64,000 nucleotides of DNA from the sequence record NC_049850.1, one strand, 5' to 3'. Every line of letters starts with the position of its first letter. Positions within the stretch are counted from its first letter, which is position 1. The notes beneath the pieces were generated by a model, which had not been told where the DNA came from, ran no database searches, and worked only from the letters and a program-made list of their open reading frames with translations. Of the stretch, positions 1-64,000 are shown one piece after another. The position numbers and the translations under genes were made by a program.

Positions 1-395
1 CTGGCTCTACGAGCCCGGGCCCCAGCCTCGCAAACGGCTTGCAGAGCAGCAGCGCCTGCGGGCTCCCAAGCATGGGCCTGTACGGCGGGGGTTACGATAA
101 CACGGCCGCTGCGCGTACTGCTGCCACGTGGAAGTACACGTACGGTGCGGGCACCCTAGTTTCTGGGACCGCTCTTAGCGTACCGCGTAACCTGCTGGCC
201 GCCACTAACTCCGACAAGACCGGAGTGTTCGGCGGTGGTATCGGTGATGCCAACGGATCGTATTACTCCACGGTCGACCTGTACGCGTTTGCCACAGACA
301 CGGTAACAGCAGGCGCGAGTCTTGGGACCCCCACAAACGACTTGGCTGCGGCCTCGTCTCCTAACGGTGGACTCACGCCCCCGACAACGCCTTAA
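1..395 (+). CDS. 3' end of a Gly/Ser/Thr-rich repeat protein (Kelch-like beta-propeller repeats), likely a virion/tail fibre protein; begins before the window
   Basis: Frame open from base 3 to TAA 393-395; ~49-aa repeats with G(L/V)(Y/F)GGG...Y.(Y/F)....V..G..L. Confidence 0.55.
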   Translation, partial: GSTSPGPSLANGLQSSSACGLPSMGLYGGGYDNTAAARTAATWKYTYGAGTLVSGTALSVPRNLLAATNSDKTGVFGGGIGDANGSYYSTVDLYAFATDTVTAGASLGTPTNDLAAASSPNGGLTPPTTP

Positions 396-646
396 TGCCT
401 GTTGCTATAGAGGTAGGGGAATGCGATGGACTTCCACGCACCCCTTTCCAGCGGAGACGAGAACTCAAACTCCGGATCACCCACGGCTCCGCGCACGGCC
501 GCCAGAATGATGTCACCACACTGGGAGCCGGAAGCACGCAGCATCAGCAGGTTGCTGATAAACGGGCCCCACAGTTCCGCAGGCGCGTGCGAATAGCCCG
601 GCTTGAGCGGTGCTTCGCTTTCCGTGAATACCTGATCTGCAATCAT
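392..646 (-). CDS. hypothetical protein (84 aa)
   Basis: GGAG RBS 5 nt before ATG 646; stop overlaps the convergent + gene stop (TTAA). Confidence 0.55.
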   Translation of the reverse strand: MIADQVFTESEAPLKPGYSHAPAELWGPFISNLLMLRASGSQCGDIILAAVRGAVGDPEFEFSSPLERGAWKSIAFPYLYSNRH

Positions 647-661
647 GTCGACTCCCATAAA

Positions 662-696
662 CAAAGAACCCCCAGTCTAGCTGGGGGTTTTTCATT
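662..696. terminator. intrinsic terminator (bidirectional-type)
   Basis: AACCCCCAG-tctag-CTGGGGGTT hairpin with A/T tracts on both sides. Confidence 0.8.
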
Positions 697-708
697 TGTC
701 AACCGCTT

Positions 709-1452
709 TTACAGCGACGCGTCGAGATAGCCGTACTCGTACCCGATCCCCGCCAAAGTGAGCGAGAACCCCATCGAGAAACGAAATGCCACGTATTTGG
801 CGGTTCGTTCAATGTCGGGATAGCGGTCTTCCTTCAGCGGGGCCGGAGGCCCCTTATAGACACGCGTACGGTGGAAGTCACCGATGCTGATGGCGCTCAC
901 GGTCAGGGCTTCGGTCGGGTCAAGAACCTCGTTCTCTAGCGTCTCGTTGAGGGTGATGCGCTGAATGCCGCAGTCGAAGTTGGAAATCAGATCGAGAAGA
1001 TCGTCATTCTGTGCCACGACCGCATAGGTGTTTGGGGTCGTGAGACGCGACGCCAGATCACGCGAAGTCGCTTCGACGATTGGGGTGCGCCCCTGACGGA
1101 TCAGGTTCATGGCCATGCGCTCGACGCCAATGCGTAACGAATTGACCAAACCCGTGATCCTTTCGCGGGTCTTGGTCTCGTCGTCACTGTACAGAAACGC
1201 CGGACACACGCTGATGTGAACAGTCTTGGTTTCGCTGGTTTCAGCGACCTGCTCGACCTGCGTCGGGCTTAGGGCACGATACGCGCCGGGCGTTGCGATC
1301 ACGGGTGCTCCGGATGGACGGAACAGCGAAAGAATCTTCGACGACGCTACGTTAGCAGCGATCTCGTCACAGAGGATTTCCGCAACGTGTTCATACTTCT
1401 GCTTGTGTAGTAGTTCAACTACTTGGTCTACGGTACTGGGACTCAATGTCAC
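709..1452 (-). CDS. hypothetical protein (247 aa)
   Basis: ORF with GTG start and AGGAG RBS. Confidence 0.8.
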   Translation of the reverse strand: MTLSPSTVDQVVELLHKQKYEHVAEILCDEIAANVASSKILSLFRPSGAPVIATPGAYRALSPTQVEQVAETSETKTVHISVCPAFLYSDDETKTRERITGLVNSLRIGVERMAMNLIRQGRTPIVEATSRDLASRLTTPNTYAVVAQNDDLLDLISNFDCGIQRITLNETLENEVLDPTEALTVSAISIGDFHRTRVYKGPPAPLKEDRYPDIERTAKYVAFRFSMGFSLTLAGIGYEYGYLDASL

Positions 1453-1466
1453 TCCTGATGTAGAAA

Positions 1467-1488
1467 GGGGCCCGGTTTCCCGAGCCCC
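1467..1488 (-). terminator. probable terminator after nadV
   Basis: GGGGC.CGG-tttc-CCG.GCCCC hairpin followed by TTTC on the minus strand. Confidence 0.55.
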
Positions 1489-1496
1489 GTTACGTT

Positions 1497-2963
1497 TTAC
1501 AGCACGATCAGGTCAGTGTTGTGCGCATAAGGCTGCGCAAACCGCTTTGCCAGTTCGGCCCCGGCTTCGGCCGCCGCACGCACCTCACTGAACGTCTGCT
1601 CGTTGAACAGCTTGCCGTCTTCGTAGACGGTGCGCAGGATGTTTTCCCGGGCCCCGAGTTCCGACGACTGAATGACTTCGAGGATGCCGCTCTCGTTGCG
1701 GACCACCGCTAGGTGCCCCTTGAGCGACTTCTTCGACGACGCAGTGATCGGGTCCTTCATAATCCCGGTCCATGCCTCGCGGCCATTCGTGACAGCACTT
1801 GCCTTCTGGGCGTGACCCAGTACGTCCCGGTTGGTAGCTTGAAGCAGTGCGCCACCCATGCCGAATGCTACGTTCTCGGCGCTGAATCCGTGGAGTTCGA
1901 GGGCCCGCAGGATCGCGATGATCGAATCACGGTTCACACCGTCACCCTGAATCACACGCACGCTCGGGTGGAGCACCTTGAAGCCCTTGCTGTTGACGTT
2001 CACGCCGAAGCTTGCGGCCAGCGACTTGACGCAGTACAGCACCACGGAAACCGGGTCTCCCGAGTCCGGGCGAATAACGACACGCCCACCCTTCGACAAG
2101 ACCTTCTCCTTCAACTGCTTGCCCCAGATGTTGTCGACAGCATTGTAGATGTCGTATGCATCCGAGACGCAGGCATACACGCGCCCTTCCCCACCGAACT
2201 TGTCGATCATGTTCGAGTAGGCGTCGGCTTCGCGGTCGCGACCCCACGAAGTCACCGTGAAGTGCTCCATGGCCGGGATCGAGAAACCAGCGGCAGTCTC
2301 GTCGTAGTAACGATGAGCGGCCACCAGTGCCGGAACCGTATCGGTCCCGAGGAAGTTCACGAGGTGGGCCATGCCACCCAGTGCTGCCGTTTGCACCGAC
2401 GATGCGCCACGTGCTCCGAAGTCGTGCAGCATAAACTTAACTGCGGACTCAGGATCGTCACACGTGCGGTTGAGGAACGCGCGCAGGTCCTGCTTGATGT
2501 GCCACGAGAGCGTTGCGACAGCCGTTGCGTACCATACAGCGCGCAACAGTCGCGTCTCCATGAACTGACCGAGTTCTGCGAATCCGGGAGCCGTGTTCCG
2601 CACTTGGTAATACGGGACGTGGTTCGGGACGAGCGTACCCTCGGGCAGAGCCGAAATGCTCACGGGCGGAAGACCACCGTGCTCGTTGACGATGCGCATG
2701 AACTGCTCGTACGGGAACGTTCCCGAGTGAGCCATCGCGATATCACGAGCCTCTTCTACTTGTTCGCGCGTCAGCGGGTTTGCCACGATATTCCGCAACT
2801 CTGCCTGAAGGCCGAAGAAGATGGAAGCGCGGTATTCCTTGTCCGACCGTGCCGAGCAGTACGACGATGCGAACTGGACTCCGGCCGGAAGCTGCTCCGA
2901 ATGGCTCCATTTGTAGCTGTCGGTGTCGAGCGCGAACGAGATAGCGAGATTGGTATTTTCCAT
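1497..2963 (-). CDS. nadV: nicotinamide phosphoribosyltransferase (NAMPT)
   Basis: DTDSYKWSH, LHDFGARG, SIPAMEH, VIRPDSGDP, VIQGDG, AFGMGGALLQ motifs; AGGAG RBS before ATG 2963. Confidence 0.97.
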   Translation of the reverse strand: MENTNLAISFALDTDSYKWSHSEQLPAGVQFASSYCSARSDKEYRASIFFGLQAELRNIVANPLTREQVEEARDIAMAHSGTFPYEQFMRIVNEHGGLPPVSISALPEGTLVPNHVPYYQVRNTAPGFAELGQFMETRLLRAVWYATAVATLSWHIKQDLRAFLNRTCDDPESAVKFMLHDFGARGASSVQTAALGGMAHLVNFLGTDTVPALVAAHRYYDETAAGFSIPAMEHFTVTSWGRDREADAYSNMIDKFGGEGRVYACVSDAYDIYNAVDNIWGKQLKEKVLSKGGRVVIRPDSGDPVSVVLYCVKSLAASFGVNVNSKGFKVLHPSVRVIQGDGVNRDSIIAILRALELHGFSAENVAFGMGGALLQATNRDVLGHAQKASAVTNGREAWTGIMKDPITASSKKSLKGHLAVVRNESGILEVIQSSELGARENILRTVYEDGKLFNEQTFSEVRAAAEAGAELAKRFAQPYAHNTDLIVL

Positions 2964-3040
2964 GATTTGCAACTCCTGTTGCTGAAAGGTTGAGAAACCG
3001 TGTGCTCTTGCTCACGGGTACTACGGCACTGCTCACGCGC

Positions 3041-3364
3041 TCACTCTTGGAGTCGCGCTTCTTCTGACGGCAGGCCAATGTCTTTTGCACCGGCCGCCGC
3101 CAACTCCTTGATCCTGTTGATCGTTGTTTCCTTCATGGAGACATACGAACGCCTTCCGTCTTCCGTGCGCACGGGCACCAGACGCGACTTCGGGAACTTG
3201 TTGATAGCGCAGTCCATCGCATCGTGGATGATAGGTGTCGGGGCCGTTCGGAGACCACGACATGCTGCCTGATCCTTCGGCATGAACTGCCACGCAGGCG
3301 GCCCATCGATGATTCGGATTTGAGCGTTGTCCGGAAATTCGAAAGTTGCCACGCACACCCCCAT
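3041..3364 (-). CDS. hypothetical protein, possible C-terminal ribbon-helix-helix
   Basis: 107-aa ORF between the NAD genes; RSYVSMKETTINRIKELAAA resembles an RHH strand plus helix. Confidence 0.7.
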   Translation of the reverse strand: MGVCVATFEFPDNAQIRIIDGPPAWQFMPKDQAACRGLRTAPTPIIHDAMDCAINKFPKSRLVPVRTEDGRRSYVSMKETTINRIKELAAAGAKDIGLPSEEARLQE

Positions 3365-3414
3365 GAATTAAACAGTACAGCTATTCTGCCAGACTTCGGT
3401 CGATCAGTCAAACA

Positions 3415-4521
3415 TTAATCTACAGGGATGAGATCGATCATCTTCTGGACGATGAAGAAGTGGTCGCTGTACATTTCCTTCGGGTCCAGCAGGCCGAGCG
3501 GCACCCACCGAACTTCCGCGAAGTCGTCGTCGGCCTTCACCTCGATCAGCTTCTCTGCGTCGTTCAGCAGGTACAGGTAGGCGTGCGTGACGATACGACC
3601 ACGCGTCTCGCCACGGTTCGGGTCCGAGAACACATGCTTGAATCGGAAAGCCAGCTTCATCGTGTCACGGCTCACCCGAATGCACGTCTCTTCGACAGCT
3701 TCACGGCACGAAGTGTTGAAGATGGTTTCGCCTGCGTGGGCAAACCCACCCGGCAGCGCCCACAGGCCCTTGCCCGGATTGAACTTGCGTCGCCCCAGCA
3801 GAACGTGGCCACTCTGGATGATCACCGAGTCTGCCGTCGTCATGATCGGCGCGTAGCTCTTGCCCTTGCCATCGCGACCACGGTAGCCGTGCTCTTTCAG
3901 ATACTCCTTCGAGAACTTGATCTCGGCGTTGAGCGCGTCGATCACGTCGAGGTGTGCCCAGCCCCAGTGTTTGAGATAGGATTTCACTTCCGGATGCACG
4001 AGTTCCGTGATATCCGTGATGCCCTGTTCCCAACATTGACCGCCACCGAACAACAGGTTGCGGACCGTCGTTGCGTCCAGCACTTCTCCGTTGACATTGA
4101 AACTGTTGACGCAGCGCGAATCCCACTGCGGGAACTTCTTCAGGTAGTAGGACGAGTCGTCCTTCGAGTGGCCGATCAATCGGACCTCGACCTCGTGACC
4201 GCCAGCCCGAATCATCTGCACGTAGCGGTCGACCTCGCGATGCACGGCCGCCATCCACTTGAAGTCGTTCTCGTGGAGGAAGTCGTCCAGCGTTTCGAAC
4301 GCGATCTTGCTCACATTCTCCTGCTCACCATAGACGGCGCGAAGCATGTCGATCACTTCGCATGCGGTCCACGGATTCTTGACGGTGCGCGGACGGTTTG
4401 CCGAGCCCACCAGAACCAACGTCAGGTCCGAGATCGCAAGACTCGTATCGATGATCTGCTGGTGGCCGAGGTGGAGAGGGCGAAAGCGGCCGATGAAGAC
4501 CGAAAGTTTCTTGATGCTCAT
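3415..4521 (-). CDS. bifunctional NMN adenylyltransferase / ADP-ribose Nudix hydrolase (NadM-Nudix, NatV-like)
   Basis: IGRFRPLHLGH (HxGH) N-domain; C-terminal Nudix box ALPGGF...REAVEET. Confidence 0.95.
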   Translation of the reverse strand: MSIKKLSVFIGRFRPLHLGHQQIIDTSLAISDLTLVLVGSANRPRTVKNPWTACEVIDMLRAVYGEQENVSKIAFETLDDFLHENDFKWMAAVHREVDRYVQMIRAGGHEVEVRLIGHSKDDSSYYLKKFPQWDSRCVNSFNVNGEVLDATTVRNLLFGGGQCWEQGITDITELVHPEVKSYLKHWGWAHLDVIDALNAEIKFSKEYLKEHGYRGRDGKGKSYAPIMTTADSVIIQSGHVLLGRRKFNPGKGLWALPGGFAHAGETIFNTSCREAVEETCIRVSRDTMKLAFRFKHVFSDPNRGETRGRIVTHAYLYLLNDAEKLIEVKADDDFAEVRWVPLGLLDPKEMYSDHFFIVQKMIDLIPVD

Positions 4522-4592
4522 GTGCAACTCCTGTTGCTAGTGGGTTAAAAGCGAGGCTCTTGCCTCACCTACTCTTTACTACGGGGCCCAGT

Positions 4593-4826
4593 TTAAACCG
4601 AAACCCCAAGAAGTTCAAGCTCACCTTTCGTGATCTTGATCTTCAGTCGCGTAACCGCCAGTTCCTTCTGGGCACTACGGATGTCGTAGGCCGCGCGGTA
4701 CGAGATTTGGGACGATTCGTTGAGAAGGTCGACGAGCGCCGTGGTGTCGGCCTCAAGCCCGACCTCGATGATCGAGAGTTTGCGCAGGCGGCGCTTCAGG
4801 ATCGCGATCTTGAATTTCTTGAACAT
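4593..4826 (-). CDS. hypothetical coiled-coil protein
   Basis: ORF; start at MFKK chosen downstream of the terminator hairpin. Confidence 0.6.
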   Translation of the reverse strand: MFKKFKIAILKRRLRKLSIIEVGLEADTTALVDLLNESSQISYRAAYDIRSAQKELAVTRLKIKITKGELELLGVSV

Positions 4827-4829
4827 ATG

Positions 4830-4859
4830 AAAAAGCCCCTGTGGTTTAGACAAGGGCTT
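4830..4859 (-). terminator. terminator after the DNA ligase gene
   Basis: Minus strand AAGCCCTTG...CAGGGGCTT followed by TTT. Confidence 0.65.
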
Positions 4860-4878
4860 ATTCTACAGCAACAACGTT

Positions 4879-6777
4879 TTACGTCAAGTACTTCGTGGTG
4901 AATTGCGCCCACGTCATGGCTTTCGATCCAGCCTTCTCGATCTTGCCCACGAACTTCGCGCCTTCACGGTACAGCAGCACCGTCATCTTCGAGCCGTAGG
5001 GCACAACCGTGCCGCCCAGACTTTCGACTTTGGCCTCTTCGTCCTTTGAACGGTAGCTCGTCCATGCGACGTTGACGCCCGCCAACTTGGTGCCTGATGC
5101 CTGCTTCTTCTGCGGCAGATCGCCGTCGATCTTGATCATGCCTTTGAGCGGCCGATACCATTTGCGGAACTCATACACGCCCTTGACCAGAACTTCGATG
5201 GTGGCGTGCTTGAACCCACGAATCTTCCCGACCTCGTTCCAGATGCCGTGCCTGTCGAGGTTGCAAAGCGTTTTCATGCTCATGCCTGCCTCTTCAAGCT
5301 GTGCCAGTTTCCGGACACCCATACCGCCTTCGGTGAAGCAACCGCTTGCCACCATCAGGGACTTGAGCGAGACCGGAGCGCATAGCACACGCTTCAGTTC
5401 CCGCATCATCTTCGGCCACTGTGCCTTTCCGAACTCGGCAATGCATCCAGCCTCGAACGCCGATGGCAGCGGCTGTGTCGCCACCTGCACCAACTTGTCG
5501 GTCGTCGTGATGCCCATATCGTACAGCTTGGCCAACGACTTCTCCGCGAACTGCTCGATGCCGAGCGTCGTGCAGAAGAAGTGCAGGCGACGCACGTCTG
5601 TCACCGTCGTGTCATTGTCGAGTGCATACACGAACCGACCACGGAACTCATACGGGCCCGGGGGCGGCGTCCATGCCGCGCGCTTGACCGTCCCCACGAT
5701 CTTCGGGATCACGTCGCCCGAGCGCAGAATCCGGACAAGCGCCCCCACACCGATACCCTTCTCCTTCATCCACGTTGCATTGTGGGCCGTTGCCTGCGTT
5801 ACAGTCACACCGTCGATCTCAATAGGTTTGATCTTGATCTTCGGTTGCCAGCGGCCGAGGCGCGTCTTCTTCCACTGGATGGCAATCACCTCTACCACAT
5901 CGGCGTTTGCTTCGTCATTGACCTTGAACGCGAACATTCGCTTTGGCTTGTCCGCGCTATCGTAGTCCATCACGAAGTCCACGGGGCTCACAACAAACCC
6001 GTCCAGCCGGTATGGGCTCAGGTAGCGCGCCTTGTTAAGCTGCTCCGTCAGGTACGCAGCATCCAGCTTGTCCAGACGGCCATAGGTAACGACCTCGAAC
6101 CCCCACGTGTCTGCGTTCTTGAGGCTGCGCAGCAACAGCGTTTCGTCCGCATTCGGGTATATGCCGAGCACGACCAGTGACACGTCCTTGAGAGCCCGTG
6201 ACGACCACGACCGGTTGAACAGGCCGTTGACCATAGCCCGTGCGTTCTCGAACCCGTTCTCACCTGCTGCCTGCTTGCTGTACTTCTTCTGGAACTTCTC
6301 GTCGGCCATCAGGGCTTCGAGGCGCAACACGGTCTGCGCCTTAGTCGGGATAGTGGCCGGGATACGCTTGTACTCCACCAGTTTCGGGATCAGGTACGAC
6401 ACGTCGCGCCCAACCTCACCGTCACCACGGGTGATCAGCATTCTGGGCTTGCGGCCCTTGTACACGAGTTGCAGGCTCGTGCCGTCCAGCTTCGACATCC
6501 CGAAGTACTTGGTGGTCGAAGGCTCGCGCTTTGCGAATTTGGGCACGTCTTCCGGATACGCCTTTTCCAAGCTTGGCATAAAGTGCACGAGTTCGACCGC
6601 TTCCTTTTCGTCCGCTATACGTACGCCAGTCTGGTCGAGTTCTTTCCAGTCCGGCGCACGTTTGCGAAGCTGGTCTTCGAGGTGATCGAATTCCGGATCG
6701 CTGATAATCTCCTTCTCTTCGTTGTAGTACGCCCACTTGGCGCGCACGTACAACTCCTTCATTTCAGAAAGCTTCAT
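4879..6777 (-). CDS. ligA: NAD+-dependent DNA ligase
   Basis: Ia domain (AYYN...ISDPEFD.L), KLDG adenylation motif, YRLDGFVV, OB-fold (RSGDVIPKI), HhH and BRCT-like C-terminus; ATGA overlap with upstream gene. Confidence 0.95.
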   Translation of the reverse strand: MKLSEMKELYVRAKWAYYNEEKEIISDPEFDHLEDQLRKRAPDWKELDQTGVRIADEKEAVELVHFMPSLEKAYPEDVPKFAKREPSTTKYFGMSKLDGTSLQLVYKGRKPRMLITRGDGEVGRDVSYLIPKLVEYKRIPATIPTKAQTVLRLEALMADEKFQKKYSKQAAGENGFENARAMVNGLFNRSWSSRALKDVSLVVLGIYPNADETLLLRSLKNADTWGFEVVTYGRLDKLDAAYLTEQLNKARYLSPYRLDGFVVSPVDFVMDYDSADKPKRMFAFKVNDEANADVVEVIAIQWKKTRLGRWQPKIKIKPIEIDGVTVTQATAHNATWMKEKGIGVGALVRILRSGDVIPKIVGTVKRAAWTPPPGPYEFRGRFVYALDNDTTVTDVRRLHFFCTTLGIEQFAEKSLAKLYDMGITTTDKLVQVATQPLPSAFEAGCIAEFGKAQWPKMMRELKRVLCAPVSLKSLMVASGCFTEGGMGVRKLAQLEEAGMSMKTLCNLDRHGIWNEVGKIRGFKHATIEVLVKGVYEFRKWYRPLKGMIKIDGDLPQKKQASGTKLAGVNVAWTSYRSKDEEAKVESLGGTVVPYGSKMTVLLYREGAKFVGKIEKAGSKAMTWAQFTTKYLT

Positions 6778-6965
6778 TTCACAATCCCGTTGTCTTCGAC
6801 ATGCTTCACGAATTGCGTGATCTCGGTCCACGCGCGATCAAACTTCGGATCGCTGTTCCAGTAGGTGCCAAGCAACGCATCCATTTCGCCCTTGGCACGC
6901 GCCCACGCTTGTGCGCGCATCGTCTTGAGTAGTTGTTCGTTACAGATGGACAATCGTTTCTCCAT
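6774..6965 (-). CDS. hypothetical protein (63 aa)
   Basis: ORF coupled to ligA. Confidence 0.6.
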   Translation of the reverse strand: MEKRLSICNEQLLKTMRAQAWARAKGEMDALLGTYWNSDPKFDRAWTEITQFVKHVEDNGIVK

Positions 6966-7002
6966 AGTCAAAGGGCGGCTCCGAAGAACCGCCCTTGGGG
7001 GC

Positions 7003-7254
7003 TTACACCTCTGCGTGTTCCTCGATGTACTCCGCAAACTGCTGCGGCGTCTGGAGCGTCACGGTCTCGGTGTTGTACTGCTCTTCACCGAAGCTCATGC
7101 TGAACTCGTCTTCGAGGGCCATCAGAAAGTCGGTCAGGTCGAGATCGTCGAAATGGTTCAGAAGTTTTGTGCCCGGAACCACGATCACCGCGTCGTCGCG
7201 CAGCAGGTCTTGGGCTTCTTGCATTACGACCGTCAGAATCTGATGAAAATCCAC
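7003..7254 (-). CDS. acyl carrier protein-like protein lacking the phosphopantetheine serine
   Basis: 83 aa, very acidic; FDDLDLTDFLMALEDEF aligns with ACP DSLD..ELVMALEEEF; ends TPQQFAEYIE. Confidence 0.8.
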   Translation of the reverse strand: MDFHQILTVVMQEAQDLLRDDAVIVVPGTKLLNHFDDLDLTDFLMALEDEFSMSFGEEQYNTETVTLQTPQQFAEYIEEHAEV

Positions 7255-7289
7255 TTGCTTGTTTCCTTTGCTTCGGTTGAGGGTTGGTG

Positions 7290-7742
7290 TTACTTGATGC
7301 CGAGGATTCGGCGGTCTTCGGCACTCAGGCCGTCCAGCAGTTCTTTACGACGGACCGCGTCACGCTTCTGCGCGTCACGCTGTTCTTCCAGATACGCCAT
7401 CGACCGGTCGAAAACCTCGAACTCCCAGTCTTCGGATGCCACGTTGATGAACTCCGTGGTTTCTTCGGTGTGGCTGAAGTTGCCTTGAACGTCAAGGCAT
7501 ACCATCGGGAATTCAATGTCGAAGCCCGGATACAGAAGCGTTGCGCCGTACGCGAACGGATTCTTGATCGCGAATCGCACGTCGAAGCCGAGTGCGGCAG
7601 CGCGTACCATGGCCGCCCATACGCGTGTCTCGTTGGCCTTCAACTTCTCTTCACGCTCACGCTGGGCTGCATCCACCATAGCCTGCGTTTCGGCCTTGGT
7701 GCGCATGCTGCGGGCGCGCGGGGTCACTTTCTTAGTTGCCAT
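7290..7742 (-). CDS. hypothetical protein
   Basis: 150-aa ORF with AAGGAG RBS. Confidence 0.8.
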   Translation of the reverse strand: MATKKVTPRARSMRTKAETQAMVDAAQREREEKLKANETRVWAAMVRAAALGFDVRFAIKNPFAYGATLLYPGFDIEFPMVCLDVQGNFSHTEETTEFINVASEDWEFEVFDRSMAYLEEQRDAQKRDAVRRKELLDGLSAEDRRILGIK

Positions 7743-7750
7743 GATACTCC

Positions 7751-8155
7751 TTATACGAGGGTCGCGATGTGGCCAGCGTGCTTATGGCGCGGCGTATTCA
7801 CGCAGCCTTCAGCACGAATCCGGTTGGTCAGGTAGTCGTCGGCCAGCACATGCATGACGTGCGAACACGTGACATAGGTGTGCGGGCTGTCGTACGACTT
7901 CTGTCGCGCGATCTCGGAGTCGAGACGGTCGCGTTCGACTGCGTAGGTCCAACCGTCCGGCCGCGCGAACCCGTCTTCGTGTTCCGTCCACTCGATGGCC
8001 AGAACCACGGTCCCGGTGATCGGGTGGCCGACCGCACACTCGGGGGCCGGTTGAATCTCCGACTTGATGCGGTCCGTTGCCGGGCTCACAATCTCGCGTT
8101 GATGCCGACGGGCTGCTCGGTGAGCCTCTTCTTCGGCCATTGCAAAATTCATCAT
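7751..8155 (-). CDS. hypothetical protein
   Basis: 134-aa ORF, overlaps upstream stop. Confidence 0.75.
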   Translation of the reverse strand: MMNFAMAEEEAHRAARRHQREIVSPATDRIKSEIQPAPECAVGHPITGTVVLAIEWTEHEDGFARPDGWTYAVERDRLDSEIARQKSYDSPHTYVTCSHVMHVLADDYLTNRIRAEGCVNTPRHKHAGHIATLV

Positions 8156-8832
8156 CGTTTGTCCTCCAGATAGGTGATGGGGCTGTTGCTGTTTTTGAGT
8201 GCCGTAGCCAGTCCGAGGCGCGTCAAAGCTGCCTGAGCGTACGACGTGATTTCGGTCTTTGCCTTCGACAGCGTGTTCTCGATGTACTCACCGAATTGAC
8301 GCAGCACGAAGTTCAGGTTCGACTTCACGTTCATGCGGGCCGACTCGACGTGCCCCAGCAATTCGTCGCGCTGCTTGGAAGACAGCTTCGCTTCCTCTAA
8401 CTTCTCGGCCAGCACATCGAGCGCGTCCAACGCGTTCTGTGCGTACTTCCGTGTGTCAGCCCGGAACTTCGGTGCGACTTCCGCAATGTGCGGAATCTGC
8501 GGAATCGACTGCCCGTTGTAGCGGGTCAGCGTACACGGAACGCCGTTGCCCAGACCCATACTCGACATCAGCGACGCAAACTGAGCTTCCGACATCACGA
8601 TCTCGATCAACTGGCCCGTATGCGACTGCGTGTGCTGGTCTTCAGCGTAGCGTCGATACTGTTTCGACATGTTGATCGTCAGCGAGATCGAGTGCTGGTG
8701 CTCGAAGTCCGAGCCATACAGATACTGGGTGCCGGAGCGACGCGTGATCGCGATCTGGGCAAACGCAGGATGCTCGTAGCGGATACGATCACCCTCGTTG
8801 AACTCCTTCACGTCTTCGAATTGCATTGCCAT
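8152..8832 (-). CDS. conserved phage hypothetical protein
   Basis: 226-aa ORF with AAGGAGG RBS. Confidence 0.8.
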   Translation of the reverse strand: MAMQFEDVKEFNEGDRIRYEHPAFAQIAITRRSGTQYLYGSDFEHQHSISLTINMSKQYRRYAEDQHTQSHTGQLIEIVMSEAQFASLMSSMGLGNGVPCTLTRYNGQSIPQIPHIAEVAPKFRADTRKYAQNALDALDVLAEKLEEAKLSSKQRDELLGHVESARMNVKSNLNFVLRQFGEYIENTLSKAKTEITSYAQAALTRLGLATALKNSNSPITYLEDKR

Positions 8833-8859
8833 GAATCCTCCTTGGTATACAGTGACGCT

Positions 8860-8888
8860 ATTTTATTCTATCAGTCGCTATGCGTCAA
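8860..8888 (-). promoter_or_regulatory. sigma70-like promoter
   Basis: TTGACG-N17-TAAAAT on the minus strand. Confidence 0.65.
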
Positions 8889-9272
8889 CCGTTCCCAGTC
8901 ACGCTTCGTCGGGGACCACGTGTAGCTATTGTCGTCGCCCGATGCGTAGAAATCGAGAGCGCGCAGCGCGCCCGCGCCGTAGCCAGCGTTCGTGAACGAC
9001 TGTGCGAATGTAGCGCCACCCAAGATGACCTTGCGGTGACCGTCGAGCCAGTACAGCGTGTACTGGGACGGGTAGTCGGAGGATTCCGGCGTCGCCATGT
9101 TCAGGATCGACACGTCACTGATGACGTTGGCTTCGGCGTATGCTTCGGCCTCTTCGTAGCTGTCGAAGGGCATCGCGTCTGCAATGTCTAGCGTGTGGCT
9201 GTGGTGGGATTGGAAGCCCTCCGGGTACGTGACGAATCCGAGGCTTGCTTCGTAGAGGTAGTGAGTGGTCAT
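8871..9272 (-). CDS. hypothetical protein
   Basis: 133-aa ORF with AGGAG RBS. Confidence 0.8.
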   Translation of the reverse strand: MTTHYLYEASLGFVTYPEGFQSHHSHTLDIADAMPFDSYEEAEAYAEANVISDVSILNMATPESSDYPSQYTLYWLDGHRKVILGGATFAQSFTNAGYGAGALRALDFYASGDDNSYTWSPTKRDWERLTHSD

Positions 9273-9302
9273 GGCTGCTCCTGTTAAGTTGTCGATGTGA
9301 GA

Positions 9303-9331
9303 ACTATACAGGTCGATTTAATTCAAGGCAA
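9303..9331 (-). promoter_or_regulatory. sigma70-like promoter
   Basis: TTGCCT-N17-TATAGT with extended TG. Confidence 0.7.
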
Positions 9332-9341
9332 GCAAAAAATG

Positions 9342-9366
9342 AAAAACCCCGCACTGGGCGGGGTTC
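9342..9366 (-). terminator. intrinsic terminator
   Basis: AACCCCGC-actgg-GCGGGGTT, with TTTTTC on the minus strand. Confidence 0.75.
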
Positions 9367-9373
9367 AGATGGT

Positions 9374-9550
9374 TTAGGCGACGGCCTCGACCATGCGGCG
9401 GTTCAGGAAAAGCGGCTGCTCCTTGCCCACGAACTGTACGGACACGTAGCTGGGTGGGGCCGAATCGTCTTGGAGGATCACGCCAACCTTGTGTTCCGGA
9501 AACGATTCTGCTGCTGCACCCACCAACTTCACTTGATCACCAACTTTCAT
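9374..9550 (-). CDS. small SH3-like hypothetical protein (58 aa; not in the ORF track)
   Basis: MKVGDQVKLVG...VEAVA; ATG 9550, TAA 9374. Confidence 0.7.
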   Translation of the reverse strand: MKVGDQVKLVGAAAESFPEHKVGVILQDDSAPPSYVSVQFVGKEQPLFLNRRMVEAVA

Positions 9551-9552
9551 GA

Positions 9553-9915
9553 TTATTGCCTTTCTAAAACAGAGTTGAACGAGCAGGCAAGGTACGCGAG
9601 CAGCAGTGACCCAATCATGGCAAGCACATGGGCACCTGCGTACACAAGGTATCCGATGTCAAGGGCTATGAGCCCAACGAGTATCAGAAACACCCCGACG
9701 TTCCACGGGTGACGAAGCTCACGCCTTTCTTCATCTGGTAGATGCCGAAAACCAACGCCCAAAAAGAACGAGGCAGTACCGTCGACGAAGAACAGGGCAA
9801 ACAGAAAAATCCAGTAGCCCCATTGGAGGTGTGCGGAGATCGCACACGCGGTCAGCAGCAGCCGGGTAGCCGCGAAGCTGAACCTCTTCACCCACCATCC
9901 TACAAACGACCGCAT
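9553..9915 (-). CDS. membrane protein
   Basis: Several hydrophobic segments; GGAG RBS before ATG 9915. Confidence 0.7.
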   Translation of the reverse strand: MRSFVGWWVKRFSFAATRLLLTACAISAHLQWGYWIFLFALFFVDGTASFFLGVGFRHLPDEERRELRHPWNVGVFLILVGLIALDIGYLVYAGAHVLAMIGSLLLAYLACSFNSVLERQ

Positions 9916-10125
9916 AAACCAACTCCATAGCTGAGTTTCGATCACATGGCTCGGACCGAGCCCGCGACTTAGAGGGGTGGAGCCCTCCACCCTCTATTTA
10001 CTGCAACGTCAACGAGTCCCGCCATGGTGGGGCCGGTTGACGCGATTTTGACACTTATTACAGCAAACATGTGGGAAAAACAGATTCCCAATTTTATTTT
10101 ACACTAAACCTCCATGGAGAAAGTT

Positions 10126-11031
10126 ATGGGAACGTCAAAATGGGACGCCGCTTCTATAGCGGCCGAAGCAAAGCACTACACACAACCGACAGAATTCCGT
10201 CGAGGGTCCCATGGCGCGTACGTAGCGGCTCAGCGCCTAGGGATACTGGACGAGGTGTGCAAACACATGACGTTCAGACGCAAGCTCACGAAGGAGCACG
10301 TACTGAATGTCGCGCGTTCATACAAAACCCGCGTGGACTTTGCGCGCGGTGCAGAATCGGAATACGGGACCGCTCGAAAGAACGGATACCTAGATGAAGC
10401 GTGTGCACACATGCAACGAAAACTCAAGTGGACCGAATCCAGTGTAGCAGCAGAGGCCGCAAAGTACACGAAGCGCTATGACTTTGAACTCGGCAGTCCG
10501 AACGCCTACAGCGCAGCCAAACGACTTGGCATCTATGATCAAGTATGTAGCCATATGGAATACAGCAAGCGGCATAGACTGACGCTCACGGAGATTCGCA
10601 AAATAGCAAAAACGTACAAGACGCGCAAGGAATTCCAGACCGGTGACACCAGCGCGTATAACTGCGCAATCCGCAACGAGTGGCTTGATTCCGTGTGCGC
10701 CCATATGGAACGCGGGGCTACCGGCTTCAACAATGACAAGCCCGGCACACTATACCAGATACTTCTCACGACTCCTACGGGCACGCGTCTATGGAAGATA
10801 GGCATTACGAACGGTCCCGTCACCAAACGGCTTGCTTCAATGGGCGTTCCACGGAACGTACACGCCGAAGTTGTGTGCACCGTGCATTTCCAAAACGGCA
10901 AGGAAGCACGACAACTAGAAACAAAGCTGCACGCACGAGGAAAGCGTCGCGGAGTGCACTACCAAGGCGAGCCCATCCTACGCAGCGGCAACACAGAATT
11001 GTTCCTGAAGCCGCTGATTAAACTCACGTGA
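10126..11031 (+). mobile_element. free-standing homing endonuclease: four ~47-aa N-terminal repeats plus a C-terminal GIY-YIG-like (T5orf172-type) domain
   Basis: Opposite strand to neighbours, lower GC; repeats A..Y....F..G...Y..A...G.LD..C.HM; LYQI...WKIGIT...E..LH...GNTELF. Confidence 0.7.
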
Positions 11032-11623
11032 GGTTGTGGTGATCGGTAACCTCGTTGTTGCCGATCAATTCCTTGATCTCACGGAAGGAGAACGGACGAT
11101 ACTCACCCAGCACCTTGATGGAATTGTCCCAACCAATGTCAAAGATGCGGCGTTTGCTTAGCTCGGCCATCGATTCACCGTAACCGCTACCGTGCAGATG
11201 ACCATGCAGCATCCACGATCCATGCTTCGCTTTATTCCAAGCAAGTTCGGGGTGGTGGTTGAGCACAATGTTCACGCCGTCGTGCTTGATGTACAGGCGA
11301 TGCTCGTGCACTTCCTTGAACAAACCGGACGATTTGTAGAAATCGACCAAACGGTCGTCGTGATTGCCACAGATCAGGAATTTGTTCGGTGTTTCGATCC
11401 GTTCGATCAAAGCTGCTGCTTCCCACTTGGAACCGAACGCAATGTCGCCGCCGAAGTAGATGACGCCACGCGGACCTACCGTCTCGTTGATACGGGACAC
11501 GATCCACTGGTTGTGGCTGGGCATGTCGCTGAACAGGATACCGCGACGCGTGTACTGGAGAATCGCGTTGTGGTTGAAATGCAGGTCTGCCGTGAACCAC
11601 GGCCCGTTGTCTTTTTGTGTCAT
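11024..11623 (-). CDS. calcineurin-like metallophosphoesterase
   Basis: TADLHFNH, FGGD, CGNHD, LHGHLH motifs. Confidence 0.9.
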   Translation of the reverse strand: MTQKDNGPWFTADLHFNHNAILQYTRRGILFSDMPSHNQWIVSRINETVGPRGVIYFGGDIAFGSKWEAAALIERIETPNKFLICGNHDDRLVDFYKSSGLFKEVHEHRLYIKHDGVNIVLNHHPELAWNKAKHGSWMLHGHLHGSGYGESMAELSKRRIFDIGWDNSIKVLGEYRPFSFREIKELIGNNEVTDHHNLT

Positions 11624-11659
11624 GTTGCCTCCTTATTCAAGGTATTGCAGTTTAATCAG

Positions 11660-12088
11660 TCACACGCGCTCGCGCAATCCTTTCTCCCAATTGCACGGGC
11701 CGCACATGGTCGTCATGTTATGTTGCGCATCGGCCCCGCCATTAGCACGACTCACCGTGTGATCGTGCGTGAAGATCACTTCTTCACCGTCACGAAAGCC
11801 CCACATGTTCATGTGGAACGGACCATCCGAGCCTTTCTTGGTGGCCGTGCGCTCGACCGCGAAATGGGTGGCTTCCAGACCGCATGACGAGCACGTGGTG
11901 CCATGGTTGGCGAAGCAGCGCAGACGCTTGCTGGTCGTGTGGACCTCCAGACCGGGGGCGACTTCAGTGCGGCGCTCTTTCTCCCGCAACTTCATGTCAG
12001 CGACGATGGCACGGAGGCCGGTGCCCAGTTCGAGAGTGGCGATACGTTCGTAGTTGCCGCAGCGATTGCTGATTTTCGAGATTTGCAT
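11660..12088 (-). CDS. HNH endonuclease
   Basis: CSSC...THDHTVSRANGG...NMTTMCGPCNWEKG. Confidence 0.85.
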   Translation of the reverse strand: MQISKISNRCGNYERIATLELGTGLRAIVADMKLREKERRTEVAPGLEVHTTSKRLRCFANHGTTCSSCGLEATHFAVERTATKKGSDGPFHMNMWGFRDGEEVIFTHDHTVSRANGGADAQHNMTTMCGPCNWEKGLRERV

Positions 12089-12122
12089 TTTGGGCCTCCA
12101 TAAATTCGATGACCCAAAGTAT

Positions 12123-12154
12123 AAAGGGGCTGACAGTTTCCCGTCAACCCCTTT
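12123..12154. terminator. probable terminator
   Basis: AAAGGGG.TGAC...GTCA.CCCCTTT hairpin. Confidence 0.55.
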
Positions 12155-12158
12155 CACA

Positions 12159-12524
12159 TCACAGGTACGCGATCCGGATTCGGAGCACGAGGCGAACCGC
12201 CAAGTCGAAGATCACGGTCGCTGCCGCGATCTCGGGGTGGCTCCCGAACTGTACCAGTGTCGCGACGGCAACGGCCTGCGCAATCAACTGGAGAAGCATC
12301 CAAGCCTGCTCGTCGCGGCTGTTCTCGTAGCCATCAACATCGTGCTTCAGGTTATACGGGAACGTGAAGAACGCGTAGAACAGGGTGAGCGCCGGATAGC
12401 CGAACCCCACGATCAGGTACGCGACCTCCACCATATGAGCGGCCGGGAGACCGAAGCCCACGACGTAGGCGATGAAGAACGCGAATGCGATGAACGCGGC
12501 GCGGAACGTGTCTTTCGTCAGCAT
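12159..12524 (-). CDS. membrane protein
   Basis: 121 aa, hydrophobic helices. Confidence 0.75.
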   Translation of the reverse strand: MLTKDTFRAAFIAFAFFIAYVVGFGLPAAHMVEVAYLIVGFGYPALTLFYAFFTFPYNLKHDVDGYENSRDEQAWMLLQLIAQAVAVATLVQFGSHPEIAAATVIFDLAVRLVLRIRIAYL

Positions 12525-12526
12525 AG

Positions 12527-12997
12527 TTACTCCTTGGTCGGGACAGCAGCCAGCGCAGTGCGCACCAGCGCGCTTGCCTGACGGCCATCGAACTTGCCGG
12601 TGTGGTTCGTGTTCAGAAACCCCATCAGCGAGCCGATATCGGCCCTGACGCCGGAATCCAGCGCGCCCTTGATCGCGGTCACGATTTCCGTCTGGCTCAT
12701 CTGTGCCGGGGCGTAGCGTTCGAGGACGATGCGCTCCTGAGCCAGTGTCGTGAGTTGGGCTGCACGCTCTGCGGTCAGGCCGTGCAGGTCGGCACCGATG
12801 GCTTCGCTCGTTTCCTTGTTGCGGTCCATGAACTTCTTGACCAGCGCTACGGTCTCGGCGTCCGTTGTCTGCTCACGCTGCTTGTTCTTGGCGATGGTAC
12901 TGGCTTCGCCCAGCAGCGTGGTCAGCAGCGTCGCTTCCACCGTGTTCTTGGCCTTGCGAGCCGCCACTTGGTCCTGCTTGATTTGTTCGATGAGCAT
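12527..12997 (-). CDS. GatB/YqeY domain protein
   Basis: IKQDQVAARKAK...TLLGE...LERYAPAQMS...IGSLMG...DGRQ. Confidence 0.85.
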   Translation of the reverse strand: MLIEQIKQDQVAARKAKNTVEATLLTTLLGEASTIAKNKQREQTTDAETVALVKKFMDRNKETSEAIGADLHGLTAERAAQLTTLAQERIVLERYAPAQMSQTEIVTAIKGALDSGVRADIGSLMGFLNTNHTGKFDGRQASALVRTALAAVPTKE

Positions 12998-13007
12998 GTT
13001 TTCTCCT

Positions 13008-14234
13008 TTAGCCCTTGATACACATGACTTGCTTGAGGGTGGCCACAACGTCGACCAGTTCCGACTGCGCTTCCATCACCGTGTCGATGTCCTTGTAGGC
13101 ACCCGGGATTTCGTCCAGAACACCACCGTCCTTACGGCACTCGACGCCCTTGGTTTGTTCCGCGAGGTCTTGCTCCGTGAACACCTTCTTGGCCTTCGTG
13201 CGGCTGAACTTGCGACCTGCGCCGTGCGAACACGAACAGTAGGCCGCCGTATGGCCCTTGCCACACACGATGAACGACTTCGCGCCCATCGAGCCCGGGA
13301 TGATCCCGAGTTGGCCCTTCTGGGCCGACACGGCACCCTTACGCGTCACCAGCATCGAACGGCCGTCGTGCACTTCTTGCGACAGGTAATTGTGGTGGCA
13401 GTTGATCGCCTGATCGACGAGCGTGAACGCCGGGAGCTTGCGGCGCAGTGCACGCAACGTCAACAGCAGCATGAAGTCGCGGTTGAGTCGTGCGTATTCC
13501 TGCGCCCACGACATGCCTTCCACGTACTCGTCGAACTCGGGCGTCCCGGCCTCGAACCACGCGAGGTCCTTGTCGGCCAGTTGCATGCCCTTGATCGAGG
13601 CATTGCGGGCAGCGAGTTCCGTCGAGATTTTCCCGATGATGTTGCCGATCCCGCGCGACCCCGAGTGCAGCATCACCCACACGTTCTGCTCGGTGTCGAC
13701 GCACAGTTCGATGAAGTGGTTGCCGTTGCCGAGCGTGCCCATCTGCTTTGGAAGCTTGGCCTCGTCGAACTTGCTGCCGATGCGCTGACGCACCTTCAGG
13801 CCGTCGAATCGCGCGAACAGGGCGTCGCGTGCTGCTTCCAGCGCACGACCCTCGTTCCCTTCGTGGAAGAAGCGGACTTCGCGCTTGTGCGTGTCGAAGC
13901 CGACCGGGACATCGCGCTCGATTTGAAGGCGCACGTCCCGGAGCGAGTCCGGAAGTTGGTGAGCCTTGAGCGAGGTCTTGACCGCACACATGCCGCAGCC
14001 GATGTCGACGCCTACCGCAGCCGGGATCACAGCCGCGTTCAGCGGGATCACGGAGCCGACAGTGGCACCGAGGCCAAAGTGCACGTCGGGCATGACGGCC
14101 ATCGGACCTGCCAAGATCGGTAGGTTCGTGATGTTCTGAATCTGCTTCAGCGCCTCCTGCTCGACTTCCATTTCACCGGTCCAGAAGCGGGCCTTACCGC
14201 CCATCATTTGGCCGTACAGTTCGTTCTGTTGCAT
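13008..14234 (-). CDS. rtcB: RtcB RNA ligase (3'-P/2',3'-cyclic-P to 5'-OH)
   Basis: MPDVHFG, GVDIGCG, GTLGNGNHFIE, LHSGSRG, HHNY, TRKGA, SHGAGR, DEIPGAYK. Confidence 0.96.
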   Translation of the reverse strand: MQQNELYGQMMGGKARFWTGEMEVEQEALKQIQNITNLPILAGPMAVMPDVHFGLGATVGSVIPLNAAVIPAAVGVDIGCGMCAVKTSLKAHQLPDSLRDVRLQIERDVPVGFDTHKREVRFFHEGNEGRALEAARDALFARFDGLKVRQRIGSKFDEAKLPKQMGTLGNGNHFIELCVDTEQNVWVMLHSGSRGIGNIIGKISTELAARNASIKGMQLADKDLAWFEAGTPEFDEYVEGMSWAQEYARLNRDFMLLLTLRALRRKLPAFTLVDQAINCHHNYLSQEVHDGRSMLVTRKGAVSAQKGQLGIIPGSMGAKSFIVCGKGHTAAYCSCSHGAGRKFSRTKAKKVFTEQDLAEQTKGVECRKDGGVLDEIPGAYKDIDTVMEAQSELVDVVATLKQVMCIKG

Positions 14235-14244
14235 ACTTCCCTCC

Positions 14245-14706
14245 TTACGAGTCTTGTTCGATTGCGCCCGAATACGCGTTCCGGACACCGATGCAGCGTG
14301 CGATGGCCGCCATGTCGTTACCCCAGTACTTCCCGTGGTCGATCATGTCGATCATGGGGTTCGTGGACCAGAAGATCGACGAGCACTTGTGGGGCTCACG
14401 GTTGACCGGAGCCTCACGGTCGATGACTGCTGCGTAGTACAGCATGATAAGGCCATCGCCCGAGATATGCGTGTCCGACGCGAAGTGCATGGCCATCAGG
14501 TCGGTGGCCCGTAGCTCAACGCCCACTTCCTCACGCACTTCGCGTATGATCGCGTCCTTCGGGTCTTCACCGTCCTCGATCACACCGCCCGGCAGCACGA
14601 AGAAATCGGAGCCCGGTTCCTTGATGCGGTGCTGTAGCAGCACGTCGCCAGTGGCGCGGTCGATCAGGACACAGGCTGCGCCCGCGATGTGCTTCGGAAT
14701 GGTCAT
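14245..14706 (-). CDS. Nudix hydrolase
   Basis: LPGGVIEDGEDPKDAIIREVREEVG. Confidence 0.9.
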   Translation of the reverse strand: MTIPKHIAGAACVLIDRATGDVLLQHRIKEPGSDFFVLPGGVIEDGEDPKDAIIREVREEVGVELRATDLMAMHFASDTHISGDGLIMLYYAAVIDREAPVNREPHKCSSIFWSTNPMIDMIDHGKYWGNDMAAIARCIGVRNAYSGAIEQDS

Positions 14707-15014
14707 GGTTTCTCCTTGAGAGTTCCGGAGAATCGCCACGAGAACCGTGCGGCCTCGAAGCGATCCCGAAAGTAAAAGACAGGGCTGAGTCGGTTACCGT
14801 CCTTGCCGCGCCCGTGTGCAAAGCACCACGCGTACTGCTTGAACCCCGACTGACGAACGAATGATAACGCGTCATCCAGCCACACGTCAATCACTAAATG
14901 CTCGTCATGAACACGAGGAAACACGACGGAGTACCAGCCATGTGCGTCGACGTAATCGAAATCGATGGCACGAGGCTCGAACGGATTCCAAGCTTTAGGC
15001 GGTGCCATTACCAT
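14703..15014 (-). CDS. hypothetical protein
   Basis: 103 aa, coupled ORF. Confidence 0.7.
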   Translation of the reverse strand: MVMAPPKAWNPFEPRAIDFDYVDAHGWYSVVFPRVHDEHLVIDVWLDDALSFVRQSGFKQYAWCFAHGRGKDGNRLSPVFYFRDRFEAARFSWRFSGTLKEKP

Positions 15015-15255
15015 CCTCCTTCAGAACTTGATGCGGAAGCACGATCTTGATTCGTGTCTTGTGGGCCTTGGCCATGCATTTCATGATGCCCTGCATAGCT
15101 TTCTTGCGGAGCGTAGTCTGGGCCACCAGCGTCGGGGGCTCGGCCTCGGGATGCGTGCGTTCGTATTCGAGCGCCTGTGCCACGATCCGCGAGTCCTCGG
15201 TGAACCTCTGCTTTGTCATACGCGTGACGGTTGCCATGTACATGTGGATAGCCAT
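14995..15255 (-). CDS. hypothetical protein
   Basis: 86 aa, TAATG coupling. Confidence 0.65.
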   Translation of the reverse strand: MAIHMYMATVTRMTKQRFTEDSRIVAQALEYERTHPEAEPPTLVAQTTLRKKAMQGIMKCMAKAHKTRIKIVLPHQVLKEDGNGTA

Positions 15256-15515
15256 TATTCGGATATCCCACCGCCGATAAAGCGAACATGGATGTGGTTG
15301 CCGGGAAGCCACAGCACGTGGTATCCGGTGGCACGCAACGCGGCTTCTACCTCTCCGCGATCTTGCGCAGTGTCTGCTGGTATGACGACATCGACGCTGT
15401 TAGCGTAATGCGGGCTGTCATACAGCGCCTTCTCGATTGCCCGTTCGATGATACGGAGCGACCGGGTGACCGTGCTCGTCTCCATGATCTCGCGTGCCTC
15501 TCGTGCATGAATCAT
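15255..15515 (-). CDS. hypothetical protein
   Basis: 86 aa, AGGAGG RBS. Confidence 0.75.
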   Translation of the reverse strand: MIHAREAREIMETSTVTRSLRIIERAIEKALYDSPHYANSVDVVIPADTAQDRGEVEAALRATGYHVLWLPGNHIHVRFIGGGISE

Positions 15516-15532
15516 TGAACCTCCTAAACAGA

Positions 15533-15566
15533 AAGAGCCCGAAGTCTATTCGACATACGGGCTCTT
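15533..15566 (-). terminator. terminator
   Basis: AAGAGCCCG...CGGGCTCTT, followed by TCTGTTT on the minus strand. Confidence 0.7.
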
Positions 15567-15571
15567 GTCAA

Positions 15572-15811
15572 TCACGTTCGGTCTTGTTCCCAGACCAAGG
15601 CATCGGCGCGACCCGTGAACACGAGCCACGCACAGCGCAGCCGTTCACACAGGTTGCCGATCAGGCCATAGTGGAACGGCAGCGGACGCGCCGGGCTCCA
15701 GAACACGTAGCCATCGATGCGTCGGATTTCGGCATCGACACGCGGTGCCGTGGGGTCCGTGTCGTCCACGCGCAGGTCGTGTCGATAAACGACTACCGGG
15801 TGTTGGTTCAT
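15572..15811 (-). CDS. hypothetical protein
   Basis: 79 aa, TGATG coupling. Confidence 0.7.
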   Translation of the reverse strand: MNQHPVVVYRHDLRVDDTDPTAPRVDAEIRRIDGYVFWSPARPLPFHYGLIGNLCERLRCAWLVFTGRADALVWEQDRT

Positions 15812-16362
15812 CAGTCCTCTCCTTCGCTTTCCGTGATGCGCACAGGCACCGCTGACGAGTTGTAGTACTCGCGTTCGTACGTGTCGGTGCCGCCCCAACC
15901 ACCGCCCGCTTCGTAGCGCAGCATGATCGGGAGGCCAACGCGCATGTAGCCGTAGCCGTCAACGTCCTCCGGGCGAATCCAACCATACTCGTGTTCGTGT
16001 TCTGCGTCGATGAAGACGCCGATCCAGTCGTGAAAGTGTTCGAACACACCCGCTTCATGGTTGACACCGGAACGCACATGGAGCGTGAAGCCGCCCTCAG
16101 CGTCTTCCTCGATCCGGGTCTTGGCCCCAGCGTAGTACTCGCGGGTGCCCTTCGGCGGATGGTCCTCATTGAACCACGCGACCGCAGCATTGTGGAGCAC
16201 CCACTCACAGCGCTTGTGCTGGAACAACTCGTGCTCCGGCAGCGTGGCAGGCCGCTCCGCGTTCCCCATCATCCAGTCGATGATAGGACGCACGAGCGGC
16301 GCGTCTGCGAACGAGATCGGGATCGTGGCGTAGCAGATGGTGTAGTGACTCACTTGTTGCAC
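15811..16362 (-). CDS. hypothetical protein
   Basis: 183-aa ORF. Confidence 0.75.
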   Translation of the reverse strand: MQQVSHYTICYATIPISFADAPLVRPIIDWMMGNAERPATLPEHELFQHKRCEWVLHNAAVAWFNEDHPPKGTREYYAGAKTRIEEDAEGGFTLHVRSGVNHEAGVFEHFHDWIGVFIDAEHEHEYGWIRPEDVDGYGYMRVGLPIMLRYEAGGGWGGTDTYEREYYNSSAVPVRITESEGED

Positions 16363-16658
16363 TCCAGAACATTGTCGAAGCGCTCCAGCAGATCGCGAAT
16401 GTAATCCTTGGACTGAACCAGCGCGTAAATCACACGGCTGTCCGCGACTTCTTCGGTGAAGTCGTTGATGACCGTTGCGCCGTTGATACGGGCCCCGAGC
16501 AAGTTGCCGAATGCCAGACGGGCCGAGTTCAGGTCTTCGAATTCCTTCAGGTCCACGTTCTCTTCGTCACTCGCGAACTGGAGAGCGATCTCGTGGGCAC
16601 GACAGGCACCTGCGCTGTCGAAGACCTCGTGGTCATCCGATACATACTGCACTTTCAT
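16350..16658 (-). CDS. hypothetical protein
   Basis: 102 aa, GGAGG RBS. Confidence 0.75.
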   Translation of the reverse strand: MKVQYVSDDHEVFDSAGACRAHEIALQFASDEENVDLKEFEDLNSARLAFGNLLGARINGATVINDFTEEVADSRVIYALVQSKDYIRDLLERFDNVLECNK

Positions 16659-16864
16659 CGTTTCTTCCTCCGCGTGCCATAGGCACCTGAAAACTGTTGA
16701 TGGAATGTCTTGCGGCGTATTTCTTCGTCCGCAGATTGACACGCTGCAATTGAGTAGAGAGATTGCGTCACCGCCTTGTTTACGACGCATGTGTCGATGC
16801 CTAGAACACGTCCCAGACCACGAGCCACACCGGGCCCAGCGCCAACCACTACTACCCGCTTCAT
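16655..16864 (-). CDS. hypothetical protein
   Basis: 69 aa, ATGA coupling on both sides. Confidence 0.6.
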   Translation of the reverse strand: MKRVVVVGAGPGVARGLGRVLGIDTCVVNKAVTQSLYSIAACQSADEEIRRKTFHQQFSGAYGTRRKKR

Positions 16865-17082
16865 GCCGGGTCCTTCACGTACTTTGGCGATTTCGGATTG
16901 CAGAGCGGGCACAGGTCCTGCCCCTCGCTCGCGTCGGGCCCGATCTTCCAACCATCACGTCGTGCTGCTGCCTTGCAGCGCGCTACTGTATCTGCATCGA
17001 AGTACTCGTGTGGGAAGTAGTTGTACGGATGCTTGCGTCCCGAATCGCAGTATAGCGCGATAGACGCGCCGCTCGCCATCAC
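16861..17082 (-). CDS. small Zn-binding hypothetical protein
   Basis: YCD...C...GWK...DLCPLC. Confidence 0.7.
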   Translation of the reverse strand: MMASGASIALYCDSGRKHPYNYFPHEYFDADTVARCKAAARRDGWKIGPDASEGQDLCPLCNPKSPKYVKDPA

Positions 17083-17540
17083 GATACCACCTTCGACAGC
17101 AGCTTGATTGCCCTGTCCAGCTTCGAGCCCTCACGGCGACGGCTCGTCATTTCCGTGTGCTGGAGCACGAGGCGCAGTGCGTCGACCTCGACGGTGGTCA
17201 AGATCGTGATGGGGTTGCCCGTGGGCTTGGCCTTCCGGGCGATCTTGGACTTGGAGGAACTGATCCACAGATCGTCGCCCTCGTCATCCAGCTTGGCCTG
17301 ATACTTGATGGCGGCTTCACGAATCTCATCGAGCGTGAAGTCACTCAGCTTCTTCTTCGCCAAACAGGACTCACGGGTTGCCCACGCGTAGCGCAAACTC
17401 ACCTTCGACGACTGCTTGTAGTTGATACCCGGGATCAGGTACTCGGTGATTCCGCGCCCGATCTGGGGACCCGTCAGCCCTTTCAGTGCAGCGTCGAACG
17501 CGTTCATGCGCAGAACTACTTCATCGGTCACATGTTCCAT
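17079..17540 (-). CDS. hypothetical protein
   Basis: 153-aa ORF. Confidence 0.75.
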   Translation of the reverse strand: MEHVTDEVVLRMNAFDAALKGLTGPQIGRGITEYLIPGINYKQSSKVSLRYAWATRESCLAKKKLSDFTLDEIREAAIKYQAKLDDEGDDLWISSSKSKIARKAKPTGNPITILTTVEVDALRLVLQHTEMTSRRREGSKLDRAIKLLSKVVS

Positions 17541-17874
17541 TTTCCCTTTCCTCCCAGATAGCGCGGGCCAGCGCCAGACGGTTACGGCCCATGTCAGTCA
17601 GTCGATACGAGTACACCCACTTCGGGAATCCCATGCTGGAGAACCCGTCACCGATACCCGTGGCATGACGCGTAAGGTAACCCATGCTGCGCGCTTTTGC
17701 AAGGTCTCGTCCGAGACGCGGGCAGTTGTCGGCACCGAAAGGCATCACGTTGAACGGGGCGTCTGTGCGCTCGATGTACTTGTCGACGACATAGCGGTTC
17801 AGGACATCGGCCTCACGCTCGTGATCCACCAAGTCCAGAACCACGTCGATACGATCAGCCAGTGTCATTGCCAT
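17521..17874 (-). CDS. hypothetical protein, possible winged helix
   Basis: LAKARSMGYLTR...YRLTDMG pattern. Confidence 0.7.
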   Translation of the reverse strand: MAMTLADRIDVVLDLVDHEREADVLNRYVVDKYIERTDAPFNVMPFGADNCPRLGRDLAKARSMGYLTRHATGIGDGFSSMGFPKWVYSYRLTDMGRNRLALARAIWEERENGTCDR

Positions 17875-18029
17875 CGCAGCGCCTCTGCCTCGGTATCGGT
17901 GACGGGGATCGCGTCGACCAGATCGTAGGCAACTTCTTTCGCCTCCATCACGTCCATGAATTTGGCCAGCGTGCTACCGACCCACGTACGCCGCTTGCCG
18001 TTGACTCGGTACACAACTTTCAGTTCCAT
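17865..18029 (-). CDS. small hypothetical protein (54 aa; not in the ORF track)
   Basis: MELKVVYRVNGKRR...LRWQ*. Confidence 0.6.
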   Translation of the reverse strand: MELKVVYRVNGKRRTWVGSTLAKFMDVMEAKEVAYDLVDAIPVTDTEAEALRWQ

Positions 18030-18041
18030 ACCAGCAGCCCC

Positions 18042-18257
18042 TTACAGGTGTTGAGCGGCCATGCGGCGCGCAGCCTCACGGATGCTGTTTTCGATGACTA
18101 CGGCCTTAACCTCGCCTTCGAACTGCTCGTGCGCTTGCGCATGGATTGTCTTCGCGTTGATGCCGCAGCGCGCGAGATCGAATGCGAAGGCGACGATGCG
18201 CACGTCGAAGTTGTCGACCTTGGTGTTGGCAATGCTATGCAGCGAGGAAGAGGTCAT
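18042..18257 (-). CDS. hypothetical protein
   Basis: 71 aa, AGGAG RBS. Confidence 0.65.
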   Translation of the reverse strand: MTSSSLHSIANTKVDNFDVRIVAFAFDLARCGINAKTIHAQAHEQFEGEVKAVVIENSIREAARRMAAQHL

Positions 18258-18465
18258 ACTTGGTCTCCTTTTCAAGAACCCTGTAACCGTTGACAAAATA
18301 GTGGGTGGGCGTTCGCGCACCCTTGATCTGGACGATGACACGCACCGACTCGTGCGAACGTGGGCGGTACTCCAGCAAGTGGGCTTCGCGACCGTCGCGG
18401 GTCACGATGCGCGCACCCGTCGAAGCCGCGTCCACGTCAAAAGGCAAAAGCCGAATCGTCATCAC
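18235..18465 (-). CDS. hypothetical protein
   Basis: 76 aa, GGAGG RBS. Confidence 0.7.
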   Translation of the reverse strand: MMTIRLLPFDVDAASTGARIVTRDGREAHLLEYRPRSHESVRVIVQIKGARTPTHYFVNGYRVLEKETKYDLFLAA

Positions 18466-18488
18466 CGACCTCCATAACGAGAGAAGAC

Positions 18489-18517
18489 AGTGTACAACGA
18501 TTCGGCTTCGGGTGCAA
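18489..18517 (-). promoter_or_regulatory. sigma70-like promoter
   Basis: TTGCAC-N17-TACACT with extended TG. Confidence 0.6.
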
Positions 18518-18518
18518 C

Positions 18519-18785
18519 TTATTCGTAGAAGATCACGATGTCGACCACATCACCCTTCCCACTGGAGTGCGCGTAGTACCGGAACTGCGTGCCATCGTAA
18601 CTCAGGTCCCAGTCGTGCATTCGGTCGTCGATGAAAACCGTACGATGATGAACCTTGCCCATTTCGTTCAATCCTTGCTCATCGAGCAAAAGACAGATCG
18701 AATCGACACGGCCTTTCACACACTTTGGCAACTCGTACCACTGGAGGCTGTCGTTCTGGACGCCCGTGACGATCACGCACTTCAT
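18519..18785 (-). CDS. hypothetical protein
   Basis: 88 aa. Confidence 0.7.
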   Translation of the reverse strand: MKCVIVTGVQNDSLQWYELPKCVKGRVDSICLLLDEQGLNEMGKVHHRTVFIDDRMHDWDLSYDGTQFRYYAHSSGKGDVVDIVIFYE

Positions 18786-19195
18786 TGCTTGCCGTGCCTG
18801 TAGAGGTGGCAGTGCGCTTCGTACGCTTGGCGTGCGAGCCCGATGGCCGCGTCCAGTTCGCGCGACGCGTGGTCCACGTGCAACGTCGAAGACAGGACAC
18901 CCTTGGTCTCGACCGTGAGTTTCGCCTTATACGTCAGTGTCTTGTCGTCGACCGAGATCACGAGCGCTGCGCCGTTCTTCGTGTCGTCGAACAGGACATA
19001 CTCACCATCAACCTTGTCCTTGTAGACACTATCGGCAACGACACCGCCAATGGTCGAGTACAGGACAGTCATGCCCTTCTGGATCATGGCCTCGCGCCAC
19101 GCGGTGTGGAACGCGCGCAACTCGCTGTTCATTTCGGTAACGCGTTCGCGTGCCTTCTTGCGGATGCTGTCGAGAACGGGGGTGTCGATACGCAT
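18782..19195 (-). CDS. hypothetical protein
   Basis: 137 aa, TAATG coupling. Confidence 0.75.
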   Translation of the reverse strand: MRIDTPVLDSIRKKARERVTEMNSELRAFHTAWREAMIQKGMTVLYSTIGGVVADSVYKDKVDGEYVLFDDTKNGAALVISVDDKTLTYKAKLTVETKGVLSSTLHVDHASRELDAAIGLARQAYEAHCHLYRHGKQ

Positions 19196-19479
19196 TAGCT
19201 GCTCTCCTTGTCAAACTTCATGATGTCGATGTGCACGCCGATGGCTTCGTAGCTCTGCGATGCGTACACGGCCACGGCGTCGTCTACGATCAGGTACTCG
19301 TAGACGAGTTCCCCACCGTCGACCGGACGGCCCGTCAGGTAGACCACAACGTCTTCCAGCTTCGTGCCGTTCACGTTGGGCTTACGCGCGTACTGCGTGG
19401 CAACCTGCTCGATCCACCACTTGACACCCTGCTCGTTGATGAACATGGGTTCCGTATTGCGCAGATTCATGAAGCTCAT
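19195..19479 (-). CDS. hypothetical protein
   Basis: 94 aa, AGGAGG RBS. Confidence 0.75.
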   Translation of the reverse strand: MSFMNLRNTEPMFINEQGVKWWIEQVATQYARKPNVNGTKLEDVVVYLTGRPVDGGELVYEYLIVDDAVAVYASQSYEAIGVHIDIMKFDKESS

Positions 19480-19772
19480 GCGGCCTCCTGTTGTGTTGCG
19501 GACGTGGCACATACCCACTCACTGGGTACGAACCTGATACGTCCTTGAGGTGAAGTCAAGAACAGGGCCATGGCCGGGCTTATCTCCCGACCCTCCCTGC
19601 TCGGCGCTGGGTCACACTTCTCGAACCCGAGTTCCGGGTTGAGCGAATCGTCTAGATCACGGGCTCTCTCCCAACCGTTAAGCCAGAGGGAACGCGCGAC
19701 GCCGGATTCAGGATTTTCATGTTGCCGTACACCATCCCAGTATGCCTCGTAACCGGCGCGACGTGCGCCCAT
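19476..19772 (-). CDS. protein with an N-terminal ribosome modulation factor (Rmf/CrpP)-like motif
   Basis: AGYEAYWDG...ENP...RSLWLNGWERA resembles the RMF pattern RGY.AG..G...CPY...RS.WLGGWREA. Confidence 0.55.
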   Translation of the reverse strand: MGARRAGYEAYWDGVRQHENPESGVARSLWLNGWERARDLDDSLNPELGFEKCDPAPSREGREISPAMALFLTSPQGRIRFVPSEWVCATSATQQEAA

Positions 19773-19774
19773 GG

Positions 19775-20026
19775 TCAGCCTTTATGCTCGTCTGCAACCA
19801 CCCGGAACTCCTTCAGGTGCTCCGCGTCCATGAGGCGCACGATCCGGCTCACTCTGTCGGCCACGGATCGGCATCGCGACTGATACTCGTCGAGGCGATC
19901 GATCTCGCTCGCGCTGCGCGACGTGAAGGCCGCGCGTTCTGCCCACCGGGCTTTGTCGTAGGCGACGCCAGCGATGAAGAGCAGGTCAGCCTTACTGAGT
20001 TCCTTGTTCAGATCGATACTGCTCAC
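19775..20026 (-). CDS. hypothetical protein, paralog of the next gene
   Basis: DLNKELS..DL...A...AERA shared. Confidence 0.75.
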   Translation of the reverse strand: MSSIDLNKELSKADLLFIAGVAYDKARWAERAAFTSRSASEIDRLDEYQSRCRSVADRVSRIVRLMDAEHLKEFRVVADEHKG

Positions 20027-20256
20027 AGCACACCTCCGATTTGAGGCGACTTAGCGGCATCACGCAGACGCACTGCGCGGCTAAGCTTGTCTGCCAAACG
20101 ACGCCGCTTGCACGCCTCTTCCAAGAACGGCAGTTCTTCTTTGGCAGTGGGGGCTTCGTACCCTGCGCGCTCGGCTCGGCGGGCATCGGCGTAGAGGATG
20201 TTGGCGGCCAGAATGAGGTCGCTCGTGCTGAGTTCCTTGTTCAGATCGAATTCCAT
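20023..20256 (-). CDS. hypothetical protein, paralog of the previous gene
   Basis: As above; AGGAG RBS. Confidence 0.75.
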   Translation of the reverse strand: MEFDLNKELSTSDLILAANILYADARRAERAGYEAPTAKEELPFLEEACKRRRLADKLSRAVRLRDAAKSPQIGGVL

Positions 20257-20283
20257 GCAATCTCCTAATCAGTTGATGCACGT

Positions 20284-20311
20284 ATTGTACACGGATCACA
20301 CACAATTGCAA
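20284..20311 (-). promoter_or_regulatory. sigma70-like promoter
   Basis: TTGCAA-N16-TACAAT with extended TG. Confidence 0.55.
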
Positions 20312-20328
20312 GCGGGAAACACAAAACG

Positions 20329-20357
20329 AAAAAGCCCGGCGGGGGACCGGGCTTTTT
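20329..20357. terminator. bidirectional-type terminator
   Basis: AAAAAGCCCGG...CCGGGCTTTTT. Confidence 0.85.
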
Positions 20358-20381
20358 CTTATGCTCGTGGCGCGACGTGTA

Positions 20382-20738
20382 TTACAGCGGGGCTGCGCCC
20401 GTCGGGAACGGATACGGCGACGACGGGATCGGCTTGGCGGTGACGACCGCTGCGTCTGCCGGGGCCGAGACGTTGATCGGTTGCGTGCCAGCCGGAGCCT
20501 TGGTGTTGACCGCGATGCCTGCCGGGACCGTCGACGGCTGTGCCGTGAACGTGTTGCTGCCGATCACGAGCGTCGTTTCGGCTGCGACGCCTGCGTTCGT
20601 GAGCGCACGCGCCTTGCTGCGGACCAGACCGCTGGCCATCAGGAACTTGACTGCCGGTTCTTTTGCCGTGAAGCTCTGGCTCTTGGCCGATGCGGTGCCT
20701 GCGTTGACCGTGACGTTCAGGATGTTCTTCGTGCTCAT
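20382..20738 (-). CDS. Ala/Thr/Pro-rich hypothetical protein (possible virion decoration)
   Basis: 118 aa, AAGGAG RBS, own terminator. Confidence 0.75.
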   Translation of the reverse strand: MSTKNILNVTVNAGTASAKSQSFTAKEPAVKFLMASGLVRSKARALTNAGVAAETTLVIGSNTFTAQPSTVPAGIAVNTKAPAGTQPINVSAPADAAVVTAKPIPSSPYPFPTGAAPL

Positions 20739-20793
20739 TTGCTTCTCCTTTCAGGTTGGTTGGTACTACTCTCTCACTACAGGCTGAAGTCTA

Positions 20794-21264
20794 TCAGCCG
20801 AACAGCTTGCTGTAAAGCTCTTTTTCCTCTGCTGCTACACGCGCTGCCTCACGCGCTTCTTCGATTTGACGCCGGATGTCCGACACGATGCGTCGCTTCT
20901 GGTGCTCGATGAAGACTTCCAGTTCGTTCAGCGGGAACACGATGTTCGCGAACACTTCCCGCACACGGCCATCGCGGTCGATGGTACGGAACGTGACGGT
21001 GGTATCGCTCTCGATATCCGCCTCCACAGTGCACCACGAGAATTCCTTGATGTGGCCGAAGCCGCAGTAGATAGCACCACGTTCTTGTGCCCGGCGTGCC
21101 GTTTCCTCGCCTACGAAACCGAGGGTGCCGTACACCTCGTTCAGCGTGTTGCGATTCTGCCGCACGAATGTCGAGAACAGACCATGCCGGTCGCTCTTGT
21201 CACGCACCCGAATCGGGAACAGTTCTTCACGCACCGCCGCGATAAGTTCTTGGTCAACTTCCAC
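20794..21264 (-). CDS. hypothetical protein
   Basis: 156 aa, GTG start, AAGGAG RBS. Confidence 0.75.
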   Translation of the reverse strand: MEVDQELIAAVREELFPIRVRDKSDRHGLFSTFVRQNRNTLNEVYGTLGFVGEETARRAQERGAIYCGFGHIKEFSWCTVEADIESDTTVTFRTIDRDGRVREVFANIVFPLNELEVFIEHQKRRIVSDIRRQIEEAREAARVAAEEKELYSKLFG

Positions 21265-21298
21265 CGTCTTGCTCCTTGTCGTTAAGTCGATGAAGTGA

Positions 21299-21326
21299 AT
21301 TATACAGGTTCTGAAGATCAGTGCAA
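21299..21326 (-). promoter_or_regulatory. sigma70-like promoter
   Basis: TTGCAC-N16-TATAAT with extended TG. Confidence 0.65.
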
Positions 21327-21347
21327 GTGTTTTTCACTTTCTTTTTA

Positions 21348-21542
21348 CTACACTCCCTTAATCAGCTTCGGGGTATCGTGTGCGCGATACACATCGCAGT
21401 GTACAGCCTCACCACGCTCGAAGCGTCGGTAGTGATACCACGTGCAGTGCGGACATTCAAGTATGAAGTCCCCAGTCACGTCGCGCCCCAAGCTAAGTCG
21501 GAACCAGCGACCGCAGTGCTTGCAGTAGTGATGGTCGATCAT
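21348..21542 (-). CDS. zinc-ribbon protein
   Basis: CKHC...CPHC. Confidence 0.7.
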   Translation of the reverse strand: MIDHHYCKHCGRWFRLSLGRDVTGDFILECPHCTWYHYRRFERGEAVHCDVYRAHDTPKLIKGV

Positions 21543-21892
21543 TTGCGGTGCGCTTTTGCTTTCTTTTTCGACGCATGGGTGTGGCCGTGCGCAGGCTTCA
21601 CGTTCCGAGCACGGACAGGGCTCGTGTCGCGAGCCTTACTGGGTGACAGGTCCACGTACTGCTTCTGCTCTTTGCAGAATACGCGATCTTCCGAGGTGTA
21701 CTGACCAGCAGCGTCGACGGAACGCGAGTTCGGGGCCACGATCTGCGTCATGGACGCAGCAGCCTCGTCACACACCTGCTTCGACGTGTACTGCTGCGAG
21801 TTCGGGACCTGCGTCTCCTGCATCTTGAACGCTATCTTCCCGTTCAGCAGGAGGACCGTGGCGGTTGTCAGGATGTACGTGGTTAGCGTCAT
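21539..21892 (-). CDS. hypothetical exported protein
   Basis: Hydrophobic N-terminus, two Cys. Confidence 0.7.
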   Translation of the reverse strand: MTLTTYILTTATVLLLNGKIAFKMQETQVPNSQQYTSKQVCDEAAASMTQIVAPNSRSVDAAGQYTSEDRVFCKEQKQYVDLSPSKARDTSPVRARNVKPAHGHTHASKKKAKAHRK

Positions 21893-22323
21893 CCGAACAA
21901 CTCGCGCAACGTGGGAACGAGGTCCGCGTACTTGAGGGTGTCGATCTCGCGGATCAACACGTCTTCACCGATGTCCGAATAGACTTCGGCGCGGATGCCC
22001 TTGCTCTTGAGGAATTCAGCCAGTCGGTTGGCCTCGGCAACACCGCGACTGTCGGGACGGAACGTCTGGATCACGATCATCGTGTTGTCGTCCACACGCT
22101 CGCGGGCAAAGCGCTCGCGACGGTGGGCGCACGAGGGCCCGGGCAGGCAGTGTCCACCGGTCATGAAGCAGCGGAAGCCGTTGTTCGTAACACCGGTCTT
22201 GGCCACAACGACCTCACGCAGCGGGCACTCAGCAGCGTCGTAGCCCGGATGGTTGTGGAACGGTGCGGAGCCCGGCAGCAGAGTCGACGAGCACGGCAGG
22301 TCTTCGTTACGGATCGGGTTCAT
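21889..22323 (-). CDS. hypothetical protein
   Basis: 144 aa, Cys/His-rich N-half. Confidence 0.7.
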   Translation of the reverse strand: MNPIRNEDLPCSSTLLPGSAPFHNHPGYDAAECPLREVVVAKTGVTNNGFRCFMTGGHCLPGPSCAHRRERFARERVDDNTMIVIQTFRPDSRGVAEANRLAEFLKSKGIRAEVYSDIGEDVLIREIDTLKYADLVPTLRELFG

Positions 22324-22387
22324 GGAAAGTTCTCGAAAGTTGGTATACCCGAATCATAGCGCAGCAACACATGAAACGCAAGCGCCA

Positions 22388-22417
22388 AAAGAAAAACCCG
22401 GCACGAGGCCGGGTCTG
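22388..22417 (-). terminator. terminator
   Basis: ACCCGGC-acga-GGCCGGGT, then TTTTCTTTT on the minus strand. Confidence 0.7.
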
Positions 22418-22418
22418 G

Positions 22419-22619
22419 TTACTGCTCGACTGATTCGTACTTCACGAGAAAGGCGCGAGTCACACGCGAGCGATATGCTTGACCGCCAGTGCGTTGCGCC
22501 GCTTTCTCTGCCGCACCCATGGTCTTGAAGACCGCGAGGTATCCGTCGACACACAGGTGGGGCTTTCCGGACGAGGGGAGGATGTGAATGCCCTCACCGC
22601 GCTTTAGGCCCCCGCGCAT
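22419..22619 (-). CDS. hypothetical protein
   Basis: 66 aa, coupled. Confidence 0.65.
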   Translation of the reverse strand: MRGGLKRGEGIHILPSSGKPHLCVDGYLAVFKTMGAAEKAAQRTGGQAYRSRVTRAFLVKYESVEQ

Positions 22620-23002
22620 CAGGCGCTCAGGTCAAGGCCGCGTGCCTTGAAGAAGTCGTGGATGATCTTCGTGCCCTCGACCGCTTGCTTGTAGCCTTCT
22701 GCGGCCAATGCCTCGTTGCGGCCCGGCAGCGCGTCGTCCATCTTGCGGAAGCCGAGACGCAGGAGCGTCAGGCCCTCGGCCCAGTCGCGGATGACCGGGA
22801 AACCTGCGGCGGTTGCCGCGTCTTGTTCTTTCTGGTTGTACGGCTGAACGTTCATCTTGATTCCTTGTTGAAGGGCGCAGAGTTTGGCCCAAAAGTCGGG
22901 GTCGGGTGCCGGGTCTGGCTTCGGCGTTCCGTCCTCGTTAAAACAGTAGAAGCCGCCTTCGCAACCTAGTGCGAGACAGCCTCCGGGTTTGCAATCTTTC
23001 AC
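22619..23002 (-). CDS. hypothetical protein
   Basis: GTG start overlapping the upstream TGA; GAGG RBS. Confidence 0.65.
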   Translation of the reverse strand: MKDCKPGGCLALGCEGGFYCFNEDGTPKPDPAPDPDFWAKLCALQQGIKMNVQPYNQKEQDAATAAGFPVIRDWAEGLTLLRLGFRKMDDALPGRNEALAAEGYKQAVEGTKIIHDFFKARGLDLSA

Positions 23003-23340
23003 TCTTGTACCTCGAAGAACATCTTGGCGATTGCTTCGCATGTGCGTTCCGCGATCTCGTTTGGTGACGAAGGCACGAACGGATCGCAGGCGCGGCCCCT
23101 GACGTGAATCAGGAGCGTACCATCGTCCCGGAAATCTAGGACAGTACCACGGTTAGCGAGCACGACGCGCGCGAAGTCATCGCCCATGACCAGCGGATTG
23201 AAGTAGCGCATGCGGCCCGTCTCATCCCTTACGTGCACGGCAACTGCGTCACGCACGCGGTACGTCATGTAGTCGAATCCAGATGCCCGGCAGCAGGTCC
23301 GGATCACCGAGATATCATGCTGGCTGTGGGAAACCTTCAT
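22999..23340 (-). CDS. hypothetical protein
   Basis: 113 aa. Confidence 0.65.
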   Translation of the reverse strand: MKVSHSQHDISVIRTCCRASGFDYMTYRVRDAVAVHVRDETGRMRYFNPLVMGDDFARVVLANRGTVLDFRDDGTLLIHVRGRACDPFVPSSPNEIAERTCEAIAKMFFEVQE

Positions 23341-23720
23341 GCGCTCACCGCTAACGTTCCGTCGTCTTCGGGCCACTCGTCGGCCTCCGACGGCCCCGCG
23401 CCATCCTCGTCACCGAAGTCGGCATCATCGTCGAGGTGCTGCGTCTCGATATCGGTCACGTGATCTGCTTCGAACGTGATGAGTTCTGGCATCGAACCGA
23501 GGTAGTAGTCGGTGTAACCCATCCACCCCTTCTGCGCCGAACCCGAGCCCGGGTAGATGTCAGCGTAGGTCAGGAAACACGGGTGCTCGTACCCGGCCCA
23601 ATCGCCCTCTGCGATCAGCGGGCTTGTGCCGTCCGGACCCACACCGATCTCGACGGCTACCAGACGATGGATCGTGTCACCCCACGAACCGGCCTTGTAC
23701 TCATGAATCAGCTTCATCAT
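23337..23720 (-). CDS. hypothetical protein with acidic C-terminus
   Basis: 127 aa, GGAGG RBS. Confidence 0.75.
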   Translation of the reverse strand: MMKLIHEYKAGSWGDTIHRLVAVEIGVGPDGTSPLIAEGDWAGYEHPCFLTYADIYPGSGSAQKGWMGYTDYYLGSMPELITFEADHVTDIETQHLDDDADFGDEDGAGPSEADEWPEDDGTLAVSA

Positions 23721-24712
23721 TCCTCCAGATAGGTTTTCAGCTTCGCGAAAAGCTTAGTGACTTGATTCTCGGTGAAACCAAAGTGTTCACGTGCGCGCTC
23801 AATGTAACGGGTGTAGTCCATTGAGTCAACAGCGGACGCATTGTCACGCTTTAGAAATTCCGAGAAATCTCGATCATGGTGTCCAGCACAGATCAGAAGA
23901 AACCGTTGCACATCGGGCCGCATGTTTTTCGAAAGCTGGACCAACGTCGTAAGGCTGTCGCGCAAGCCGCCCATGTATTGATCAGGAGCCGCCATATTCG
24001 AAAGCGCTTCGGTCGTAACCAGCCTCGATTCAAACTCACCTTTGTCGCCACCGCTCTTTAGTTGAAGGCGCTGACGGCTCGGGTTCGTGTGATACGAGAT
24101 CAGCGTCTTACCCGTGTTCGAGATCGTGGTCTTGGCCACGTTCGTGATGTGCAATTCCGAGTCGAAGCGCGGGTACTTCAGATACATGGCCCGCAATGCC
24201 TGCGTCGTCATGTCGTTCTTCAGGTCCTCGCGCTTCAGTCCGAAAGCAGGCTTCATCAGGAACTTCATCTTCTTATTCATGAACTTTCCAATGTAGCCAG
24301 ATCGTTCAAGTTCCTCGATCACTCCGTAAACCTTGGCCTGCCACGTTGCCAACCTGTACGCTGGGTACTTGAAGGACAGGTGGTTCAGGTTGAGACGACG
24401 AAGAAACCGAGCATCGTCCGCGTCGATCTTGAAATCGACTGCGCGTGGCTTCTCTCCACCCATGCGATGGCGGAAATACGCCCACGCGTACAGCTTGCAG
24501 TTGCAAAGCACGTAACCCGTGGCCCCTTGCAGGTCGATACCAATGCCTTCGGCACGGATAACGGCCAACACGCGGTCCACGGATTCAGGTTCGATTTCAC
24601 GCAACGTCGCGACCAGTGAATCTTGGTCGCGTCGCCCAAACAGGTAGGCGAAGGTCGCGCCTGCAAGCACGGGGAAGTTCTCTTCCCTGAAACCGAAAAT
24701 CTCCTTGAGCAT
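23717..24712 (-). CDS. putative divergent RNA polymerase sigma factor
   Basis: Region-2-like EDLKNDMTTQALRAMYLKYPRFDS...TISNTGKTLISYH; region-4-like C-terminal HTH (MRPDVQRFL...HFGFTENQVTKLFAKLK). Confidence 0.5.
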   Translation of the reverse strand: MLKEIFGFREENFPVLAGATFAYLFGRRDQDSLVATLREIEPESVDRVLAVIRAEGIGIDLQGATGYVLCNCKLYAWAYFRHRMGGEKPRAVDFKIDADDARFLRRLNLNHLSFKYPAYRLATWQAKVYGVIEELERSGYIGKFMNKKMKFLMKPAFGLKREDLKNDMTTQALRAMYLKYPRFDSELHITNVAKTTISNTGKTLISYHTNPSRQRLQLKSGGDKGEFESRLVTTEALSNMAAPDQYMGGLRDSLTTLVQLSKNMRPDVQRFLLICAGHHDRDFSEFLKRDNASAVDSMDYTRYIERAREHFGFTENQVTKLFAKLKTYLEE

Positions 24713-24744
24713 GACCTACTCCCTACACTACGTTGATGAAGCGC

Positions 24745-25863
24745 TTACTCGCCGTGCTTCAGCAGGTAGCTGTTGCTGATGGCCTTGAACGAGAAGCCCG
24801 ATTCCGCGTGCTTGTACACCTTGCCTTCAGCGGGCTTGCCGTTGATGCCCTTGTGCTCGGCGCGGGCCAGCAGATCGGCCTTCGTCTTCGCGATGTCGTT
24901 CAGACGGAAGTGGCCACCGACCGGAACGTGCTTGATGCCGAGTTCCTGAGCCAGATGCTCGACCTGAACCGGCGTCATGTATTCCTGCGCGTCGATGTCC
25001 CACACGTCGTACAGGAAGAACGCGTGCGTGTCTGCCGGGAAGCCTTCGAAGTTCGACTGGATCGACGAACCGCACATTTCACCTTGAAGCGCGAGCGAGC
25101 GGCCGAGTGCTGCCGTCTTCTCCAGAAGTTGCTCCTGACGCGCAATGCGCCAGAACATGTTGTCTTCGGTCTCGACGAGATCGAGGTTGCGCGAGCACAC
25201 GCTTTGCACGAGTTCCGGAAGCGCACCGTTTTCGTCAGCCTTTGCAAAACCAGCAAAGTACGGGCTGCTCGGAAGCAGAGTGTACGCGGTCAGCGACGAG
25301 CCGTCCATCTTCGTCGTTTCTTGGAAGACCTCTTCGCCCCACTTCTCGAACAGATCGCGGATGTTCTGCACGCGCTCCTGATCGGTCTTCGGGATGAAGT
25401 GCGGGAAGTTGCCGCGTGCGGTGCCGCGCAGGTTCGCAGGGAGCACCTTTTCCCACTTGACGATGCCCAGCGTTTCCGTCAGATCGACTTCAGCGATCTG
25501 CTTGTCGGTCAGGTCGGCCGCGCGATACGTCTTGTCCTCGACGCTGAAGTCGCTCAGTTCGGGGTACAGCGACAGCGGGAGCAGCAGGCCCTGCGAGAGT
25601 TGGCCTTTCAGCTTCATCGACTTGATGCGGGCACCGCGCTTGCCCTCGAACGTGATGAAGCGCGGTTCGAGGAACGCATAGCGCTCGTCGTCGGCCGACA
25701 GGAACGAGTCGATTTCGAAATAGACGCCGATATCGCCCACCTTGAATTCACCCTTCTTGACGACGCATTGCCAGCCGTCGATGAGGGCGAGTTCGATGAG
25801 ATCGGCACCCGTGATCGGTTCGAGTGCGGTGACGCGACGGAACGTTGCGAGTTTGCGAGTCAT
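24745..25863 (-). CDS. ATP-dependent RNA ligase, Rnl2/DRB0094 family
   Basis: KLATFRRV...GADLIE...GWQCVVKKGEF...YFEIDS; TTKMDGSS; QGEM; EGKVYK; FKAISN. Confidence 0.92.
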   Translation of the reverse strand: MTRKLATFRRVTALEPITGADLIELALIDGWQCVVKKGEFKVGDIGVYFEIDSFLSADDERYAFLEPRFITFEGKRGARIKSMKLKGQLSQGLLLPLSLYPELSDFSVEDKTYRAADLTDKQIAEVDLTETLGIVKWEKVLPANLRGTARGNFPHFIPKTDQERVQNIRDLFEKWGEEVFQETTKMDGSSLTAYTLLPSSPYFAGFAKADENGALPELVQSVCSRNLDLVETEDNMFWRIARQEQLLEKTAALGRSLALQGEMCGSSIQSNFEGFPADTHAFFLYDVWDIDAQEYMTPVQVEHLAQELGIKHVPVGGHFRLNDIAKTKADLLARAEHKGINGKPAEGKVYKHAESGFSFKAISNSYLLKHGE

Positions 25864-25884
25864 GTGTTTGTTGCCTCCTTGGCG

Positions 25885-26583
25885 CTAAACGTTGAATGCG
25901 ATTTCGTCGGTGCGCTTGCGCCGACGCGTTGCCTTACCTTCTGCCGGTGCCTCGTCCTTCGTCAGGAACCACTCGGGGACCGCATCGAGCGACGGCGGTT
26001 CATACGCTTCGACGACGCTCGACTTCTTGATCACCTTGTTCGACGGATCGAACACCAGACCTTGCTCGCGCAGGGACGCGCGTTTCTGCTTCCACTGCGA
26101 GAACGTGAGCAGCGAACCCGATTCGATGGACTCGGGGGGCATGTACATCGTGAACGACTTGCCGCGCTGCTGGCGGTCGGGGGAGCCGATCAGAATAACC
26201 TGCCCCTTCGACGTATAGCCCGCGACGTAGCCCACCAGATAATTCGACACGTACTCGGTGCCGACGCAGAAGTAGAACTTCTGGCCCGGTTCGTACTGCT
26301 TTTTCTTCTGACGCAGGAGCGCGGTCGCGATCCGGCGTTGCTTCGGATTCCAGTTTCGGAACAACGTCACGAATTGCACGAACTGATCCGAGTTACCGCA
26401 GAGTTGCGTGGCGTCAGGCGTGTAACAGGACGGGGCCACGGCCCCGGCCTTAATGCCTTCATCCTTGCAGATTTTCTCGTGGTCACTGTGGCGGTGTGCT
26501 TCCCAATGGAGGCATTCGCCACAGCGATAGCTGTCGGTCAACGCCTTGGGGAGCGCGGAAGTCAGCGAGTCTTTCTTTTGCAC
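25885..26583 (-). CDS. hypothetical protein with an N-terminal Cys cluster
   Basis: CGEC...C...C; AAAGG RBS. Confidence 0.8.
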   Translation of the reverse strand: MQKKDSLTSALPKALTDSYRCGECLHWEAHRHSDHEKICKDEGIKAGAVAPSCYTPDATQLCGNSDQFVQFVTLFRNWNPKQRRIATALLRQKKKQYEPGQKFYFCVGTEYVSNYLVGYVAGYTSKGQVILIGSPDRQQRGKSFTMYMPPESIESGSLLTFSQWKQKRASLREQGLVFDPSNKVIKKSSVVEAYEPPSLDAVPEWFLTKDEAPAEGKATRRRKRTDEIAFNV

Positions 26584-26665
26584 TTTGCGTCCTTTCGTGG
26601 TTGGTGTCAGAAAGGGGCCCGCAGACCCCGAATTAACAGCAGTCTATTACAGCAAGACTTGCGTG

Positions 26666-26998
26666 TCAAGCACCAACGATACGAGAGGTCGGGACTTTGA
26701 TGCCCGTGGTTTTCGTCACGTAGCTCGCGATCAGGTCTTCCGGGCACTGGCGCACGAACAACACCATGTCGTGCGGCATCGGGAACTCGTCGAGAGCGCC
26801 GAACACCTTGTGGTTCGAGAGGTACGGCGTGAGCATGACGCCGGTAGCGCCGTTGGGGCCCACGCCCGGGACCGCATGAAGTTCGAACGGCTTGTCGAGG
26901 CCGAGTTGCTTGTCGTTCTCGCCTGCGTAGCGTGCGATCACGGTCTGGCCGTTCTTGAGGTGGACCGCGATCACGGGCTGTTTCTGTGCTTCACTCAT
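26666..26998 (-). CDS. hypothetical protein, possible Sm/SH3-like fold
   Basis: VHLKNGQTVIAR...LDKPFEL; 110 aa. Confidence 0.7.
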   Translation of the reverse strand: MSEAQKQPVIAVHLKNGQTVIARYAGENDKQLGLDKPFELHAVPGVGPNGATGVMLTPYLSNHKVFGALDEFPMPHDMVLFVRQCPEDLIASYVTKTTGIKVPTSRIVGA

Positions 26999-27458
26999 TA
27001 CCGAAATTTCTCCTATACATGTTTTCGAGTGCGAGATAGAGGATGGATTCACGCGACTTGCACTTGGGGTACACCTTCTTGAGCCTGTCGACCATCGCCT
27101 TCTGCTTGCCGGTCAGTCGCAACATCACGAGCGCCGGTTTATTCGGATCGCCCTTTGTCGCGGCCCACGCATTGTACACGACGGTCGCGAGTTCGAGCAA
27201 TCTAGTTGCAGCCTTAGCGGGCTCCCCCTTCAGCAAATCGAAATGCGGTTTGCCAGACTGGAGACGCAGTGCGATAGCGTGCACACGGTTGTGGTGGTCA
27301 GCGCAAAGGGTGACGGTGGGGCCGTCGGTGCCACCGAAGTTACGGGGCACCACGTGATGCACTTCCCGGGATGCGGGCCCGGGCGGGACCGAATCCGTAA
27401 ACCGCTGCTCGCACACATAGCAATATTCGAGTATAACGTGCTTGACTTTTGTCGTCAT
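26991..27458 (-). CDS. HNH nuclease with a C-terminal RHH-like segment
   Basis: CYVC...EVHHVVP...GG...LCADHHNRVH; VMLRLTGKQKAMVDRLK...SRESILYLAL. Confidence 0.75.
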   Translation of the reverse strand: MTTKVKHVILEYCYVCEQRFTDSVPPGPASREVHHVVPRNFGGTDGPTVTLCADHHNRVHAIALRLQSGKPHFDLLKGEPAKAATRLLELATVVYNAWAATKGDPNKPALVMLRLTGKQKAMVDRLKKVYPKCKSRESILYLALENMYRRNFGNE

Positions 27459-28393
27459 TTAGCTGCCTTTATAAGCTGATTGCGCCCCTCTGCGGTGCGG
27501 CGTTTCTGTGCAGCGCTCATAAGAGCACGAGTCTCGTCTGAAAATTCACGGCCCTTCTGCTTTAGGCTTTGCTGCTCGCGATTCTCTTTCGACTCCCAGC
27601 GCTTCAGGGCTGCTTCACGCAGCTTGGCACGGTGTTCTTCAGACTTCGGGCGACCACGTATCTTGTCCGCCTGTTTGGCTATGGCTTCAGGTGTCTTGAC
27701 CTGACCACGCGACGCCTCCGCAAGTCTCGCACGATGGCTGGCAGATTTCGGCTTGCCCTTCAGGGCAGCACTGCGGCGGGCACGAATCGCTTCCGTCTGA
27801 ACAACGTGGGAGCCGCCCTCACCTCCGTCAGTCCCGTTTGTGAGTGGGCCTAGACCCACGTCCCTGCGCCCTATAGCCGCTATCAGAAAGCACTCTTTGG
27901 CTAGGGCCACTGCCTCGATGTCGCCCAAGGTAAGCTGGACAGCGATGGGTTCCACGCCATCGCGATGCAACTTGCGGATCACGTTTGCCTTGAACTTACC
28001 TTCCTCCGGAACCGGATTAAGGCGGGCGTGATCTGCATGATCGTTCAGGCGGCCACCTGTTCCCTTGCCAACATAAAAGGGCTCGTGGGTCAGTGTTACG
28101 CGCTTGCCCGCAGGTAGTGTGTATAGGAACGGCCCGGGCCTGCTTGGATTAAGCAGGGCGTACACGTAGTAGCGTGGTTCCAGCGATAGTGACTTTCGGC
28201 GCATGCTTGCTGCTGCCTGCTCGTGCAGCGCGCGTGCCTTAGCGGCCACACGCCCCACGTACGACCCGGGTGACGCCCCTGCAACGTATGTTTTCAGGGC
28301 GGCGTCCACTTCGGCGGTGCTTGCGTGTTTGACTTGTTGGTCAGCCGCCATAGGACTTGGCGGTGTCTTGGTAATAGTCCGAGGACGGAGCAT
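27455..28393 (-). mobile_element. GIY-YIG homing endonuclease with NUMOD3 repeats (start uncertain)
   Basis: YYVYALL...FYVGKG..R; LTNGTDGGEG; KPKSASHRARL / RPKSEEHRAKL repeats. Confidence 0.85.
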
Positions 28394-28850
28394 ACCGGTA
28401 GTCGCGCGTAAGCTGCACTTCGTGGCTGAACGTGAGCATGCGACGGTCGATGGTGCCGAGCACGTGCGTGATGCTGTTGACGAACGTGCGGACGTGGCGC
28501 TTGAGCGGGACCATATGCGGCACCAGCACCATGTGCGGGAAGTAGAGATTCCCGTAGAACTCGTTCGGAGCCTCTTCGCGCAGGTCTTGAGCCCGAGTCA
28601 GCAGATCACCGCTGGACAGCGGCAGGATCAGCGACGAGTCACCGAGGGCCGTGTCGTACCAGATGCCCATATAGCCGGGCCGCGCGCGATACACCGCACC
28701 CGTGTCGTCGAGCTTCATTTCGGTCTCGGAGATATTGAGCGAGACATAGGCCGCATCGAAGTTCACCTCGAACGGGCAACCGTTGAACACGGTGCGCAAG
28801 TAGTCCAGAGTTTCGTTCGTGGGGAGGGCCATCGTTTCGTACAGTTTCAT
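28341..28850 (-). CDS. 2H-phosphoesterase-fold protein resembling T4 gp57B/Acb1, with altered catalytic motifs
   Basis: ETLDYL, AYVSLNISE, GIW...SLILPLSS..L.TR, YFPHMVL parallel the Acb1 layout (recalled, not aligned computationally). Confidence 0.55.
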   Translation of the reverse strand: MKLYETMALPTNETLDYLRTVFNGCPFEVNFDAAYVSLNISETEMKLDDTGAVYRARPGYMGIWYDTALGDSSLILPLSSGDLLTRAQDLREEAPNEFYGNLYFPHMVLVPHMVPLKRHVRTFVNSITHVLGTIDRRMLTFSHEVQLTRDYRYAPSSDYYQDTAKSYGG

Positions 28851-28860
28851 TCATTCACCT

Positions 28861-29841
28861 TTAACAGAAGCCCCAGTTACGCAGTTGCAGACTGCGACCG
28901 GAGAAAGCGGACGCGAAATCGTCCAGTTCAGACTCACGCATGATCCAGTACCACGAGGCACCAGCGTGCGGCATGGGACGCGAGGTCACGGTCGCGTAGC
29001 GCTGTTTCGTTTCCTTGCGGATTCGCTTGAGCACTCCATCGACAGTGAGGTTCGATTTCGGGTTGATGCTGATCAGAACCTGATCGCGCAGCACCACGTA
29101 GCCACCCAGACTGTCGAACTTGAACCCCCGGGCACGCAGTATCCGGTCGTCCATGATCGTAGCCGGAACGGGCACCACGGAAGTGCGGCCCATAGTGAAC
29201 GCGTGATCCGGATTGCACTTGGGCAATGAGTCACGTGCCCCCGTGACCGAGTTTATCACGTCCCCCAGATTGGAGGCAAATACAGGGTCTTTCAACTCGG
29301 ACTCGGACAGGCGATCACCCGGGCCGTCATAGCGGTCACCGGATAGCAGCAGACTCTGTTCTTGCAGACGGGCAACCGACGCGCGGTACAGGTCTTCGAG
29401 CAGAGAACGCCATTTGCTGATGGCGGACAAATCGACAGAACTCTCGTTCAATTCGCCAAGGTAGGCAATTTCGCGAAGGCTTGTCAATTCGTTCTTGACT
29501 GCGCGCAGCGCGACGCTGGTGCCCTGCGGCAGGCCACGTGCACGGAACTCGCGTACGGCCTTCAGCGCGTCGGTCAGGCGCTTCATCTGGCGCTCCTTGC
29601 TGACGGAGCCCATGCCCGGCAGTCGTCGGAACGCAGTATTCGAATCGTCGAGCAGTGCTCGGATGTCGTCCACTCGTTTTTGCAGCCCGTCGATGATCTG
29701 GCGGGGCTCCTTACCGTTCTTCGATCCGAGTTGCAGCATCGGTATCAGCTTACCAAGCTGAGACTGGTTCTTCGCAGTCAGGCCGTTGCGCGCCTGCATG
29801 CGGTCGAACGTCGAATCGACGACGCGCTGATTGTTTTCCAT
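28861..29841 (-). CDS. hypothetical protein
   Basis: 326-aa ORF. Confidence 0.8.
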   Translation of the reverse strand: MENNQRVVDSTFDRMQARNGLTAKNQSQLGKLIPMLQLGSKNGKEPRQIIDGLQKRVDDIRALLDDSNTAFRRLPGMGSVSKERQMKRLTDALKAVREFRARGLPQGTSVALRAVKNELTSLREIAYLGELNESSVDLSAISKWRSLLEDLYRASVARLQEQSLLLSGDRYDGPGDRLSESELKDPVFASNLGDVINSVTGARDSLPKCNPDHAFTMGRTSVVPVPATIMDDRILRARGFKFDSLGGYVVLRDQVLISINPKSNLTVDGVLKRIRKETKQRYATVTSRPMPHAGASWYWIMRESELDDFASAFSGRSLQLRNWGFC

Positions 29842-29882
29842 GGATAGCGTGAGTCCCTATGAAATTCAGGTGTATAAACGGC

Positions 29883-29919
29883 AGAAGGGGGCTCTGCGTC
29901 AACCACAGAGCCCCCTTCT
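29883..29919 (-). terminator. strong terminator after the H1-like gene
   Basis: 14-bp stem AGAAGGGGGCTCTG/CAGAGCCCCCTTCT. Confidence 0.8.
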
Positions 29920-29951
29920 TAGCTTAGCGCTTCAGGCGCGGCGTCCGATGC

Positions 29952-30419
29952 TTACAGCAGGTCGTACGTTTCGCCCTTCGTTGCTGCGGCCTTCGGAGCC
30001 TTCGCTGCCTTTGCCGGTGCTGCCTTCGGTGCAGCGGCCTTCGGTGCAGCGGCCTTCTTCGCTGCCTTCGGTGCCTTTGCCGGAGCGGCGGCCTTCGCTG
30101 CCTTTGCCGGAGCGGCTGCGACCTTGCGCTTCGATGCCGGAACGTCGGCGTCCGATGCCTTCGCCTTCTTCGCGACCGGAGCGGCCTTCGCTGCCTTTGC
30201 CGGTGCTGCCTTCTTGGCGGCCGGTGCAGCCTTCGTCTTTGCTGCTGCGGCCACGGCCGTCAGCTTCGCGACTTGTGCTTCCAGCTTGGCGATCTGCTTG
30301 GCTTGCGCGCCGATGGTCTTCTCCGATGCTGCTGCGCCCTTTGCTGCGTCCTTCAGGATTGCCGAGACTGCCGGTGCTGCTGCGACCTTCGTTGCTGCTG
30401 CCTTTGCGATACGTGCCAT
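29952..30419 (-). CDS. histone H1-like Ala/Lys/Pro-rich DNA-binding protein
   Basis: AKAAK/PKAAK repeats, short coiled coil; ends GETYDLL. Confidence 0.8.
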   Translation of the reverse strand: MARIAKAAATKVAAAPAVSAILKDAAKGAAASEKTIGAQAKQIAKLEAQVAKLTAVAAAAKTKAAPAAKKAAPAKAAKAAPVAKKAKASDADVPASKRKVAAAPAKAAKAAAPAKAPKAAKKAAAPKAAAPKAAPAKAAKAPKAAATKGETYDLL

Positions 30420-30584
30420 GATTGTACTTCCTTCTAACGAGTTGATGAGGTTTTGAAGAGGTGCCGAATTCGTTTCGACTACACTCTCTTTACTACAGGT
30501 TGAAATTGCGTTTTGTGCAATCCCGAAAAGAGAGCGTAGTATCTCACACTTCCGGGAAGCACACAACAATTATTTCAACTTTCT

Positions 30585-31988
30585 TTACAGGGCGTTGCTG
30601 AAAAGCGACACCTTGTCCGACTGCTTGAAACTGCGCTTCGCGCTCTTGGCCACGTCGACTGCCGAGCGGGCCAGTGCTACCACCGGCTCCGAGTTCGGGA
30701 TCGTCGGGATCACGACTGCGATAGCGGTGCTGCCGCCTACCTTGATGAACGACTGCTCGCCCACCTTGAACGGTTGCAGCAGACCCAGTTCCGAGAAGCG
30801 AACCTTGCCAGCGCTTTCCAGCGCCTCTTCGTGAACGTCAAGCGTCGTGCCGTCGAAGAAGTTGACCCGGACGATCCCTTCGGCCACGCGTGTCACCACT
30901 TGGCCGAGGCCCTGCACCGAGTGGCGGACGGCGGCACCGAGTGCGAAGCCGGTTTCCGGATAACGCGGGTTCGTCAGGTTCAGGCCCATCGGGTCCAGAA
31001 TCTGGGTTCCCGTGTTCTGGATCACGGCATCGTCCGTCTCGCTGATACCGCCCACGATCACCAGAACGTCGCCGACAGTATCGCCCGGGTACGTGGCGAA
31101 CAGCGCCTTCGAGATAGCGCCACCGACCTTACCGTCCTTCGTCTCGACGTGATCACCGATCAGGAAGCCGTAGCGTGCTGCGAGAACGTCTTCGGCACTC
31201 CATTCGGTTCCACGGCTGGTCTGCTGGAGCGACAGCGGCTTGATCAGTGCTTCCGGGGGCACCCCCTCGATCTCGACACCCTTCGACAGGACGCGGGCCT
31301 GAGCAGCCGTGTACGGATTGCCTTCGAGGCCGACCGGAGTGCCCGCGTCTTGTGCCAGCGTCACGCCCTGAGCCGTGATAGCCGCCACGTAGAACAGGCC
31401 GACAGCATCCTGAACGCCCTTGCCGATGGCGGCGGTCGACGCGCGGTCGACGAGAACCAGATCGTCGAGAGCGATTCCCAGCTTTTCGAGGCGCTTTTCG
31501 ACACGGCGCAGGGCCTTTGCGTCGGAATTCAGGCTGTCAGCCGTTGCATCGGCCTCGATTGCGAGGAAGTACGGGAGTGCTTCCTTGTTGTCGACGATTG
31601 CGTACAGCTTGTCACGCTTGACGAATGCGAGAACACGCGCGCCGTCGATCTTCTGGCCCGGCTTGAAGCCGCGCTCGATTGCGTCTGCCTCGGCGGCCCG
31701 CAGATCGATGTTTGCCGCCTTGATCTCTTCTTCGCTCAGCTTGGTAAGGCGACCGAAGTCGTCATCCGTCGACACGATCAGTTGAACCGAGAGGTCCGTG
31801 TAGTCAGCGATGATCACGTTCGTGGTTCCAGCCTTCTTGTCGTTCAGGACTTCGAGGACGAGGACCGGAACCGCGCCGAGCGTGACGCCGTTACCGTCTG
31901 CGTGATACCGGGCCGACACCAGACCATGGACCGTACCGACCGTGATACCGTACTGCTCTTGAACCTTCTTTTCAAACTTCTTCGACAT
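30585..31988 (-). CDS. hypothetical protein (467 aa)
   Basis: Long ORF with GGAG RBS. Confidence 0.85.
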   Translation of the reverse strand: MSKKFEKKVQEQYGITVGTVHGLVSARYHADGNGVTLGAVPVLVLEVLNDKKAGTTNVIIADYTDLSVQLIVSTDDDFGRLTKLSEEEIKAANIDLRAAEADAIERGFKPGQKIDGARVLAFVKRDKLYAIVDNKEALPYFLAIEADATADSLNSDAKALRRVEKRLEKLGIALDDLVLVDRASTAAIGKGVQDAVGLFYVAAITAQGVTLAQDAGTPVGLEGNPYTAAQARVLSKGVEIEGVPPEALIKPLSLQQTSRGTEWSAEDVLAARYGFLIGDHVETKDGKVGGAISKALFATYPGDTVGDVLVIVGGISETDDAVIQNTGTQILDPMGLNLTNPRYPETGFALGAAVRHSVQGLGQVVTRVAEGIVRVNFFDGTTLDVHEEALESAGKVRFSELGLLQPFKVGEQSFIKVGGSTAIAVVIPTIPNSEPVVALARSAVDVAKSAKRSFKQSDKVSLFSNAL

Positions 31989-32070
31989 GCTTCTGTTTCT
32001 CCGTTTCGGATTAAAGCCAGATGTTTGGATCGGGTATCTGGCACATCCCGTTTGCAACAGCGAGGATTGA

Positions 32071-32099
32071 ACTATATCAAGCACAATCCTCACCGTCAA
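32071..32099 (-). promoter_or_regulatory. sigma70-like promoter
   Basis: TTGACG-N17-TATAGT. Confidence 0.75.
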
Positions 32100-32106
32100 C
32101 TCCTTT

Positions 32107-33624
32107 TTACACAACTTTGAACTTTTGCGACGCCTTTGCAGATTCGTACGCGCGGTCCTTCTCGATTGCGGGGATCAGGCTCTCCAGATCGGCCAGAATC
32201 TTGCCCTTCGGCTTCTTCTGCCACGAGCCGAGTTGCTTCAGGTGCGCCTGCTGCTCCTTCAGCTTGATCTTCATCTGCTCTTGATCCATGCGCGACCACC
32301 GACGCGTCGGCAGATCGAGAAGCTGCTTGGCCTGTTCAGCCGTCACCTTCATCAACTTGACGAGCATCGCGTCCGGGTCTTTCGCTTTAAGGGCCTTCAT
32401 CAGCGAATCGACGTGATCGACAGCGTAGATCAAGAGTTCCGTGTACGCAATAGCGGCCTCTTGCTTCTTGATCCGGTACGCCAACGATTTCAGTTCGAGT
32501 TCGGTGCGCAATTCGAGCCACTTCTTCAGCAACTCAGGAATCGAGAGCGATAGGAAGTGGGTTTCGAAGTCGATCTTGCCATCGTTCTCGATGACTTCGC
32601 GCAGCGTCACGTTGATCTTGAACGAACGGTTCTGAAGCGTGGCCTTTCGTACCTTCTCGACGAATTTGTCAAACTGCGCGTAGTTGTACGCGGGTTTGCA
32701 CTCGATGGAGTAGGTGGTGCTCCCCTTCGAGTTGTAGCAGCGCTGCGTCTCCGGGAACGTGCGTACCTTCTGCACGAACTTCTCGACGTTGGTGCCCGGG
32801 GGCCAATCACTGATCGTGATCCGCTTGTTATCGCGGTCGATATCGAGCAGAGATTCGAACTGCACCTTACCCTTGCTCGTCTCGAACATGGAGAGCCAAC
32901 CCTTCTGGTTCTCCTTGGTCTTGACGAGTTGGCCACCGTACTTGTGCGAGTACTTCAGCGTCTTCGCGTAGTCACGCGCCGTCAGGTCTTCACCCTTCAG
33001 CATCCGTTGCAGGATCGCTACCACGGATTCCGGTGTGAACGTCGGCAGGTGCGTCGTGATGCCGACGCCGATACCCTCACCGCCGTTCAGCAACACGTTC
33101 GGAAGCTGGGCCGGAAGCGTCACCGGCTCGATCTCCGAATCATCGAAGTTCGGGACGAACGTCGTCACGTCCTTGTGGATGTAGTCCGGTTGCATGAACG
33201 ACAGCCCGTACTGGCTCATGCGTGTGTTCGTGTATCGCGCGGCTGCTGCACCGTCGACCATCGAACCCCAGTTGCCGTCACCCAGCATTGTCGGGCTGCT
33301 CTGGTTCACGAGCGTGACCAGTGCATCGTATGCCGCGCCGTCACCGTGCGGGTGGTACTTACCGATCACGTCACCAACGAGGCGCGCCGATTTGATGAAA
33401 CGCTTCTCCTGATGGGATGCAGCCCACAGGATACGGCGGTGCACTGGTTTCAGGCCGTCGAACAGGTCGGGAACCGAACGGTCGAGGTTCACGGTCACGC
33501 CGTAGACCTTCATGTTGCGGTTGCCGAAATCGCGCAGCGTCTCGTGGCCGAGGTTGCGGTCTTCACCGGGGGCCCGGGCCGAAGCCCCCTTCTTCGTCTT
33601 CAACGTATCCTTCTTCGTTGCCAT
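32107..33624 (-). CDS. gyrA: type IIA DNA topoisomerase, GyrA/ParC-like subunit without a pinwheel CTD
   Basis: DGLKPVHRRIL, YHPHGD, GNWGS...AAARYT (catalytic Tyr), NGGEGIGVG. Confidence 0.93.
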   Translation of the reverse strand: MATKKDTLKTKKGASARAPGEDRNLGHETLRDFGNRNMKVYGVTVNLDRSVPDLFDGLKPVHRRILWAASHQEKRFIKSARLVGDVIGKYHPHGDGAAYDALVTLVNQSSPTMLGDGNWGSMVDGAAAARYTNTRMSQYGLSFMQPDYIHKDVTTFVPNFDDSEIEPVTLPAQLPNVLLNGGEGIGVGITTHLPTFTPESVVAILQRMLKGEDLTARDYAKTLKYSHKYGGQLVKTKENQKGWLSMFETSKGKVQFESLLDIDRDNKRITISDWPPGTNVEKFVQKVRTFPETQRCYNSKGSTTYSIECKPAYNYAQFDKFVEKVRKATLQNRSFKINVTLREVIENDGKIDFETHFLSLSIPELLKKWLELRTELELKSLAYRIKKQEAAIAYTELLIYAVDHVDSLMKALKAKDPDAMLVKLMKVTAEQAKQLLDLPTRRWSRMDQEQMKIKLKEQQAHLKQLGSWQKKPKGKILADLESLIPAIEKDRAYESAKASQKFKVV

Positions 33625-36203
33625 TACTTCGCCTTCTTCGATGCGACCTTCTTAGCCGCAGGTTTAGCCGTTGCTGCTTCCTTCTTTACTGCAACCTTCT
33701 TGACAGCAGGTTTGGCCGGAGCCTCGTCTTCGTCGGCCGCGCTGTCGCTCGGGAGACCCAGCATCTGGCGTCGGTAGTCCACGTCGTCGGCCATCAGCTT
33801 CACGAAGTCCACGTGATCAGCGTCACCTAGCGGCTTGATCTTGATCATGTGTCGCGTGTCCGGGTCCATGATGAGAGTCCGAATCAGACCTTCGTTCATT
33901 TCCCCGTAGCCCTTGACGTGGCGCACGTCCACGTTCTTGATGCCCTTGGCGGCCAGCTTGCGCTGCACTTCACCGAGCGTCGCGCCCACGAACAACTCGC
34001 CCTTCGCCTCAGCGTAGAACTCTGGTGCGTTTGCCACGTACACCATGCCGCGCTCGAACAGGCCGGGCAAGAACTTGTACATCAGCGCCAGAAGCAGGCT
34101 GTTGATGTGACAGTTCGCGCTCATGATGCCGGAAGGAAGCATGAAGTGGTGATACTTCGGGACCGTCAGGCAGTACACAGGCACCGGCTCCGCTTGCTCC
34201 TGCACACGCAGTTTCGAGACGGCCACGAAACCAAGGCCCGTGCTCTTGTCCTGCTTGTTCCAGTCGCGCTTGTCCAGCTTGTCGTTGTACGGGTAGTACA
34301 GGCGGTCACCGATACGCATGTCGCGCGCACGGCAGAACGCGAGGTCCGCGTTGCCCGGGAACGGGAGCAGTTCGCGGCCACGGTTGGCTTGCGTCCGGAT
34401 CACCACGAATTTGTGGTCTTCGCTAACGCGGTACTTCGTGCCATGTGCCTCGATTGCCACCAGCTTCGTGACGTTGCGAACCAGCGATGCCGTGGCCGGT
34501 GCCCAGATTTCGCGGCCGTGGTGGAAGACCGGGACCTCGAAGCCGTTCGGGTTGCGCGACAGCGACTCGATGCTCACCTGATGCGGTTCGGCACCAAGAT
34601 CACCGTCATCCTGACGACGTACAGTGATCATGGTTTCCCCGACGAACGGGCCGTCCGGGTCCGGGTCGGCCAGACAGATGATCTTGCCGACTTGCAGCTT
34701 GGTCATCGGGTCTGCGGCGTTCACGTCATATCCAATCGCGGCCAGAATGTTCAGAATTTCTTCTGATTCGAGAGCCTTTTCCGGTTGGCGCAAGGCGTTC
34801 AAAACCTTCCCACGCAGCGGCAGAATCGCCTGATACGGGAAGCGCGCTTCCCGCACCTTACCGGCCGCAGAATCCCCTTCCAGCAGGAACAGTTCGCGAT
34901 GCTCGACCTTGGTCTTCAGGTCGTACGACGCGTACTTGGCAGGCAGGCCCTGACGCTTGATCTTGTTCAGGTCCGTAGCCGCCTTTTTAGACATCACGAA
35001 CTTGGTCTTGAGTTCGGAGACTCGCGACGCACGATCCGCGATGCGTTGTGCCAGCGCCTTGTTCCCGTTGAAGAACTTGGTCGCGGCCGCCACGAGCATG
35101 GCCTCGAAGGGCTCACCCGCCCGGTCGTCTGCAAGCTTCGCCTTGTCCTGCGACGTGAACGTTGCCTTCGACAGGTACATGTTGACGAGGCCGACCATGC
35201 CATCCTTCAGATCGGGCTCGCGGAACGCGGGGACTTCCTTGGGCTTGCCGTCGACCTTGATCTTCTTGGTCTTGATCCACGGCTTGAGTGCAGTGTACAG
35301 CGCACCAGACACAGCATCGACGTGCTTACCGCCGCTCGATTGGTGCAGGCCGTTCGTGTAGCCCTTGACCTGATAGCCTTCTGCGTTCGTGAACGCGACG
35401 ATCACGTCCGCCAGCGCCGACTTGTATTCGAACATGTCGCGCTCGCCTTCGCACTTCAGTTCGGTCAGCGTCTTTTCGATGTACTCGACAGGGCCGCGCT
35501 TGCTGAAGAACTCCTTCATGCCCTTCGCGTTGCCGATGGCGACGCGGAAGCCCGGCGTCAGATAGGCTGCGAGTTCAGCCCATTGCGTCGCGACCGATGA
35601 CGGGAACGACTTGGCGCTGAACACCTTGTAGTTCGGGAGAACCTTGATCAGCGTGCCCTTCTCAGCCTTAGTGCCGTCCCACTTCTTGGGGGCGGACTTC
35701 AGCTTCGTGACTTCGGTAGCCAGATGGCCGTTCTTGAACGCGATGTAGTACCACGAACCTTCGAAGAAAGTCCACACTTCCATCGAATCGGACAGCGCGT
35801 TCGTGGCCTTGACGCCTACGCCGTGCGTGCCGCGCGAGGCCGCGTATGCGGCATCCGCCTCGAACTTGCCGGACGTGTGCAGTTCCCCGAAGATGGCCTG
35901 CATCGTCGGCGTCTTGATGGTGGTCTTCTTGCCGTTGATCACCATGCTGTGCGTCTTGATACCCTGCGGGATACCGTTCGCATCGTCGGACACCCAGAAG
36001 GTGCCGTTGTCCGCAAACAGCGTGACGCTCGTGCCACGGCCCGCCAAATGCTCGTCGATTGCGTTGTCCAGCATTTCCCGGACGATGACCCAGAGCGCCG
36101 AGGCATCGGTGCCCCCGATGTACATGCCGGGATTCGCGATGATGTTGTCGGGGAACCGAAGTGTTGTGATGTCAGTACTGTCGTACTTCTTCTTAGTTGC
36201 CAT
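33624..36203 (-). CDS. gyrB: type IIA DNA topoisomerase, GyrB/ParE-like subunit with an intein
   Basis: PGMYIG, EMLDNAIDE, ELHTSGKF, GTHGVGVKATNALS, EGDSA, PLRGKVLN, DPDPDG|intein|CHI, KGYGEMN. Confidence 0.95.
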   Translation of the reverse strand: MATKKKYDSTDITTLRFPDNIIANPGMYIGGTDASALWVIVREMLDNAIDEHLAGRGTSVTLFADNGTFWVSDDANGIPQGIKTHSMVINGKKTTIKTPTMQAIFGELHTSGKFEADAAYAASRGTHGVGVKATNALSDSMEVWTFFEGSWYYIAFKNGHLATEVTKLKSAPKKWDGTKAEKGTLIKVLPNYKVFSAKSFPSSVATQWAELAAYLTPGFRVAIGNAKGMKEFFSKRGPVEYIEKTLTELKCEGERDMFEYKSALADVIVAFTNAEGYQVKGYTNGLHQSSGGKHVDAVSGALYTALKPWIKTKKIKVDGKPKEVPAFREPDLKDGMVGLVNMYLSKATFTSQDKAKLADDRAGEPFEAMLVAAATKFFNGNKALAQRIADRASRVSELKTKFVMSKKAATDLNKIKRQGLPAKYASYDLKTKVEHRELFLLEGDSAAGKVREARFPYQAILPLRGKVLNALRQPEKALESEEILNILAAIGYDVNAADPMTKLQVGKIICLADPDPDGPFVGETMITVRRQDDGDLGAEPHQVSIESLSRNPNGFEVPVFHHGREIWAPATASLVRNVTKLVAIEAHGTKYRVSEDHKFVVIRTQANRGRELLPFPGNADLAFCRARDMRIGDRLYYPYNDKLDKRDWNKQDKSTGLGFVAVSKLRVQEQAEPVPVYCLTVPKYHHFMLPSGIMSANCHINSLLLALMYKFLPGLFERGMVYVANAPEFYAEAKGELFVGATLGEVQRKLAAKGIKNVDVRHVKGYGEMNEGLIRTLIMDPDTRHMIKIKPLGDADHVDFVKLMADDVDYRRQMLGLPSDSAADEDEAPAKPAVKKVAVKKEAATAKPAAKKVASKKAK
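34113..34649 (-). mobile_element. mini-intein (179 aa), class-3-like
   Basis: Starts PFVGET after DPDPDG; block B SEDHKF; block F VYCLTV; ends GIMSAN before +1 Cys; too short for an endonuclease domain. Confidence 0.85.
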
Positions 36204-37101
36204 TGTCAAAAATCTCCAGCTTCAGAAGGTTCAGCACTGCGCGGATATCCTTTTCATAATTCATGGGTTCGACCACGAAGGTTGAGTTTTCGACACGGGA
36301 CCTCAACTGCTTGAGGCTCATGTCGGATGAGTTGCCCTTAGCGCAATTAGCGCGGGCGTCAAGAACGCGAAGGTTCTCGGGATGGCAGATAAGAGCCAGC
36401 GGCACCGGCTCTTTACGACGAAGCCGACCGCCGTCGTCCAACATGCGCCAGTATCCGTTGTACACGGAAAATATGTGGTCGATATGATCATAGGCACCAC
36501 GCTTTTTGTCAAGCTGCGTGCGTTCAGCAACCAGACGCGTGAAAAGCTTGATAGCTGCACGGTACTGCGTGTAGCTCATGGCGCTCACGTCCATGCCAAG
36601 GTACTTGTTCCACGTGATGTATGACAGTTCCGAACGGATGTAGCTGCTATGCGTGCGTTCGGTCTTTCGAACAACACGGCGTCGCTTGTCCTTGGCATAG
36701 CCAAGTTCCTCCGTGAAGAACTGAACCACGGCCTCTATGTTCAGGCCAAGAAACTTAGCCAGCACATAGGTGCCGATGTCGTATTGATCATGGGCTTTCT
36801 TCAAGGCTTTAGCGTTCTTGCGCATGTACTCAAGCTGCTCTTCAAAGCGGCCGTAATGCGAGCGCGTATCGATCCCGTACGCCTTCATCTTCGCCTGCAC
36901 CAGCGAGTGACCAACGCCCAACGCTTCCGCGATCTCGCGAAGGGTCAATTGCTGCTTGCAATACAGATCACGGAGGTGCGCTTCCGTGATCTGGCGGCCC
37001 CACCGACCGTTCTTCGACTTCTCGTACACAACACCTTGGACCGAAACGCAGTCCCCAACCTTCCCATCGCTGTTAAGCGGAATCGTCTTCATCTTTTTCA
37101 T
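36193..37101 (-). mobile_element. free-standing HNH homing endonuclease with HTH DNA-binding repeats
   Basis: LTLREIAEALGVG HTH; HIDHIFS...HPENLRVL...NCAKG; lower GC. Confidence 0.8.
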
Positions 37102-37117
37102 AGCAATCCAATGTACA

Positions 37118-37258
37118 TTACCGGGTTGCTATAAAATTGGTGTTCTCCGGATGGCGATTCCAGCGGTTTTTAATGGGAAAAGCAGCAAGTTCAGGAAAGC
37201 GCAGGGTGTTGATATCTGCGCTATCGTATTTCTTGGACTGCTTCTTCACTTCAGCCAT
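37118..37258 (-). pseudogene. vestigial 5' end of gyrB (46-aa ORF; not in the ORF track)
   Basis: MAEVKKQSKKYDSADINTLRFPE matches the gyrB start MATKKKYDSTDITTLRFPD. Confidence 0.75.
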
Positions 37259-37259
37259 T

Positions 37260-38051
37260 TCAGGCGTCTACCTCGAAGTTATTGGGGTTGAACTGCGGTA
37301 CACGCATCAGTTGGCAAATGGCGGGAAGCACATTCGACACTTCTGCGTATCGAGCACGCGTCGAGAGCGTGGGAACGAATTCACCGCCCTGCTTGACGGC
37401 CACGTTCACGTGCACGTAGCCGTGCTCGTGCTCGAATTTCGGGTCCTGCCCCGGACGTGCGGGCAGCGTGCGGGAACGCTCGTTGAAATTGTCCAGCTTG
37501 AAGGTGATACGCAGACCCCCAAGCGTGAGTGCCGCAACCTCTTGATCCGATTCCGGTTTCTCGTTGAGCCCGATGACCGGAATCTTGGCCGGATCATGCC
37601 AGTACGTGACCTTGACCAGAGCCTTATTGCGTGCTTCCGCGTACTCGAAAGTCATGCGGTAGCCCCAGCGATCAAAGAAGTCGAGCAGCGCGTCGTGCAT
37701 GCGGTCGACCGATGCACGGGCCTTCGTGAACGCCGGGTCCTTCATCGAGACCTCGAACTCCATGTCGCGACTCCGGATCGTGCAGTCGCACGTATCGGCC
37801 TTCTTCTTCCACGTCGTTCCAACCTTTTCGAGGAACGGTTCGAGGATTTCAGTTCGGAACGAGAAGCCCACACCGCGAATGCCGTGAGGGTCCGTCACGA
37901 GCTTGATCGTGGGGAGGAAGTCCTCATGAAAGATAGTGAGCGGTATGCCGACCGCAGCCAGTACCTTGTACGATTCCGAATCTGCCGGAATCAACCACTG
38001 TTTGTTCTGGGCCAATCTGATTGTGATCGGCTCACCGTTCTCTACTGTCAC
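37260..38051 (-). CDS. hypothetical protein
   Basis: 263 aa. Confidence 0.8.
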   Translation of the reverse strand: MTVENGEPITIRLAQNKQWLIPADSESYKVLAAVGIPLTIFHEDFLPTIKLVTDPHGIRGVGFSFRTEILEPFLEKVGTTWKKKADTCDCTIRSRDMEFEVSMKDPAFTKARASVDRMHDALLDFFDRWGYRMTFEYAEARNKALVKVTYWHDPAKIPVIGLNEKPESDQEVAALTLGGLRITFKLDNFNERSRTLPARPGQDPKFEHEHGYVHVNVAVKQGGEFVPTLSTRARYAEVSNVLPAICQLMRVPQFNPNNFEVDA

Positions 38052-38359
38052 GCGGAAACCTCCTGTCGGGATTCTAGGGCAAAGTAAAAGCGCTCGCGGA
38101 ACGCTTCGTCCTCTTGAGCAACTAGGGCCAGAATTTTGGCCTCGGCCTGAGCGTCACGCGCATCGCGCGCAGCTAGTACCTGTCTCGCCATTCTATTCGC
38201 TTTACCAACGATTGTAAAGCGAATTTCACGTGCTGGACAATCTTCGTTGCCTTTGGAGAAGTGACAAGTCGAGTACGCTTTTGCCTCAGATGGGTCAAGA
38301 TGCTTGCATGTTTTGCACTTGCGCGAATACAGTTGAAGGTATTCCAGTCTCTGTTCCAT
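38048..38359 (-). CDS. hypothetical protein with Cys cluster
   Basis: CKTCKH...C...C; AAGG RBS. Confidence 0.7.
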   Translation of the reverse strand: MEQRLEYLQLYSRKCKTCKHLDPSEAKAYSTCHFSKGNEDCPAREIRFTIVGKANRMARQVLAARDARDAQAEAKILALVAQEDEAFRERFYFALESRQEVSA

Positions 38360-38447
38360 TTTGGTCCTTAAACGGAAAATGGGTGGAGGGAACTAAATCC
38401 CACCACCCGATCCTAGATCGGGTTACCCCGATCAGACGAACCGCCGA

Positions 38448-39275
38448 TTAGAACAGTTCTTCGTCTTCTTCGTCTTCGTCGTCTTCCGACTCGCCGTCGT
38501 CCTCGTCCTCGTCTTCTTCGTCGTCTTCGTCGTCGTCTTCGTCGTCACCATCTTCGGTGTCGTCGTCTTCGTCGTCTTCCGACTCGCCGTCGTCCTCGTC
38601 GTCCTCGTCTTCTTCCTCGACGACCTTCTTGCCCTTGGCCGGGGCCTTCTTGCCTTTCTTCGGGGCCGGTTCGTCGTCTTCTTCCTCGTCGTCCTCGTCG
38701 TCCTCGTCTTCTTCCTCGTCTTCGTCTTCATCGACGACCGGAGCAGCCTTGCCCTTGCCCTTGGCCGGGGCCGTGGCCTTCTTGCCCTTTGCAGGTGCCG
38801 GGGCCGCTTCTTCGTCGTCTTCGTCTTCTTCCTCGTCGTCACCTTCCGGTTCGACCGGGGCCGCTACCGGTGCCGGGGCCGCGAGGCCGCCAGCGACCGA
38901 CGACGATACGAATTCCGGACGCAGTGCGATCAGCGGGCCTGCTGCCGTCTTGTAGATCGTGACGCCGCGATCTTCGTTGTAGTCCATGCCTTCGACGTTG
39001 CCGACGAATTCCATGGTCTCGTAGAAAATCGTGGTGCCGAGGCATGCGATGACCGACGCACGCGGAATCACGAGACCGCCTTCAGCGTAGTACGCTGCGC
39101 TGTCCGGCTTCTTCGAGGCCACTGCCTTGTTCGTGACGCGAACGAAGACTTGACCCTGCGGTGCTGCTGCTTCGACTGCCAGCTTTTGGGCCTTTGCCTT
39201 CACTTCTGCGCCCTTTGCCTTCGTTGCTGCTGCCTTCGTGGTCTTTGCCGGTGCTGCCTTTGCTGCCTTTGCCAT
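38448..39275 (-). CDS. low-complexity protein: Ala/Lys N-terminus, folded core, alternating Asp/Glu and Lys blocks (nucleolin-like)
   Basis: PAKGKK repeats between D/E tracts; ends EELF. Confidence 0.85.
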   Translation of the reverse strand: MAKAAKAAPAKTTKAAATKAKGAEVKAKAQKLAVEAAAPQGQVFVRVTNKAVASKKPDSAAYYAEGGLVIPRASVIACLGTTIFYETMEFVGNVEGMDYNEDRGVTIYKTAAGPLIALRPEFVSSSVAGGLAAPAPVAAPVEPEGDDEEEDEDDEEAAPAPAKGKKATAPAKGKGKAAPVVDEDEDEEEDEDDEDDEEEDDEPAPKKGKKAPAKGKKVVEEEDEDDEDDGESEDDEDDDTEDGDDEDDDEDDEEDEDEDDGESEDDEDEEDEELF

Positions 39276-39474
39276 GCTCTGTTTCCTTTCGGGTTGAATT
39301 ATCGCGGCTTCACGTGATAGCCGCAATCTTGATACAACGTATTTACTACAACTTCCGAATCAGGGCTGGTGATACGACACTGATCAGCAGTGCCGCATCG
39401 CGAATCCCAATCTATCCTGCGGATTTAGCGGGGAGCGGACTCTACACTAAATCGGTGTTCCGTGTCAACGACTT

Positions 39475-40122
39475 TTATTCGTCGTCGGTGTCGACCGCAC
39501 GGCCACGGCGCAGCTTCGGGGGAGCCTGCACGTTCTTGAACGCTGCGGGCAGGAAGCGGGACGCACGCTTGAACATGCGGGTCACCGGATCGAATTTCGT
39601 GAGTTCGACCGATTTCACGAGGCCGGACTTCATCGTCACTTCTTGGAAGACCTGCGCAACGCGCGCCGTGATCGTGCCGTCTGCCGACTTCTTTGCGGCG
39701 CGAATCACGACCTTGAAGGTCTTGTCGGCCGGGAGGCGCATGCTGCCCTTGATGCCTTCGGCACGCTCGCTTGCCTTGCCCGGGAACTTCTTGTCGTTCG
39801 TAGGCTTGAACGTGACGGCCGAGAGTCGCGACTGAATGCCGATGACGGTCGGCATGTCGTACGACGCCATGTTGCGCTTCTTCTTGGCTTCCGCGTCCGG
39901 GTTGTAGCGGCCGATGTAGCGAGTTGCCACGATCTCGGAACCGAGCAGGCCGTCTGCTTCGGTCTTTACCACGACCTCCACGTAGTGGGGCGTGAAGTCT
40001 GCGGGGACGGGGAATGTGGGGAGCGGAGTGCGGGCCGGTCGAGTGCCGCCCGTGCCTTCAGCGACTTTCGTCGCACGCGTCGCCTGCGCTTTCGCCAGCG
40101 ACTTCTTCTTCGTTGTTGCCAT
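39475..40122 (-). CDS. basic hypothetical protein
   Basis: 215 aa, AAGGA RBS, K/R-rich. Confidence 0.8.
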   Translation of the reverse strand: MATTKKKSLAKAQATRATKVAEGTGGTRPARTPLPTFPVPADFTPHYVEVVVKTEADGLLGSEIVATRYIGRYNPDAEAKKKRNMASYDMPTVIGIQSRLSAVTFKPTNDKKFPGKASERAEGIKGSMRLPADKTFKVVIRAAKKSADGTITARVAQVFQEVTMKSGLVKSVELTKFDPVTRMFKRASRFLPAAFKNVQAPPKLRRGRAVDTDDE

Positions 40123-40804
40123 TGATCCTTCCTTTACGGATGTGGTTGAGTTCAGCTTGAAGCGTGACCACTAGTTCAGCAAGACGCCGAGACGCAAGGC
40201 TTTTCGCAACATCGCGTTTGCCTTGTTGAAGTAGTCGAGCGATAGCGAATTCCGGCGTAGCCTGCAATATCGAGGTCGATACCACAGGACGCTGAATTTC
40301 TTGCTCGGCCCATTCGATGCCGGGGCCCTGCATCCATGTCAAATCGTGCCCATGCTCCAGCATGAGCCGTGTTTCGAGCAGGAATGTGAGATCACGCAGC
40401 AGATACGCTGTCTTTACTAGCTGGAACAACTCTGCGTCCCCGCCGTGGTCCGGATGAACTAGGGTCCGGACTTTTCGATACGCATCTGCAACCAGTTCCG
40501 TCTCTGCGTTGTACAGTTGTTCGGTGCCGAAACTGATGTACCCGGCTGCGGTTACGGGTTCGTGCGCCTCACGCACGGGCATACCGCGAGTCGCAAGCCT
40601 GATTTCGCGTCGGAGCCGCACGACAGTATCGTGACGCTCGTCTTCTTCATACAGGCTATTTACGGCGCGGAGAACAGAGGCGTGGAGGCGGTAGTAACGC
40701 TCGCGCGCAACCTTGATCTGTGCGCGCAGCGCGTGGAATCGAGCAATAGCAGCTATGTCGATTTTGTTCGGGATCGCGAGCGCGGTCCCCGTGGATTTTT
40801 CCAT
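40058..40804 (-). CDS. J-domain (DnaJ-like) protein
   Basis: AYRKVRTLVHPDHGGDAELFQLVKTAY with HPD motif. Confidence 0.8.
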   Translation of the reverse strand: MEKSTGTALAIPNKIDIAAIARFHALRAQIKVARERYYRLHASVLRAVNSLYEEDERHDTVVRLRREIRLATRGMPVREAHEPVTAAGYISFGTEQLYNAETELVADAYRKVRTLVHPDHGGDAELFQLVKTAYLLRDLTFLLETRLMLEHGHDLTWMQGPGIEWAEQEIQRPVVSTSILQATPEFAIARLLQQGKRDVAKSLASRRLAELVVTLQAELNHIRKGRINGNNEEEVAGESAGDACDESR

Positions 40805-40838
40805 AGTCGATCCTAAAACTGCTATTTACTCGAAGCTG

Positions 40839-41117
40839 TTACTGTGGCTCTTGCTTGACCGAGGCACCCGGCATGTTGCTCGCGATCCAGTTCTGGGCCT
40901 CGATTGCGTTGTTGAACGTGCGGATCGCATGGCGGCTCTTCACGACTTCACCGAACTCGTTCTGCGATTCGGCTTTCTTGTCGGTGTCGAGCAAAGGAAT
41001 CCATTCCTTCTGGCCCGGATTGCGGATCATGACGATCCAGTGCGGTGCGCTGTACTGGACAGCAGCTTCGATCACGTTGGCGGGGCGGCCACCAAAAATT
41101 CGGGAGATCAGGGACAT
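40839..41117 (-). CDS. hypothetical protein
   Basis: 92 aa, AGGAGG RBS. Confidence 0.75.
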   Translation of the reverse strand: MSLISRIFGGRPANVIEAAVQYSAPHWIVMIRNPGQKEWIPLLDTDKKAESQNEFGEVVKSRHAIRTFNNAIEAQNWIASNMPGASVKQEPQ

Positions 41118-41129
41118 GAAAATCCTCCT

Positions 41130-41384
41130 TCAGATGTAAAGTTCGTTGTCTGCGGGCTTGCCAGCATAAACCAGATCGGTTTTGATGTCAAGCAACTTTA
41201 TCAGGTCGACGTTCAAGTGGTCGGCAAGCGTAGCCACAACGTCGACGAGGCGGTCGAATCGCTTTTCGAGGTTCGGGTGTCGGTACTGATAGTCAACGGC
41301 ATCCAGATGCGTGTGCAGAACCTGTGTCGAGGACGTGAAAACCTCCAAGCCATCATCGTGCACATGCTTGTACGTATAGCTCAT
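41130..41384 (-). CDS. hypothetical protein
   Basis: 84 aa, AAGGAGG RBS. Confidence 0.75.
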   Translation of the reverse strand: MSYTYKHVHDDGLEVFTSSTQVLHTHLDAVDYQYRHPNLEKRFDRLVDVVATLADHLNVDLIKLLDIKTDLVYAGKPADNELYI

Positions 41385-41393
41385 GCTTCCTCC

Positions 41394-41717
41394 TTAACGC
41401 TTGACTTGGAAAACAACGTCCTCAGCATCCGAGACCGCGCGCTCGCGTTCCCGACGCCAAAATTCCGATTGCAGCGGTTGATGTTCGTCATCGACCTCGA
41501 CGTTTTGGGGTTCGGCGCGGGTTCTGACCACAGCTTGCACGCCACCGCCAGCAAGAAACGCTGCCAGATTCGTGAGAAGGATCATGAGAACGAGAACCAC
41601 CATCGAAAGCTGGCGTTGGGCCATAGTGCCTTCGAGGGATGCCATGTTCCAGACCTGCACACCGACCGTCAGGATAGCGCCGATTACGTACGCCACCTTA
41701 AAGCGTTTCCAGTTCAT
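41394..41717 (-). CDS. membrane protein
   Basis: Two TM helices; AGGAG RBS. Confidence 0.7.
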   Translation of the reverse strand: MNWKRFKVAYVIGAILTVGVQVWNMASLEGTMAQRQLSMVVLVLMILLTNLAAFLAGGGVQAVVRTRAEPQNVEVDDEHQPLQSEFWRRERERAVSDAEDVVFQVKR

Positions 41718-42265
41718 TAGAACTCCTGCTCGCGTGCCAGCGGCAACACTTTCCAGTCTTCGCTGTCGTTGAGGTTGACAGTGCCGCACATACTGTAGTT
41801 CTCGTGGTTGATCGGGGTACACACTTCACCGAACTCGCGCTTGAACACCGGGCGGTATTCCAGCGGCCGACGGCCTTCGCTCGGGCCTTCCGTGTACACA
41901 AGGCTCTCGCCTTTGTACAGGAAGAAAAACTGGCCGTTGATCTCGACACCGAGTTCAGCGCTGCTGTTGACCACCCACTTTACGTCTTCGGCAGTGAGGC
42001 GGCCGGGCGACAGGCGCGGCCGCAGTGCATCGACGACAGCGTTCACGACCTCGAAGCAGGCTTCACGGCCCAACTGGATGCGCGCGCTCGTCGCGAGTTC
42101 AGGGAACGGGAGTTTCATGCCGTTGACGATGTGAGCCAACTCTTCGATTTCAGCCTCGGACAGGGTTTGACTGGGCGGCACGTCCAGATCGTCCAGCGCA
42201 ACCGCAACTTGCTCCAGTTGATCGCGTGCGGCGTTGATGATGGAGCGCGCTTCGTAGAGGTCCAT
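41717..42265 (-). CDS. hypothetical protein
   Basis: 182 aa, AAGGAG RBS. Confidence 0.75.
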   Translation of the reverse strand: MDLYEARSIINAARDQLEQVAVALDDLDVPPSQTLSEAEIEELAHIVNGMKLPFPELATSARIQLGREACFEVVNAVVDALRPRLSPGRLTAEDVKWVVNSSAELGVEINGQFFFLYKGESLVYTEGPSEGRRPLEYRPVFKREFGEVCTPINHENYSMCGTVNLNDSEDWKVLPLAREQEF

Positions 42266-42295
42266 ATGTTTCTCCTTGAATTTGTCAGTCCGAGT

Positions 42296-42324
42296 ATTCT
42301 GCCGGATGCTTACTGCACTGTCAA
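42296..42324 (-). promoter_or_regulatory. sigma70-like promoter with a nested GCAGTAA motif
   Basis: TTGACA-N17-CAGAAT. Confidence 0.55.
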
Positions 42325-42548
42325 CCGTTTTGTTCGCTTTTCTCGCGAAGTTCTTCAACGCGTGCTTTACGCTTGGCCTGCACCTGATCTGCGTAGTGTT
42401 GCAGGTCTGCGTGCGACTGGAGAAGGCGCGTCAGCGCCGCAGCCAGCTTTTGTTCGCCCGAGGTACACGTGCAGTTCGAAAGTTCGACGGCCACGGCGTT
42501 CAGGAACGACAGATCGTCGTTTTTCAGTACGGGGTACGGGTATTGCAT
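42321..42548 (-). CDS. hypothetical protein
   Basis: 75 aa, AAGGAG RBS. Confidence 0.7.
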   Translation of the reverse strand: MQYPYPVLKNDDLSFLNAVAVELSNCTCTSGEQKLAAALTRLLQSHADLQHYADQVQAKRKARVEELREKSEQNG

Positions 42549-42559
42549 GTTTCTCTCCT

Positions 42560-43108
42560 TTACGCGGGAAGGGTCCAGTCGTCGTTCATCATGCTCGCGA
42601 TAAGCGGAAGACATCCGGTGTCCCGGCGCGAGCACGCGTTTTCCGCACCGCAGCCGTGATGGCACTTGCCACCGTCTTCGCAGTAACCGGCTTCGCGCAA
42701 CGAGCCCTGCACGTTTGCGATGTATTGCTGCACCTTATCCGAAATTCCGGTGTAGCGCAGGGACTTCAGTTGGCGGACCATACGGTACGCAGCGTCCGTG
42801 AGTTCGGTGCGATTCTCCAGAGGTTCCGACAGATACTGGCAGGTCGGGTCCTCGATGATACGCGTCGTGATCTCGATCTCGTTTTCGAGTTCTGCAACAC
42901 GGCGGCTGCTGAACGTGATGCGCCCGAACTTCCACGCTTGGTACATGGCTTCGACCACGCGATTCGTGAACGTCTCGCACTCGCTCTGTACGAATGCGAT
43001 GTCGGGATGGGTCACGAGTTCGGGGATTGCGTCGATCAGGGCGTGCAGGACTGCGGCATCGTCTTCGATTTCTTGACGGAACTCTTCGCGGGTGTTCAGT
43101 TTCGTCAT
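42560..43108 (-). CDS. hypothetical protein with a C-terminal Cys/His cluster
   Basis: CEDGGKCHHGC...C...C. Confidence 0.75.
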   Translation of the reverse strand: MTKLNTREEFRQEIEDDAAVLHALIDAIPELVTHPDIAFVQSECETFTNRVVEAMYQAWKFGRITFSSRRVAELENEIEITTRIIEDPTCQYLSEPLENRTELTDAAYRMVRQLKSLRYTGISDKVQQYIANVQGSLREAGYCEDGGKCHHGCGAENACSRRDTGCLPLIASMMNDDWTLPA

Positions 43109-43497
43109 TGTGCGGCCCGGAACGATTCGAGAAGGATGCCGAACTCGCGGACGCGGCGACGCGCATCTTCCGCAAACTCATCGTCCATGCGACGACGTGC
43201 GACCGGCGTATCGAAAGCGCCAGTGAACGCGGCGAACATGTCGTGCCACGTGGTGAGCAGATCGTCGAGCGTGATCGGTGCGACATCGAGGATACCGGCC
43301 TCCGCCTTAGCCTTGATCCACTCGGAGTTCAGGTACTCACGGCCGGGCCCGTAGGTGTCACCGTCACGGAGTGACAGCATGTAGCCATCGGGGCTCTTTT
43401 TGTCAAGGTACGCTTCCATATGCGCGACGTACCGCGCCTCGAACTGTGCGCGCACCTCGTTGTAGCGCTCCTGATCACTAGCCTTCAAATTCAGCAT
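43105..43497 (-). CDS. hypothetical protein
   Basis: 130 aa, GGAGG RBS. Confidence 0.7.
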   Translation of the reverse strand: MLNLKASDQERYNEVRAQFEARYVAHMEAYLDKKSPDGYMLSLRDGDTYGPGREYLNSEWIKAKAEAGILDVAPITLDDLLTTWHDMFAAFTGAFDTPVARRRMDDEFAEDARRRVREFGILLESFRAAQ

Positions 43498-43696
43498 CTT
43501 CAACTTCCTCCACTTCGTCAGTTTTGCGGAACCACGGGAGCGCGAACGCGAGAAGCACGAGCGCGGCCCATGCGTATGGGGTGTACCACGGCCAGACCTC
43601 CGATTCAGTGTAGGCAAAAACGCCCGAGATCGAAAGCAGTCCGAGAAGCATAACCAAGATTTGCATTTCAGTCAAGACTTTCGTCATTTCGTGCAT
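43478..43696 (-). CDS. small membrane protein (start uncertain)
   Basis: Two hydrophobic helices. Confidence 0.6.
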   Translation of the reverse strand: MHEMTKVLTEMQILVMLLGLLSISGVFAYTESEVWPWYTPYAWAALVLLAFALPWFRKTDEVEEVEDAEFEG

Positions 43697-44015
43697 AGCG
43701 CACAACAACCTTCGTGCGTTTGAGAACCGGGACACGGCGTCGGGCCGCCCGGATCATGTCTCGCATGGCCGGGATATCGAGGTCATTCACGTCCTCCGGG
43801 TCAGCCTCGTAATCGAACTCGACGACCTTCACATAGCCCTCGGCGCTGTCGAAATGCGAGGTCTCGCCACCGAGTTCGGCTTCGAGCCGACGTGCGAAGA
43901 TCGCGGATTGGGCCTCCAGTTCGGCCAGTTCCTGACGCATGTCCCGGATTTTGCGCTGGACCTTGTGAAGTTGATCCCCGAGTTCCTGAGCCCTCCTGCT
44001 GGTTGCGTGATTCAT
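43668..44015 (-). CDS. hypothetical protein
   Basis: 115 aa, GGAGG RBS. Confidence 0.75.
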   Translation of the reverse strand: MNHATSRRAQELGDQLHKVQRKIRDMRQELAELEAQSAIFARRLEAELGGETSHFDSAEGYVKVVEFDYEADPEDVNDLDIPAMRDMIRAARRRVPVLKRTKVVVRYARNDESLD

Positions 44016-44049
44016 TTACTACCTCCGTTCCTAAAGTTCGTGTGCACGC

Positions 44050-44079
44050 ACTATAACACGCGTGCGCGAAAGAACGCAA
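44050..44079 (-). promoter_or_regulatory. sigma70-like promoter
   Basis: TTGCGT-N18-TATAGT. Confidence 0.55.
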
Positions 44080-44089
44080 GCACAAAATG

Positions 44090-44122
44090 AAAAACCCCGG
44101 AACCTTTCGGGTCCGGGGTCTT
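44090..44122 (-). terminator. terminator
   Basis: ACCCCGGA...TCCGGGGT, then TTTTCATTTT on the minus strand. Confidence 0.75.
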
Positions 44123-44127
44123 GGCCA

Positions 44128-44484
44128 TCAGACGAGGATGTTCATCTGGTGGTAGTTGATGCGGTCACGCAGGCGCGCAATCTCGTTCATGGCGTTGACG
44201 AGCGCGACTTCGACCGGAGACGGGTCGAGGCTAATGCCGTACGGCACGGGGCTGGGCTCCGATCCGACGCAGTTCTGCAATTCGGAGAATTCCGACTGCG
44301 GGAGATACGGTTCGAGCGTGTTCCGGAGTGTCGAAAGCGCAGAGTGCGTGCTGTTGATCTCGATTTCGAGATTGGCAAGCAGGTTGCCAAGTCGCGTGCT
44401 CTCCGAACACCCTTTCAGGTCACTAGACGTTGCTTTTGCGGTCGACGGACCGGGGGCGCACTTAGCTGCTGTGATTTTGTTCAT
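44128..44484 (-). CDS. hypothetical protein
   Basis: 118 aa. Confidence 0.65.
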   Translation of the reverse strand: MNKITAAKCAPGPSTAKATSSDLKGCSESTRLGNLLANLEIEINSTHSALSTLRNTLEPYLPQSEFSELQNCVGSEPSPVPYGISLDPSPVEVALVNAMNEIARLRDRINYHQMNILV

Positions 44485-44488
44485 TTGC

Positions 44489-45007
44489 TTAGGTTTCCTG
44501 TTTGAGTCGTTCAAGAAGCGATATCGCTTCCTCAAGACTGTTGATGTAGTTGCTGATAGAGCAATCGTCGAATATGGCGCTGTAGAAGTCAGCGACCAGC
44601 GGATGCTGCTCCAACGCAATTACTCGGTACGAAAGTGCCCACACCTCTTCCGAGAACGTGGCATTAGCGTACATGCAGTCGATGACATGCGCAGGATTCT
44701 TCAGCACGAACAGCGATAGCCTGTCGAGTTCACGACGGAGATACCAGAGCGCCTTGTCGATATCCTGACCTGCCTTGCCCTTGTCACCACGCCGATACAC
44801 GTACTTGAACGCGTTACCGACGTTGAAGAGCATTAGCTCAGCAATGTCTACGCATTCTACGCCGCTCGGATGAGTGTTGTAGTGCTTCGGGTGATTGACA
44901 TGTTCGTAGTCCGGATGATGTACTGTCAACGGTACTGCCGTGTTAGGCGTCAGTACCATCGACTCCGGGACCGCGAACGGATGCCTCTGTGGAATTTCAA
45001 AATTCAT
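44489..45007 (-). CDS. DUF3310-domain protein
   Basis: VNHPKHY...ECVD...GNAFKYVYR...K...DIDKALWYL. Confidence 0.85.
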   Translation of the reverse strand: MNFEIPQRHPFAVPESMVLTPNTAVPLTVHHPDYEHVNHPKHYNTHPSGVECVDIAELMLFNVGNAFKYVYRRGDKGKAGQDIDKALWYLRRELDRLSLFVLKNPAHVIDCMYANATFSEEVWALSYRVIALEQHPLVADFYSAIFDDCSISNYINSLEEAISLLERLKQET

Positions 45008-45023
45008 CCGTCGTCCTCAGCTA

Positions 45024-45749
45024 TTACTTGCCCTTTGCCGCGTCCTTCTCGGCATAGCGAGCGATGCGCGCTTGAAGCTGCGCGCTCGTCTTCGGCTTGT
45101 CCTGAAGAATCTTGGCCAGATAGCGAACTTCGCGACGCGAGAACTTGGCGCGTGCCCGGATCGCGTTCAGAGCGCCGATATCGGTCTCGTTACGCAGGCG
45201 ATCCGCCCACATCGAGAAGCTGGCCTTCAGACCGTTCTCGTCGAGTTCCAGACCTGCTTGTGCTGCCTTTGCCACGTTGACCGTGCTGTAGCCGTCGTCT
45301 GCACCGAACACTTCCACGTCGTCGGTAAGGATCGTATTGTCCTCGCCTCGGATTTCGAGTGCCGATTGATTGATCGACTTCGGAGCGCCTTGATCCTTCA
45401 CGTGCTTGTCAGCGTTCAGGAGGCGACGCTCTTCTTCGACTGCGCCTTCTTGGTTCATCATGCGCGCGGCCGTAGCCTCGTCGATGAGCGTGATCAGGCC
45501 GTTGATGACTGCCGTGCGGAACTGCGTCGATTCGAGCACGCGCTTGCGGCCGAAGCGTGCAGCCGCATCCATCGGAAGCCACGTCTGGCGGATGACCAGC
45601 GGGTCCGACTTCGAACCGTTGGCCTGCGGAATGTCGAGCACGACGTTGCCGGTCAACTCGTATTTCGAGGACGCGGCGCTGTTCACGCACCAGACGGGAC
45701 CGATCGGTTGTGCGTCCAGATCGGACAGGGAAAGACGTTTGATACCCAT
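45024..45749 (-). CDS. hypothetical protein, paralog of 47966-48586
   Basis: Shared GP...N...NGS...P..I..TWLP.D. Confidence 0.8.
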   Translation of the reverse strand: MGIKRLSLSDLDAQPIGPVWCVNSAASSKYELTGNVVLDIPQANGSKSDPLVIRQTWLPMDAAARFGRKRVLESTQFRTAVINGLITLIDEATAARMMNQEGAVEEERRLLNADKHVKDQGAPKSINQSALEIRGEDNTILTDDVEVFGADDGYSTVNVAKAAQAGLELDENGLKASFSMWADRLRNETDIGALNAIRARAKFSRREVRYLAKILQDKPKTSAQLQARIARYAEKDAAKGK

Positions 45750-45845
45750 AAGTACTCCAAAATGTTTTGTTTGCGGGGCGGTCCGCTTGTGTGTTTCAGG
45801 TTTTGCTTATTTTGTGAGTAGCACTGATTATTTACTACACACGAT

Positions 45846-46115
45846 TTACTCGGTGATTTCCTTCTTGAGCCGTTCGGTAACCACACGAATCACGATAGGC
45901 TGAAGCTCTTCGGACACCGTAGGAAGTCCTACAAGCAGCGCGTAATCGTTCATCGTGAGTTCCGTGTCATCGGAAAACGACGGATCGTATGCGCACCGCC
46001 CAGTCTCCCGATGCTTCCACATGCAACCCGTGCCAGCGGGCAGCGGGCACACAGAGGTCACCAACTGCTTGTCAATCATCGCGCAGTAGGTTCCGATTTC
46101 TTGTTTCTCTTCCAT
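45846..46115 (-). CDS. hypothetical protein with Cys cluster
   Basis: 89 aa. Confidence 0.7.
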   Translation of the reverse strand: MEEKQEIGTYCAMIDKQLVTSVCPLPAGTGCMWKHRETGRCAYDPSFSDDTELTMNDYALLVGLPTVSEELQPIVIRVVTERLKKEITE

Positions 46116-46148
46116 GATTCGTTAGGATTTCTAAGTACCGAGCGTACG

Positions 46149-46170
46149 AAAAAGCCCGGTTTCCCGGGCC
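46149..46170 (-). terminator. terminator
   Basis: GCCCGG-tttc-CCGGGC, then TTTTT on the minus strand. Confidence 0.7.
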
Positions 46171-46173
46171 CGC

Positions 46174-46542
46174 TTAGAACAGGTAGTAGACGATGTTGGA
46201 CTCGTCTGCCACGCTAATGAAGTCTTCAAACCGCAGTTGCAGTGTGTCGGTCTTCATGTAGACCAGATTATTGACTGCAAGCCGCAATTCTCGATCCTCG
46301 ACCCACGCGTCGGGGTCGATGAGCATCAGCACACTGATCTCGCTCAGGCGGTCGATGATAGCGTACCAGTCGGCATCTGCAATACCAATGTGATCTGCAC
46401 CGAACTCTTTGACAAGTGCCTGCACCGAGGTGCAGAGAAAGAATCGGCGGTGCACCAGCGGCACAATGTAGGCCGTGATGCCGGGCTGAGGGACAGGGCG
46501 CGGGACCTCGGTGACGCGATATTCGATTTCGTTGTCAGCCAT
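46174..46542 (-). CDS. hypothetical protein
   Basis: 122 aa. Confidence 0.7.
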   Translation of the reverse strand: MADNEIEYRVTEVPRPVPQPGITAYIVPLVHRRFFLCTSVQALVKEFGADHIGIADADWYAIIDRLSEISVLMLIDPDAWVEDRELRLAVNNLVYMKTDTLQLRFEDFISVADESNIVYYLF

Positions 46543-46543
46543 G

Positions 46544-46936
46544 TTATTCGACTCGGAGAATGAGGTATTCTGGCGGCAGGTGCGATGCGTACGACGCGGA
46601 CAGCAGGCTGTTGTATAGGCCACGCACGATCCCGAGATTGAATTGATCTGGGTCGACACCCGCGTCGAATATGACTAGCGCGCGACTAGTGCCGCGAACA
46701 CGTGAGTCGGTGAGGGCGTCCGGATGGCACTGCATCAGGCTCAAATCGGACTCTCCCTTGAACTCGGACCAGAGCGCGTTCAATGCGGAACAGTCGCGTT
46801 CGGATACGAGCAGGATTTCGAACATCACGCCCTCTGGAATGGCCTCGGACTTACGCACGGCATCGACGACGATGCGAGCACGTGTAACCGCAGTTTCCAC
46901 TTGATAGGCGGGTTCGTAGAATTTGCTGATGTTCAT
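46544..46936 (-). CDS. hypothetical protein
   Basis: 130 aa, ATGA coupling. Confidence 0.7.
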   Translation of the reverse strand: MNISKFYEPAYQVETAVTRARIVVDAVRKSEAIPEGVMFEILLVSERDCSALNALWSEFKGESDLSLMQCHPDALTDSRVRGTSRALVIFDAGVDPDQFNLGIVRGLYNSLLSASYASHLPPEYLILRVE

Positions 46937-47955
46937 TTCACTACCTTGTTGAGGATGCGTTTTCTGGTCATAGCGATTTGCTCGCGCATGCTCTGTTCCA
47001 CGTCGAGCGCTTCGAGCCACACGTCGAAGAAATCGTCCACCTGAATCACGAGTTCTTCAGCGTTGTTCAGGTCTTCGGTCAGGACAGCCCGCAGGTCTTC
47101 CTTCGACCGGAAATTCTTGACGATTACGATGTTCTGGCGTCCTGCGTAATCTGCGGCGCTCACATCAGCACCGTCCTGAATCACGAGCTTCACCAGATCA
47201 CGCTTGCCCCTAGGAATCGTTGCGAGATCGTCACGTGACGAGATCACCACCGTATGCAACTTGAAACGAGGATCGTGCTCGATCAACTCAATTTCGTTGT
47301 CCGTATCGTTACGGTAGTTGATGTGATGGAAGTACTTGGGCAGCGACTCACCGAAGTTCGTCTGGTACAGGGTGCCTGAATAGTGCGTGTTGCGGATGCT
47401 GTGTGCGGTGTGCAGGTGACCACCAACCGCAATCAGTTTCGACTTGGGTGCACCTTCCTTCTTGTGTACGCGTCCGCTGTCAGTCTTCGATCCGTACACC
47501 TCGTTGTGGAACACGTTGAGGTGGCCCGGCTGGAATGCGGTGCTCGGATACGGAAGGAAATTGACGAGTGCTCTGTCGATCTTGACCTGCGTTGGCTCCG
47601 TGTAAAGCCGGAAGTTCGGGAGTCCGAACAGGATGAGCAGTTCGAGTGAGTGGCCGTTCTCAGCAAGCTCTGAAAACATGTCGTGGTTGCCCAAGATCAC
47701 GTGGAACTCGATGTCCGGATACTCGTTGAGCAGAGCCACAAGTTCGCGCATCGCCTGATACGACATCCGCGTACCGTTGCACACGTCACCGTACAGGAAC
47801 AGCTTGTCGATCCCGTTCTCCTGAGCGTACTTGATCGGGCCGCGTCGGACTTCGTTCAGGATCACGCGATCAGAGTTCTCCACGTACTTCGAGAGGCCAC
47901 CGTCACCGGTCTGGTCTGACAGGTGAAGGTCACCAACACCTACAAATTCAGCCAC
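46933..47955 (-). CDS. Mre11/SbcD/gp47-like metallophosphoesterase nuclease
   Basis: GDLH, LYGD, LGNHD, FHNE, GHLH, YSGTLYQTNFGE. Confidence 0.85.
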   Translation of the reverse strand: MAEFVGVGDLHLSDQTGDGGLSKYVENSDRVILNEVRRGPIKYAQENGIDKLFLYGDVCNGTRMSYQAMRELVALLNEYPDIEFHVILGNHDMFSELAENGHSLELLILFGLPNFRLYTEPTQVKIDRALVNFLPYPSTAFQPGHLNVFHNEVYGSKTDSGRVHKKEGAPKSKLIAVGGHLHTAHSIRNTHYSGTLYQTNFGESLPKYFHHINYRNDTDNEIELIEHDPRFKLHTVVISSRDDLATIPRGKRDLVKLVIQDGADVSAADYAGRQNIVIVKNFRSKEDLRAVLTEDLNNAEELVIQVDDFFDVWLEALDVEQSMREQIAMTRKRILNKVVK

Positions 47956-47965
47956 TCAATACTCC

Positions 47966-48586
47966 TTAATATACGGTTGTAATTTCCGCGATGAATGCGC
48001 GACGGCCGCCTTCACGGCGTGCCGCTTCTAGGTCATGCAGACGCGATGCCTCGGCCTTGGCCTCCGGCGTTTCTAGGATTGCGGCAGCGCGCTCAGGACT
48101 CACAACGGTGACGAGTTCCAAGTCTAGGAGACGCTGGAACGATTTGTTGTTGCGAAGGTCCACGATGTGGAGGCGGATGTCGAGCGGGAGCCACGTGGCC
48201 GGAATCTTGAACGGACTGGTTTCGCTGCCGTTCGGGTTGTAGCGCTTGACGAGAAGGTCTGCGAACTGACAAGGTGAGTGCGCAACATAGCCGCTCGTGT
48301 TCGACGTATTGATCACGAAGAACGGACCGTGATAATCTGGGTTGAGCAGGTTGTCGATAGCCTGCCCTTTCGTCCAGTCTTGGATTGGCGCGAGCGTCGG
48401 ATGGTCTTTGAGACGCAGGAACTTCAGCAGCCGTTCGAGACGACGCGGAATGTATGCGTCACCGATACCCATCTTCGTGGCATCGAGCGGTACGAACTCA
48501 GGAAAGGCCGCGAGTGCCTGACGCGTTTTCTCGCGGCTGTAGAAACCATTCTCACCGAACGTCGTCGGGTTGTTGCTGTGACTCAT
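47966..48586 (-). CDS. hypothetical protein, paralog of 45024-45749
   Basis: See paralog; GGAGG RBS. Confidence 0.8.
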   Translation of the reverse strand: MSHSNNPTTFGENGFYSREKTRQALAAFPEFVPLDATKMGIGDAYIPRRLERLLKFLRLKDHPTLAPIQDWTKGQAIDNLLNPDYHGPFFVINTSNTSGYVAHSPCQFADLLVKRYNPNGSETSPFKIPATWLPLDIRLHIVDLRNNKSFQRLLDLELVTVVSPERAAAILETPEAKAEASRLHDLEAARREGGRRAFIAEITTVY

Positions 48587-48622
48587 GATCGCCTCCACTG
48601 GCGTGTAATTGATTACTTCACA

Positions 48623-50530
48623 TTATTTACTAGACCCATTTTCGGTACGTGCCCGAGCCAGAGCCTGAATTTCTGCAACCTGCGCGAGCGCCGTGTCCGC
48701 AGTCTCGGCATCACCTTTCTGCTTTGCGCGCGTGGCCTTTACCCGCAACTTGTTGATCAAAGTCGACTCGTCCTTCGTGAGCACGAGCTTCACACGTCTC
48801 TGCACAGGAGGCTTTACTTCTTCGCGCTGCGCCTGCTTGAACTTGTTGTAGTTCCACATCATGTACTCACCGCGATTGATCATGGCCTGATGCATGAGCG
48901 TCGGCGCATGGTTGTAGCGATGGTGCAGCTTTTCTGCCAGACCCAGCGTCGGGACGATGGCCAGCATCGGGCTCTCGCTGTCGTGATCACGAATGTTTCC
49001 ACGACCCAGACACTGGATTGCGCGGTCCACCACATAGTCCTCGTCCGGATCGTAGCCCGGCGTACCATCCTCGTGAGGACGGCCCAACAGGAACTGAAGC
49101 AGTCGACCAAGTTGAGGCCACGGGTTGATGGCCGCGTGAAAGACCACGGCATTACAACCCATGTACTTGTTGATCCCGGGTGCGCGGGCGTGCGACATGA
49201 AGCGCATCATCTTGCGGTTGTACTCGTACTTTTCACGATGGCTCTCGTTGATGAAGAGCAGCGCCTTGTTCTCGCGCCCGTGTTTAGCGCGCCACTGGCG
49301 AAGCACTGACTCCGATTGATCGAGAAGCCATTCCATGATGTCGATATGGGCGTGAGCGTTCTCCGTGATGTAGCGCACGATGTCACGATCCTCCTGCTTC
49401 GTGTCCCCATAGAACTCGGGATCGCGATGACGACCGACCGCGCGCTGAATGTCTGCGGTGTTGAGGCCAGTGCGCTGCATCCAGTTCCCGAGTTTCGTGA
49501 TCTGGTCCTTCGGCAGGATGAACCCGAAGTCGTACTGACGAATGGCGGGGACGCGCGAGTCACGGAGCAGCGGCACAATCACCAGCTTCTCATAGCGCCG
49601 GGCAATCCGCTCCATCGACGCCGTGTACCCGAGCTTCGTGTACTCGTTCAGGAACTGGCGGCTCACGTCGTTGAGGATAGCGTCCTCCCACTTCAGCAGG
49701 TGGTACATCTGCGAGTTCGTGAAATCGGCGGCCAAGATGTACACGTGTCGGAATCCAACAAACGGAAACGACGGCAGTGAAATCTGAATCATCTTGCGCG
49801 CATTACCTTTGCCCTCGAACAAGCCGTAAGCACGCGTGCGGGCCACGCCGTCCTTGGTCGAGAGCGAGGCATGCAGATCGTCGAGCACCGCAAATTGTCG
49901 GGCCGCAGCCTTACCGTTGAGGCGTGTCACTTTCTGGTTCTCGGGGATGTCGCGCGGGATCAACGTGCTGATGCCGGATGCCTCGTCACCATCAAGTGTA
50001 AGCGGATTGATGTCGAACAGACGCTCCATGTAATTCTGGGTGTCGGCATCCAGCTTGATCTTCTCCACGATCTCGGCCCACTTACGCGCCTCATCGAAGA
50101 TAACGGTCGTGTGTCGAAAGATCGGATTCGATTGCAGCGAGAGAAAGCCTGCGTGTGTAATGAACAGCACGCACCCGGGAGTGAATGCACGAGACTGAGT
50201 GCCATCGTTAGTCATCCCCTTGAGCACGTTCGTGATCTGCAAGTTGACACTGGCGTTCGAAGAGGACGAGCGAGAGCTATCGCGCGAGTACGCGATACGA
50301 AGCATGAACCGCTCGCCCGGCGTGAGACCGGCGCGCAGTCGACGGTAAGTTTGACGAAGAAGCTGTCGAGAGGACGCGACGTAGAAAACGTAACGCGACT
50401 TACCCCGCTCACCGTTGAGCCAAGTGCGGACGTGGCGAGTCATGAACTCGCAAGCGGCCTCGGTCTTGCCGGTGCCGGGCGGTGCGTCCACGTAATTGAT
50501 GATCAGCGGTGATTTCGATTCTTCCATCAT
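48623..50530 (-). CDS. SF2-like helicase / origin-binding-like protein
   Basis: APPGTGKT Walker A, IFDE Walker B, QCLGRGNIR motif VI. Confidence 0.7.
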   Translation of the reverse strand: MMEESKSPLIINYVDAPPGTGKTEAACEFMTRHVRTWLNGERGKSRYVFYVASSRQLLRQTYRRLRAGLTPGERFMLRIAYSRDSSRSSSSNASVNLQITNVLKGMTNDGTQSRAFTPGCVLFITHAGFLSLQSNPIFRHTTVIFDEARKWAEIVEKIKLDADTQNYMERLFDINPLTLDGDEASGISTLIPRDIPENQKVTRLNGKAAARQFAVLDDLHASLSTKDGVARTRAYGLFEGKGNARKMIQISLPSFPFVGFRHVYILAADFTNSQMYHLLKWEDAILNDVSRQFLNEYTKLGYTASMERIARRYEKLVIVPLLRDSRVPAIRQYDFGFILPKDQITKLGNWMQRTGLNTADIQRAVGRHRDPEFYGDTKQEDRDIVRYITENAHAHIDIMEWLLDQSESVLRQWRAKHGRENKALLFINESHREKYEYNRKMMRFMSHARAPGINKYMGCNAVVFHAAINPWPQLGRLLQFLLGRPHEDGTPGYDPDEDYVVDRAIQCLGRGNIRDHDSESPMLAIVPTLGLAEKLHHRYNHAPTLMHQAMINRGEYMMWNYNKFKQAQREEVKPPVQRRVKLVLTKDESTLINKLRVKATRAKQKGDAETADTALAQVAEIQALARARTENGSSK

Positions 50531-51094
50531 GGTCGGGCGGTCGTCGGTTCCTGTAATTGATCTTGAGGGTCACCTGTATGGGACCCATTGGTAATTTATT
50601 TACTGCACTCAGTTCATCACACGAGTGTAACAGTTTTTGGTTTCACGATCAAGCCCTCGACCACGAGCGGGCGCAGCCCCGAGTGGGCAGCGTGGAGCGT
50701 GAGCGACACGCATTCCCAAACCGTCAAGCATCCAAGCTGTTGAACACGTTGATCGTCGAGGATGCAGGGCTCGCTACGCTCTCCCTGCGAACCGCGTGCT
50801 GCGCACGGGTTGAATTCCTCGATTTTTGGGAGAAATATGGGGTGGAATGTGATGTAATTGAAAAGAGAGGCATTCATATAAGTAACGGGAGACCAGTTTT
50901 CCAATTACATGGCCCGGGACCACCCAAAAGTGACGAAAAGTCACGTTTTTCGCCTGTTTTCCACGCTTTTGTCGATTTTACCTACTTTTCTTCATTAAAA
51001 ACACGTGTAATCAGTGCTTGACACCACCCGTATGTCCCCTATACATTACGCGCACGCTATATCGCGCAATATGTCGCACACCCGATAGGAGAAT
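50531..51094. promoter_or_regulatory. non-coding strand-switch region: divergent promoters, possible replication origin
   Basis: No convincing ORF; AT-rich tracts; GCAGTAAATA on minus at 50597-50606; TTGACA-N18-TACATT on plus at 51018-51047. Confidence 0.55.
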
Positions 51095-51463
51095 ATGATG
51101 CACTACAACGCTTATGACGCACGCACGCTCGATGATGTCGTGCGCTTTGTCGCTCGCTCGATCTATGTCGCGGGTGCAGGCAACAACATGGACGCGCAAG
51201 ATGACCGCGATCACGTGCTGCACACCGCGAACATCGCACTCGACTTCAAACGCGTAGCCGGAGCCTTCAAGATCGGCTACGCCACCGCCGACTATCACGA
51301 TGGGGTGCTTGACATCGTTCTCCACCTCGTGCTACATTCCGGCCCTGACGTAATTCGAATCAAACTGGAGGTCGTAAATGGCAAAGTCATCAACAACGGG
51401 CAGCAGATCGCCCCTACTCTCGAACGCGGGCACGTCTACGTCGGCACGCAAGACCGTGCGTAA
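51095..51463 (+). CDS. hypothetical protein
   Basis: 122 aa, AGGAG RBS. Confidence 0.8.
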   Translation: MMHYNAYDARTLDDVVRFVARSIYVAGAGNNMDAQDDRDHVLHTANIALDFKRVAGAFKIGYATADYHDGVLDIVLHLVLHSGPDVIRIKLEVVNGKVINNGQQIAPTLERGHVYVGTQDRA

Positions 51464-51899
51464 GCCCAAGCTCAAGGTCCCGGTCTTCGTCGACCGCGAG
51501 AATCGCGTGCTCACCATCGACTCGCGTGTCAAGACCTACCTGCGTCCGCTCTCCAAGGGCATCAGCCAAAAGGGCACCGTCGTCGCCATCGGACGCTTTA
51601 TCTCGATCAAGATCGACGGCGCGCGTGAGGTTCGCGAGTACACTGTCGAGGAAGCGGCAGAGAAGCTGATCCTCACGGGCATGAAAAAGAAGGAAGTGCG
51701 CTACTCGGACGAGGTTTACCGGGAAGAGAAAGCGAAGGTCGGCATCGAGATCAACAGTTCCGGTATCTCGGTGTTCGTGTACCATTCGCACTCGATGATG
51801 ACGATCAATATCGAGTCCGAAGACATGGGCCGCGCGCTCGACGGGGTTCGGGGCCGCGCCGAGGCACGCGTTCGCACCTACTCGGCGGTCTCGGAATGA
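51456..51899 (+). CDS. hypothetical protein
   Basis: GTG start overlapping the upstream gene. Confidence 0.7.
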   Translation: MRKPKLKVPVFVDRENRVLTIDSRVKTYLRPLSKGISQKGTVVAIGRFISIKIDGAREVREYTVEEAAEKLILTGMKKKEVRYSDEVYREEKAKVGIEINSSGISVFVYHSHSMMTINIESEDMGRALDGVRGRAEARVRTYSAVSE

Positions 51900-52246
51900 G
51901 CACTCGTAGCAACAAGAAGATGAGTCGTGGTCTCAACGGTGAGGTAATCGACCACAAGCGTTACATCAAGACTTACCGCTATCAGGTGATGCGGGTCATT
52001 CGCGACATCGAGAACGGGAGCGTGACCGAGGACGACATGGCGCGTCTTCGCAACTTTTGTCAAATGTCGATCACGTTGATGGAACACGCACCGATTTCGC
52101 AAATTCAGGCAGCGTGGCGTGACACCGAGATCATGGCGTTCGCGCACGATGCAGTTGACGACGGGCATGACACCGGTGTAGTATTGCGCGGTCCCGATCA
52201 ACCGGCTCGGTCAGGCTGCATCCCCGAGTCCTTTCGCAAGGAGTGA
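51896..52246 (+). CDS. hypothetical protein
   Basis: 116 aa, ATGA coupling. Confidence 0.75.
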   Translation: MSTRSNKKMSRGLNGEVIDHKRYIKTYRYQVMRVIRDIENGSVTEDDMARLRNFCQMSITLMEHAPISQIQAAWRDTEIMAFAHDAVDDGHDTGVVLRGPDQPARSGCIPESFRKE

Positions 52247-52572
52247 GCATGGAGCAAGAACAACGCGTTGAGTTTGTCGAAGACTGGGCATCGGTGCTTC
52301 CCGAGCGCATTCGCAACTACAACAAGGACGCCATCGATAAAATCTCGATGGTGCTCGACGACGACAGTGTGTACGCTAAGCTGCACATTCCTATGAAGGA
52401 AGGTGAGTATGTGCAGGAAGTGGATGTCACGCACCTGCATCCCGTGCTGCGCGCCAAGCTCGCGCTCTCCCTGTTTCGTGACGCACTGGAACTCACGCGC
52501 AAAGCCCGACGCGAAGGCCGCCGTCAAGTCCGCAAGGCCATCAACGAAGCACTCAACCCCATGTACGACTAA
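52243..52572 (+). CDS. hypothetical protein
   Basis: 109 aa. Confidence 0.75.
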   Translation: MSMEQEQRVEFVEDWASVLPERIRNYNKDAIDKISMVLDDDSVYAKLHIPMKEGEYVQEVDVTHLHPVLRAKLALSLFRDALELTRKARREGRRQVRKAINEALNPMYD

Positions 52573-52583
52573 GGGAGGACAAC

Positions 52584-52730
52584 ATGGAGGATCAACCGAT
52601 CAAGCTCACGGAAGCCGAGACCGAACGCTTCCTCGAAGCACTGAAATCGCCGCCCCCGCCGAACGAAGCACTCGTCAAGGCGATGCGCAAATACTGGGAA
52701 CAGGAGGATACGCGTGGCCGAAATCAATAA
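52584..52730 (+). CDS. 48-aa peptide matching the C-terminal toxin-binding region of DUF1778 (TacA/AtaR/KacA) antitoxins; not in the ORF track
   Basis: AAGGGAGG RBS; MEDQPIKLTEAETERFLEALKSPPPPNEALVKAMRKYWEQEDTRGRNQ. Confidence 0.75.
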   Translation: MEDQPIKLTEAETERFLEALKSPPPPNEALVKAMRKYWEQEDTRGRNQ

Positions 52731-52959
52731 CGACCGCTACATGATCTATCAGGACAGCGACACGGACTACTGGCTCGCTTACATAAAGCTGGGCTCGGAC
52801 CCGGGCATCACGGTCAATGTCACGCACGTGCCTGAGCCCAACCGTGAGGCATTCGTGAAGCTGCTGCATGAGCAGATCATCCGGGCCGTAGAATCCGCGT
52901 TCAAGCGCGGGTCCAACGAAGCAAAACTTGGAGTGCGCATGGCGCTCCGACTCGACTAA
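52714..52959 (+). CDS. hypothetical protein
   Basis: 81 aa, GGAGG RBS, GTG start. Confidence 0.7.
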   Translation: MAEINNDRYMIYQDSDTDYWLAYIKLGSDPGITVNVTHVPEPNREAFVKLLHEQIIRAVESAFKRGSNEAKLGVRMALRLD

Positions 52960-52968
52960 GGAGAGCGT

Positions 52969-53247
52969 ATGAAAAAGTACATCGCATTAGCAGTCGTCGC
53001 ATTCACTCTCGCGGGCTGCGGCCCGGAGCCCGACACGCCGCTCGGCGGTGTCCAATACACGGAAGGTCGCTTCCAAGTCGCACGCGTCGGCGTCTTCCGC
53101 GACGAACTCGCGTACGGTGACAAACGCGGCATCTACACGTTCGTCGACACGAAGACGGGCAAGGAGTACGTCGGGGTCTCGGGCATCGGTATCGCGGAAA
53201 CGGGTTCGCATTCCAGCGGCAAGACCCAGACGCAGGACGAGCGATGA
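52969..53247 (+). CDS. putative lipoprotein
   Basis: MKK signal peptide plus LAGC lipobox. Confidence 0.8.
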   Translation: MKKYIALAVVAFTLAGCGPEPDTPLGGVQYTEGRFQVARVGVFRDELAYGDKRGIYTFVDTKTGKEYVGVSGIGIAETGSHSSGKTQTQDER

Positions 53248-53483
53248 GCGCTACTCCACTCTTTCTCGATGACGCTCCGCACCTGACGCCCCTCGGTTTC
53301 GCGAATCGTCTCTACGTCGATAGTCTCTACGTCGATAGCGTCGAGCACTCGATGCTGCGCCTGAATCGCGAGCGCACTGCCTACCATGACATGCCCGTCT
53401 ATGGTGTGGATGAGGTGCAGAAACTTCTGCGCTACGCACAGGAAATGCGTGATCTGGCGGACCGTTTGCAGAGTGAGCGCTGA
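53244..53483 (+). CDS. hypothetical protein
   Basis: 79 aa, coupled. Confidence 0.7.
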   Translation: MSATPLFLDDAPHLTPLGFANRLYVDSLYVDSVEHSMLRLNRERTAYHDMPVYGVDEVQKLLRYAQEMRDLADRLQSER

Positions 53484-53920
53484 TGCCGATCTACAGAGAA
53501 GGTATCGATCTTGACCAGTATGTCTCGACTTGGGACGAACCGGACAGCGTTGAGGGTTTAGGCTACTGCTACCGATACACGGACGTGAAGTACAGTCCGG
53601 GTGTAGACGAGTGGGATGATCCGCTTCCACGCTCGCCCGGGACCCACTTGGGTATTCACGTGCAAGAGTACAAGGTGCTGCGTGAAACCAAGTGCGGCTT
53701 CTGGTTCTACGACACTTACGAGGGCCGTGAGCGCTTCATCAACAACTCGTGGACCAAGAAGTATGTGCTCCGCTCGAAGGAAGCGGCACGCGATTCGTAT
53801 ATCGCGCGCAAGGAAAAGCAGATTACGCTGCTCCAGCGTCAGATCATCGACGCCAAGGAATTCTTGCGCATGGCCCGCGACCAACAGGCGCGAGGCGTCG
53901 CCCAATCTATCTGGAGGTAA
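53483..53920 (+). CDS. hypothetical protein
   Basis: 145 aa, TGATG coupling. Confidence 0.75.
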   Translation: MPIYREGIDLDQYVSTWDEPDSVEGLGYCYRYTDVKYSPGVDEWDDPLPRSPGTHLGIHVQEYKVLRETKCGFWFYDTYEGRERFINNSWTKKYVLRSKEAARDSYIARKEKQITLLQRQIIDAKEFLRMARDQQARGVAQSIWR

Positions 53921-53921
53921 C

Positions 53922-54332
53922 ATGGGTCTGGAGTACTACGCGCTGAACCACGCACGAGCCGAAGCCGTGTCGTTGGGCCGCGTTGGCTTTCGCTTCGACG
54001 CGCTGCTGAACGTGACGGACCAAGCGGAGTTCGAGCGCGCGTGTTTCGAATCACTGGTCGCGTCCGGTTACGACTATGCACGTGCCGCTGAGTTCGCACA
54101 CGACTTCTACGATTTCGGTGCCGACGAAATCTGGAACGATGGGCAGGATGTGTACGAGTACTTCTCGTGCTACCGTGTTGTCGACGCGCTCGACCACGAA
54201 GAGATCGGGAGCAAGCTCGGTGACTACTTTGTGCGGTCTGGCATGCTTCCGGTCGAAGCCCTGAGCCTGCGGCATCCGCGCGTGCGAATCGTGCTGGGCC
54301 GCGCCCAGATCACGCAACCCAATTTGAATTGA
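53922..54332 (+). CDS. hypothetical protein
   Basis: 136 aa, GGAGG RBS. Confidence 0.75.
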   Translation: MGLEYYALNHARAEAVSLGRVGFRFDALLNVTDQAEFERACFESLVASGYDYARAAEFAHDFYDFGADEIWNDGQDVYEYFSCYRVVDALDHEEIGSKLGDYFVRSGMLPVEALSLRHPRVRIVLGRAQITQPNLN

Positions 54333-54336
54333 CCTG

Positions 54337-54365
54337 TTGACGGTGTAGTAAAGACAGCGTATAGT
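54337..54365 (+). promoter_or_regulatory. tRNA-cluster promoter: sigma70 consensus with the phage motif in its spacer
   Basis: TTGACG-N17-TATAGT; GTAGTAAAGA at 54345-54354. Confidence 0.8.
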
Positions 54366-54374
54366 TCATGACTC

Positions 54375-54450
54375 GGGCTCCTAGCTTATTGGTTAGAAGC
54401 GTCCGGCTCATAACCGGTTGAAGAGGGTTCGATTCCCTCGGGGCCCACCA
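54375..54450 (+). tRNA. tRNA-CAT (Ile2 or Met)
   Basis: Cloverleaf, CTCATAA loop, GTTCGATTC, encoded CCA; C4:G69 favours Ile2. Confidence 0.9.
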
Positions 54451-54505
54451 ACAGAACAGGAGGCAATCATGAGTAGATTCTAGTGAACCAACTGGAGGTG
54501 TTCTC

Positions 54506-54793
54506 ATGAAAGCAAAAGCGTTTTACCATCGTGTTTGTAACTACGGCCCGGGCGGCTACCACTGCCCGTGCTGCGGTCCCGCACCAAGCATGCGCCGTAA
54601 GGAGCGTCAGCAACAACGACGCAAGTTCCATCGTCTGCTTGACGTTCTGGACAAGTTTGACACCGAAGTCAAAATCGAACACGACAATCTCGTGCTCGAC
54701 GATTTCGACGATGAGCGTCACGACTATTACAATGGCTGGGGCGGTGACCCTAGCCTGCACGATGAGTGGAAGGACTGGAAGAAGGCAGCTTGA
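54506..54793 (+). CDS. hypothetical protein with CPCC motif
   Basis: 95 aa, GGAGG RBS. Confidence 0.75.
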   Translation: MKAKAFYHRVCNYGPGGYHCPCCGPAPSMRRKERQQQRRKFHRLLDVLDKFDTEVKIEHDNLVLDDFDDERHDYYNGWGGDPSLHDEWKDWKKAA

Positions 54794-54857
54794 CCGTACT
54801 GCACCGCAAAGCCTTAGATGCGGTCTGCCGCGAGAACGTGAGCGGTGCAGTACACTT

Positions 54858-54943
54858 GCCCGGGTGGCGGAATTGCTAGACGCGACGGACTCAAAATCCG
54901 TTGGCCCTAGGCCGTGTGGGTTGGAGTCCCACCCCGGGCACCA
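54858..54943 (+). tRNA. tRNA-Leu(CAA)
   Basis: Long variable arm, CTCAAAA loop, CCA; T-loop variant TTGGAG. Confidence 0.92.
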
Positions 54944-54945
54944 TC

Positions 54946-55032
54946 GCGAGGATGGCGAAATTGGTAGACGCAGCAGGTTTAGGTCCTGCCGGTCGAAAGG
55001 CCGTGAGGGTTCGAATCCCTTTCCTCGCACCA
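54946..55032 (+). tRNA. tRNA-Leu(TAG)
   Basis: Long variable arm, TTTAGGT loop, GTTCGAATC, CCA. Confidence 0.95.
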
Positions 55033-55126
55033 CTTTGGATTGTAGGCGTAAATCGAGCGGGACTTCCCCACCTGCTCGATCAGGGCTGGTACACCTTATA
55101 GACCGTCGCCTACAATCCAAAGTGGT
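55029..55126 (+). ncRNA. candidate structured RNA (20-bp terminal stem with internal hairpins)
   Basis: ACCACTTTGGATTGTAGGCG / CGCCTACAATCCAAAGTGGT perfect inverted repeat. Confidence 0.55.
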
Positions 55127-55199
55127 TGTGGTAAAGATGTAGTGTGCTTTGCCTTTGAAGCGCGGGCGCTGTGGTTCTTAGGCCACGACAGCGCCCAAC

Positions 55200-55275
55200 G
55201 CCGGTTTAGCTCAGTTGGTAGAGCAGCGCCCTTGTAAAGCGCAGGTCACGGGTTCGAGCCCTGTAACCGGCACCA
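55200..55275 (+). tRNA. tRNA-Thr(TGT)
   Basis: Cloverleaf, CTTGTAA loop (C31.A39 mismatch), CCA. Confidence 0.92.
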
Positions 55276-55296
55276 CTAAACAATAACAATGAGGTT

Positions 55297-55638
55297 GTGA
55301 TGAATACGCATGAGGCTTACGAGATCGTCGATAGACTGACGCCTGTATCGGTCAGGAACCTCGAAGACGCGTACGTACGGTTCATGGAAATGGCGCTTCT
55401 GGTCGATCCACACCCGGAGACTGAAGACCGGGCCACACGGGATCGTGAGACATACACTGAATTCCTGCTACCGCCAGACGAGAATGGCAACCCCGTGATT
55501 TCGGTCCCGGGCATGCATCAGTTTCTGTCCAAGATCACGGGCCATCCGCTACAAACCTGTGTAGCCTTCGACTACGTTGACTTCCATCGCGTGCACGGCA
55601 CAACGATAGAGGACGCGGAACTCGCTGGCTACGTTTAA
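55297..55638 (+). CDS. hypothetical protein
   Basis: 113 aa, GAGG RBS. Confidence 0.75.
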   Translation: MMNTHEAYEIVDRLTPVSVRNLEDAYVRFMEMALLVDPHPETEDRATRDRETYTEFLLPPDENGNPVISVPGMHQFLSKITGHPLQTCVAFDYVDFHRVHGTTIEDAELAGYV

Positions 55639-55647
55639 GGACGCCCA

Positions 55648-55860
55648 ATGGAAGAAGACGCATACAGGTTCAGTGTGGCCGCGCTCAAGAGCGAGTACGA
55701 CGCTGAACTGCACGAACTGCGCAAGACAGTGCTTGAAGGTCGCGGTGACGTGGCGGGGTTTATCAAACTCAAGGAGTCGCTTGACTCAAGGCTGAAGGAC
55801 CGCGTTAGCGCGGTTACTGGCGCACGCAGTCAAACGCAGAACAAGCTGCTGTACAACTGA
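55648..55860 (+). CDS. hypothetical protein
   Basis: 70 aa. Confidence 0.7.
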   Translation: MEEDAYRFSVAALKSEYDAELHELRKTVLEGRGDVAGFIKLKESLDSRLKDRVSAVTGARSQTQNKLLYN

Positions 55861-55866
55861 ACAAGA

Positions 55867-55943
55867 CTCCGCTTAGCGCAGCCCGGTAGCGCACCTGATT
55901 TGGGATCAGGGGGTCGCAGGTTCGAATCCTGTAGCGGAGACCA
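55867..55943 (+). tRNA. tRNA-Pro(TGG)
   Basis: C1:G72, TTTGGGA loop, GTTCGAATC, CCA. Confidence 0.95.
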
Positions 55944-55961
55944 TACAACATAGGAGGTGTC

Positions 55962-56312
55962 TTGGAAACTACTTACGACTACAGCCTTACGTTCGACCTG
56001 ACTGACATCATCGTGTTCGTTCTGATCGCGATCATGATCAAGATGGTCATCGACATCGTGCGTGAGCGCATGCGAATACGCAGGCTCCGACGCGACATGG
56101 AGGCAAACGGCAATCTTCCGTGCATCACAATCTCGGGCAACGACGATGTGTCGATCTCGGGTCTTGTGTACGAAGGGCGGCCAATCCCCTCGGTCGATAT
56201 CAAGAACAAAGCGCTGTTCGTCGACGGTCAGTTCAAGCGCCGCCTCGCCCGCAATAGCCGTGTCTACAACCGTGGCATCGGCATCTTCGCGGACGGCAAG
56301 TACATGGGGTAA
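55962..56312 (+). CDS. membrane-anchored hypothetical protein
   Basis: AGGAGG RBS, TTG start, one TM helix. Confidence 0.7.
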   Translation: METTYDYSLTFDLTDIIVFVLIAIMIKMVIDIVRERMRIRRLRRDMEANGNLPCITISGNDDVSISGLVYEGRPIPSVDIKNKALFVDGQFKRRLARNSRVYNRGIGIFADGKYMG

Positions 56313-56316
56313 TACC

Positions 56317-56781
56317 ATGCGCAGCATCTTTCACATTTCGGTCGGCTCCGATAACTGGAACCCGACCGAGGCAGAACTTGCTGGCATCGTTCGCAAGTTC
56401 AAAGAACTGGAAGCAAAGCAGGGTCCGCGTCAGACGCTTCCCGATACACGCAAGATCATCCACATCAGTGTGGGTGCTGAGGACTGGACGCCTACCGCAG
56501 ACGAATTGCTGGCAATCGTTGAGCAGTTCCAGTGCGCGGACCTCGATCCGCTCGGTGGGTGGATTGCAACACGTCGAGGCGTCAACGTCACTGACATCGA
56601 GACCGCAGCACAGCCCACACTCGTGGTGAACGGAACGACCTACGAAAGTGCGGCCCGTGCTTCGCTACGTCAGGACTCCATCGACCGGCTTGAGGCCATC
56701 CGCGAAAACTTGCGTGCGTTCAAGCTGAGCACGCTCGATGTCGACACACTGATCAATAGGTTGTCGACGTATCAACTTTAA
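56317..56781 (+). CDS. hypothetical protein with a duplicated HISVG..W.PT..EL motif
   Basis: Two internal repeats; 154 aa. Confidence 0.75.
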   Translation: MRSIFHISVGSDNWNPTEAELAGIVRKFKELEAKQGPRQTLPDTRKIIHISVGAEDWTPTADELLAIVEQFQCADLDPLGGWIATRRGVNVTDIETAAQPTLVVNGTTYESAARASLRQDSIDRLEAIRENLRAFKLSTLDVDTLINRLSTYQL

Positions 56782-56802
56782 CCGAAAAGCTTAGGACAAC
56801 AA

Positions 56803-57225
56803 ATGAAACAACTCAACACGCAACGCCGCTTCGAATGCCTGACCACGGAAGGTACGTGGGTCTCCGTGCACTGGGAGCAACTGGAACCGGGCGACATGAT
56901 CCGCCTGCTCCCCGCTGTAGGCATCACCGAGGACGTGCCGCCGACCGATGTATTCGTCGTCATGGACACGCCGACCGTGAACGTGCGTTCGGTGAACGAA
57001 ATCCGTGCCGAACAAGCAGCCGCAGCGCAGCGTGAAGCGCTGGCCAACACGGAAGGCGTCGATGCTACCCAAGCGGCCCAGAGCGATGTCAACACGGCAG
57101 TCGACGCAGTGAACGCTGTCAAGGAGGCCGCTCGGGAAGCAGTGAAGGCCAAGAAGACTCCGAGCCCGAAGGTTCCGGCACCGGCCCGCAAGCCGCGCAC
57201 GCGCAAGGTCGCGACGCCGAAGTAA
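56803..57225 (+). CDS. hypothetical protein with a basic C-terminal tail
   Basis: 140 aa, AGGA RBS. Confidence 0.75.
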   Translation: MKQLNTQRRFECLTTEGTWVSVHWEQLEPGDMIRLLPAVGITEDVPPTDVFVVMDTPTVNVRSVNEIRAEQAAAAQREALANTEGVDATQAAQSDVNTAVDAVNAVKEAAREAVKAKKTPSPKVPAPARKPRTRKVATPK

Positions 57226-57337
57226 TTGCTGTGTAGTAAATACGTTGGGTGATAGCTGAAACGCAATCCCCAATTTGAGTTGTACAGAAAACGAGTGCTG
57301 GTTGCCGGATGCGGTTGTTACCCGGAACAGCACACGC

Positions 57338-57427
57338 GGATGGGTTCCCGAGCGGCTAAAGGGGGTGGACTGTAAATCCACCGGGCCTCAGTGTCCTACG
57401 TTGGTTCGAATCCAACTCCATCCACCA
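57338..57427 (+). tRNA. tRNA-Tyr(GTA)
   Basis: CTGTAAA loop, long variable arm, CCA. Confidence 0.95.
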
Positions 57428-57473
57428 GAACATAAGCAGGACCCCTGAACATCAGGGCAACAAGGAAAAAGCA

Positions 57474-57755
57474 ATGCCGATTAAGCCGCTGTATGACAAG
57501 GTGGTGGTGCGTACCACCGACACTGACCGTACGACTGTCGGGGGCATCGTGATCCCCGCTGCTTCGCTCAAGGCGAATCAGGCTGTCGTGGTTGCTGTCG
57601 GTGACGGCCACCTGATGCAAGATGGCACACTGCGACCGCTGTCCGTGAAGGTCGGTGACGTGGTGTATCTCTCGCACGAAGGCTCCGAGATCGAAGTCGA
57701 TGGCGAAAAGCTTCGCGTCTTCATCGAAGGCGATCTGATCGGAGTCCTCAACTAA
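57474..57755 (+). CDS. groES: co-chaperonin GroES
   Basis: IKPLYDKVVV...T.GGIVIP...VVAVGDG...VKVGDVV...G.EIEVDGE...E.DLIGV. Confidence 0.95.
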   Translation: MPIKPLYDKVVVRTTDTDRTTVGGIVIPAASLKANQAVVVAVGDGHLMQDGTLRPLSVKVGDVVYLSHEGSEIEVDGEKLRVFIEGDLIGVLN

Positions 57756-57764
57756 GCAGTACAT

Positions 57765-57840
57765 TCCGGGGTAGCTCAGTTGGTAGAGTAGGGGACTGTT
57801 AATCCCTTGGTCACTGGTTCGAACCCAGTCCCCGGAGCCA
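57765..57840 (+). tRNA. tRNA-Asn(GTT)
   Basis: CTGTTAA loop, G73, CCA. Confidence 0.95.
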
Positions 57841-57944
57841 GTAACGATCACCTGAAAGCGAAACTATGTCCACCAGTACTCATGCACTGACCTGCCGCTG
57901 ACTATTGGGTTGTGAATCAGACCATCAGGTGTTCTAAGCAGTAC

Positions 57945-58020
57945 GCGCGGGTAGCTCAGTTGGTAGAGCACCGGACTGAAAATCCGGGTGTCGCTGGTTC
58001 GAGTCCGGCCCTGCGCACCA
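57945..58020 (+). tRNA. tRNA-Phe(GAA)
   Basis: CTGAAAA loop, CCA. Confidence 0.95.
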
Positions 58021-58238
58021 GCGTTGTGATCGAGTGAAAATCGTAGGAAGGGGCCGATTACCCTGACCGCAATCTGTAGGTGGACCGGCTGGCCCTCATC
58101 CTGCTAGTGTAGATTTTTCCCATGTGGTTTCGATCAACTAATCATTGTGTGGTGTAGCGCACTCAATTAGACGGCCGGGCTCCGGAGCCCGCGTACCATA
58201 CCACCCCGGATGGAAACCGTTGAATAGTCCGGGTCGAT

Positions 58239-58315
58239 AGGGGTGTCGCCAAGCTGGTTAAGGCAACGGATTTTGATTCCGTCATGCGTAGGTTCGAATC
58301 CTACCGCCCCTTCCA
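58239..58315 (+). tRNA. tRNA-Gln(TTG)
   Basis: TTTTGAT loop, GCCAAG D-arm, CCA; discriminator U. Confidence 0.9.
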
Positions 58316-58392
58316 AACACGCAGTACCGCTGCCTCCCCCTACGGTGGAATCCCGAAGGACTCGCTGGCAGCCTCGAACAATTAGGACTCCA

Positions 58393-58719
58393 ATGAACGC
58401 AATCAAGAACGCGACTGCCACCACATTCGACGCTGATGTCATGAACGGTGACGGTCTCATCCTCGTCGATTTCTGGGCACCGTGGTGTGGCCCGTGCAAG
58501 ATGTTGGCTCCGACACTGGACAAGATATCGCAAGAGCGCGACGACCTCCAGATCGTGAAGGTAAACGTCGACGAAGAAGCAGAGAACGAAGTCGCAAAGA
58601 AGTTCGGAGTCCGTGGTATTCCGTCACTCATGCTCGTGCGGAACGGTGCAGTGATCGCGCAACGCGCTGGAGCACTCGCCAAGTCGCAACTGGAAGCATG
58701 GATCGACGCGAACAAGTAG
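58393..58719 (+). CDS. trxA: thioredoxin
   Basis: VDFWAPWCGPCK...VNVD...FGVRGIPSL. Confidence 0.95.
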   Translation: MNAIKNATATTFDADVMNGDGLILVDFWAPWCGPCKMLAPTLDKISQERDDLQIVKVNVDEEAENEVAKKFGVRGIPSLMLVRNGAVIAQRAGALAKSQLEAWIDANK

Positions 58720-58727
58720 CAAGCAGT

Positions 58728-58800
58728 CCTGAGTTAGCTTAGTGGCAAAGCAGCCGGGGTCCGGCGATGGACTACGGTTCGATTCCGTAACTCGGGGCCA
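58728..58800 (+). ncRNA. tRNA-like RNA lacking an anticodon loop
   Basis: 7-bp acceptor stem, U8A9, D arm with GG, TTCGATT T-loop, G73-CCA; anticodon arm is GCCGG-GGT-CCGGC. Confidence 0.8.
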
Positions 58801-58985
58801 AGATTTCTGCATCGTGGGCTGACCTCCACGGTGATCCGCTAGACGCGGAGGGTCACATCGGGGTATTGCACATGCCCGCTGGCGGTCACCAGCACCTCCT
58901 TGTCGCGCGACGACCGCGATTAATGGGCTACGTCGTATAAGTGGTTGGTTGTCCTGAGCGCACTAGGGCGTTCGGGGTAGTGCAG

Positions 58986-59029
58986 AAGGGTGATAGTCTG
59001 GGTAACCGGTCTATCACCCTTTTGTTTTT
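58986..59029 (+). terminator. strong terminator ending the tRNA/ncRNA cluster
   Basis: AAGGGTGATAG/CTATCACCCTT followed by TTGTTTTT. Confidence 0.85.
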
Positions 59030-59077
59030 GGTTCGTGTTATACTGGGTAGGTAGTAAATAACCAAAGGAGGTGTCAA

Positions 59078-59266
59078 ATGAAACAAGTGATGATATTGGC
59101 GTCCCTGTTTCTGGCAAGCCTCGTGCTCACAATCGAGTTGCGGCTACACCAGATACCGTACTCGGACCTCGTGATGACGGCGTACACGCTGATCTTCTTC
59201 GCGGTCTGGGCGATGATCGATTTCAAGGCCATGCGGAGGAAACAGGGTGACGGCAATTCGTATTGA
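59078..59266 (+). CDS. small membrane protein
   Basis: AAGGAGG RBS, two TM helices. Confidence 0.75.
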   Translation: MKQVMILASLFLASLVLTIELRLHQIPYSDLVMTAYTLIFFAVWAMIDFKAMRRKQGDGNSY

Positions 59267-59582
59267 ATTCTCGGTGCAGAACATCGGGAACGTGGTGCGC
59301 GAGGCACTGCGCAGCAACCACCGGGTGACCGGAATCTTGGTTCCGCGCAGGCTTGCCGACAAGATTTACGCGTATGTGAGGTCTGAGCAGGTGCCCGGAC
59401 CGGGCCATCCGCTGTACGACCTTTTCAACACTCTCGACGTGAACCACAAGATCGAGGATCGCGTGTACCAGTCGTTCGGTTGCATACTGGGAATCCCCAT
59501 GTACATCGAGCCGTGCATGGTGCCGGAAGAAATCAAGCTGGGAGAGTTCGAGGCGATCCTGTACACGACGGCGTTTGCGTAA
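59247..59582 (+). CDS. hypothetical protein
   Basis: 111 aa. Confidence 0.7.
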   Translation: MTAIRIEFSVQNIGNVVREALRSNHRVTGILVPRRLADKIYAYVRSEQVPGPGHPLYDLFNTLDVNHKIEDRVYQSFGCILGIPMYIEPCMVPEEIKLGEFEAILYTTAFA

Positions 59583-59678
59583 CGTGTGTTGGTGCTGTAC
59601 AATCCGTGTCTCGCAGTAAATAGTATGGGGTAGCAGAAATCGGTCTGCTGCCCCGTTTCCATTTCCAAGGGAGGATTT

Positions 59679-59873
59679 ATGGTCGTGCACAAGAACGCAG
59701 AGATCATTTGTGCTTGGGTGAACGGGGCTCGCATTCAATACCAGTCACCGACGACGGATGAGTGGCATGACGTGCCTCCCGCTGTCGATATGGAGGACGA
59801 ATACTTGGAACCCAACCCGATTCATCCGGACTACGCGTGGTTCCCGAACTGGCGCGTGGTCAAACAGGAGTAG
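59679..59873 (+). CDS. hypothetical protein
   Basis: 64 aa, GGAGG RBS. Confidence 0.75.
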   Translation: MVVHKNAEIICAWVNGARIQYQSPTTDEWHDVPPAVDMEDEYLEPNPIHPDYAWFPNWRVVKQE

Positions 59874-59876
59874 TTG

Positions 59877-61490
59877 ATGCTCAAACCCGTCAAGATGAAA
59901 AACGCGGTGCGCTGGCTTGTAGTCGACGCAGCCGCACGTGTTCGTCTTCCGGCTCGTGAACTCATGGACCTGCACGCATGGTCCCGTAACTGGCGTGGCG
60001 GCGCACCTCGCGCCCTGTTCGCTGCGGCTTGTAACTGGCTTGAAGAAGAGCAGGGGCGCTCGTGGTATCGAGACGATCAGTACCGGCTTCCTTACCCGGT
60101 GCCCGATCAGGTGGAGAAGCGATGGGGTATGGTCTACGACATGATCGGGGCCTTCCTCGTCGACGAAGCAAAGGACTTCTGGAACAAGCTGGGCGACACG
60201 AATGAGGTTGATCGTTCACTGTACAGTGCGGTAGACCTGTTCGGATCGGAAGATCAGAATCAGGAAGTGCGAGAGTTTGAACGGCCTGACATACCTTGGA
60301 ATGACGAGCAAAACTCGGCAATCAAGGATGTGATGCGCTGGTACTCGGACAAGGGCCGGGCACCGATCTTCCGGCTGTTCGGGTACGCGGGTACTGGTAA
60401 GACTCAGTTGATCAAGGAGATAGCGTGGCGCATCGAGAACGGTGAGGGAGTCAAGAAGGGCTCCGTGCTGTTTGCGGCGTACACGGGGAAGGCAGCGGCC
60501 GTCATGCGCAGCAAGGGCTGCGTTGGGGCCACGACATTGCACTCCCTGATCTACCGACCGAAGATGGATCGCGTCACCGGAAAGATCAAGGGGTTCTCGC
60601 GCAACGAGGAAAGCCCGCTGCGGTACGCCTCAATCCTGATCGTCGACGAAGTGTCGATGGTGAACGAAGACATGGCACTCGACATCCTGAAGTACGGGGT
60701 GATGGTGCTGGTCGTAGGTGATCCGTTCCAGTTGAAGCCGGTTAAGGGCGAAGGCTACTTCGTGCGCGGCCGTGCCGATGTCATGCTCACGAAGATCGAG
60801 CGGCAGGCTGAAGAGAACCCGCTGATCTGGTTGTCGATGCGACTGCGCGCGAAAAAGAAGCTGAAGCCCGGGACCTACGGTTCGACGCGGATTCATGCTA
60901 TAGGCACGCAGATTGATGACGAGCACGTGATGACCGCTGACCAGATGCTGTGCGGTATCCACCGTACGCGTCACGCGCTGAACCGGAAGTACCGTACGCT
61001 TGCTGGCTACTTCGATCAGGACTCTGAATTCCCGGTCAAGGGTGAACGACTCCTGTGCAAGAAGAACAACAAGCAGACAGGCGTACTGAACGGAACGCAG
61101 TGGCATTGCTCGCGCCCGCGTATCAAGCCGATCAAACGTTTGAAGAACCCGAAGAACCCGGCTGCTGGTTACGAGGTGACACGTCTCGAAGGGCTGTACT
61201 TCAAGGCCCGGTCGCTCGACCTGTTCAACAGCGACGGTGCGCCTATGATCGTGGACACGGTGTGTTCGCTCCACCACTTCGATCACAACCTGCCGGAGCC
61301 GCCGTGGCAGGACATTCAGGGCACCGACACGTGGACGTTCGCGTACACGCAGACGGGCCACAGCGCTCAGGGCAGTCAGTGGGACAAGACACTGATCGTC
61401 GACGAATCCGACGTGTTCCCTGATCAGAAATGGGAGCACTTCTACACGCAGTTGACACGGACCGCCGTGTCGGCAGAGATTTACCTTTAA
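59877..61490 (+). CDS. SF1B (Dda/RecD-like) DNA helicase with an N-terminal extension
   Basis: GYAGTGKT, AYTGKAA, TLHSLIY, IVDEVSMV, GDPFQL, RQAEENP, HSAQGSQW, YTQLTR. Confidence 0.92.
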   Translation: MLKPVKMKNAVRWLVVDAAARVRLPARELMDLHAWSRNWRGGAPRALFAAACNWLEEEQGRSWYRDDQYRLPYPVPDQVEKRWGMVYDMIGAFLVDEAKDFWNKLGDTNEVDRSLYSAVDLFGSEDQNQEVREFERPDIPWNDEQNSAIKDVMRWYSDKGRAPIFRLFGYAGTGKTQLIKEIAWRIENGEGVKKGSVLFAAYTGKAAAVMRSKGCVGATTLHSLIYRPKMDRVTGKIKGFSRNEESPLRYASILIVDEVSMVNEDMALDILKYGVMVLVVGDPFQLKPVKGEGYFVRGRADVMLTKIERQAEENPLIWLSMRLRAKKKLKPGTYGSTRIHAIGTQIDDEHVMTADQMLCGIHRTRHALNRKYRTLAGYFDQDSEFPVKGERLLCKKNNKQTGVLNGTQWHCSRPRIKPIKRLKNPKNPAAGYEVTRLEGLYFKARSLDLFNSDGAPMIVDTVCSLHHFDHNLPEPPWQDIQGTDTWTFAYTQTGHSAQGSQWDKTLIVDESDVFPDQKWEHFYTQLTRTAVSAEIYL

Positions 61491-61499
61491 GGGAGCAGC

Positions 61500-62393
61500 A
61501 TGTCCAAACTCGTAACCGTGCAGATCAAGCCACGGTCGTTTCTTCAGAAGAAGTTCTCCGCTGGCCAGATGTGGTTCTTAGCCGAGCCCATTGCCATTGA
61601 CGGGGTGTACAACGGCAACTACGAGGTTGCTATCGCTGGCGGTAGGCACGTGATCAGTGGCCGCAGCCTGAACGTTCAGACGTGGACCACTTACGAGTCG
61701 CCTGTAGAGTTGCTGACGCGCCTAAACGGCCACATCTACTCGACAAGCGGCGGTCCCACCAAGCACGTGGAACTGCGGCCCGAGGACGTTCAGCCTCCGT
61801 CACCGCCCGAGCGCACGTTCGTCATGATCGACATCGAGAGTCTGGGGCTGCGCGTAGGATCGCCTGTCCTGTCTATCGGGGCGTGCGCCGTGCAACGCGG
61901 TCTCGGCATCATCGATGAATTCAGCGTCGTGCTCGATCTTCAAGAGCAACTGGACAAGGGCGCGAAGGTAGAGGCCGACGCCTTCTACTGGTGGCTGCGC
62001 CAGCCCGAAAAGCCGCGTCTTGCCATCGCAGGCCCAGACGTGAAGTACTCGACGCTGGAAGAGGCGCGCGAGCAACTGACCCACTTCTGGGCGCGCGTAG
62101 AGGCCCACCCGTGCGTCGTGGGTGGTAGCGTGTTCGCGATGGCCCTCGGCAACGACTTCGACCTCGCACAACTCGACCTGTGGTTCAATGGCAACGTGCC
62201 ATGGCACTACCGCGACAAGGTGTGCCTGCGCGCCCTGATCAACACGCACCCGAACTCGGTGGTGTGGGATAGCGAGGACAACTTCGGCAAGGATCGCGAA
62301 GACCTGCACACGGCACTCGGTGACGCGAAGGCCCAATCCCGGATGCTCATGCGCATGGTCGCCCGCCATCCCGAAATCTCGCAGGTGGTGTGA
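61500..62393 (+). CDS. DEDDh 3'-5' exonuclease with an N-terminal extension
   Basis: MIDIESLG, GNDFD, HTALGDA. Confidence 0.88.
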   Translation: MSKLVTVQIKPRSFLQKKFSAGQMWFLAEPIAIDGVYNGNYEVAIAGGRHVISGRSLNVQTWTTYESPVELLTRLNGHIYSTSGGPTKHVELRPEDVQPPSPPERTFVMIDIESLGLRVGSPVLSIGACAVQRGLGIIDEFSVVLDLQEQLDKGAKVEADAFYWWLRQPEKPRLAIAGPDVKYSTLEEAREQLTHFWARVEAHPCVVGGSVFAMALGNDFDLAQLDLWFNGNVPWHYRDKVCLRALINTHPNSVVWDSEDNFGKDREDLHTALGDAKAQSRMLMRMVARHPEISQVV

Positions 62394-62620
62394 TGACGAA
62401 GAAACAGAAGGCCCCGGGCCTGCGTCTGCAACTGCTGTCGGACGGCAGCACCGCCCAGTACCTCGAAATCTCGAAGCTGGCGACGCCGCACGTCGAGAAG
62501 GAGTTCATCCACTTCGACAAGCTGCCGGACGGCACGTGGCGTTTGCTCATCAACGTGCGTGACGAGAACGGCAAGCAGATTGCGACGCCGGACATCCACA
62601 TCATGGAGATCATGCGGTGA
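62390..62620 (+). CDS. hypothetical protein
   Basis: 76 aa, coupled. Confidence 0.7.
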   Translation: MMTKKQKAPGLRLQLLSDGSTAQYLEISKLATPHVEKEFIHFDKLPDGTWRLLINVRDENGKQIATPDIHIMEIMR

Positions 62621-62982
62621 GCGAGGACAGCCGTTACTGGGTAGGCGTCGATTTTGATTCGACGCTTGCCTATCTGGACGAGTGGCAAGGAAAGTTTCAC
62701 CTTGGCACGCCTATACCGGCCATGGTAGCATTCGTCCGCAGTTTGCTCGAACAGGGCAAGGAAGTACGTGTGATGACGGCCCGGGTATGCCCGGACCCCG
62801 ACTACACTGAGGAAGAACTCGAAGAGGTGCACCGCCTGATCGAAGACTGGACAGAAGAGCATATCGGCACTCGTCTGAGCGCCACGTGTATCAAGGACCG
62901 GTTCATGATCGCGCTCTTCGACGACAAGGCGTTTCACGTGACCCCGAACACGGGGATCGTTCACATACCGGAGACTGAATGA
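62617..62982 (+). CDS. HAD-superfamily phosphatase (polynucleotide 3'-phosphatase-like)
   Basis: VDFDSTL, MTAR, FDDKA. Confidence 0.85.
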   Translation: MSEDSRYWVGVDFDSTLAYLDEWQGKFHLGTPIPAMVAFVRSLLEQGKEVRVMTARVCPDPDYTEEELEEVHRLIEDWTEEHIGTRLSATCIKDRFMIALFDDKAFHVTPNTGIVHIPETE

Positions 62983-63224
62983 AGTCCATTAAGTTCCAAC
63001 GGCGCTGTAGCAGTGGCACGGAGTTTTACGAAATGCCTCTGGAAGAGGGCAACTACGGCATCGTCTACAACGGTGGCCCCACACTCGGCATCAAGTTCTT
63101 CTCGGACGACGGCACCGAATGCCTGTACGTGGAACTTCCCAAGGAAGCTGCCGACAAGATGGCGCAGTACATCATCGACTCGGACCGCAACCATCAACTC
63201 TACAAAAACCTGAAGGAAATCTGA
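62979..63224 (+). CDS. hypothetical protein
   Basis: 81 aa, coupled. Confidence 0.7.
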   Translation: MKSIKFQRRCSSGTEFYEMPLEEGNYGIVYNGGPTLGIKFFSDDGTECLYVELPKEAADKMAQYIIDSDRNHQLYKNLKEI

Positions 63225-63928
63225 TGTTCAACGTCGACCCGCATTACGAAGCAAAGCACATCATCCGCGCCGCGTTCGCACCTGACCACGCCGACTACCT
63301 GCTGTCGGCCATGTCGCAGGGCCTGCACACGGCAAACCCGTATCACAACGTGGAGCACCAACTGCACGTCGCGTACTGGGCTCATGTGTGCGCGCTCAAC
63401 GAGAACTCGTTGCTGGCCAAGCCGAGCAATCGCTATCTCGTCGAGAGCGATATCAAGGCGCTCCTGCTGGCCGCCATGTTCCACGACCACAACCATTCTG
63501 GCGGTGTCGAGAACGATCTCGTCAACGTCCAGCGCGCGATCCAACGCGTGATGAGCCGCGATATCGCGCTCATCATGGAGAACGAGGGCATCGACAAGAA
63601 CAAGGTGCGCAACCTGATCCGCGTCACCTGTTTCCACGAAGGCGAATTCCGGCACGTGCCGAAGAATCTGCTGGAAAAGTCGATCCGCGACGCTGACCTC
63701 ATGATGGTCTACACGCAAAGCGGGGCGGACGTGTCGACCGGCCTCATGTACGAGCAAAAGGGTGCACCCACTGGCTGGGTTCAGCGCTCGTACGAATTCC
63801 TGTCGACCGCCAAGATGTTCACGCGTTTCGGCCAGATCGCACAGGCCCAGCACCTGAAAGACGCGTGTGCCGCGTGGAAAGAACAGCATGACCAGATCGT
63901 TGCGTACAACGCAGCCGCTGGAAAGTAA
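63224..63928 (+). CDS. HD-domain phosphohydrolase (class I PDE-like signature)
   Basis: NPYHNVEH, AAMFHDHNHSG, RDADL. Confidence 0.85.
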   Translation: MFNVDPHYEAKHIIRAAFAPDHADYLLSAMSQGLHTANPYHNVEHQLHVAYWAHVCALNENSLLAKPSNRYLVESDIKALLLAAMFHDHNHSGGVENDLVNVQRAIQRVMSRDIALIMENEGIDKNKVRNLIRVTCFHEGEFRHVPKNLLEKSIRDADLMMVYTQSGADVSTGLMYEQKGAPTGWVQRSYEFLSTAKMFTRFGQIAQAQHLKDACAAWKEQHDQIVAYNAAAGK

Positions 63929-64000
63929 GACAACGCAACAACTACCCTTGAGGTTCTATGCTGGAGAAAGAGTTTACGTTTGACCCGGCACATGACCTGA

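Follow-up and report, generated by a model that had tools for sequence, protein, structure and literature searches.

A serine-less acyl carrier protein homologue of Burkholderia jumbo phage BcepSaruman and its possible role as a cofactor-free mimic of host ACP

Acyl carrier proteins (ACPs) are among the most connected hub proteins of bacteria. A member of this fold lacking the phosphopantetheine-attachment serine has been described for Plasmodium falciparum, the mitochondrial ACP (mACP) of which carries phenylalanine in place of serine and binds Isd11 (PMC8547962). Apicomplexan mACP was reported to act in a cofactor-free manner via conserved acidic residues, and the phenylalanine itself adds to the interface (PMC8547962). 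In Escherichia coli, apo-ACP also docks on clients in its cofactor-free state: it inhibits glycerol-3-phosphate acyltransferase more than holo-ACP does, overproduction stopping growth (PMC3896788), and the ATPase of MukB is stimulated equally by apo-AcpP and holo-AcpP (PMC8602292). Furthermore, ACP modules are carried by freshwater jumbo phages (PMC13573597).

The protein described here, gp119, is encoded by the lytic Burkholderia jumbo phage BcepSaruman and bears the GenBank label 'acyl carrier protein-like protein'. Its gene is located in the window, that is, the stretch of 64,000 nucleotides from sequence record NC_049850.1 that was analyzed, and is represented by the following features:

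7003..7254, minus strand: gp119 (BcepSaruman_119, QBX06532.1), 83 aa, as given by the open reading frame and its translation
7144..7146, minus strand: codon GAT for Asp37, the phosphopantetheine-attachment serine position and first residue of helix II, as placed by alignments to ACPs
7099..7149, minus strand: residues 36–52, DxLD motif and helix II (the 'recognition helix'), as placed by alignments
7063..7098, minus strand: residues 53–64, the loop following helix II and the short helix III, as placed by alignments
7264..7268, minus strand: Shine–Dalgarno-like AAGGA, 9 nt 5' of the gp119 start codon

The gene starts with GTG and ends with a stop codon at 7003–7005. Its product is strongly acidic (pI 4.05; 19 acidic versus 2 basic residues; net charge about −17). 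Residues 35–52 read F-D-D-L-D-L-T-D-F-L-M-A-L-E-D-E-F-S, the motif including the preceding residue being H-F-D-D-L-D.

The stretch D36-D37-L38-D39 was aligned on the canonical D-S-L-D of ACPs by phmmer against the PDB, by MAFFT (with five true ACPs taken into the alignment of the gp119 clade), by hhalign, and by a local hmmsearch. All 62 of the 62 PDB phmmer matches listed were named ACPs or an ACP-type subunit. The hhalign comparison of the gp119 clade with true ACPs reached a probability of 97.5% (E 5e-12, 70 columns), and when a true-ACP profile was run against all six reading frames of the entire phage genome, the gp119 open reading frame came first among 3762 pieces (E 1.8e-10); the likeness is therefore beyond chance. 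Scores for single families were low, with 13.8 bits for Pfam PP-binding (PF00550; gathering score 20.8), 23.1 bits for TIGR00517 (AcpP; curated threshold 70.45), and a weak match to PHROG 5934 (phage ACP; E 9.8e-4, 20.2 bits) covering residues 35–63 alone (29 residues). The AlphaFold (AF2) model, built on a 7-sequence alignment that included true ACPs, reached a pLDDT of 85.2 and placed helices at residues 3–18, 37–51, 57–60, and 70–80. Its best 50 PDB matches in Foldseek were carrier proteins (TM 0.62–0.83; 0.72–0.83 for solved ACPs), and an independently modelled ortholog from BFVD was superimposed on it with TM values of 0.93–0.96. As judged from sequence comparison and the predicted model, gp119 is a genuine four-helix ACP-fold protein of solid ACP ancestry. 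This bears out the first-pass annotation, which had recognized an ACP-like open reading frame at 7003–7254 with an intact helix II (LMALEDEF): the fold was recovered by hhalign, AF2, and Foldseek, and D36, D39, D42, E48, D49, and E50 are all present.

Compared to bacterial type II AcpP, gp119 shares the length class of about 80 aa, the four-helix fold (TM about 0.8), the strong acidity, and the D-x-L-D ... M-A-L-E-D-E-F helix II with the motif at its N-cap. It differs in the replacement of serine by aspartate (glutamate in the ortholog), in its sub-threshold family scores, in a 4-residue insertion, and in being encoded by a lytic jumbo phage with no annotated Fab, PKS, or PPTase gene as a neighbour. 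The insertion relative to canonical ACPs, located within residues 53–64, is clade-specific, and the pattern FGEE-x-YN-x-ET is kept there in both lineages of the clade.

The first of these lineages comprises the Sarumanvirus phages BcepSaruman and BcepSauron, and the second an uncultivated, syntenic jumbo phage (L002/P0002) with 51–53% identity, its ortholog being found on 848 contigs. No relatives beyond these were detected in an exhaustive phmmer search of 1.84 billion representative proteins, and no further clade members in a word-indexed search of 5.8 billion proteins using the single sequence and a 2-sequence profile. A third lineage was found neither by tblastn of both orthologs against 50,697 phage records nor by pattern scans of IMG/VR, JGI metagenomes, and GTDB genomes. 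All other matches (L004–L013 and L017–L019) were rejected as clade members, being canonical DSLD ACPs.

Identity between gp119 and the ortholog is unevenly distributed, amounting to 74% (28/38) in residues 27–64 versus 31% (14/45) elsewhere (Fisher p 1.6e-4); within residues 36–52, 13 of the 17 positions are identical to an ortholog of 51% overall identity. The clade and the five true ACPs all share D36, L38, D39, M45, E48, E50, and F51, and the acidic residues of helix II named above are invariant between the gp119 lineages. The acidic docking face, which runs from the end of loop I through helix II and loop II to helix III, is thus kept. For gp119, pN (0.31) was lower than pS (0.59), and the dN/dS values are upper-bound estimates, with dS being saturated (>1). 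On this comparative evidence, gp119 is a gene kept by purifying selection, with conservation focused on the predicted ACP docking face (residues 27–64). That it represents a decaying ACP remnant, having lost its function together with the serine and persisting by drift, is already disfavoured and is given a very small chance here. Decay would account for scores below curated ACP thresholds and for the very small family, and a sporadic change from serine to asparagine is present in one Vibrio phage with serine-keeping relatives; however, the frame has stayed intact in two lineages despite the saturated dS, pN is lower than pS, the docking face is largely identical, both orthologs are modelled with a confident fold, and the D/E exchange is conservative.

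The charge of about −17 over 83 residues and the low pI would also suit a generic acidic mimic of DNA or another polyanion, blocking a defence nuclease or a nucleic-acid-binding protein of the host in the manner of the acidic mimics Ocr, ArdA, and T7 gp5.9. The ACP ancestry would then merely have provided a compact scaffold of acidic character. The gp119 neighbourhood holds genes for NAD salvage and DNA/RNA repair, gene types that are often tied to counter-defence, and a viral DNA mimic reportedly inhibits an SMC complex. However, ACPs are all similarly acidic, so the charge of gp119 is inherited and not acquired. Moreover, conserved positions cluster on the ACP docking face and are not distributed over the whole surface, and carrier proteins lead the fold matches, the listed ones including no DNA mimic. 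A PADLOC search found nothing either, but its library holds defence and not anti-defence proteins. Altogether, a mimic of nucleic acid is considered highly unlikely.

Residue 37 is aspartate (GAT) in both Sarumanvirus phages, the independently sequenced gp119 gene of BcepSauron being nucleotide-identical to that of BcepSaruman (0 differences in 252 nt), whereas it is glutamate (GAG) in P0002 and all its cluster variants. Since any serine codon is separated from GAT by two or more base changes, since the BcepSauron gene is identical, and since the other lineage encodes glutamate, Asp37 is neither a sequencing error nor a private mutation. A change from DSLD to DDLD by the codon GAT at 7144–7146 had been pointed out in the first-pass annotation, and Asp37 sits exactly there; the suggested check for homologs keeping the serine was run, and no clade member has it. 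As a residue lacking a hydroxyl occupies the serine position, 4'-phosphopantetheinylation is chemically excluded there. The earlier proposal of a non-modifiable protein thus agrees with the predicted chemistry, according to which a phosphopantetheinyl transferase (PPTase) has no residue to load at position 37 and gp119 cannot shuttle acyl groups.

That gp119 might still be a carrier, using another residue or another chemistry, or that Asp37 might be an artefact or private mutation after all, is hardly credible. Ser52 is kept in both lineages, and the same phage encodes a serine-keeping carrier domain in gp422, as would be compatible with a carrier function; however, in the AF2 model, Ser52 is located at the C-terminal end of helix II, away from the N-cap, and PPTases recognize the helix II N-cap, as known from ACP–AcpS structures. 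Among the 446 annotated features of the genome, most genes being labelled 'hypothetical', no PPTase, Fab, PKS, NRPS, Lpx, acyltransferase, or lipid enzyme is named. The error explanation is opposed by the codon distance, the two identical genomes, and the glutamate on 848 contigs.

The fixed acidic residue effectively rests on one ancestral substitution and one D/E exchange in two lineages. Helix capping or helix-dipole stabilization also favours acidic residues at helix N-caps, and with a single substitution event and a single exchange, a 'phosphomimetic' role is indistinguishable from such an effect. By analogy, an Asp or Glu side chain in place of the serine may partly stand in for the charge of the cofactor phosphate; arginine residues of ACP partners contact this phosphate (PMC8547962), which makes a charge-mimic role of Asp or Glu plausible.

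The phage ACPs likened to gp119, namely PHROG 5934, the ACP of Salmonella phage ViI, and the ACP of Burkholderia phage BCSR5, belong to a wider set. Large phages often encode small proteins or domains of the carrier fold, to which no function has been firmly assigned. Unlike gp119, the phage ACPs compared here keep the serine, namely those of L004 (VDSLD), L005 and BCSR5 (ADSLD), CcrBL10 (FDSLD), and Vibrio phages (MDSLD, CDSLD). Serine loss as a trait of an 'F-D-x-L-D' subgroup of phage ACPs was considered and dropped, with CcrBL10 keeping the residue; an asparagine variant in Vibrio phage 277E43-1 was likewise dropped as support for such a subgroup, being isolated among serine-keeping relatives. 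In the BcepSaruman genome, two further carrier-like domains, which the first-pass annotation had overlooked, were identified in gp347 and gp422. The domain of gp422 keeps the serine, and that of gp347 appears from its sequence to have lost it; gp119 was rejected as a paralogue of the gp347 domain (BLASTP E = 2).

The genes and signals surrounding gp119 bear on the question of its partner and include the following features:

7290..7742, minus strand: gp120, an orphan protein of 150 aa (pI 5.6), directly upstream of gp119 with a 35-nt gap
6971..6996, minus strand: GC-rich hairpin with an 11-bp stem and a UUCG loop, starting 6 nt past the gp119 stop codon and followed by only UUU
8860..8888, minus strand: sigma-70-like promoter match TTGACG-17-TAAAAT upstream of gp122, a consensus match only

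No family in Pfam or PHROG was found for gp118, gp121, and gp123, and gp122 matches solely PHROG 6452 (function not assigned), next to a weak JetA match below threshold. For gp120, profile searches of Pfam, PHROG, PADLOC, and the PDB returned no match. Its AF2 model (pLDDT 77.6) shows the order helix, three strands, helix, and no meaningful Foldseek match was obtained, the best being T7 Gp1.2 (E 0.09, TM 0.2–0.3). The N-terminal 18 residues of gp120 are basic, with 12 of the 18 being invariant, and the first 10 residues have a pLDDT of 48. In L002, an ortholog with 33–36% identity is also located directly upstream of the ACP-like gene, so that the two genes are adjacent in both lineages, whereas the genes on both flanks differ. 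The distribution of gp120 equals that of gp119, comprising the same two lineages alone in the 5.8-billion-protein search; P0020 was rejected as a third gp120 lineage, since it belongs to the L002 lineage and merely has a variant C-terminus.

The hairpin behind gp119 (dG −20.9 kcal/mol, z −2.4) has a counterpart with U5 at the same place behind the L002 gene. Both hairpins were spotted by eye and then folded, their z-scores being modest, and a consensus terminator scan did not call either of them; the element at 6971..6996 probably closes a gp120–gp119 unit, serving as a terminator, as an attenuator, or to stabilize the RNA. The promoter match at 8860..8888 is a possible start of a gp122–gp121–gp120–gp119 transcript. 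The L002 genome has a match closer to the consensus (TTGACA-18-CACAAT, extended by TG) directly before the gp120 ortholog, and the gp119 ortholog starts with TTG and is preceded by GGAG.

By linkage, gp120, which the first-pass annotation had not considered, is a candidate partner of gp119. This opens a second explanation, in which gp119 would belong to a phage complex as a dedicated subunit, working with gp120 or another phage protein and having no host client. It draws on the conserved adjacency amid differing flanks, on the identical restriction of both genes, on the L002 promoter-like site and closing hairpin, and on the conserved basic N-terminus of gp120, the low pLDDT of which is expected of a peptide folding on an acidic surface. 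Several of the solved complexes matched by the gp119 fold also contain an ACP as an accessory subunit, and AcpM binds mycobacterial membrane enzymes. A serine-less ACP with a co-evolved partner provides a precedent (PMC8547962). On the other hand, synteny is general over this 20-kb region in both phages, and the adjacency alone is therefore weak evidence; gp120 has no recognizable fold or motif; and a private partner does not require a canonical AcpP-type helix II. On balance, a purely phage-internal subunit is a serious contender, if somewhat less likely than a mimic of host AcpP.

The comparison with apicomplexan mACP is one of functional analogy only, not of common descent. Both proteins are serine-less ACP folds retained under selection; however, mACP has a hydrophobic replacement and a known co-evolved partner (Isd11–Nfs1), whereas gp119 is viral, has an acidic replacement, and shows no LYR-type protein as an evident counterpart. 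E. coli apo-ACP, which docks on clients in the cofactor-free state, is the functional model for a non-modifiable ACP, with the difference that it is transient, being converted to holo-ACP by AcpS, while gp119 would stay locked in the cofactor-free form.

Most likely, gp119 works by binding other proteins. We tentatively prefer, with a probability of roughly 0.4, the reading that it is an ACP derivative serving as a cofactor-free docking mimic of host AcpP, probably together with gp120. We infer that such a non-modifiable mimic would operate by protein–protein binding alone: its helix II face would dock on the basic patch with which one or several clients bind AcpP, the charge of Asp37 or Glu would partly substitute for the cofactor phosphate, and gp119 would thereby be a dead-end competitor of host AcpP. 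Both proteins would probably be made from one transcript and act together, gp120 providing a second binding surface or being itself the docking partner via its conserved basic N-terminal peptide. Counted against a decoy are the non-ATG start codons of both orthologs (GTG and TTG). Host AcpP reaches about 100 µM in E. coli (PMC8602292), so that, to compete, gp119 would have to be very strongly expressed or bind with higher affinity. Given the sub-threshold ACP scores and the 4-residue loop insertion, docking specificity may have drifted from the host AcpP clients. In addition, conservation of helix II is equally expected with a phage-encoded partner.

Regarding the clients, the first-pass annotation had listed SpoT, MukB, LuxI-type AHL synthases, and HlyC-type acyltransferases as targets, and the fit of this list is uneven. 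MukB accepts apo-AcpP and fits in this respect, but to our knowledge MukBEF is a gamma-proteobacterial system absent from Burkholderia. The other candidates fit poorly, since SpoT needs holo-ACP, and acyl-ACP is the substrate of LuxI-type AHL synthases and HlyC-type acyltransferases. A bolder version, which we regard as improbable, is that of a permanently 'pseudo-holo', charge-mimicking gp119, as the first ACP mimic known from a virus, which would occupy the ACP-docking site of an AcpP-sensing host regulator or defence component, alone or with gp120. Here, Asp or Glu would replace the cofactor phosphate, so that partners rejecting apo-ACP would accept gp119, and candidate targets would be a SpoT-type lipid-starvation checkpoint or an ACP-dependent envelope or defence enzyme. 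If true, host stress signalling or lipid metabolism would be uncoupled from infection.

Serine-less ACPs are already known from apicomplexan mitochondria, and gp119 adds an acidic, phage-borne case to them. Should it merely be one subunit within a phage complex, this would amount to a modest refinement of annotation. Carrier-fold domains of large phages are, however, heterogeneous, gp119 having lost the serine, gp347 appearing to have done so, and gp422 keeping it, and phage 'acyl carrier protein' labels are therefore not to be read as lipid metabolism before the serine has been checked. With 83 residues, a single diagnostic position, and a single candidate partner gene, the case is compact and testable. 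An unloadable viral ACP fold with its docking helix would be a natural probe of cofactor-independent ACP interactions, and gp119 could be a factor of a new type for host takeover or counter-defence.

BcepSaruman is a jumbo myovirus of B. cenocepacia with a genome of 263,735 bp (MK552140.1), to which window positions 5000-12000 were 100% identical by megablast; BcepSauron, the second isolated Sarumanvirus phage, matched the same segment with 99.2%. Window position 1 equals position 62001 of the record. The gene under study and its decisive codon are located as follows:

7003-7254, minus strand: gp119 (BcepSaruman_119, QBX06532.1), 83 residues, GTG start, AAGGA upstream
7144-7146, minus strand: GAT codon of Asp37, at the serine position of the D-S-L-D motif

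The product was deposited in GenBank as 'acyl carrier protein-like protein', and its resemblance to acyl carrier proteins (ACPs) is already on record; a paper describing the missing serine, or the conservation of its loss, was not found in the literature. The protein has a pI of 4.05, with 19 Asp/Glu and two Lys/Arg residues, and residues 35-52 read F-D-D-L-D-L-T-D-F-L-M-A-L-E-D-E-F-S. Phosphopantetheinyl transfer requires the serine hydroxyl, and gp119 can therefore not be a carrier at the Asp37 site. Translation of the open reading frame reproduced exactly the coordinates, the GAT codon and the intact 'LMALEDEF' reported in the first-pass annotation.

Single-sequence searches for ACP homology were weak but unanimous. 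Pfam PP-binding matched with an E-value of 0.07, under the gathering score, and the NCBIfam acyl_carrier models with 5e-5 to 6e-3, far under their cut-offs; PHROG 5934 ('acyl carrier protein') was recovered with 1e-3, and a phmmer search of the PDB returned 62 sequences (best E-value 0.014), every one listed being an ACP. Profile methods settled the homology: comparison of a two-sequence clade profile with five true ACPs by hhalign yielded a probability of 97.5% (E-value 5e-12, 70 columns), and a true-ACP HMM ranked the gp119 reading frame first when the phage genome was scanned as 3762 six-frame pieces (1.8e-10). In all alignments (PDB phmmer, clade with true ACPs, hhalign and HMM search), D36-D37-L38-D39 fell on D-S-L-D. 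The AlphaFold2 model, based on a seven-sequence alignment (pLDDT 85.2, pTM 0.70), features helices at residues 3-18, 37-51, 57-60 and 70-80, representing the ACP layout, with Asp37 opening helix II as the counterpart of Ser36 in AcpP. The top 50 Foldseek hits in the PDB were carrier proteins, reaching TM-scores of 0.83, and the ortholog's BFVD model, which was built independently, superposed with TM-scores of 0.93/0.96. Profile probability, model confidence and fold matches thus bear out the ACP identification proposed earlier.

The gp119 family is tiny. An exhaustive phmmer search of 1.84 billion representative proteins retrieved only two matches, namely P0002, a protein cluster of 81 aa (53% identity, E-value 1e-17), and P0003, a 217-aa tandem ACP with normal DSLD in both motifs. 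Nothing beyond BcepSauron and ordinary DSLD ACPs emerged when proteins were searched by word index, phage records by tblastn, and IMG/VR, JGI metagenomes and GTDB genomes by scanning. P0002 is encoded on L002 (Logan SRR10682410_462), a contig of an uncultivated jumbo phage collinear with BcepSaruman (Nudix, RtcB, YqeY, HNH, ACP-like gene, NAD-ligase, NMNAT-Nudix and NAMPT), with protein identities of 26 to 88% in the collinear stretch. Its motif reads R-F-D-E-L-D, placing Glu (GAG) at the serine position in all variants of the cluster, and the BcepSauron copy of gp119 is nucleotide-identical (0/252 differences). Since Glu occurs in P0002 and Asp in the identical BcepSauron copy, and since at least two changes separate GAT from any serine codon, the acidic replacement is ancestral to both lineages, which have reached saturation at synonymous sites (dS about 1.1); the site stayed acidic throughout the clade despite a D -> E or E -> D exchange. 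The possibility, raised in the first-pass annotation, that homologs keep the serine did not hold, as those of the clade carry Asp (BcepSaruman, BcepSauron) or Glu (P0002).

Both orthologs have non-ATG start codons, GTG in BcepSaruman (window 7252-7254, minus strand) and TTG in L002 (10001-10003, plus strand), each preceded by a Shine-Dalgarno-like motif. The P0002 gene (L002 10001-10246) was recorded on 848 contigs (942 Logan blocks), mostly sub-kb fragments, the longest contigs being 229,672 and 317,988 bp. The assemblies were labelled Salmonella, Enterococcus, Staphylococcus aureus, Listeria, Helicobacter pylori, Vibrio cidicii and Pseudomonas aeruginosa, a spread more like that of widespread contamination from sequencing or reagents, or of carry-over between samples, than a true host range. 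The collection of isolated phages does not contain the L002 phage; the nearest records there are BcepSaruman and BcepSauron, with 83% nucleotide identity over the NAMPT gene only.

Codon comparison between the gp119 and P0002 lineages showed purifying selection (Nei-Gojobori pN 0.31, pS 0.59). The resulting dN/dS of about 0.36, an upper bound owing to saturation, lies between the values for enzymes (0.07-0.15) and poorly conserved neighbours (0.47-0.63). Conservation was concentrated in residues 27-64, comprising the end of loop I, helix II, loop II and helix III, where 28 of 38 positions are identical between the lineages versus 14 of 45 elsewhere (Fisher p 1.6e-4). This face is the docking surface of ACPs for partner enzymes. 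The acidic positions D36, D39, D42, E48, D49 and E50 are invariant between the lineages, and D36, L38, D39, M45, E48, E50 and F51 are invariant in the clade plus the five true ACPs; a four-residue insertion after helix II (FGEE-x-YN-x-ET) is clade-specific and conserved in both lineages. Because the face was retained in a protein unable to carry the cofactor, these patterns argue that binding through it is still the selected function.

Two more carrier-like modules of BcepSaruman lie beyond the window, and a further serine-less case was found in a Vibrio phage:

MK552140.1 251736-253589 (L034:20737-22590, another part of the genome), minus strand: gp422, 617 aa, 'hypothetical protein', annotated as 'peptidase' in BcepSauron
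MK552140.1 223155-223688 (L033:42156-42689, another part of the genome), plus strand: gp347, 177 aa, hypothetical protein with a C-terminal PP-binding-like domain
OX241464.1 53589-54122 (L021:2486-3019), plus strand: Vibrio phage 277E43-1 protein, 177 aa, with an N-terminal ACP-like domain

The C-terminal PP-binding domain of gp422 (residues 544-608; 31.2 bits, over the Pfam gathering score) keeps the serine (G-W-D-S-M-D), and weak partial ACP-like segments upstream of it (392-422 and 489-519) may be tandem carrier repeats that have degenerated; of the isolated phages, only BcepSaruman and BcepSauron have gp422. The domain of gp347 scored near the threshold (19.3 vs 20.8 bits), and in the alignment Glu occupies the serine site of its motif (G-L-D-E-H-D), so that it may represent a second serine-less, acid-substituted carrier-like domain in the same phage. 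BLASTP detected no paralogy between gp347 and gp119. The Vibrio phage domain has Asn at this site (G-F-D-N-L-D), followed by a C-terminal extension of ~100 aa; since the serine is present in its full-length relatives (Vibrio phages P018-4 and vB_VibM_10AMN, and IMG/VR contig L023), this loss is separate and sporadic. CcrBL10 and Burkholderia phage BCSR5 also keep it. Judging from these sequences, serine loss in phage carrier-fold domains is occasional, and fixation across divergent lineages was found here for the Saruman clade only.

gp119 is embedded in a long block of early/middle-type genes on the minus strand, in which the following features were recorded:

Minus-strand block, gene order: gp113 NAMPT-like, gp115 NMNAT-Nudix, gp117 NAD-dependent ligase, gp118, gp119, gp120-gp125, then phosphatase, HNH, YqeY-like, RtcB, Nudix
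Window 6971-6996, minus strand: BcepSaruman hairpin, 11-bp stem, UUCG tetraloop, dG -20.9, followed by only UUU
L002 10253-10276, plus strand: L002 hairpin, U5 downstream

None of the 446 annotated features, most of them 'hypothetical', is named as a phosphopantetheinyl transferase, Fab, PKS, NRPS or lipid enzyme, an absence at the level of annotation. The candidate partner gp120, a protein of 150 aa, shares the two-lineage distribution of gp119, and its L002 ortholog (33-36% identity) likewise lies immediately upstream of the ACP-like gene. On either side of the pair the gene content differs: L002 lacks gp121 and gp122, and it carries 244-aa and 70-aa genes in place of gp118. A good sigma-70-like promoter sequence match directly precedes the gp120 ortholog in L002, and a GC-rich hairpin directly follows the ACP-like stop codon in both phages, conserved in placement and different in sequence. 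The BcepSaruman stem ends 5 nt ahead of the gp118 ATG, and the hairpins may serve transcription termination or attenuation, or translational control of the next gene. For gp120, no Pfam, PHROG, PADLOC or PDB match was obtained, and its model (pLDDT 77.6; long helix, three strands, long helix) had no structural neighbour. Its basic N-terminal 18 residues, 12 of them invariant, were modelled with low confidence; such a peptide would suit docking on an acidic surface, which is only a lead.

Elsewhere in the block, gp113 (NAMPT/NAPRTase-like; Pfam NAMPT_N and NAPRTase, seen on the ortholog), gp115 (a nucleotidyltransferase-Nudix fusion, CTP_transf_like and NUDIX) and gp117 (NAD-dependent DNA ligase) form an NAD+ module (window 1497-6777, minus strand). 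It is among the best conserved parts of the region (88%, 74% and 67% identity to L002, respectively) and resembles phage NAD+ salvage or reconstitution pathways discussed as counter-defence against NAD-depleting systems. The sole plus-strand gene in the block, gp126 (window 10114-11031), lacks an ortholog in the collinear part of L002; inspected by eye, the translated sequence comprises about four ~40-aa repeats ending in C-x-H-M and a distinct C-terminal domain, and it looks like an inserted mobile gene of the homing-endonuclease type. gp122 (226 aa; window 8152-8832, minus strand), likewise lacking from that region, matched PHROG 6452 of unknown function (E-value 1e-43); its resemblance to Wadjet JetA (16.7 bits, below the Pfam threshold of 26.2) is probably coiled-coil noise.

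gp119 combines an ACP fold, an acidic residue in place of the serine, a conserved docking face and purifying selection with surroundings in which no carrier function is annotated. It would accordingly be read, rather than as a carrier, as a cofactor-independent binding module docking on a basic ACP-binding site. The literature has examples of ACPs acting in the absence of the cofactor: the apo form of ACP is a stronger inhibitor of glycerol-3-phosphate acyltransferase than the holo form and arrests growth (review PMC3896788), and the Plasmodium mitochondrial ACP (Ser -> Phe) binds Isd11 through acidic residues that are conserved, together with the side chain that replaces the serine (PMC8547962). 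Since the cofactor phosphate is usually in contact with an Arg of the partner (PMC8547962), a role of Asp/Glu as a partial charge mimic is plausible by analogy. Within this frame, gp119, in concert with gp120, would compete for the client sites of host AcpP. Alternatively, it could belong to a gp120 complex as a private subunit; these readings are mutually compatible, and competition for host clients is ranked slightly higher because helix II stayed canonical and did not drift alongside a private partner.

The targets proposed in the first-pass annotation differ in plausibility. AHL synthases and HlyC-type acyltransferases recognise acyl-ACP, so the bare protein would be a poor competitor. We know of no 'ACP-dependent defence', and PADLOC gave no match. 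MukBEF is, to our knowledge, confined to gamma-proteobacteria and absent from Burkholderia, which weighs against MukB in this host. In its favour, MukB accepts apo-ACP, its ATPase being stimulated equally by apo- and holo-AcpP (PMC8602292). SpoT reportedly does not bind apo-ACP (PMC3896788) and as a target would need the charge-mimic idea to be true. Independently of gp119, gp436 (L034:28772-29308, minus strand; MK552140.1 259771-260307), which lies outside the window, is annotated as 'putative guanosine phosphopyrohydrolase' and bears on the stringent-response idea; if the annotation is correct, the phage may act directly on (p)ppGpp-type nucleotides. Any decoy model meets the practical objection that host AcpP is very abundant, with a concentration of about 100 uM in E. 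coli (PMC8602292).

Because gp119 lacks the attachment serine that defines the ACP family and scores below the curated cut-offs, it should be classed as an ACP-derived pseudo-carrier rather than an ACP, with a predicted role as an ACP-fold binding module. The apicomplexan mitochondrial ACP is its closest conceptual precedent and apo-ACP its closest functional model. The hypothesis is compact and cheap to test, and what gp119 adds, in a family of two lineages only, is a viral, acid-substituted ACP without the serine.

Follow-up and report, generated by a model that had tools for sequence, protein, structure and literature searches.

The gene at the centre of this analysis, gp165 (BcepSaruman_165), lies on the minus strand at 28341..28850 of the window, by which we mean the whole 64,000-nucleotide stretch of DNA that was analysed. 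The window is part of the genome of Burkholderia phage BcepSaruman (MK552140.1, 263.7 kb), and subtracting 62000 from a position in that record gives the position in the window. The open reading frame of gp165 (169 amino acids plus the stop codon) is the same as the GenBank CDS (record 90341..90850), whose product is labelled 'hypothetical protein'. A ribosome-binding site that we read from the sequence as AGGTGA (28855..28860, minus strand) is 4 nt 5' of the gp165 ATG and directly past the stop codon of the upstream gene. The same gene is present in the related phage BcepSauron, where it differs from the Saruman copy by 6 synonymous codons and 1 non-synonymous codon. As we will argue, gp165 is related to the anti-CBASS nuclease Acb1, so we will refer to it and its counterparts in other genomes as the Acb1-like gene.

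The upstream gene, which we will term up326 (BcepSaruman_166, 28861..29841, minus strand), is always directly 5' of the Acb1-like gene and encodes a protein of 275-350 amino acids across loci. The two genes overlap by 4-19 nt at some loci and are up to 13 nt apart at others. up326 is without a relative in Pfam or the PDB, even with a profile of 20 sequences as the query, and an Atlas search was also blank. On the other side, an HNH-motif protein of 144-160 amino acids, HNH155 (BcepSaruman_163, 26991..27458, minus strand), comes after the Acb1-like gene in every genome examined; on its downstream side, the Acb1-like gene overlaps its neighbour by as much as 56 nt or is separated from it by as much as 17 nt. 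In Saruman and Sauron only, a GIY-YIG/NUMOD3 homing endonuclease (27455..28351, minus strand) has been inserted between the two genes and overlaps the last 11 nt of gp165; it is absent from this place in BCSR5, Motura, phiRSL1, and four metagenomic contigs (L011, L012, L020, and L021). No terminator-like site was found on the coding strand. A search of sequencing runs turned up no transcriptome from an infection. We considered a role in RNA repair together with a nearby RNA ligase and rejected it, as the ligase is in the block only in Saruman.

These genes belong to a run of five that lies downstream of GyrB/GyrA in phiRSL1-like jumbo phages: up326, the Acb1-like gene, HNH155, a protein of ~230 amino acids, and a protein of ~310-330 amino acids. 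(The last two, which have 232 and 331 amino acids, have no relative in the PDB.) The run was the same in every context that we examined, that is, in Saruman, in Burkholderia phage BCSR5, in Achromobacter phage Motura, and in the metagenomic contigs L011 (248 kb), L012, L020, and L021, which cover four subclades. Ralstonia phage phiRSL1 has the same gene order, with an up326 homologue at 116-1088 that is interrupted by a TGA. Matches to HNH155 were found by blastp in L011 and L012 and also in L015, L017, and L018. Among the four isolate groups (Saruman, phiRSL1, BCSR5, and Motura), HNH155 is 40-52% identical, which is above the identity of the Acb1-like protein itself. Because it is the better conserved of the two, HNH155 is evidently resident in the block, and the mobile 'homing endonuclease' label that some annotations give it does not apply. 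By its position, gp165 behaves as a core-block gene beside replication genes, which is not typical of accessory anti-defence genes.

In sequence, the relationship of gp165 to Acb1 is visible only at the level of profiles. Searches with the single sequence of gp165 gave no match in Pfam, PHROGs, NCBIfam, or the PDB sequence set (phmmer), and a word-indexed protein search returned only gp165 itself. Among isolate phages, tblastn found the Sauron copy (99.4% identity) and three other clear relatives: phiRSL1 ORF007 (42%), BCSR5 (36%), and Motura (30%). The wider family was retrieved only by an exhaustive HMMER search, which gave 78 clusters at 50% identity, nearly all with proteins of 160-180 amino acids. 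From these we omitted P0018 (a spurious 2285-amino-acid repetitive protein with 15 short matches) and three fragments (P0073, P0074, and a duplicate of the query), and we built an alignment profile, A2, from 75 cluster representatives, which count lineages rather than genomes. Against the PDB, A2 matched the 'Anti-CBASS protein Acb1' of phage BCSR5 (9Q2G, E = 4.6e-15) and the Acb1 of FBB1 (7T26, E = 1.8e-5). With hhalign, A2 matched T4 Acb1 (gp57B, taken from the T4 record) with a probability of 94.8% and E = 5e-8 over 100 columns. Also, 28 of the 75 members match the Pfam Acb1 family (PF23474) individually (at E up to 0.1), including members of the clade of gp165 itself (P0008, E = 2e-5; P0019, E = 5e-4). 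At the profile level, then, the correspondence of motifs between the gp165 family and T4 Acb1 is far beyond chance.

The predicted structure agrees. An AlphaFold2 model of gp165 that was built on A2 (mean pLDDT 95.9, pTM 0.89) has the 2H fold, in which a U-shaped cleft is framed by two antiparallel-sheet lobes. Foldseek places four Acb1 structures on top (9Q2Y, 9Q2G, 7T27, and 7T26, E = 1.5e-8 to 5.5e-6), and the 2H enzymes that come next are plant CPDase, Usb1, LigT, and the poxvirus cGAMP PDE. Similarly, with VIA-align the model superimposes on 9Q2G with Z = 17.7 (rmsd 1.9 A, 144 residues) and on 7T26 with Z = 14.2 (133 residues); Acb1 structures lead the list (Z = 17.7, 16.8, 14.2, and 13.9) and every other 2H protein scores 11.2 or less. 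By profile and by model, gp165 is an Acb1-type 2H-fold protein, as the initial annotation had proposed from the order of the motifs.

The closest solved structure is that of BCSR5 Acb1 (9Q2G with a closed lid and 9Q2Y with an open lid; we found no paper on 9Q2G), which comes from the same group of jumbo phages and shares with gp165 the helix after the motif-2 strand. The T4 and FBB1 proteins (FBB1: 7T26 and 7T27) share the 2H fold and the order of the motifs, but they are only 16-19% identical to gp165, which carries an additional helix (118-134) and extends further at its C-terminus, where residues 157-168 form a helix.

The active site is another matter. In Acb1, the acid-base tetrad consists of H44, T46, H113, and T115 (Hobbs et al. 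2022, PMC9117128), and the T4 motifs that the initial annotation gave agree with the sequence of the T4 57B protein. In the hhalign alignment, the first motif of T4 (H44-S-T46) corresponds to Y35-V36-S37 of gp165 (codons 28740..28748, minus strand) and the second (H113-I-T115) corresponds to H106-M107-V108 (codons 28527..28535, minus strand), so both HxT motifs are altered, as had been noticed at the outset. The first His and the second Thr are lost and the two-HxT/S tetrad is absent; H106 is a relic His, and S37 provides a Ser at the position of the first Thr. The published inactive control is H44A or H44A/H113A, so that H44A also serves in this way by itself (PMC9117128). With the tetrad lost, we expect that gp165 does not cleave cyclic oligonucleotides by the 2H mechanism. 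On the other side of the question of full inactivity, H106 and Ser37 do remain, and weak or altered chemistry is conceivable in some members of the clade, as P0005 and P0032 keep both of the tetrad's His.

Across the 75 representatives, both HxT/S motifs are present in 8, only the second in 7, and neither in 60. In maximum-likelihood trees (quick search) with the canonical Acb1 paralogues of jumbo phages or, alternatively, T4 Acb1 as the root, gp165 falls within a clade of 64 of the 75 clusters (SH-aLRT 98 and 85 in two runs), whose sister clade of 11 (SH-aLRT 98) mostly has both motifs. On the short contigs L015, L017, and L018, motif-bearing members have homologues of up326 and HNH155 on either side, and because the same genes flank live and dead copies, the two kinds of Acb1-like protein are evidently orthologues that occupy one genomic slot. 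These motif-bearing orthologues (the metagenomic P0060, P0061, P0065, P0068, and others) have the same length as gp165 and 26-30% identity to it. They differ from it in keeping W-H-V-T, P-H-M-T-L, a His at column 87, and a [DE]-S-x-G-Y hinge, and Pfam Acb1 matches are on record for P0060, P0061, and P0068. Among isolate phages and IMG/VR contigs, we found no complete genome with a motif-bearing orthologue in the slot.

Within the clade of 64, the tetrad positions vary widely. Column 35 is His in 9 of 11 sister-clade members, versus Y13, R10, H9, G8, and others including Phe and Ser in the clade of gp165. There, column 37 is Glu, Thr, Ser, or Val (Glu in 29/64), column 106 is mostly H28/Y16/F13, and column 108 is mostly V24/T11/P6. 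Ranked by entropy among 169 columns, column 35 is only the 144th most conserved, column 87 the 124th, and column 108 the 102nd. The tree requires at least 11 changes for H35, 14 for T/S37, 20 for H106, and 13 for T/S108, which are rough values, as many forks are weakly supported. In contrast, some 20 columns show strong conservation, and the length is constant (about 160-180 amino acids), across 64 clusters that are mutually less than 50% identical. The top 18 columns include F141, L78, E144, P10, Y54, P105, T14, S80, Y65, S126, R86, and D66. Because the catalytic columns vary and the rest is conserved, the alignment indicates a release of the catalytic positions only: they have been freed from constraint and the protein as a whole has not.

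Saruman has a second, intact Acb1. We searched the GenBank records of Saruman, Sauron, BCSR5, Motura, and phiRSL1 with the PF23474 profile, and the first four each have one above-threshold match, which is away from the slot (57, 58, 56, and 47 bits, respectively); phiRSL1 has no match anywhere in its record. The Saruman protein is gp266 (record 168068-168580, which is outside the window), which adjoins tail genes and is annotated as hypothetical. Reading the open reading frames of the second Acb1 of Saruman, BCSR5, and Motura confirmed that both HxT motifs are present. BCSR5 Acb1 and gp266 are paralogues that, unlike gp165, sit elsewhere in the genome with both motifs, and they are 21-23% identical to it. 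The second Acb1 of BCSR5 matches the 9Q2G chain without a difference along the aligned stretch and is equal to it in length, so by this match it is the live paralogue that was crystallised as the 'BCSR5 phosphodiesterase', and the dead protein is the slot copy of BCSR5 (QRE00122.1). Iyer et al. 2021 (PMC7824862) reported 2H phosphoesterases in these jumbo phages, citing QDH83605.1 from Motura, and did not mention a degenerate copy; the slot copy of Motura has a different accession, QDH83479.1. The isoelectric point did not separate live from dead members of the family.

We propose, with a probability of roughly 80%, that gp165 is an Acb1-derived pseudoenzyme that is maintained by selection. 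Its inactivity is inferred from the motifs together with the published H44A control, and selection for a non-catalytic role is likewise inferred. The ancestor would have been an active Acb1-type 2H phosphodiesterase in the same slot. The acid-base tetrad would then have been lost (Y-V-S and H-M-V in place of the two HxT motifs) and the Acb1-like fold kept. In Saruman, cleavage of CBASS signals would fall to the separate, intact gp266, and purifying selection would keep gp165 for a non-catalytic, binding-type function.

What might a pseudoenzyme in this slot bind? First, it could have a macromolecular partner within the tightly packed and co-inherited up326/Acb1-like/HNH155 block beside the topoisomerase genes. 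We hold this idea tentatively, at odds below even; because the whole block is syntenic, gene adjacency by itself argues weakly for a partner. There are two precedents among 2H proteins for a non-catalytic mode of action that may be relevant by analogy. One is the central domain of AKAP18/AKAP7, which binds a nucleotide (AMP, PDB 2VFK), and the other is a kinetoplastid mitoribosomal protein, which is a structural subunit (6HIW chain DQ). Both have VIA Z = 8.6 to gp165 and no specific relationship to it. AKAP18 retains its HxT motifs. A related and more doubtful idea is a conversion from enzyme to binder, in which the dead orthologues would serve as a nucleotide trap or sensor, directed at an immune signal beyond the reach of active Acb1, or else would regulate the adjacent HNH nuclease as a subunit that responds to a ligand.

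Second, gp165 could bind a nucleotide ligand, whether as a sponge or as a sensor, which we consider unlikely on the whole. The specific version, which develops the reading favoured by the initial annotation, is a stoichiometric sponge: gp165 would trap a CBASS-type cyclic oligonucleotide in the old cleft without cutting it, and this might be a signal that the intact Acb1 cannot cleave. Several features fit. The fold, the cleft, and the C-terminal element past the last strand are retained in a model of high confidence, and the AKAP18 domain with AMP illustrates that 2H domains can bind nucleotides. The hhalign pairs (T4/gp165) beyond the motifs are W74/W64, S88/S80, R94/R86, F107/Y99, and Y110/Y103. 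W64 (28659..28661, minus strand; mapped by hhalign and column conservation) is the equivalent of W74, which stacks on a base in T4 (PMC9117128). It is the only mapped ligand-contact residue that is still conserved (aromatic in 54/64 clade members), and Y65 and D66 beside it are conserved as well. The alignment of Y99, which varies within the clade, with F107 also fits. Finally, the clade conserves two basic residues, R118 and R121, where the helix that follows the motif-2 strand begins.

Against a sponge, the middle of the cleft is hypervariable: its tetrad positions can hold Gly, Arg, Glu, Tyr, or Phe, which is unlike a conserved pocket. Columns 35, 37, 106, and 108 are among the more variable of the clade, so a conserved ligand pocket is absent from the centre of the ancestral cleft (a statement that concerns the ancestral pocket only). 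Other contacts have been relaxed as well. The equivalent of T4 Y12 is column 5, which is E5 in gp165, Gln, Arg, Glu, or Lys in its clade, and His or Tyr in 7 of 11 sister-clade members; this mapping chains the T4-BCSR5 alignment with the BCSR5-family alignment and is approximate for the first strand. Positions whose conservation reaches 80% or more in the sister clade and which are relaxed in the clade of gp165 include H35, H87 (the equivalent of T4 H95), and [DE]148-[ST]149-x-G151. The last of these closes the final strand, where the adenine-reading E141 of T4 and the hinge of the lid should fall. Also, compared with the sister clade, the clade of gp165 has 2 fewer residues in the loop ahead of the C-terminal helix. 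The equivalents of T4 E141 and W147 have an uncertain placement in gp165 and are not conserved; the last 25 residues were compared to T4 Acb1 by chained pairwise alignments and range ends rather than by coordinates, which makes that mapping approximate.

R86 and E144, the two polar residues with the strongest conservation, co-vary like a salt bridge. In all five of the members where position 144 is not acidic, position 86 is not basic either (5/5; Fisher p = 5e-5, uncorrected for phylogeny), and the live BCSR5 paralogue is hydrophobic at the positions equivalent to both. This pattern suggests that the pair has a structural role, as a salt bridge, and is not part of a ligand site.

The known phage sponges Acb2, Acb4, Tad1, and Tad2, which form the functional class that had been proposed for gp165 (binding without cleavage), have folds that are unrelated to Acb1, and they are oligomers with pockets at the interfaces between subunits. 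Acb1 is monomeric (10.1101/2025.07.12.664507). Two further points against a sponge are the published in vitro experiments, in which T4 Acb1 without catalytic activity was the negative control for inhibition of the effector (PMC9117128), and the fixed place of gp165 in a core block. We found no paper that describes a catalytically dead homologue of Acb1 or a sponge of this kind. The sequence evidence on binding of the old ligand is mixed and leans against an unchanged pocket, and the sponge is accordingly a minority reading that we think improbable. Third, the pseudoenzyme could bind the ends of nucleic acids, to which we give somewhat less weight again.

A fourth possibility is that gp165 is still an enzyme, which would act on a new substrate, either through H106 together with other residues or by a different mechanism. 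H106 and S37 are still there, two clade members have both His, and the Glu that is common at the position of the first Thr could in principle be a new catalytic group. However, position 37 is Ser in gp165 itself, the tetrad columns change 11-20 times on the tree, and across the clade there is neither a conserved candidate for a catalytic residue nor a conserved His column. As no replacement catalytic residues are conserved, the new substrate that had been suggested as the alternative to a sponge seems quite improbable.

Finally, it is scarcely credible that gp165 is a functionless relic, redundant with the second Acb1 and heading for loss, since, even though Saruman, Sauron, BCSR5, and Motura do also carry an intact Acb1, the clade keeps an open reading frame of constant length and its strongly conserved columns across 64 divergent clusters, the model is confident, phiRSL1 retains the slot copy despite having no PF23474 match elsewhere, and no truncated or frameshifted copies of the Acb1-like gene were seen in the loci examined.

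The pseudoenzyme reading matters for several reasons. To our knowledge, Acb1 is known only as an enzyme. The clade of gp165 is a variant within this known family and not a new system; what is new is how broad and how old the dead clade is, that live enzymes of the same slot are its orthologues, and that it occurs alongside an intact Acb1. The dead clade is large and old, and with its slot fixed it extends over isolates that infect Burkholderia, Ralstonia, and Achromobacter and over many metagenomes. If it is true that gp165 binds a signal or regulates its HNH neighbour, then it would represent a new kind of counter-defence or replication accessory; otherwise, gp165 would be a clean case of a phage pseudoenzyme. 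Either way, matches to the Acb1 fold in jumbo phages need a check of the motifs before they are annotated as anti-CBASS nucleases. Also, the several phages that have a dead copy in the slot and an intact Acb1 elsewhere offer a natural live/dead pair for probing other uses of the Acb1 fold.

The BcepSaruman genome also encodes an intact Acb1: gp266 (MK552140.1 168068-168580, or L006:1438-1950), which lies outside the window after a tail-collar gene and is annotated as hypothetical, is matched by PF23474 at 57 bits and has both HxT motifs. It is the Saruman counterpart of the phosphodiesterase of Burkholderia phage BCSR5 that has been crystallised (9Q2G). In the degenerate clade, to which gp165 belongs, 29 of the 64 members have Glu instead of the first motif's Thr at the alignment column of residue 37 (alignment A2, 75 cluster representatives), in patterns that include x-V-E-I. 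The residue of gp165 at this column is Ser.

The gene for gp165 is followed on the minus strand by a GIY-YIG + NUMOD3 homing endonuclease gene (window 27455-28351, -), which overlaps its final 11 nt and separates it from the HNH155 gene (window 26991-27458, -). This insertion is found only in Saruman and BcepSauron; in their relatives, HNH155 is encoded directly next to the Acb1-like gene. HNH155 is present wherever the Acb1-like gene occurs (all genomes examined), at 40-52% identity. Its HNH motif is N-terminal (CxxC...HH...C..HH), and its C-terminal half is also conserved, with a D-P-N-K motif. In BCSR5 and Achromobacter phage Motura it carries the label "homing endonuclease" or "endonuclease", but HNH155 is a fixed, well-conserved resident gene and not a mobile one.

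The gene that is always immediately 5' of the Acb1-like gene (window 28861-29841, -) encodes a 326-amino-acid protein whose N- and C-terminal ends are very conserved, the C-terminus being Trp-rich. Even with a 20-sequence profile, no relative of this protein was found in Pfam, PDB, or Atlas. In the homolog from Ralstonia phage phiRSL1 (L024, AB366653.2, 116-1088), an in-frame TGA interrupts the coding sequence, and the annotation gives two overlapping ORFs (ORF002/ORF003). Either the gene is broken, or the interruption comes from a frameshift or an error in sequencing.

Also within the conserved block, Saruman encodes an RNA ligase (window 24745-25863, -; PHA02142 OB domain + RNA_ligase, phrog_968), for which blastp found no counterpart in the block in two metagenome contigs (L011 and L012). 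In one relative, known from another metagenome contig, the gene for a GyrA-like topoisomerase (L020, 809-2674) contains an intein, with matches to PT-HINT / Intein_splicing.

Follow-up and report, generated by a model that had tools for sequence, protein, structure and literature searches.

A candidate set of DNA-associated charged proteins conserved beside topoisomerase II in BcepSaruman and related jumbo phages

The acidic tail of HMGB1 pairs with the basic tail of histone H1, and eukaryotic topoisomerase II carries a Lys-rich disordered C-terminal domain. Chlamydia Hc1/Hc2, Pseudomonas AlgP and the phasin PhaF are H1-like nucleoid or zipper-plus-H1-tail proteins, and the HMGA-like domain of CarD combines an acidic stretch with AT-hooks and is replaceable by an H1-like tail. 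T7 gp2.5 has a terminal Phe, and T4 gp32 has an acidic domain. H1 binds prothymosin-alpha with high affinity in a disordered polyelectrolyte complex (PMC7661507), Hc2 contains repeats (PMC2848022), the tail of E. coli SSB drives phase separation of the protein (PMC7584906), and a jumbo-phage topoisomerase clade has been described (PMC7824862). No published description of the charged-protein set reported here was found.

The window, the whole stretch of 64,000 nucleotides analysed, comes from the Burkholderia jumbo phage BcepSaruman (complete genome 263.7 kb), one of the RSL1/Saruman-type jumbo phages, a group distant from the nucleus-forming phiKZ-like phages. Counting Saruman, seven lineages keep a block of genes around topoisomerase II in the order J-domain protein, gp175, gp174, gp173, gp172, GyrB, GyrA, H1-like gp167 and gp166; the other six are phiRSL1, an IMG/VR contig and four lineages of metagenomic or genomic origin. 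This comparison supports the view that the charged proteins form a real, conserved syntenic module. Our reading, offered tentatively as a serious possibility, is that the region encodes a conserved set of DNA-associated proteins that are made in the replication phase and jointly organise phage DNA. The features are as follows.

28861-29841, minus strand: gp166, the next gene after the H1-like one in all lineages seen; C-terminal WGF; 21 homologues, aligned
29952-30419, minus strand: gp167, histone-H1-like polycation of 155 aa; N-terminal amphipathic zipper, Lys/Ala/Pro tail, tip ETYDLL
30489-30497, minus strand: TGTAGTAAA motif, 70 nt upstream of the gp167 start
30585-31988, minus strand: gp168, orphan of 467 aa between GyrA and gp167; only in the close relative L009/L010
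32107-33624, minus strand: GyrA-like subunit, 505 aa; Pfam DNA_topoisoIV, E=6.5e-77, residues 49-471
33624-36203, minus strand: gp170, GyrB-like (ATPase plus Toprim); Pfam DNA_gyraseB, Toprim, HATPase_c and DNA_gyraseB_C
36193-37101, minus strand: gp171, HNH/HTH homing-endonuclease-like, inserted upstream of gyrB; PHROG HNH endonuclease, E=9e-8
37260-38051, minus strand: gp172, 263 aa, conserved, flanked by the acidic protein and gyrB; RSL1, L007, L009 and L011 have homologues there
38048-38359, minus strand: gp173, 103 aa, conserved; four Cys (CxxC ... C ... C), zinc-ribbon-like; C-terminal half helical
38451-38894, minus strand: gp174 residues 128-275, polyacidic tail; net charge per residue -0.47; ends EELF
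38895-39155, minus strand: gp174 residues 41-127, all-beta core; charge near neutral; conserved
39156-39275, minus strand: gp174 residues 1-40, Lys/Ala-rich basic arm; net +8; length variable across the family
39342-39350, minus strand: TGTAGTAAA motif, 67 nt upstream of the gp174 start
39475-40122, minus strand: gp175; basic N-terminal tail, well-conserved alpha/beta core, C-terminus basic and then acidic
40058-40804, minus strand: gp176, J-domain (HPD motif) protein, directly upstream of gp175; conserved

The polycation gp167 (45% Ala, 20% Lys, 8% Pro; pI 10.6; net +26) consists of a short amphipathic zipper at the N-terminus followed by a Lys/Ala/Pro tail of ~100 aa, and no family was found for it in Pfam, PHROG or NCBIfam. 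Its gene always lies just downstream of gyrA in the lineages compared. Across the seven lineages the N-terminal zipper is kept, and the net charge stays between +25 and +31 although Lys varies from 17 to 39% and Ala from 18 to 45%, which points to selection on charge. The C-terminal tip is of the type D-x-F/Y-L-L, the homologues in the six other lineages ending in DNGYLL, DDDFLL, GDDFLI, DDGFLL, TFDLDI and QDEFNW; one relative contains GRP repeats.

The acidic protein gp174 (38448-39275, minus strand; 275 aa) contains 93 Asp+Glu residues and has a net charge of -63 and a pI of 4.05. Three basic blocks of the PAKGKK/PAPKKGKK type interrupt its acidic tail, in which charge is strongly segregated (z 10.7; the observed value was reached in 0 of 500 shuffles). 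An acidic tail and an aromatic residue within the last 6 aa were found in 20/20 full-length family members. Many relatives have AT-hook-like RGRPPK or PAPKKKGKKVVEE blocks, several with true RGRP cores; the RSL1 homologue lacks basic blocks, and a frameshift splits its gene in the record. The core, with the motif GG-x-x-IPR-x-x-V-x-A-x-x-G-x-T-I-Y-Y, has 26 relatives among 1.84 billion representatives. Its AlphaFold2 model is all-beta (pLDDT 88.4) and gave no Foldseek match, the best VIA match (SH3/Sm/Tudor-like barrels, Z 4.7) not being significant. Contigs from RNA libraries match the core exactly, which is weak evidence of expression because such libraries may contain DNA.

Between these genes lie the two topoisomerase subunits. 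The GyrA-like protein consists of the breakage-reunion domain, with no C-terminal DNA-wrapping domain or other further domain found by Pfam. In gp170, a mini-intein interrupts the DxDxDG motif (the Pfam Intein_splicing match is weak), and the last 36 aa (33627-33734, minus strand) comprise an acidic patch (DEDE) and then a Lys/Ala/Pro tail; this basic tail occurs in 4 of the 7 lineages examined and is absent in L007, L013 and L014. All four sequence observations of the original prediction were confirmed at the positions given: the H1-like AKP-repeat protein, the 275-aa protein with D/E tracts, PAKGKK blocks and EELF tip, the GyrB-like subunit with its acidic patch and H1-like tail, and the MATKK-type N-termini. 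The last are present on GyrA (MATKKD), GyrB (MATKKK) and gp175 (MATTKKK), a MAT(T)KK start being found in only 4 of 176 annotated proteins examined. The GyrA-like N-terminus is modestly basic, and in GyrB the MATKK caps the conserved YDS-x-x-I strap with just 5 residues and hence is no DNA-binding tail. On GyrA and GyrB these starts are trivial, being too short to matter.

The best-conserved marker of the module is gp175, with 31 homologues, also in phages BCSR5, Motura and RSL1; its AlphaFold2 model (pLDDT 84) gave no significant match in a fold search (best Z 5.7). Pfam DnaJ matched 5 of the 6 J-domain homologues in the same region; the L007 homologue scored 29.0 bits against a curated cut-off of 27.8, and gp176 itself scored 16 bits, below it. 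At the gp172 position, L013 and L014 have ORFs matched to it by size only. The orphan gp168 is absent from the corresponding position in L007, L013 and L014; its restriction to a close relative places it outside the conserved core. The homing-endonuclease-like gp171 is a mobile passenger and no member of the module: it is absent in L009, and RSL1 has a different HNH gene there.

A link to replication comes from the phage's SSB, gp241, which lies outside the window, adjoins a RecA-like gene and matches PHROG 15004 'single strand DNA binding protein' (E=1e-82). It ends in a 240-aa tail of the same acidic/basic block type as that of gp174, again with segregated charge (z 18.6; 0/500 shuffles reached the observed value), and tails of this type also occur on the gp241 homologues from RSL1, Sauron and the L007 phage. 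Between the tails of gp174 and gp241, nucleotide identity is 71-75% and a block of 23 aa is identical; their best comparison scored 199 bits, whereas codon-shuffled controls did not exceed 71. Such an excess of similarity within one phage is clear only in Saruman and was not seen in the L007 phage. Judged by this comparison, gp174 and Saruman's own SSB have homologous tails that represent the same module, and this ties the set to DNA replication and recombination. A simple filter for extreme polyelectrolytes, applied to six-frame ORFs of at least 70 aa across the whole 263.7-kb genome, passed 5 of 1259, three of them being gp167, gp174 and gp241.

As originally predicted, the H1-like and acidic genes each follow a common motif, TGTAGTAAA. 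With at most one mismatch, 14 sites occur in the window where 4.0 were expected, a count attained in 0/100 shuffles. Every site is on the same strand as its neighbouring genes, and where one leads straight into a gene start, it lies roughly 20-100 nt ahead of that start. The motif also precedes the RecA-like gp242, the GroES-like gp211, a cytidyltransferase gene and the tRNA region, and has one occurrence only within the structural module (145-187 kb). By these counts, TGTAGTAAA is a real promoter-like element, mostly ahead of replication and metabolism (non-structural) genes, and the timing of gp167/gp174 expression may be read from it.

The charged proteins probably organise phage DNA during copying. 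We infer the following mechanism. gp167, carrying about +26 per chain, would probably dimerise via its zipper, and its H1-like tail would coat and bridge double-stranded DNA. The beta core of gp174, carrying the basic arm and the long polyacidic tail, probably serves oligomerisation or docking; the cores of gp174 and gp175 matched no known DNA-binding fold, and that of gp174 is not basic. Oppositely charged disordered regions would bind one another and DNA electrostatically, so that gp174 and the SSB tail could buffer or displace the polycation, as in prothymosin-alpha/H1 and the HMGB1 tail/linker histone, and the acidic-aromatic tips could, in the manner of SSB tips, provide docking to folded partners. 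This would concentrate and organise phage DNA that is being replicated and recombined, together with SSB and topoisomerase II, possibly in a coacervate-like phase, while the adjacent J-domain protein may recruit host DnaK for remodelling. The original interpretation is partly supported as a whole, and its central idea, that these proteins co-condense phage DNA into a replication compartment, may hold.

Autoinhibition and solubility are examples of other functions that charged disordered tails can fulfil with no condensate involved. It is somewhat unlikely that the likeness is compositional and the functions unrelated, with gp167 a trans-acting DNA-capture subunit of the topoisomerase, the tails autoinhibitory or solubilising 'bristles', and no higher-order assembly. 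The invariable position of the H1-like gene just downstream of gyrA and the lack of a GyrA C-terminal domain fit such a reading, as does the GyrB Lys tail, whose patchy presence among lineages looks as though a separate subunit could replace it; and acidic SSB tails autoinhibit DNA binding in T4 gp32 and T7 gp2.5. Yet tails of 150-240 aa with strongly segregated charge blocks go far beyond the needs of autoinhibition, the aromatic tips kept in both the gp167 and gp174 families imply docking partners, and the whole set, J-domain protein included, is inherited as one block.

Alternatively, gp174 could be a DNA-mimic decoy that titrates host DNA-binding proteins with its polyacidic tail, with gp167 acting separately, for example in compacting and silencing the host nucleoid. 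Small acidic DNA-mimicking phage proteins are well known (Ocr, Arn, SPO1 Gp46), and gp174 has an extreme negative charge, a non-structural gene behind a promoter-like motif common to replication genes, and a folded core without sign of DNA binding. Nucleoid proteins, beta-proteobacterial H1-like proteins, restriction enzymes and other defence nucleases would be candidate targets. We consider a decoy unlikely: the same tail on the phage's own SSB in the four phages examined (Saruman, Sauron, phiRSL1 and the L007 phage) marks it as a feature of replication proteins, not of a dedicated decoy, a pure mimic needs neither the basic DNA-binding-type blocks nor the AT-hook-like motifs of relatives, and a joint function is indicated by the constant placing of the gene with topoisomerase II and the H1-like gene.

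Packaging of gp167 and gp174 in the capsid, the polycation neutralising DNA charge in the very large head and the acidic protein being scaffold-like or an ejected internal protein, has a precedent in T4 heads, which contain internal proteins that are basic and internal peptides that are very acidic. Cargo proteins are also on record for jumbo phages (10.64898/2026.10.21.760668). We regard this as quite improbable, since the genes lie in the replication region by topoisomerase II, far from the structural module where the promoter-like motif is found just once, and since the tail is common to SSB, a protein not known from the virions of any system. That gp174 is itself the phage ssDNA-binding protein is largely refuted: its tripartite layout of basic N-arm, core and acidic tail with an EELF tip recalls T4 gp32/T7 gp2.5, the polymerase is of the PolA type, and no Pfam SSB, Enc34/gp2.5-like or gp32 family was found anywhere in the genome, but gp241 is a clear SSB beside the RecA-like gene, and the gp174 core, at just ~87 aa, is small and close to neutral, with neither an OB-fold match nor profile similarity to the SSB domain.

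The kinship with H1, nucleolin or nucleoplasmin drawn in the original prediction did not hold as homology: searches of Pfam, PHROG and NCBIfam were empty, and with no family match, and no significant fold match for the gp174 core (best Z 4.7), gp167 and gp174 were rejected as homologues of these proteins. The organising set that we propose is comparable in design to several known systems. Like H1 and prothymosin-alpha, it pairs a disordered Lys/Ala/Pro-rich polycation (gp167) with a long Asp/Glu-rich polyanion (gp174), and by analogy the partners would interact electrostatically, stay disordered and compete with DNA. There is no sequence homology between the two pairs, and gp167 has a zipper in place of the winged-helix globular domain of H1, whereas gp174 differs from prothymosin-alpha by its folded beta core and basic arm and by the basic blocks and aromatic tip of its tail. 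The acidic disordered tail with an acidic-aromatic tip resembles that of SSBs (in E. coli, the linker and DDDIPF tip), but in gp174 and gp241 it measures 150-240 aa, against 10-60 aa in the known cases, and is interrupted by regular Lys blocks, and gp174 has no OB fold and is not the SSB. Hc1/Hc2, AlgP and PhaF share repetitive Lys/Ala/Pro tails with gp167, which in their case bind DNA non-specifically, and the PhaF type also shares the N-terminal helical zipper; gp167 differs in having no family match, in being phage-encoded and fixed beside topoisomerase II, and in its conserved acidic-aromatic-Leu tip. HMGA/AT-hook proteins and CarD combine acidic tracts with short basic DNA-binding blocks as the gp174 family does, whereas gp174 itself has Lys blocks with no RGRP core and a far longer acidic portion. 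Finally, the topoisomerase resembles the T4-type two-subunit enzyme, with ATPase and Toprim fused in the GyrB-like subunit and a GyrA-like subunit without the wrapping domain, and it resembles eukaryotic topoisomerase II in bearing a Lys-rich disordered tail, which in the phages is on the B subunit, is only ~30 aa long and occurs in 4 of 7 lineages.

The 10.3-kb region is 100% identical to the genome of the Burkholderia phage BcepSaruman (Saruman; MK552140; 263,735 bp; genus Sarumanvirus), and subtracting 62,000 from a position in that record gives the window position. Every gene of the region lies on the minus strand, and all but the two topoisomerase subunits are called hypothetical in GenBank. 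The original prediction was of a phage chromatin or condensate kit in which an H1-like protein, a nucleolin-like acidic protein and a lysine-tailed topoisomerase co-condense phage DNA into a replication compartment. As an observation this set is confirmed and extended, and its interpretation is partly supported. The features discussed are as follows.

29952-30419, minus strand: gp167, the H1-like AKP-repeat protein
about 34110-34650, minus strand: mini-intein within gyrB
36193-37101, minus strand: HNH/HTH homing-endonuclease-like gene, overlapping the gyrB start
38448-39275, minus strand: gp174, the acidic protein
40058-40804, minus strand: gp176, a putative J-domain protein
7290-7742, minus strand: gp120, a 150-aa protein
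record MK552140 141584-143122 (L012:1585-3123:+), outside the window: gp241, the SSB, beside a RecA-like gene and annotated as hypothetical

The genes run in the order putative J-domain protein, gp175, gp174, gp173 (with four Cys), gp172, GyrB, GyrA, the H1-like protein and gp166. The same order was found in the phage phiRSL1 (RSL1), in a 190-kb IMG/VR contig (L007), in L009/L010, a close relative found on hundreds of contigs, and in the three metagenomic phages L011, L013 and L014, which are more distant. A 2026 preprint on the relative phiMatilda, for which infection RNA-seq (PRJEB113199) and a proteome (PXD070006) have been deposited, placed this group beside Ralstonia phage phiRSL1 and distant from the nucleus-forming phiKZ-like phages. 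The L009/L010 phage (JGI 3300076518; NCBI GCA_031787875.2), whose module is the same and whose gp175 is 74% identical to that of Saruman, was represented by about 558 contigs in 722 index blocks, one NCBI genome assembly among them, and apparently occurs very widely in sequencing data. Scans of gp166, gp167, gp168 (an orphan between GyrA and gp167) and gp172-175 against Pfam, PHROG and NCBIfam returned no family. A tblastn search of phages with gp167 gave no hits, its low-complexity sequence being filtered out.

The whole genome was rebuilt from its loci and scanned in six frames with a simple polyelectrolyte filter, which 5 of 1259 ORFs passed, gp167, gp174 and gp241 among them. The fourth was a 135-aa ORF with 28% Asp+Glu (record 22429-22836, minus strand) and the fifth a 71-aa ORF with 18% Lys (record 56080-56295, minus strand).

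The H1-like protein proved to be as predicted: gp167 has 155 aa, with 45% Ala, 20% Lys, 8% Pro and a net charge of +26. It thus has the long, disordered, basic Lys/Ala/Pro-rich tail typical of linker histones H1/H5, and the charge is kept in seven lineages. The winged-helix globular domain of H1/H5 (Pfam Linker_histone) is absent, a sub-threshold BLOC1_2 hit being all that the Pfam scan gave, and no Pfam or NCBIfam profile of the Hc1/Hc2-type bacterial H1-like nucleoid proteins matched. Across the family the net charge stays between +25 and +31 over 126-155 residues while Lys spans 17-39% and Ala 18-45%; a short N-terminal helix with a heptad pattern is conserved, and the proteins end in ETYDLL, DNGYLL, DDDFLL, GDDFLI, DDGFLL, TFDLDI or QDEFNW. 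That charge and tip remain constant as Lys and Ala shift argues that it is charge and a putative docking motif at the C-terminus, rather than the sequence of the repeats, that selection acts on in this family. The tip resembles the clamp-binding C-termini of T4. This is kept as a lead only, because searches of the genome turned up neither a beta-clamp nor a gp45-type clamp.

The acidic protein was likewise recovered as described, gp174 having 275 aa, a net charge of -63, basic blocks within its acidic tail and an EELF end. The tail carries a net charge per residue of -0.47, and its charge segregation (z = 10.7) was reached by none of 500 shuffles. A profile of the core picked out 26 proteins from 1.84 billion representatives. 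They share one design, in which a variable basic arm precedes a core of about 87 aa and a long acidic tail follows; PAPKKKGKKVVEE or AT-hook-like RGRPPK blocks are frequent in the tail. The acidic-aromatic tip, a trait of SSB tails, is present as EELF in gp174, and an aromatic residue lies within the last 6 aa in all 20 full-length relatives. The R-G-R-P core of an HMGA-type AT-hook, flanked by basic residues, is absent from gp174 itself and present in the relatives P0033, P0034, P0041, P0045-47 and P0055. Long acidic tracts alternating with basic stretches, as in nucleoplasmin and nucleolin, are evident in gp174; the proposed kinship with those proteins did not hold, since neither a pentameric beta-sandwich core nor RRM/GAR domains were found, with no Pfam hit and no significant fold match. 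In RSL1 the gp174 homologue is split into ORF328 and ORF329 (L004 5950-6060; AB366653.2, about 219966-220076) by a +1 frame change just past the VIKVT codons, and the joined reading aligns with gp174; the split is due either to a sequencing mistake in the record or to a genuine frameshift. A word search with the gp174 core gave no match. Public sequencing runs gave little word overlap, and most of the contigs were Asp/Glu-coding repeats of unrelated origin. Exact matches to the gp174 core came from a few RNA-library contigs; as DNA carry-over is possible, these are only a hint that it is transcribed.

Because no member of the Pfam SSB, gp32 or Enc34 families was detectable in the genome, gp174 was first suspected to be the missing SSB. 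A composition screen of the neighbouring 128 kb led instead to gp241, which no Pfam model finds and which matched PHROG 15004 ("single strand DNA binding protein") with E = 4e-59 for its N-terminal 270 aa and 1e-82 for the whole protein; its SSB domain had no match in the PDB. With gp241 identified as the SSB, the candidacy of gp174 was rejected: its core showed no OB-fold in fold searches, and hhalign gave a probability of 0.2 against the SSB domain, so that the cores are unrelated. The tails tell of a closer connection. The C-terminal 240 aa of gp241 consist of Asp/Glu tracts alternating with PAPKKGKK blocks (segregation z = 18.6), and tails of this type are also found on the SSB homologues in RSL1, Sauron and the L007 phage. 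Between gp174 and gp241 the tails share 71-75% DNA identity over 300-410 nt and an identical 23-residue peptide, and their best score was 199 bits, compared with 85-142 for cross-phage comparisons and at most 71 for codon-shuffled controls. As judged from this common tail module, gp174 probably shares its physical surroundings with intermediates of replication and recombination.

Modelled by AlphaFold2 with family alignments, the gp174 core is all beta with two very long strands (pLDDT 88.4) and gp175 is an alpha/beta platform (pLDDT 84). For gp175, 31 relatives were found, and the protein is also encoded by phages BCSR5 and Motura. Foldseek found no PDB match for either model at E <= 0.001, and the best scores of exhaustive VIA searches, Z = 4.7 for the gp174 core (SH3/Sm/Tudor-like barrels) and Z = 5.7 for gp175, lay under the stated noise level of the tool. 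The BFVD fold search returned the gp175 family itself and nothing else, PDB sequence searches with the gp175 and gp174-core profiles gave nothing or acidic low-complexity matches only, and ESM Atlas gave a poor model of gp175 and none of gp174. Since the gp174 core is near neutral in charge, we infer that it serves for docking or oligomerisation and not for binding DNA.

The topoisomerase is a type IIA enzyme in the phage two-subunit form. The GyrB-like gp170 contains the Pfam domains HATPase_c, DNA_gyraseB, Toprim and DNA_gyraseB_C, and the GyrA-like gp169 has the breakage-reunion domain (DNA_topoisoIV, E = 6.5e-77) and lacks a wrapping domain. As originally noted, gp170 has an acidic and then a basic C-terminus, formed by DEDE and, after it, a Lys/Ala/Pro tail. 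Saruman, L009, RSL1 and L011 carry this tail, and L007, L013 and L014 lack it. The basic N-termini noted in the original prediction do exist (MATKK in GyrA and GyrB, MATTKK in gp175) and make weaker evidence, occurring in only 4 of the 176 annotated proteins examined; in GyrB the start forms a five-residue cap ahead of the conserved strap motif. The fourth such protein is gp120, and Lys-rich N-termini are also seen on the RuvC-like resolvase gp245 (MAKKKVKK) and the 5'-3' exonuclease gp286 (MKKGKKGK). The mini-intein of gyrB interrupts the Toprim DxDxDG motif and begins with Pro, not Cys or Ser, with a Cys at a block-F-like position. The insertion also occurs in RSL1 gyrB, the L009 gyrB is of similar length (854 aa), and L007 and L011 lack it; L011 has an intein in gyrA instead. 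The HNH/HTH gene is absent from L009, is replaced by a different HNH gene in RSL1 and has a homologue in L007. At the other end of the module, gp176 has the HPD motif and scored 16 bits in Pfam DnaJ against a cut-off of 27.8; its L007 homologue reached 29.0 bits, and 5 of 6 homologues match the same region. The position of this putative J-domain protein directly upstream of gp175 is kept in most lineages.

An AGTAAA motif had been reported ahead of both gp167 and gp174. It is real and precedes both genes, and its full form is the longer TGTAGTAAA. Allowing at most one mismatch, this occurred 14 times against 4.0 expected, a count that none of 100 shuffles reached. All 14 sites share the strand of their neighbouring genes, and where one leads directly into a gene start it sits about 20-100 nt upstream of it. 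Over record positions 62-190 kb, 11 of 12 exact copies of GTAGTAAA precede genes, the remaining copy lying within a minus-strand gene. The 11 stand before a cytidyltransferase, gp152, gp167, gp174, gp185/186, gp189, the tRNA region, a GroES-like gene, gp213, the RecA-like gene and gp252, the last being the one in the structural module. We read the motif as a probable phage promoter used mainly for non-structural genes.

Taken with the conservation and synteny of the module, these sequence features, the common tail and the common promoter-like motif are most likely to reflect a DNA-organising polyelectrolyte set of the replication phase, a reading that we hold tentatively. Under this reading, gp167 would dimerise and coat or bridge DNA, and the polyacidic tails of gp174 and the SSB would bind and buffer this polycation and compete with DNA. 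The aromatic tips may dock onto folded partners. The GyrB Lys tail and the separate H1-like protein could help a topoisomerase without a wrapping domain to hold DNA, and the conserved J-domain neighbour would recruit DnaK. Each kind of behaviour has precedents: the tail of E. coli SSB mediates its assembly into condensates (PMC7584906), and H1 and prothymosin-alpha form an ultra-tight disordered complex (PMC7661507).

An unlikely reading is that RSL1/Saruman-type jumbo phages, which have no protein-shelled nucleus, build a membrane-less and shell-less replication and recombination compartment by complex coacervation. Its parts would be zipper-dimerised gp167, oligomeric polyampholyte gp174 and the SSB, whose block-charged tail is of the gp174 type; Lys tails and tips would draw in topoisomerase II, and host DnaK would remodel the compartment through the J-domain protein. 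Nucleus-forming jumbo phages changed the view of phage cell biology, and coacervation, if true, would give giant phages a second route to DNA compartments, one that is purely electrostatic.

The DNA-organising set offers concrete, conserved and genetically tractable candidates for organising 200-300 kb of replicating DNA in other giant phages: a polycation, a polyanion and an SSB that share a tail type, together with topoisomerase II and a J-domain protein. Even if DNA is not condensed, two new folded domains (the gp174 core and gp175) and the block-charged SSB tail of up to 240 aa all count as uncharacterised components of a replication machinery that is widespread. We found no published description of the module. 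In the jumbo-phage survey of Iyer, which discusses the topoisomerase clade, BcepSaruman is named for its RNA ligases alone, and the words "histone" and "condensate" are both absent from a 2026 jumbo-phage review.

Compared with known systems, gp167 failed the family tests for H1 and Hc1/Hc2 but is like a linker-histone tail in composition, and gp174 failed those for nucleoplasmin, nucleolin and SSB but is similarly alike in composition to acidic chaperones and to SSB/HMGB tails. If the members of the whole set act together, they would be the first system of linker-histone and acidic-chaperone type to be encoded by a phage, and would offer a bacterial setting in which to test polyelectrolyte condensates on DNA.
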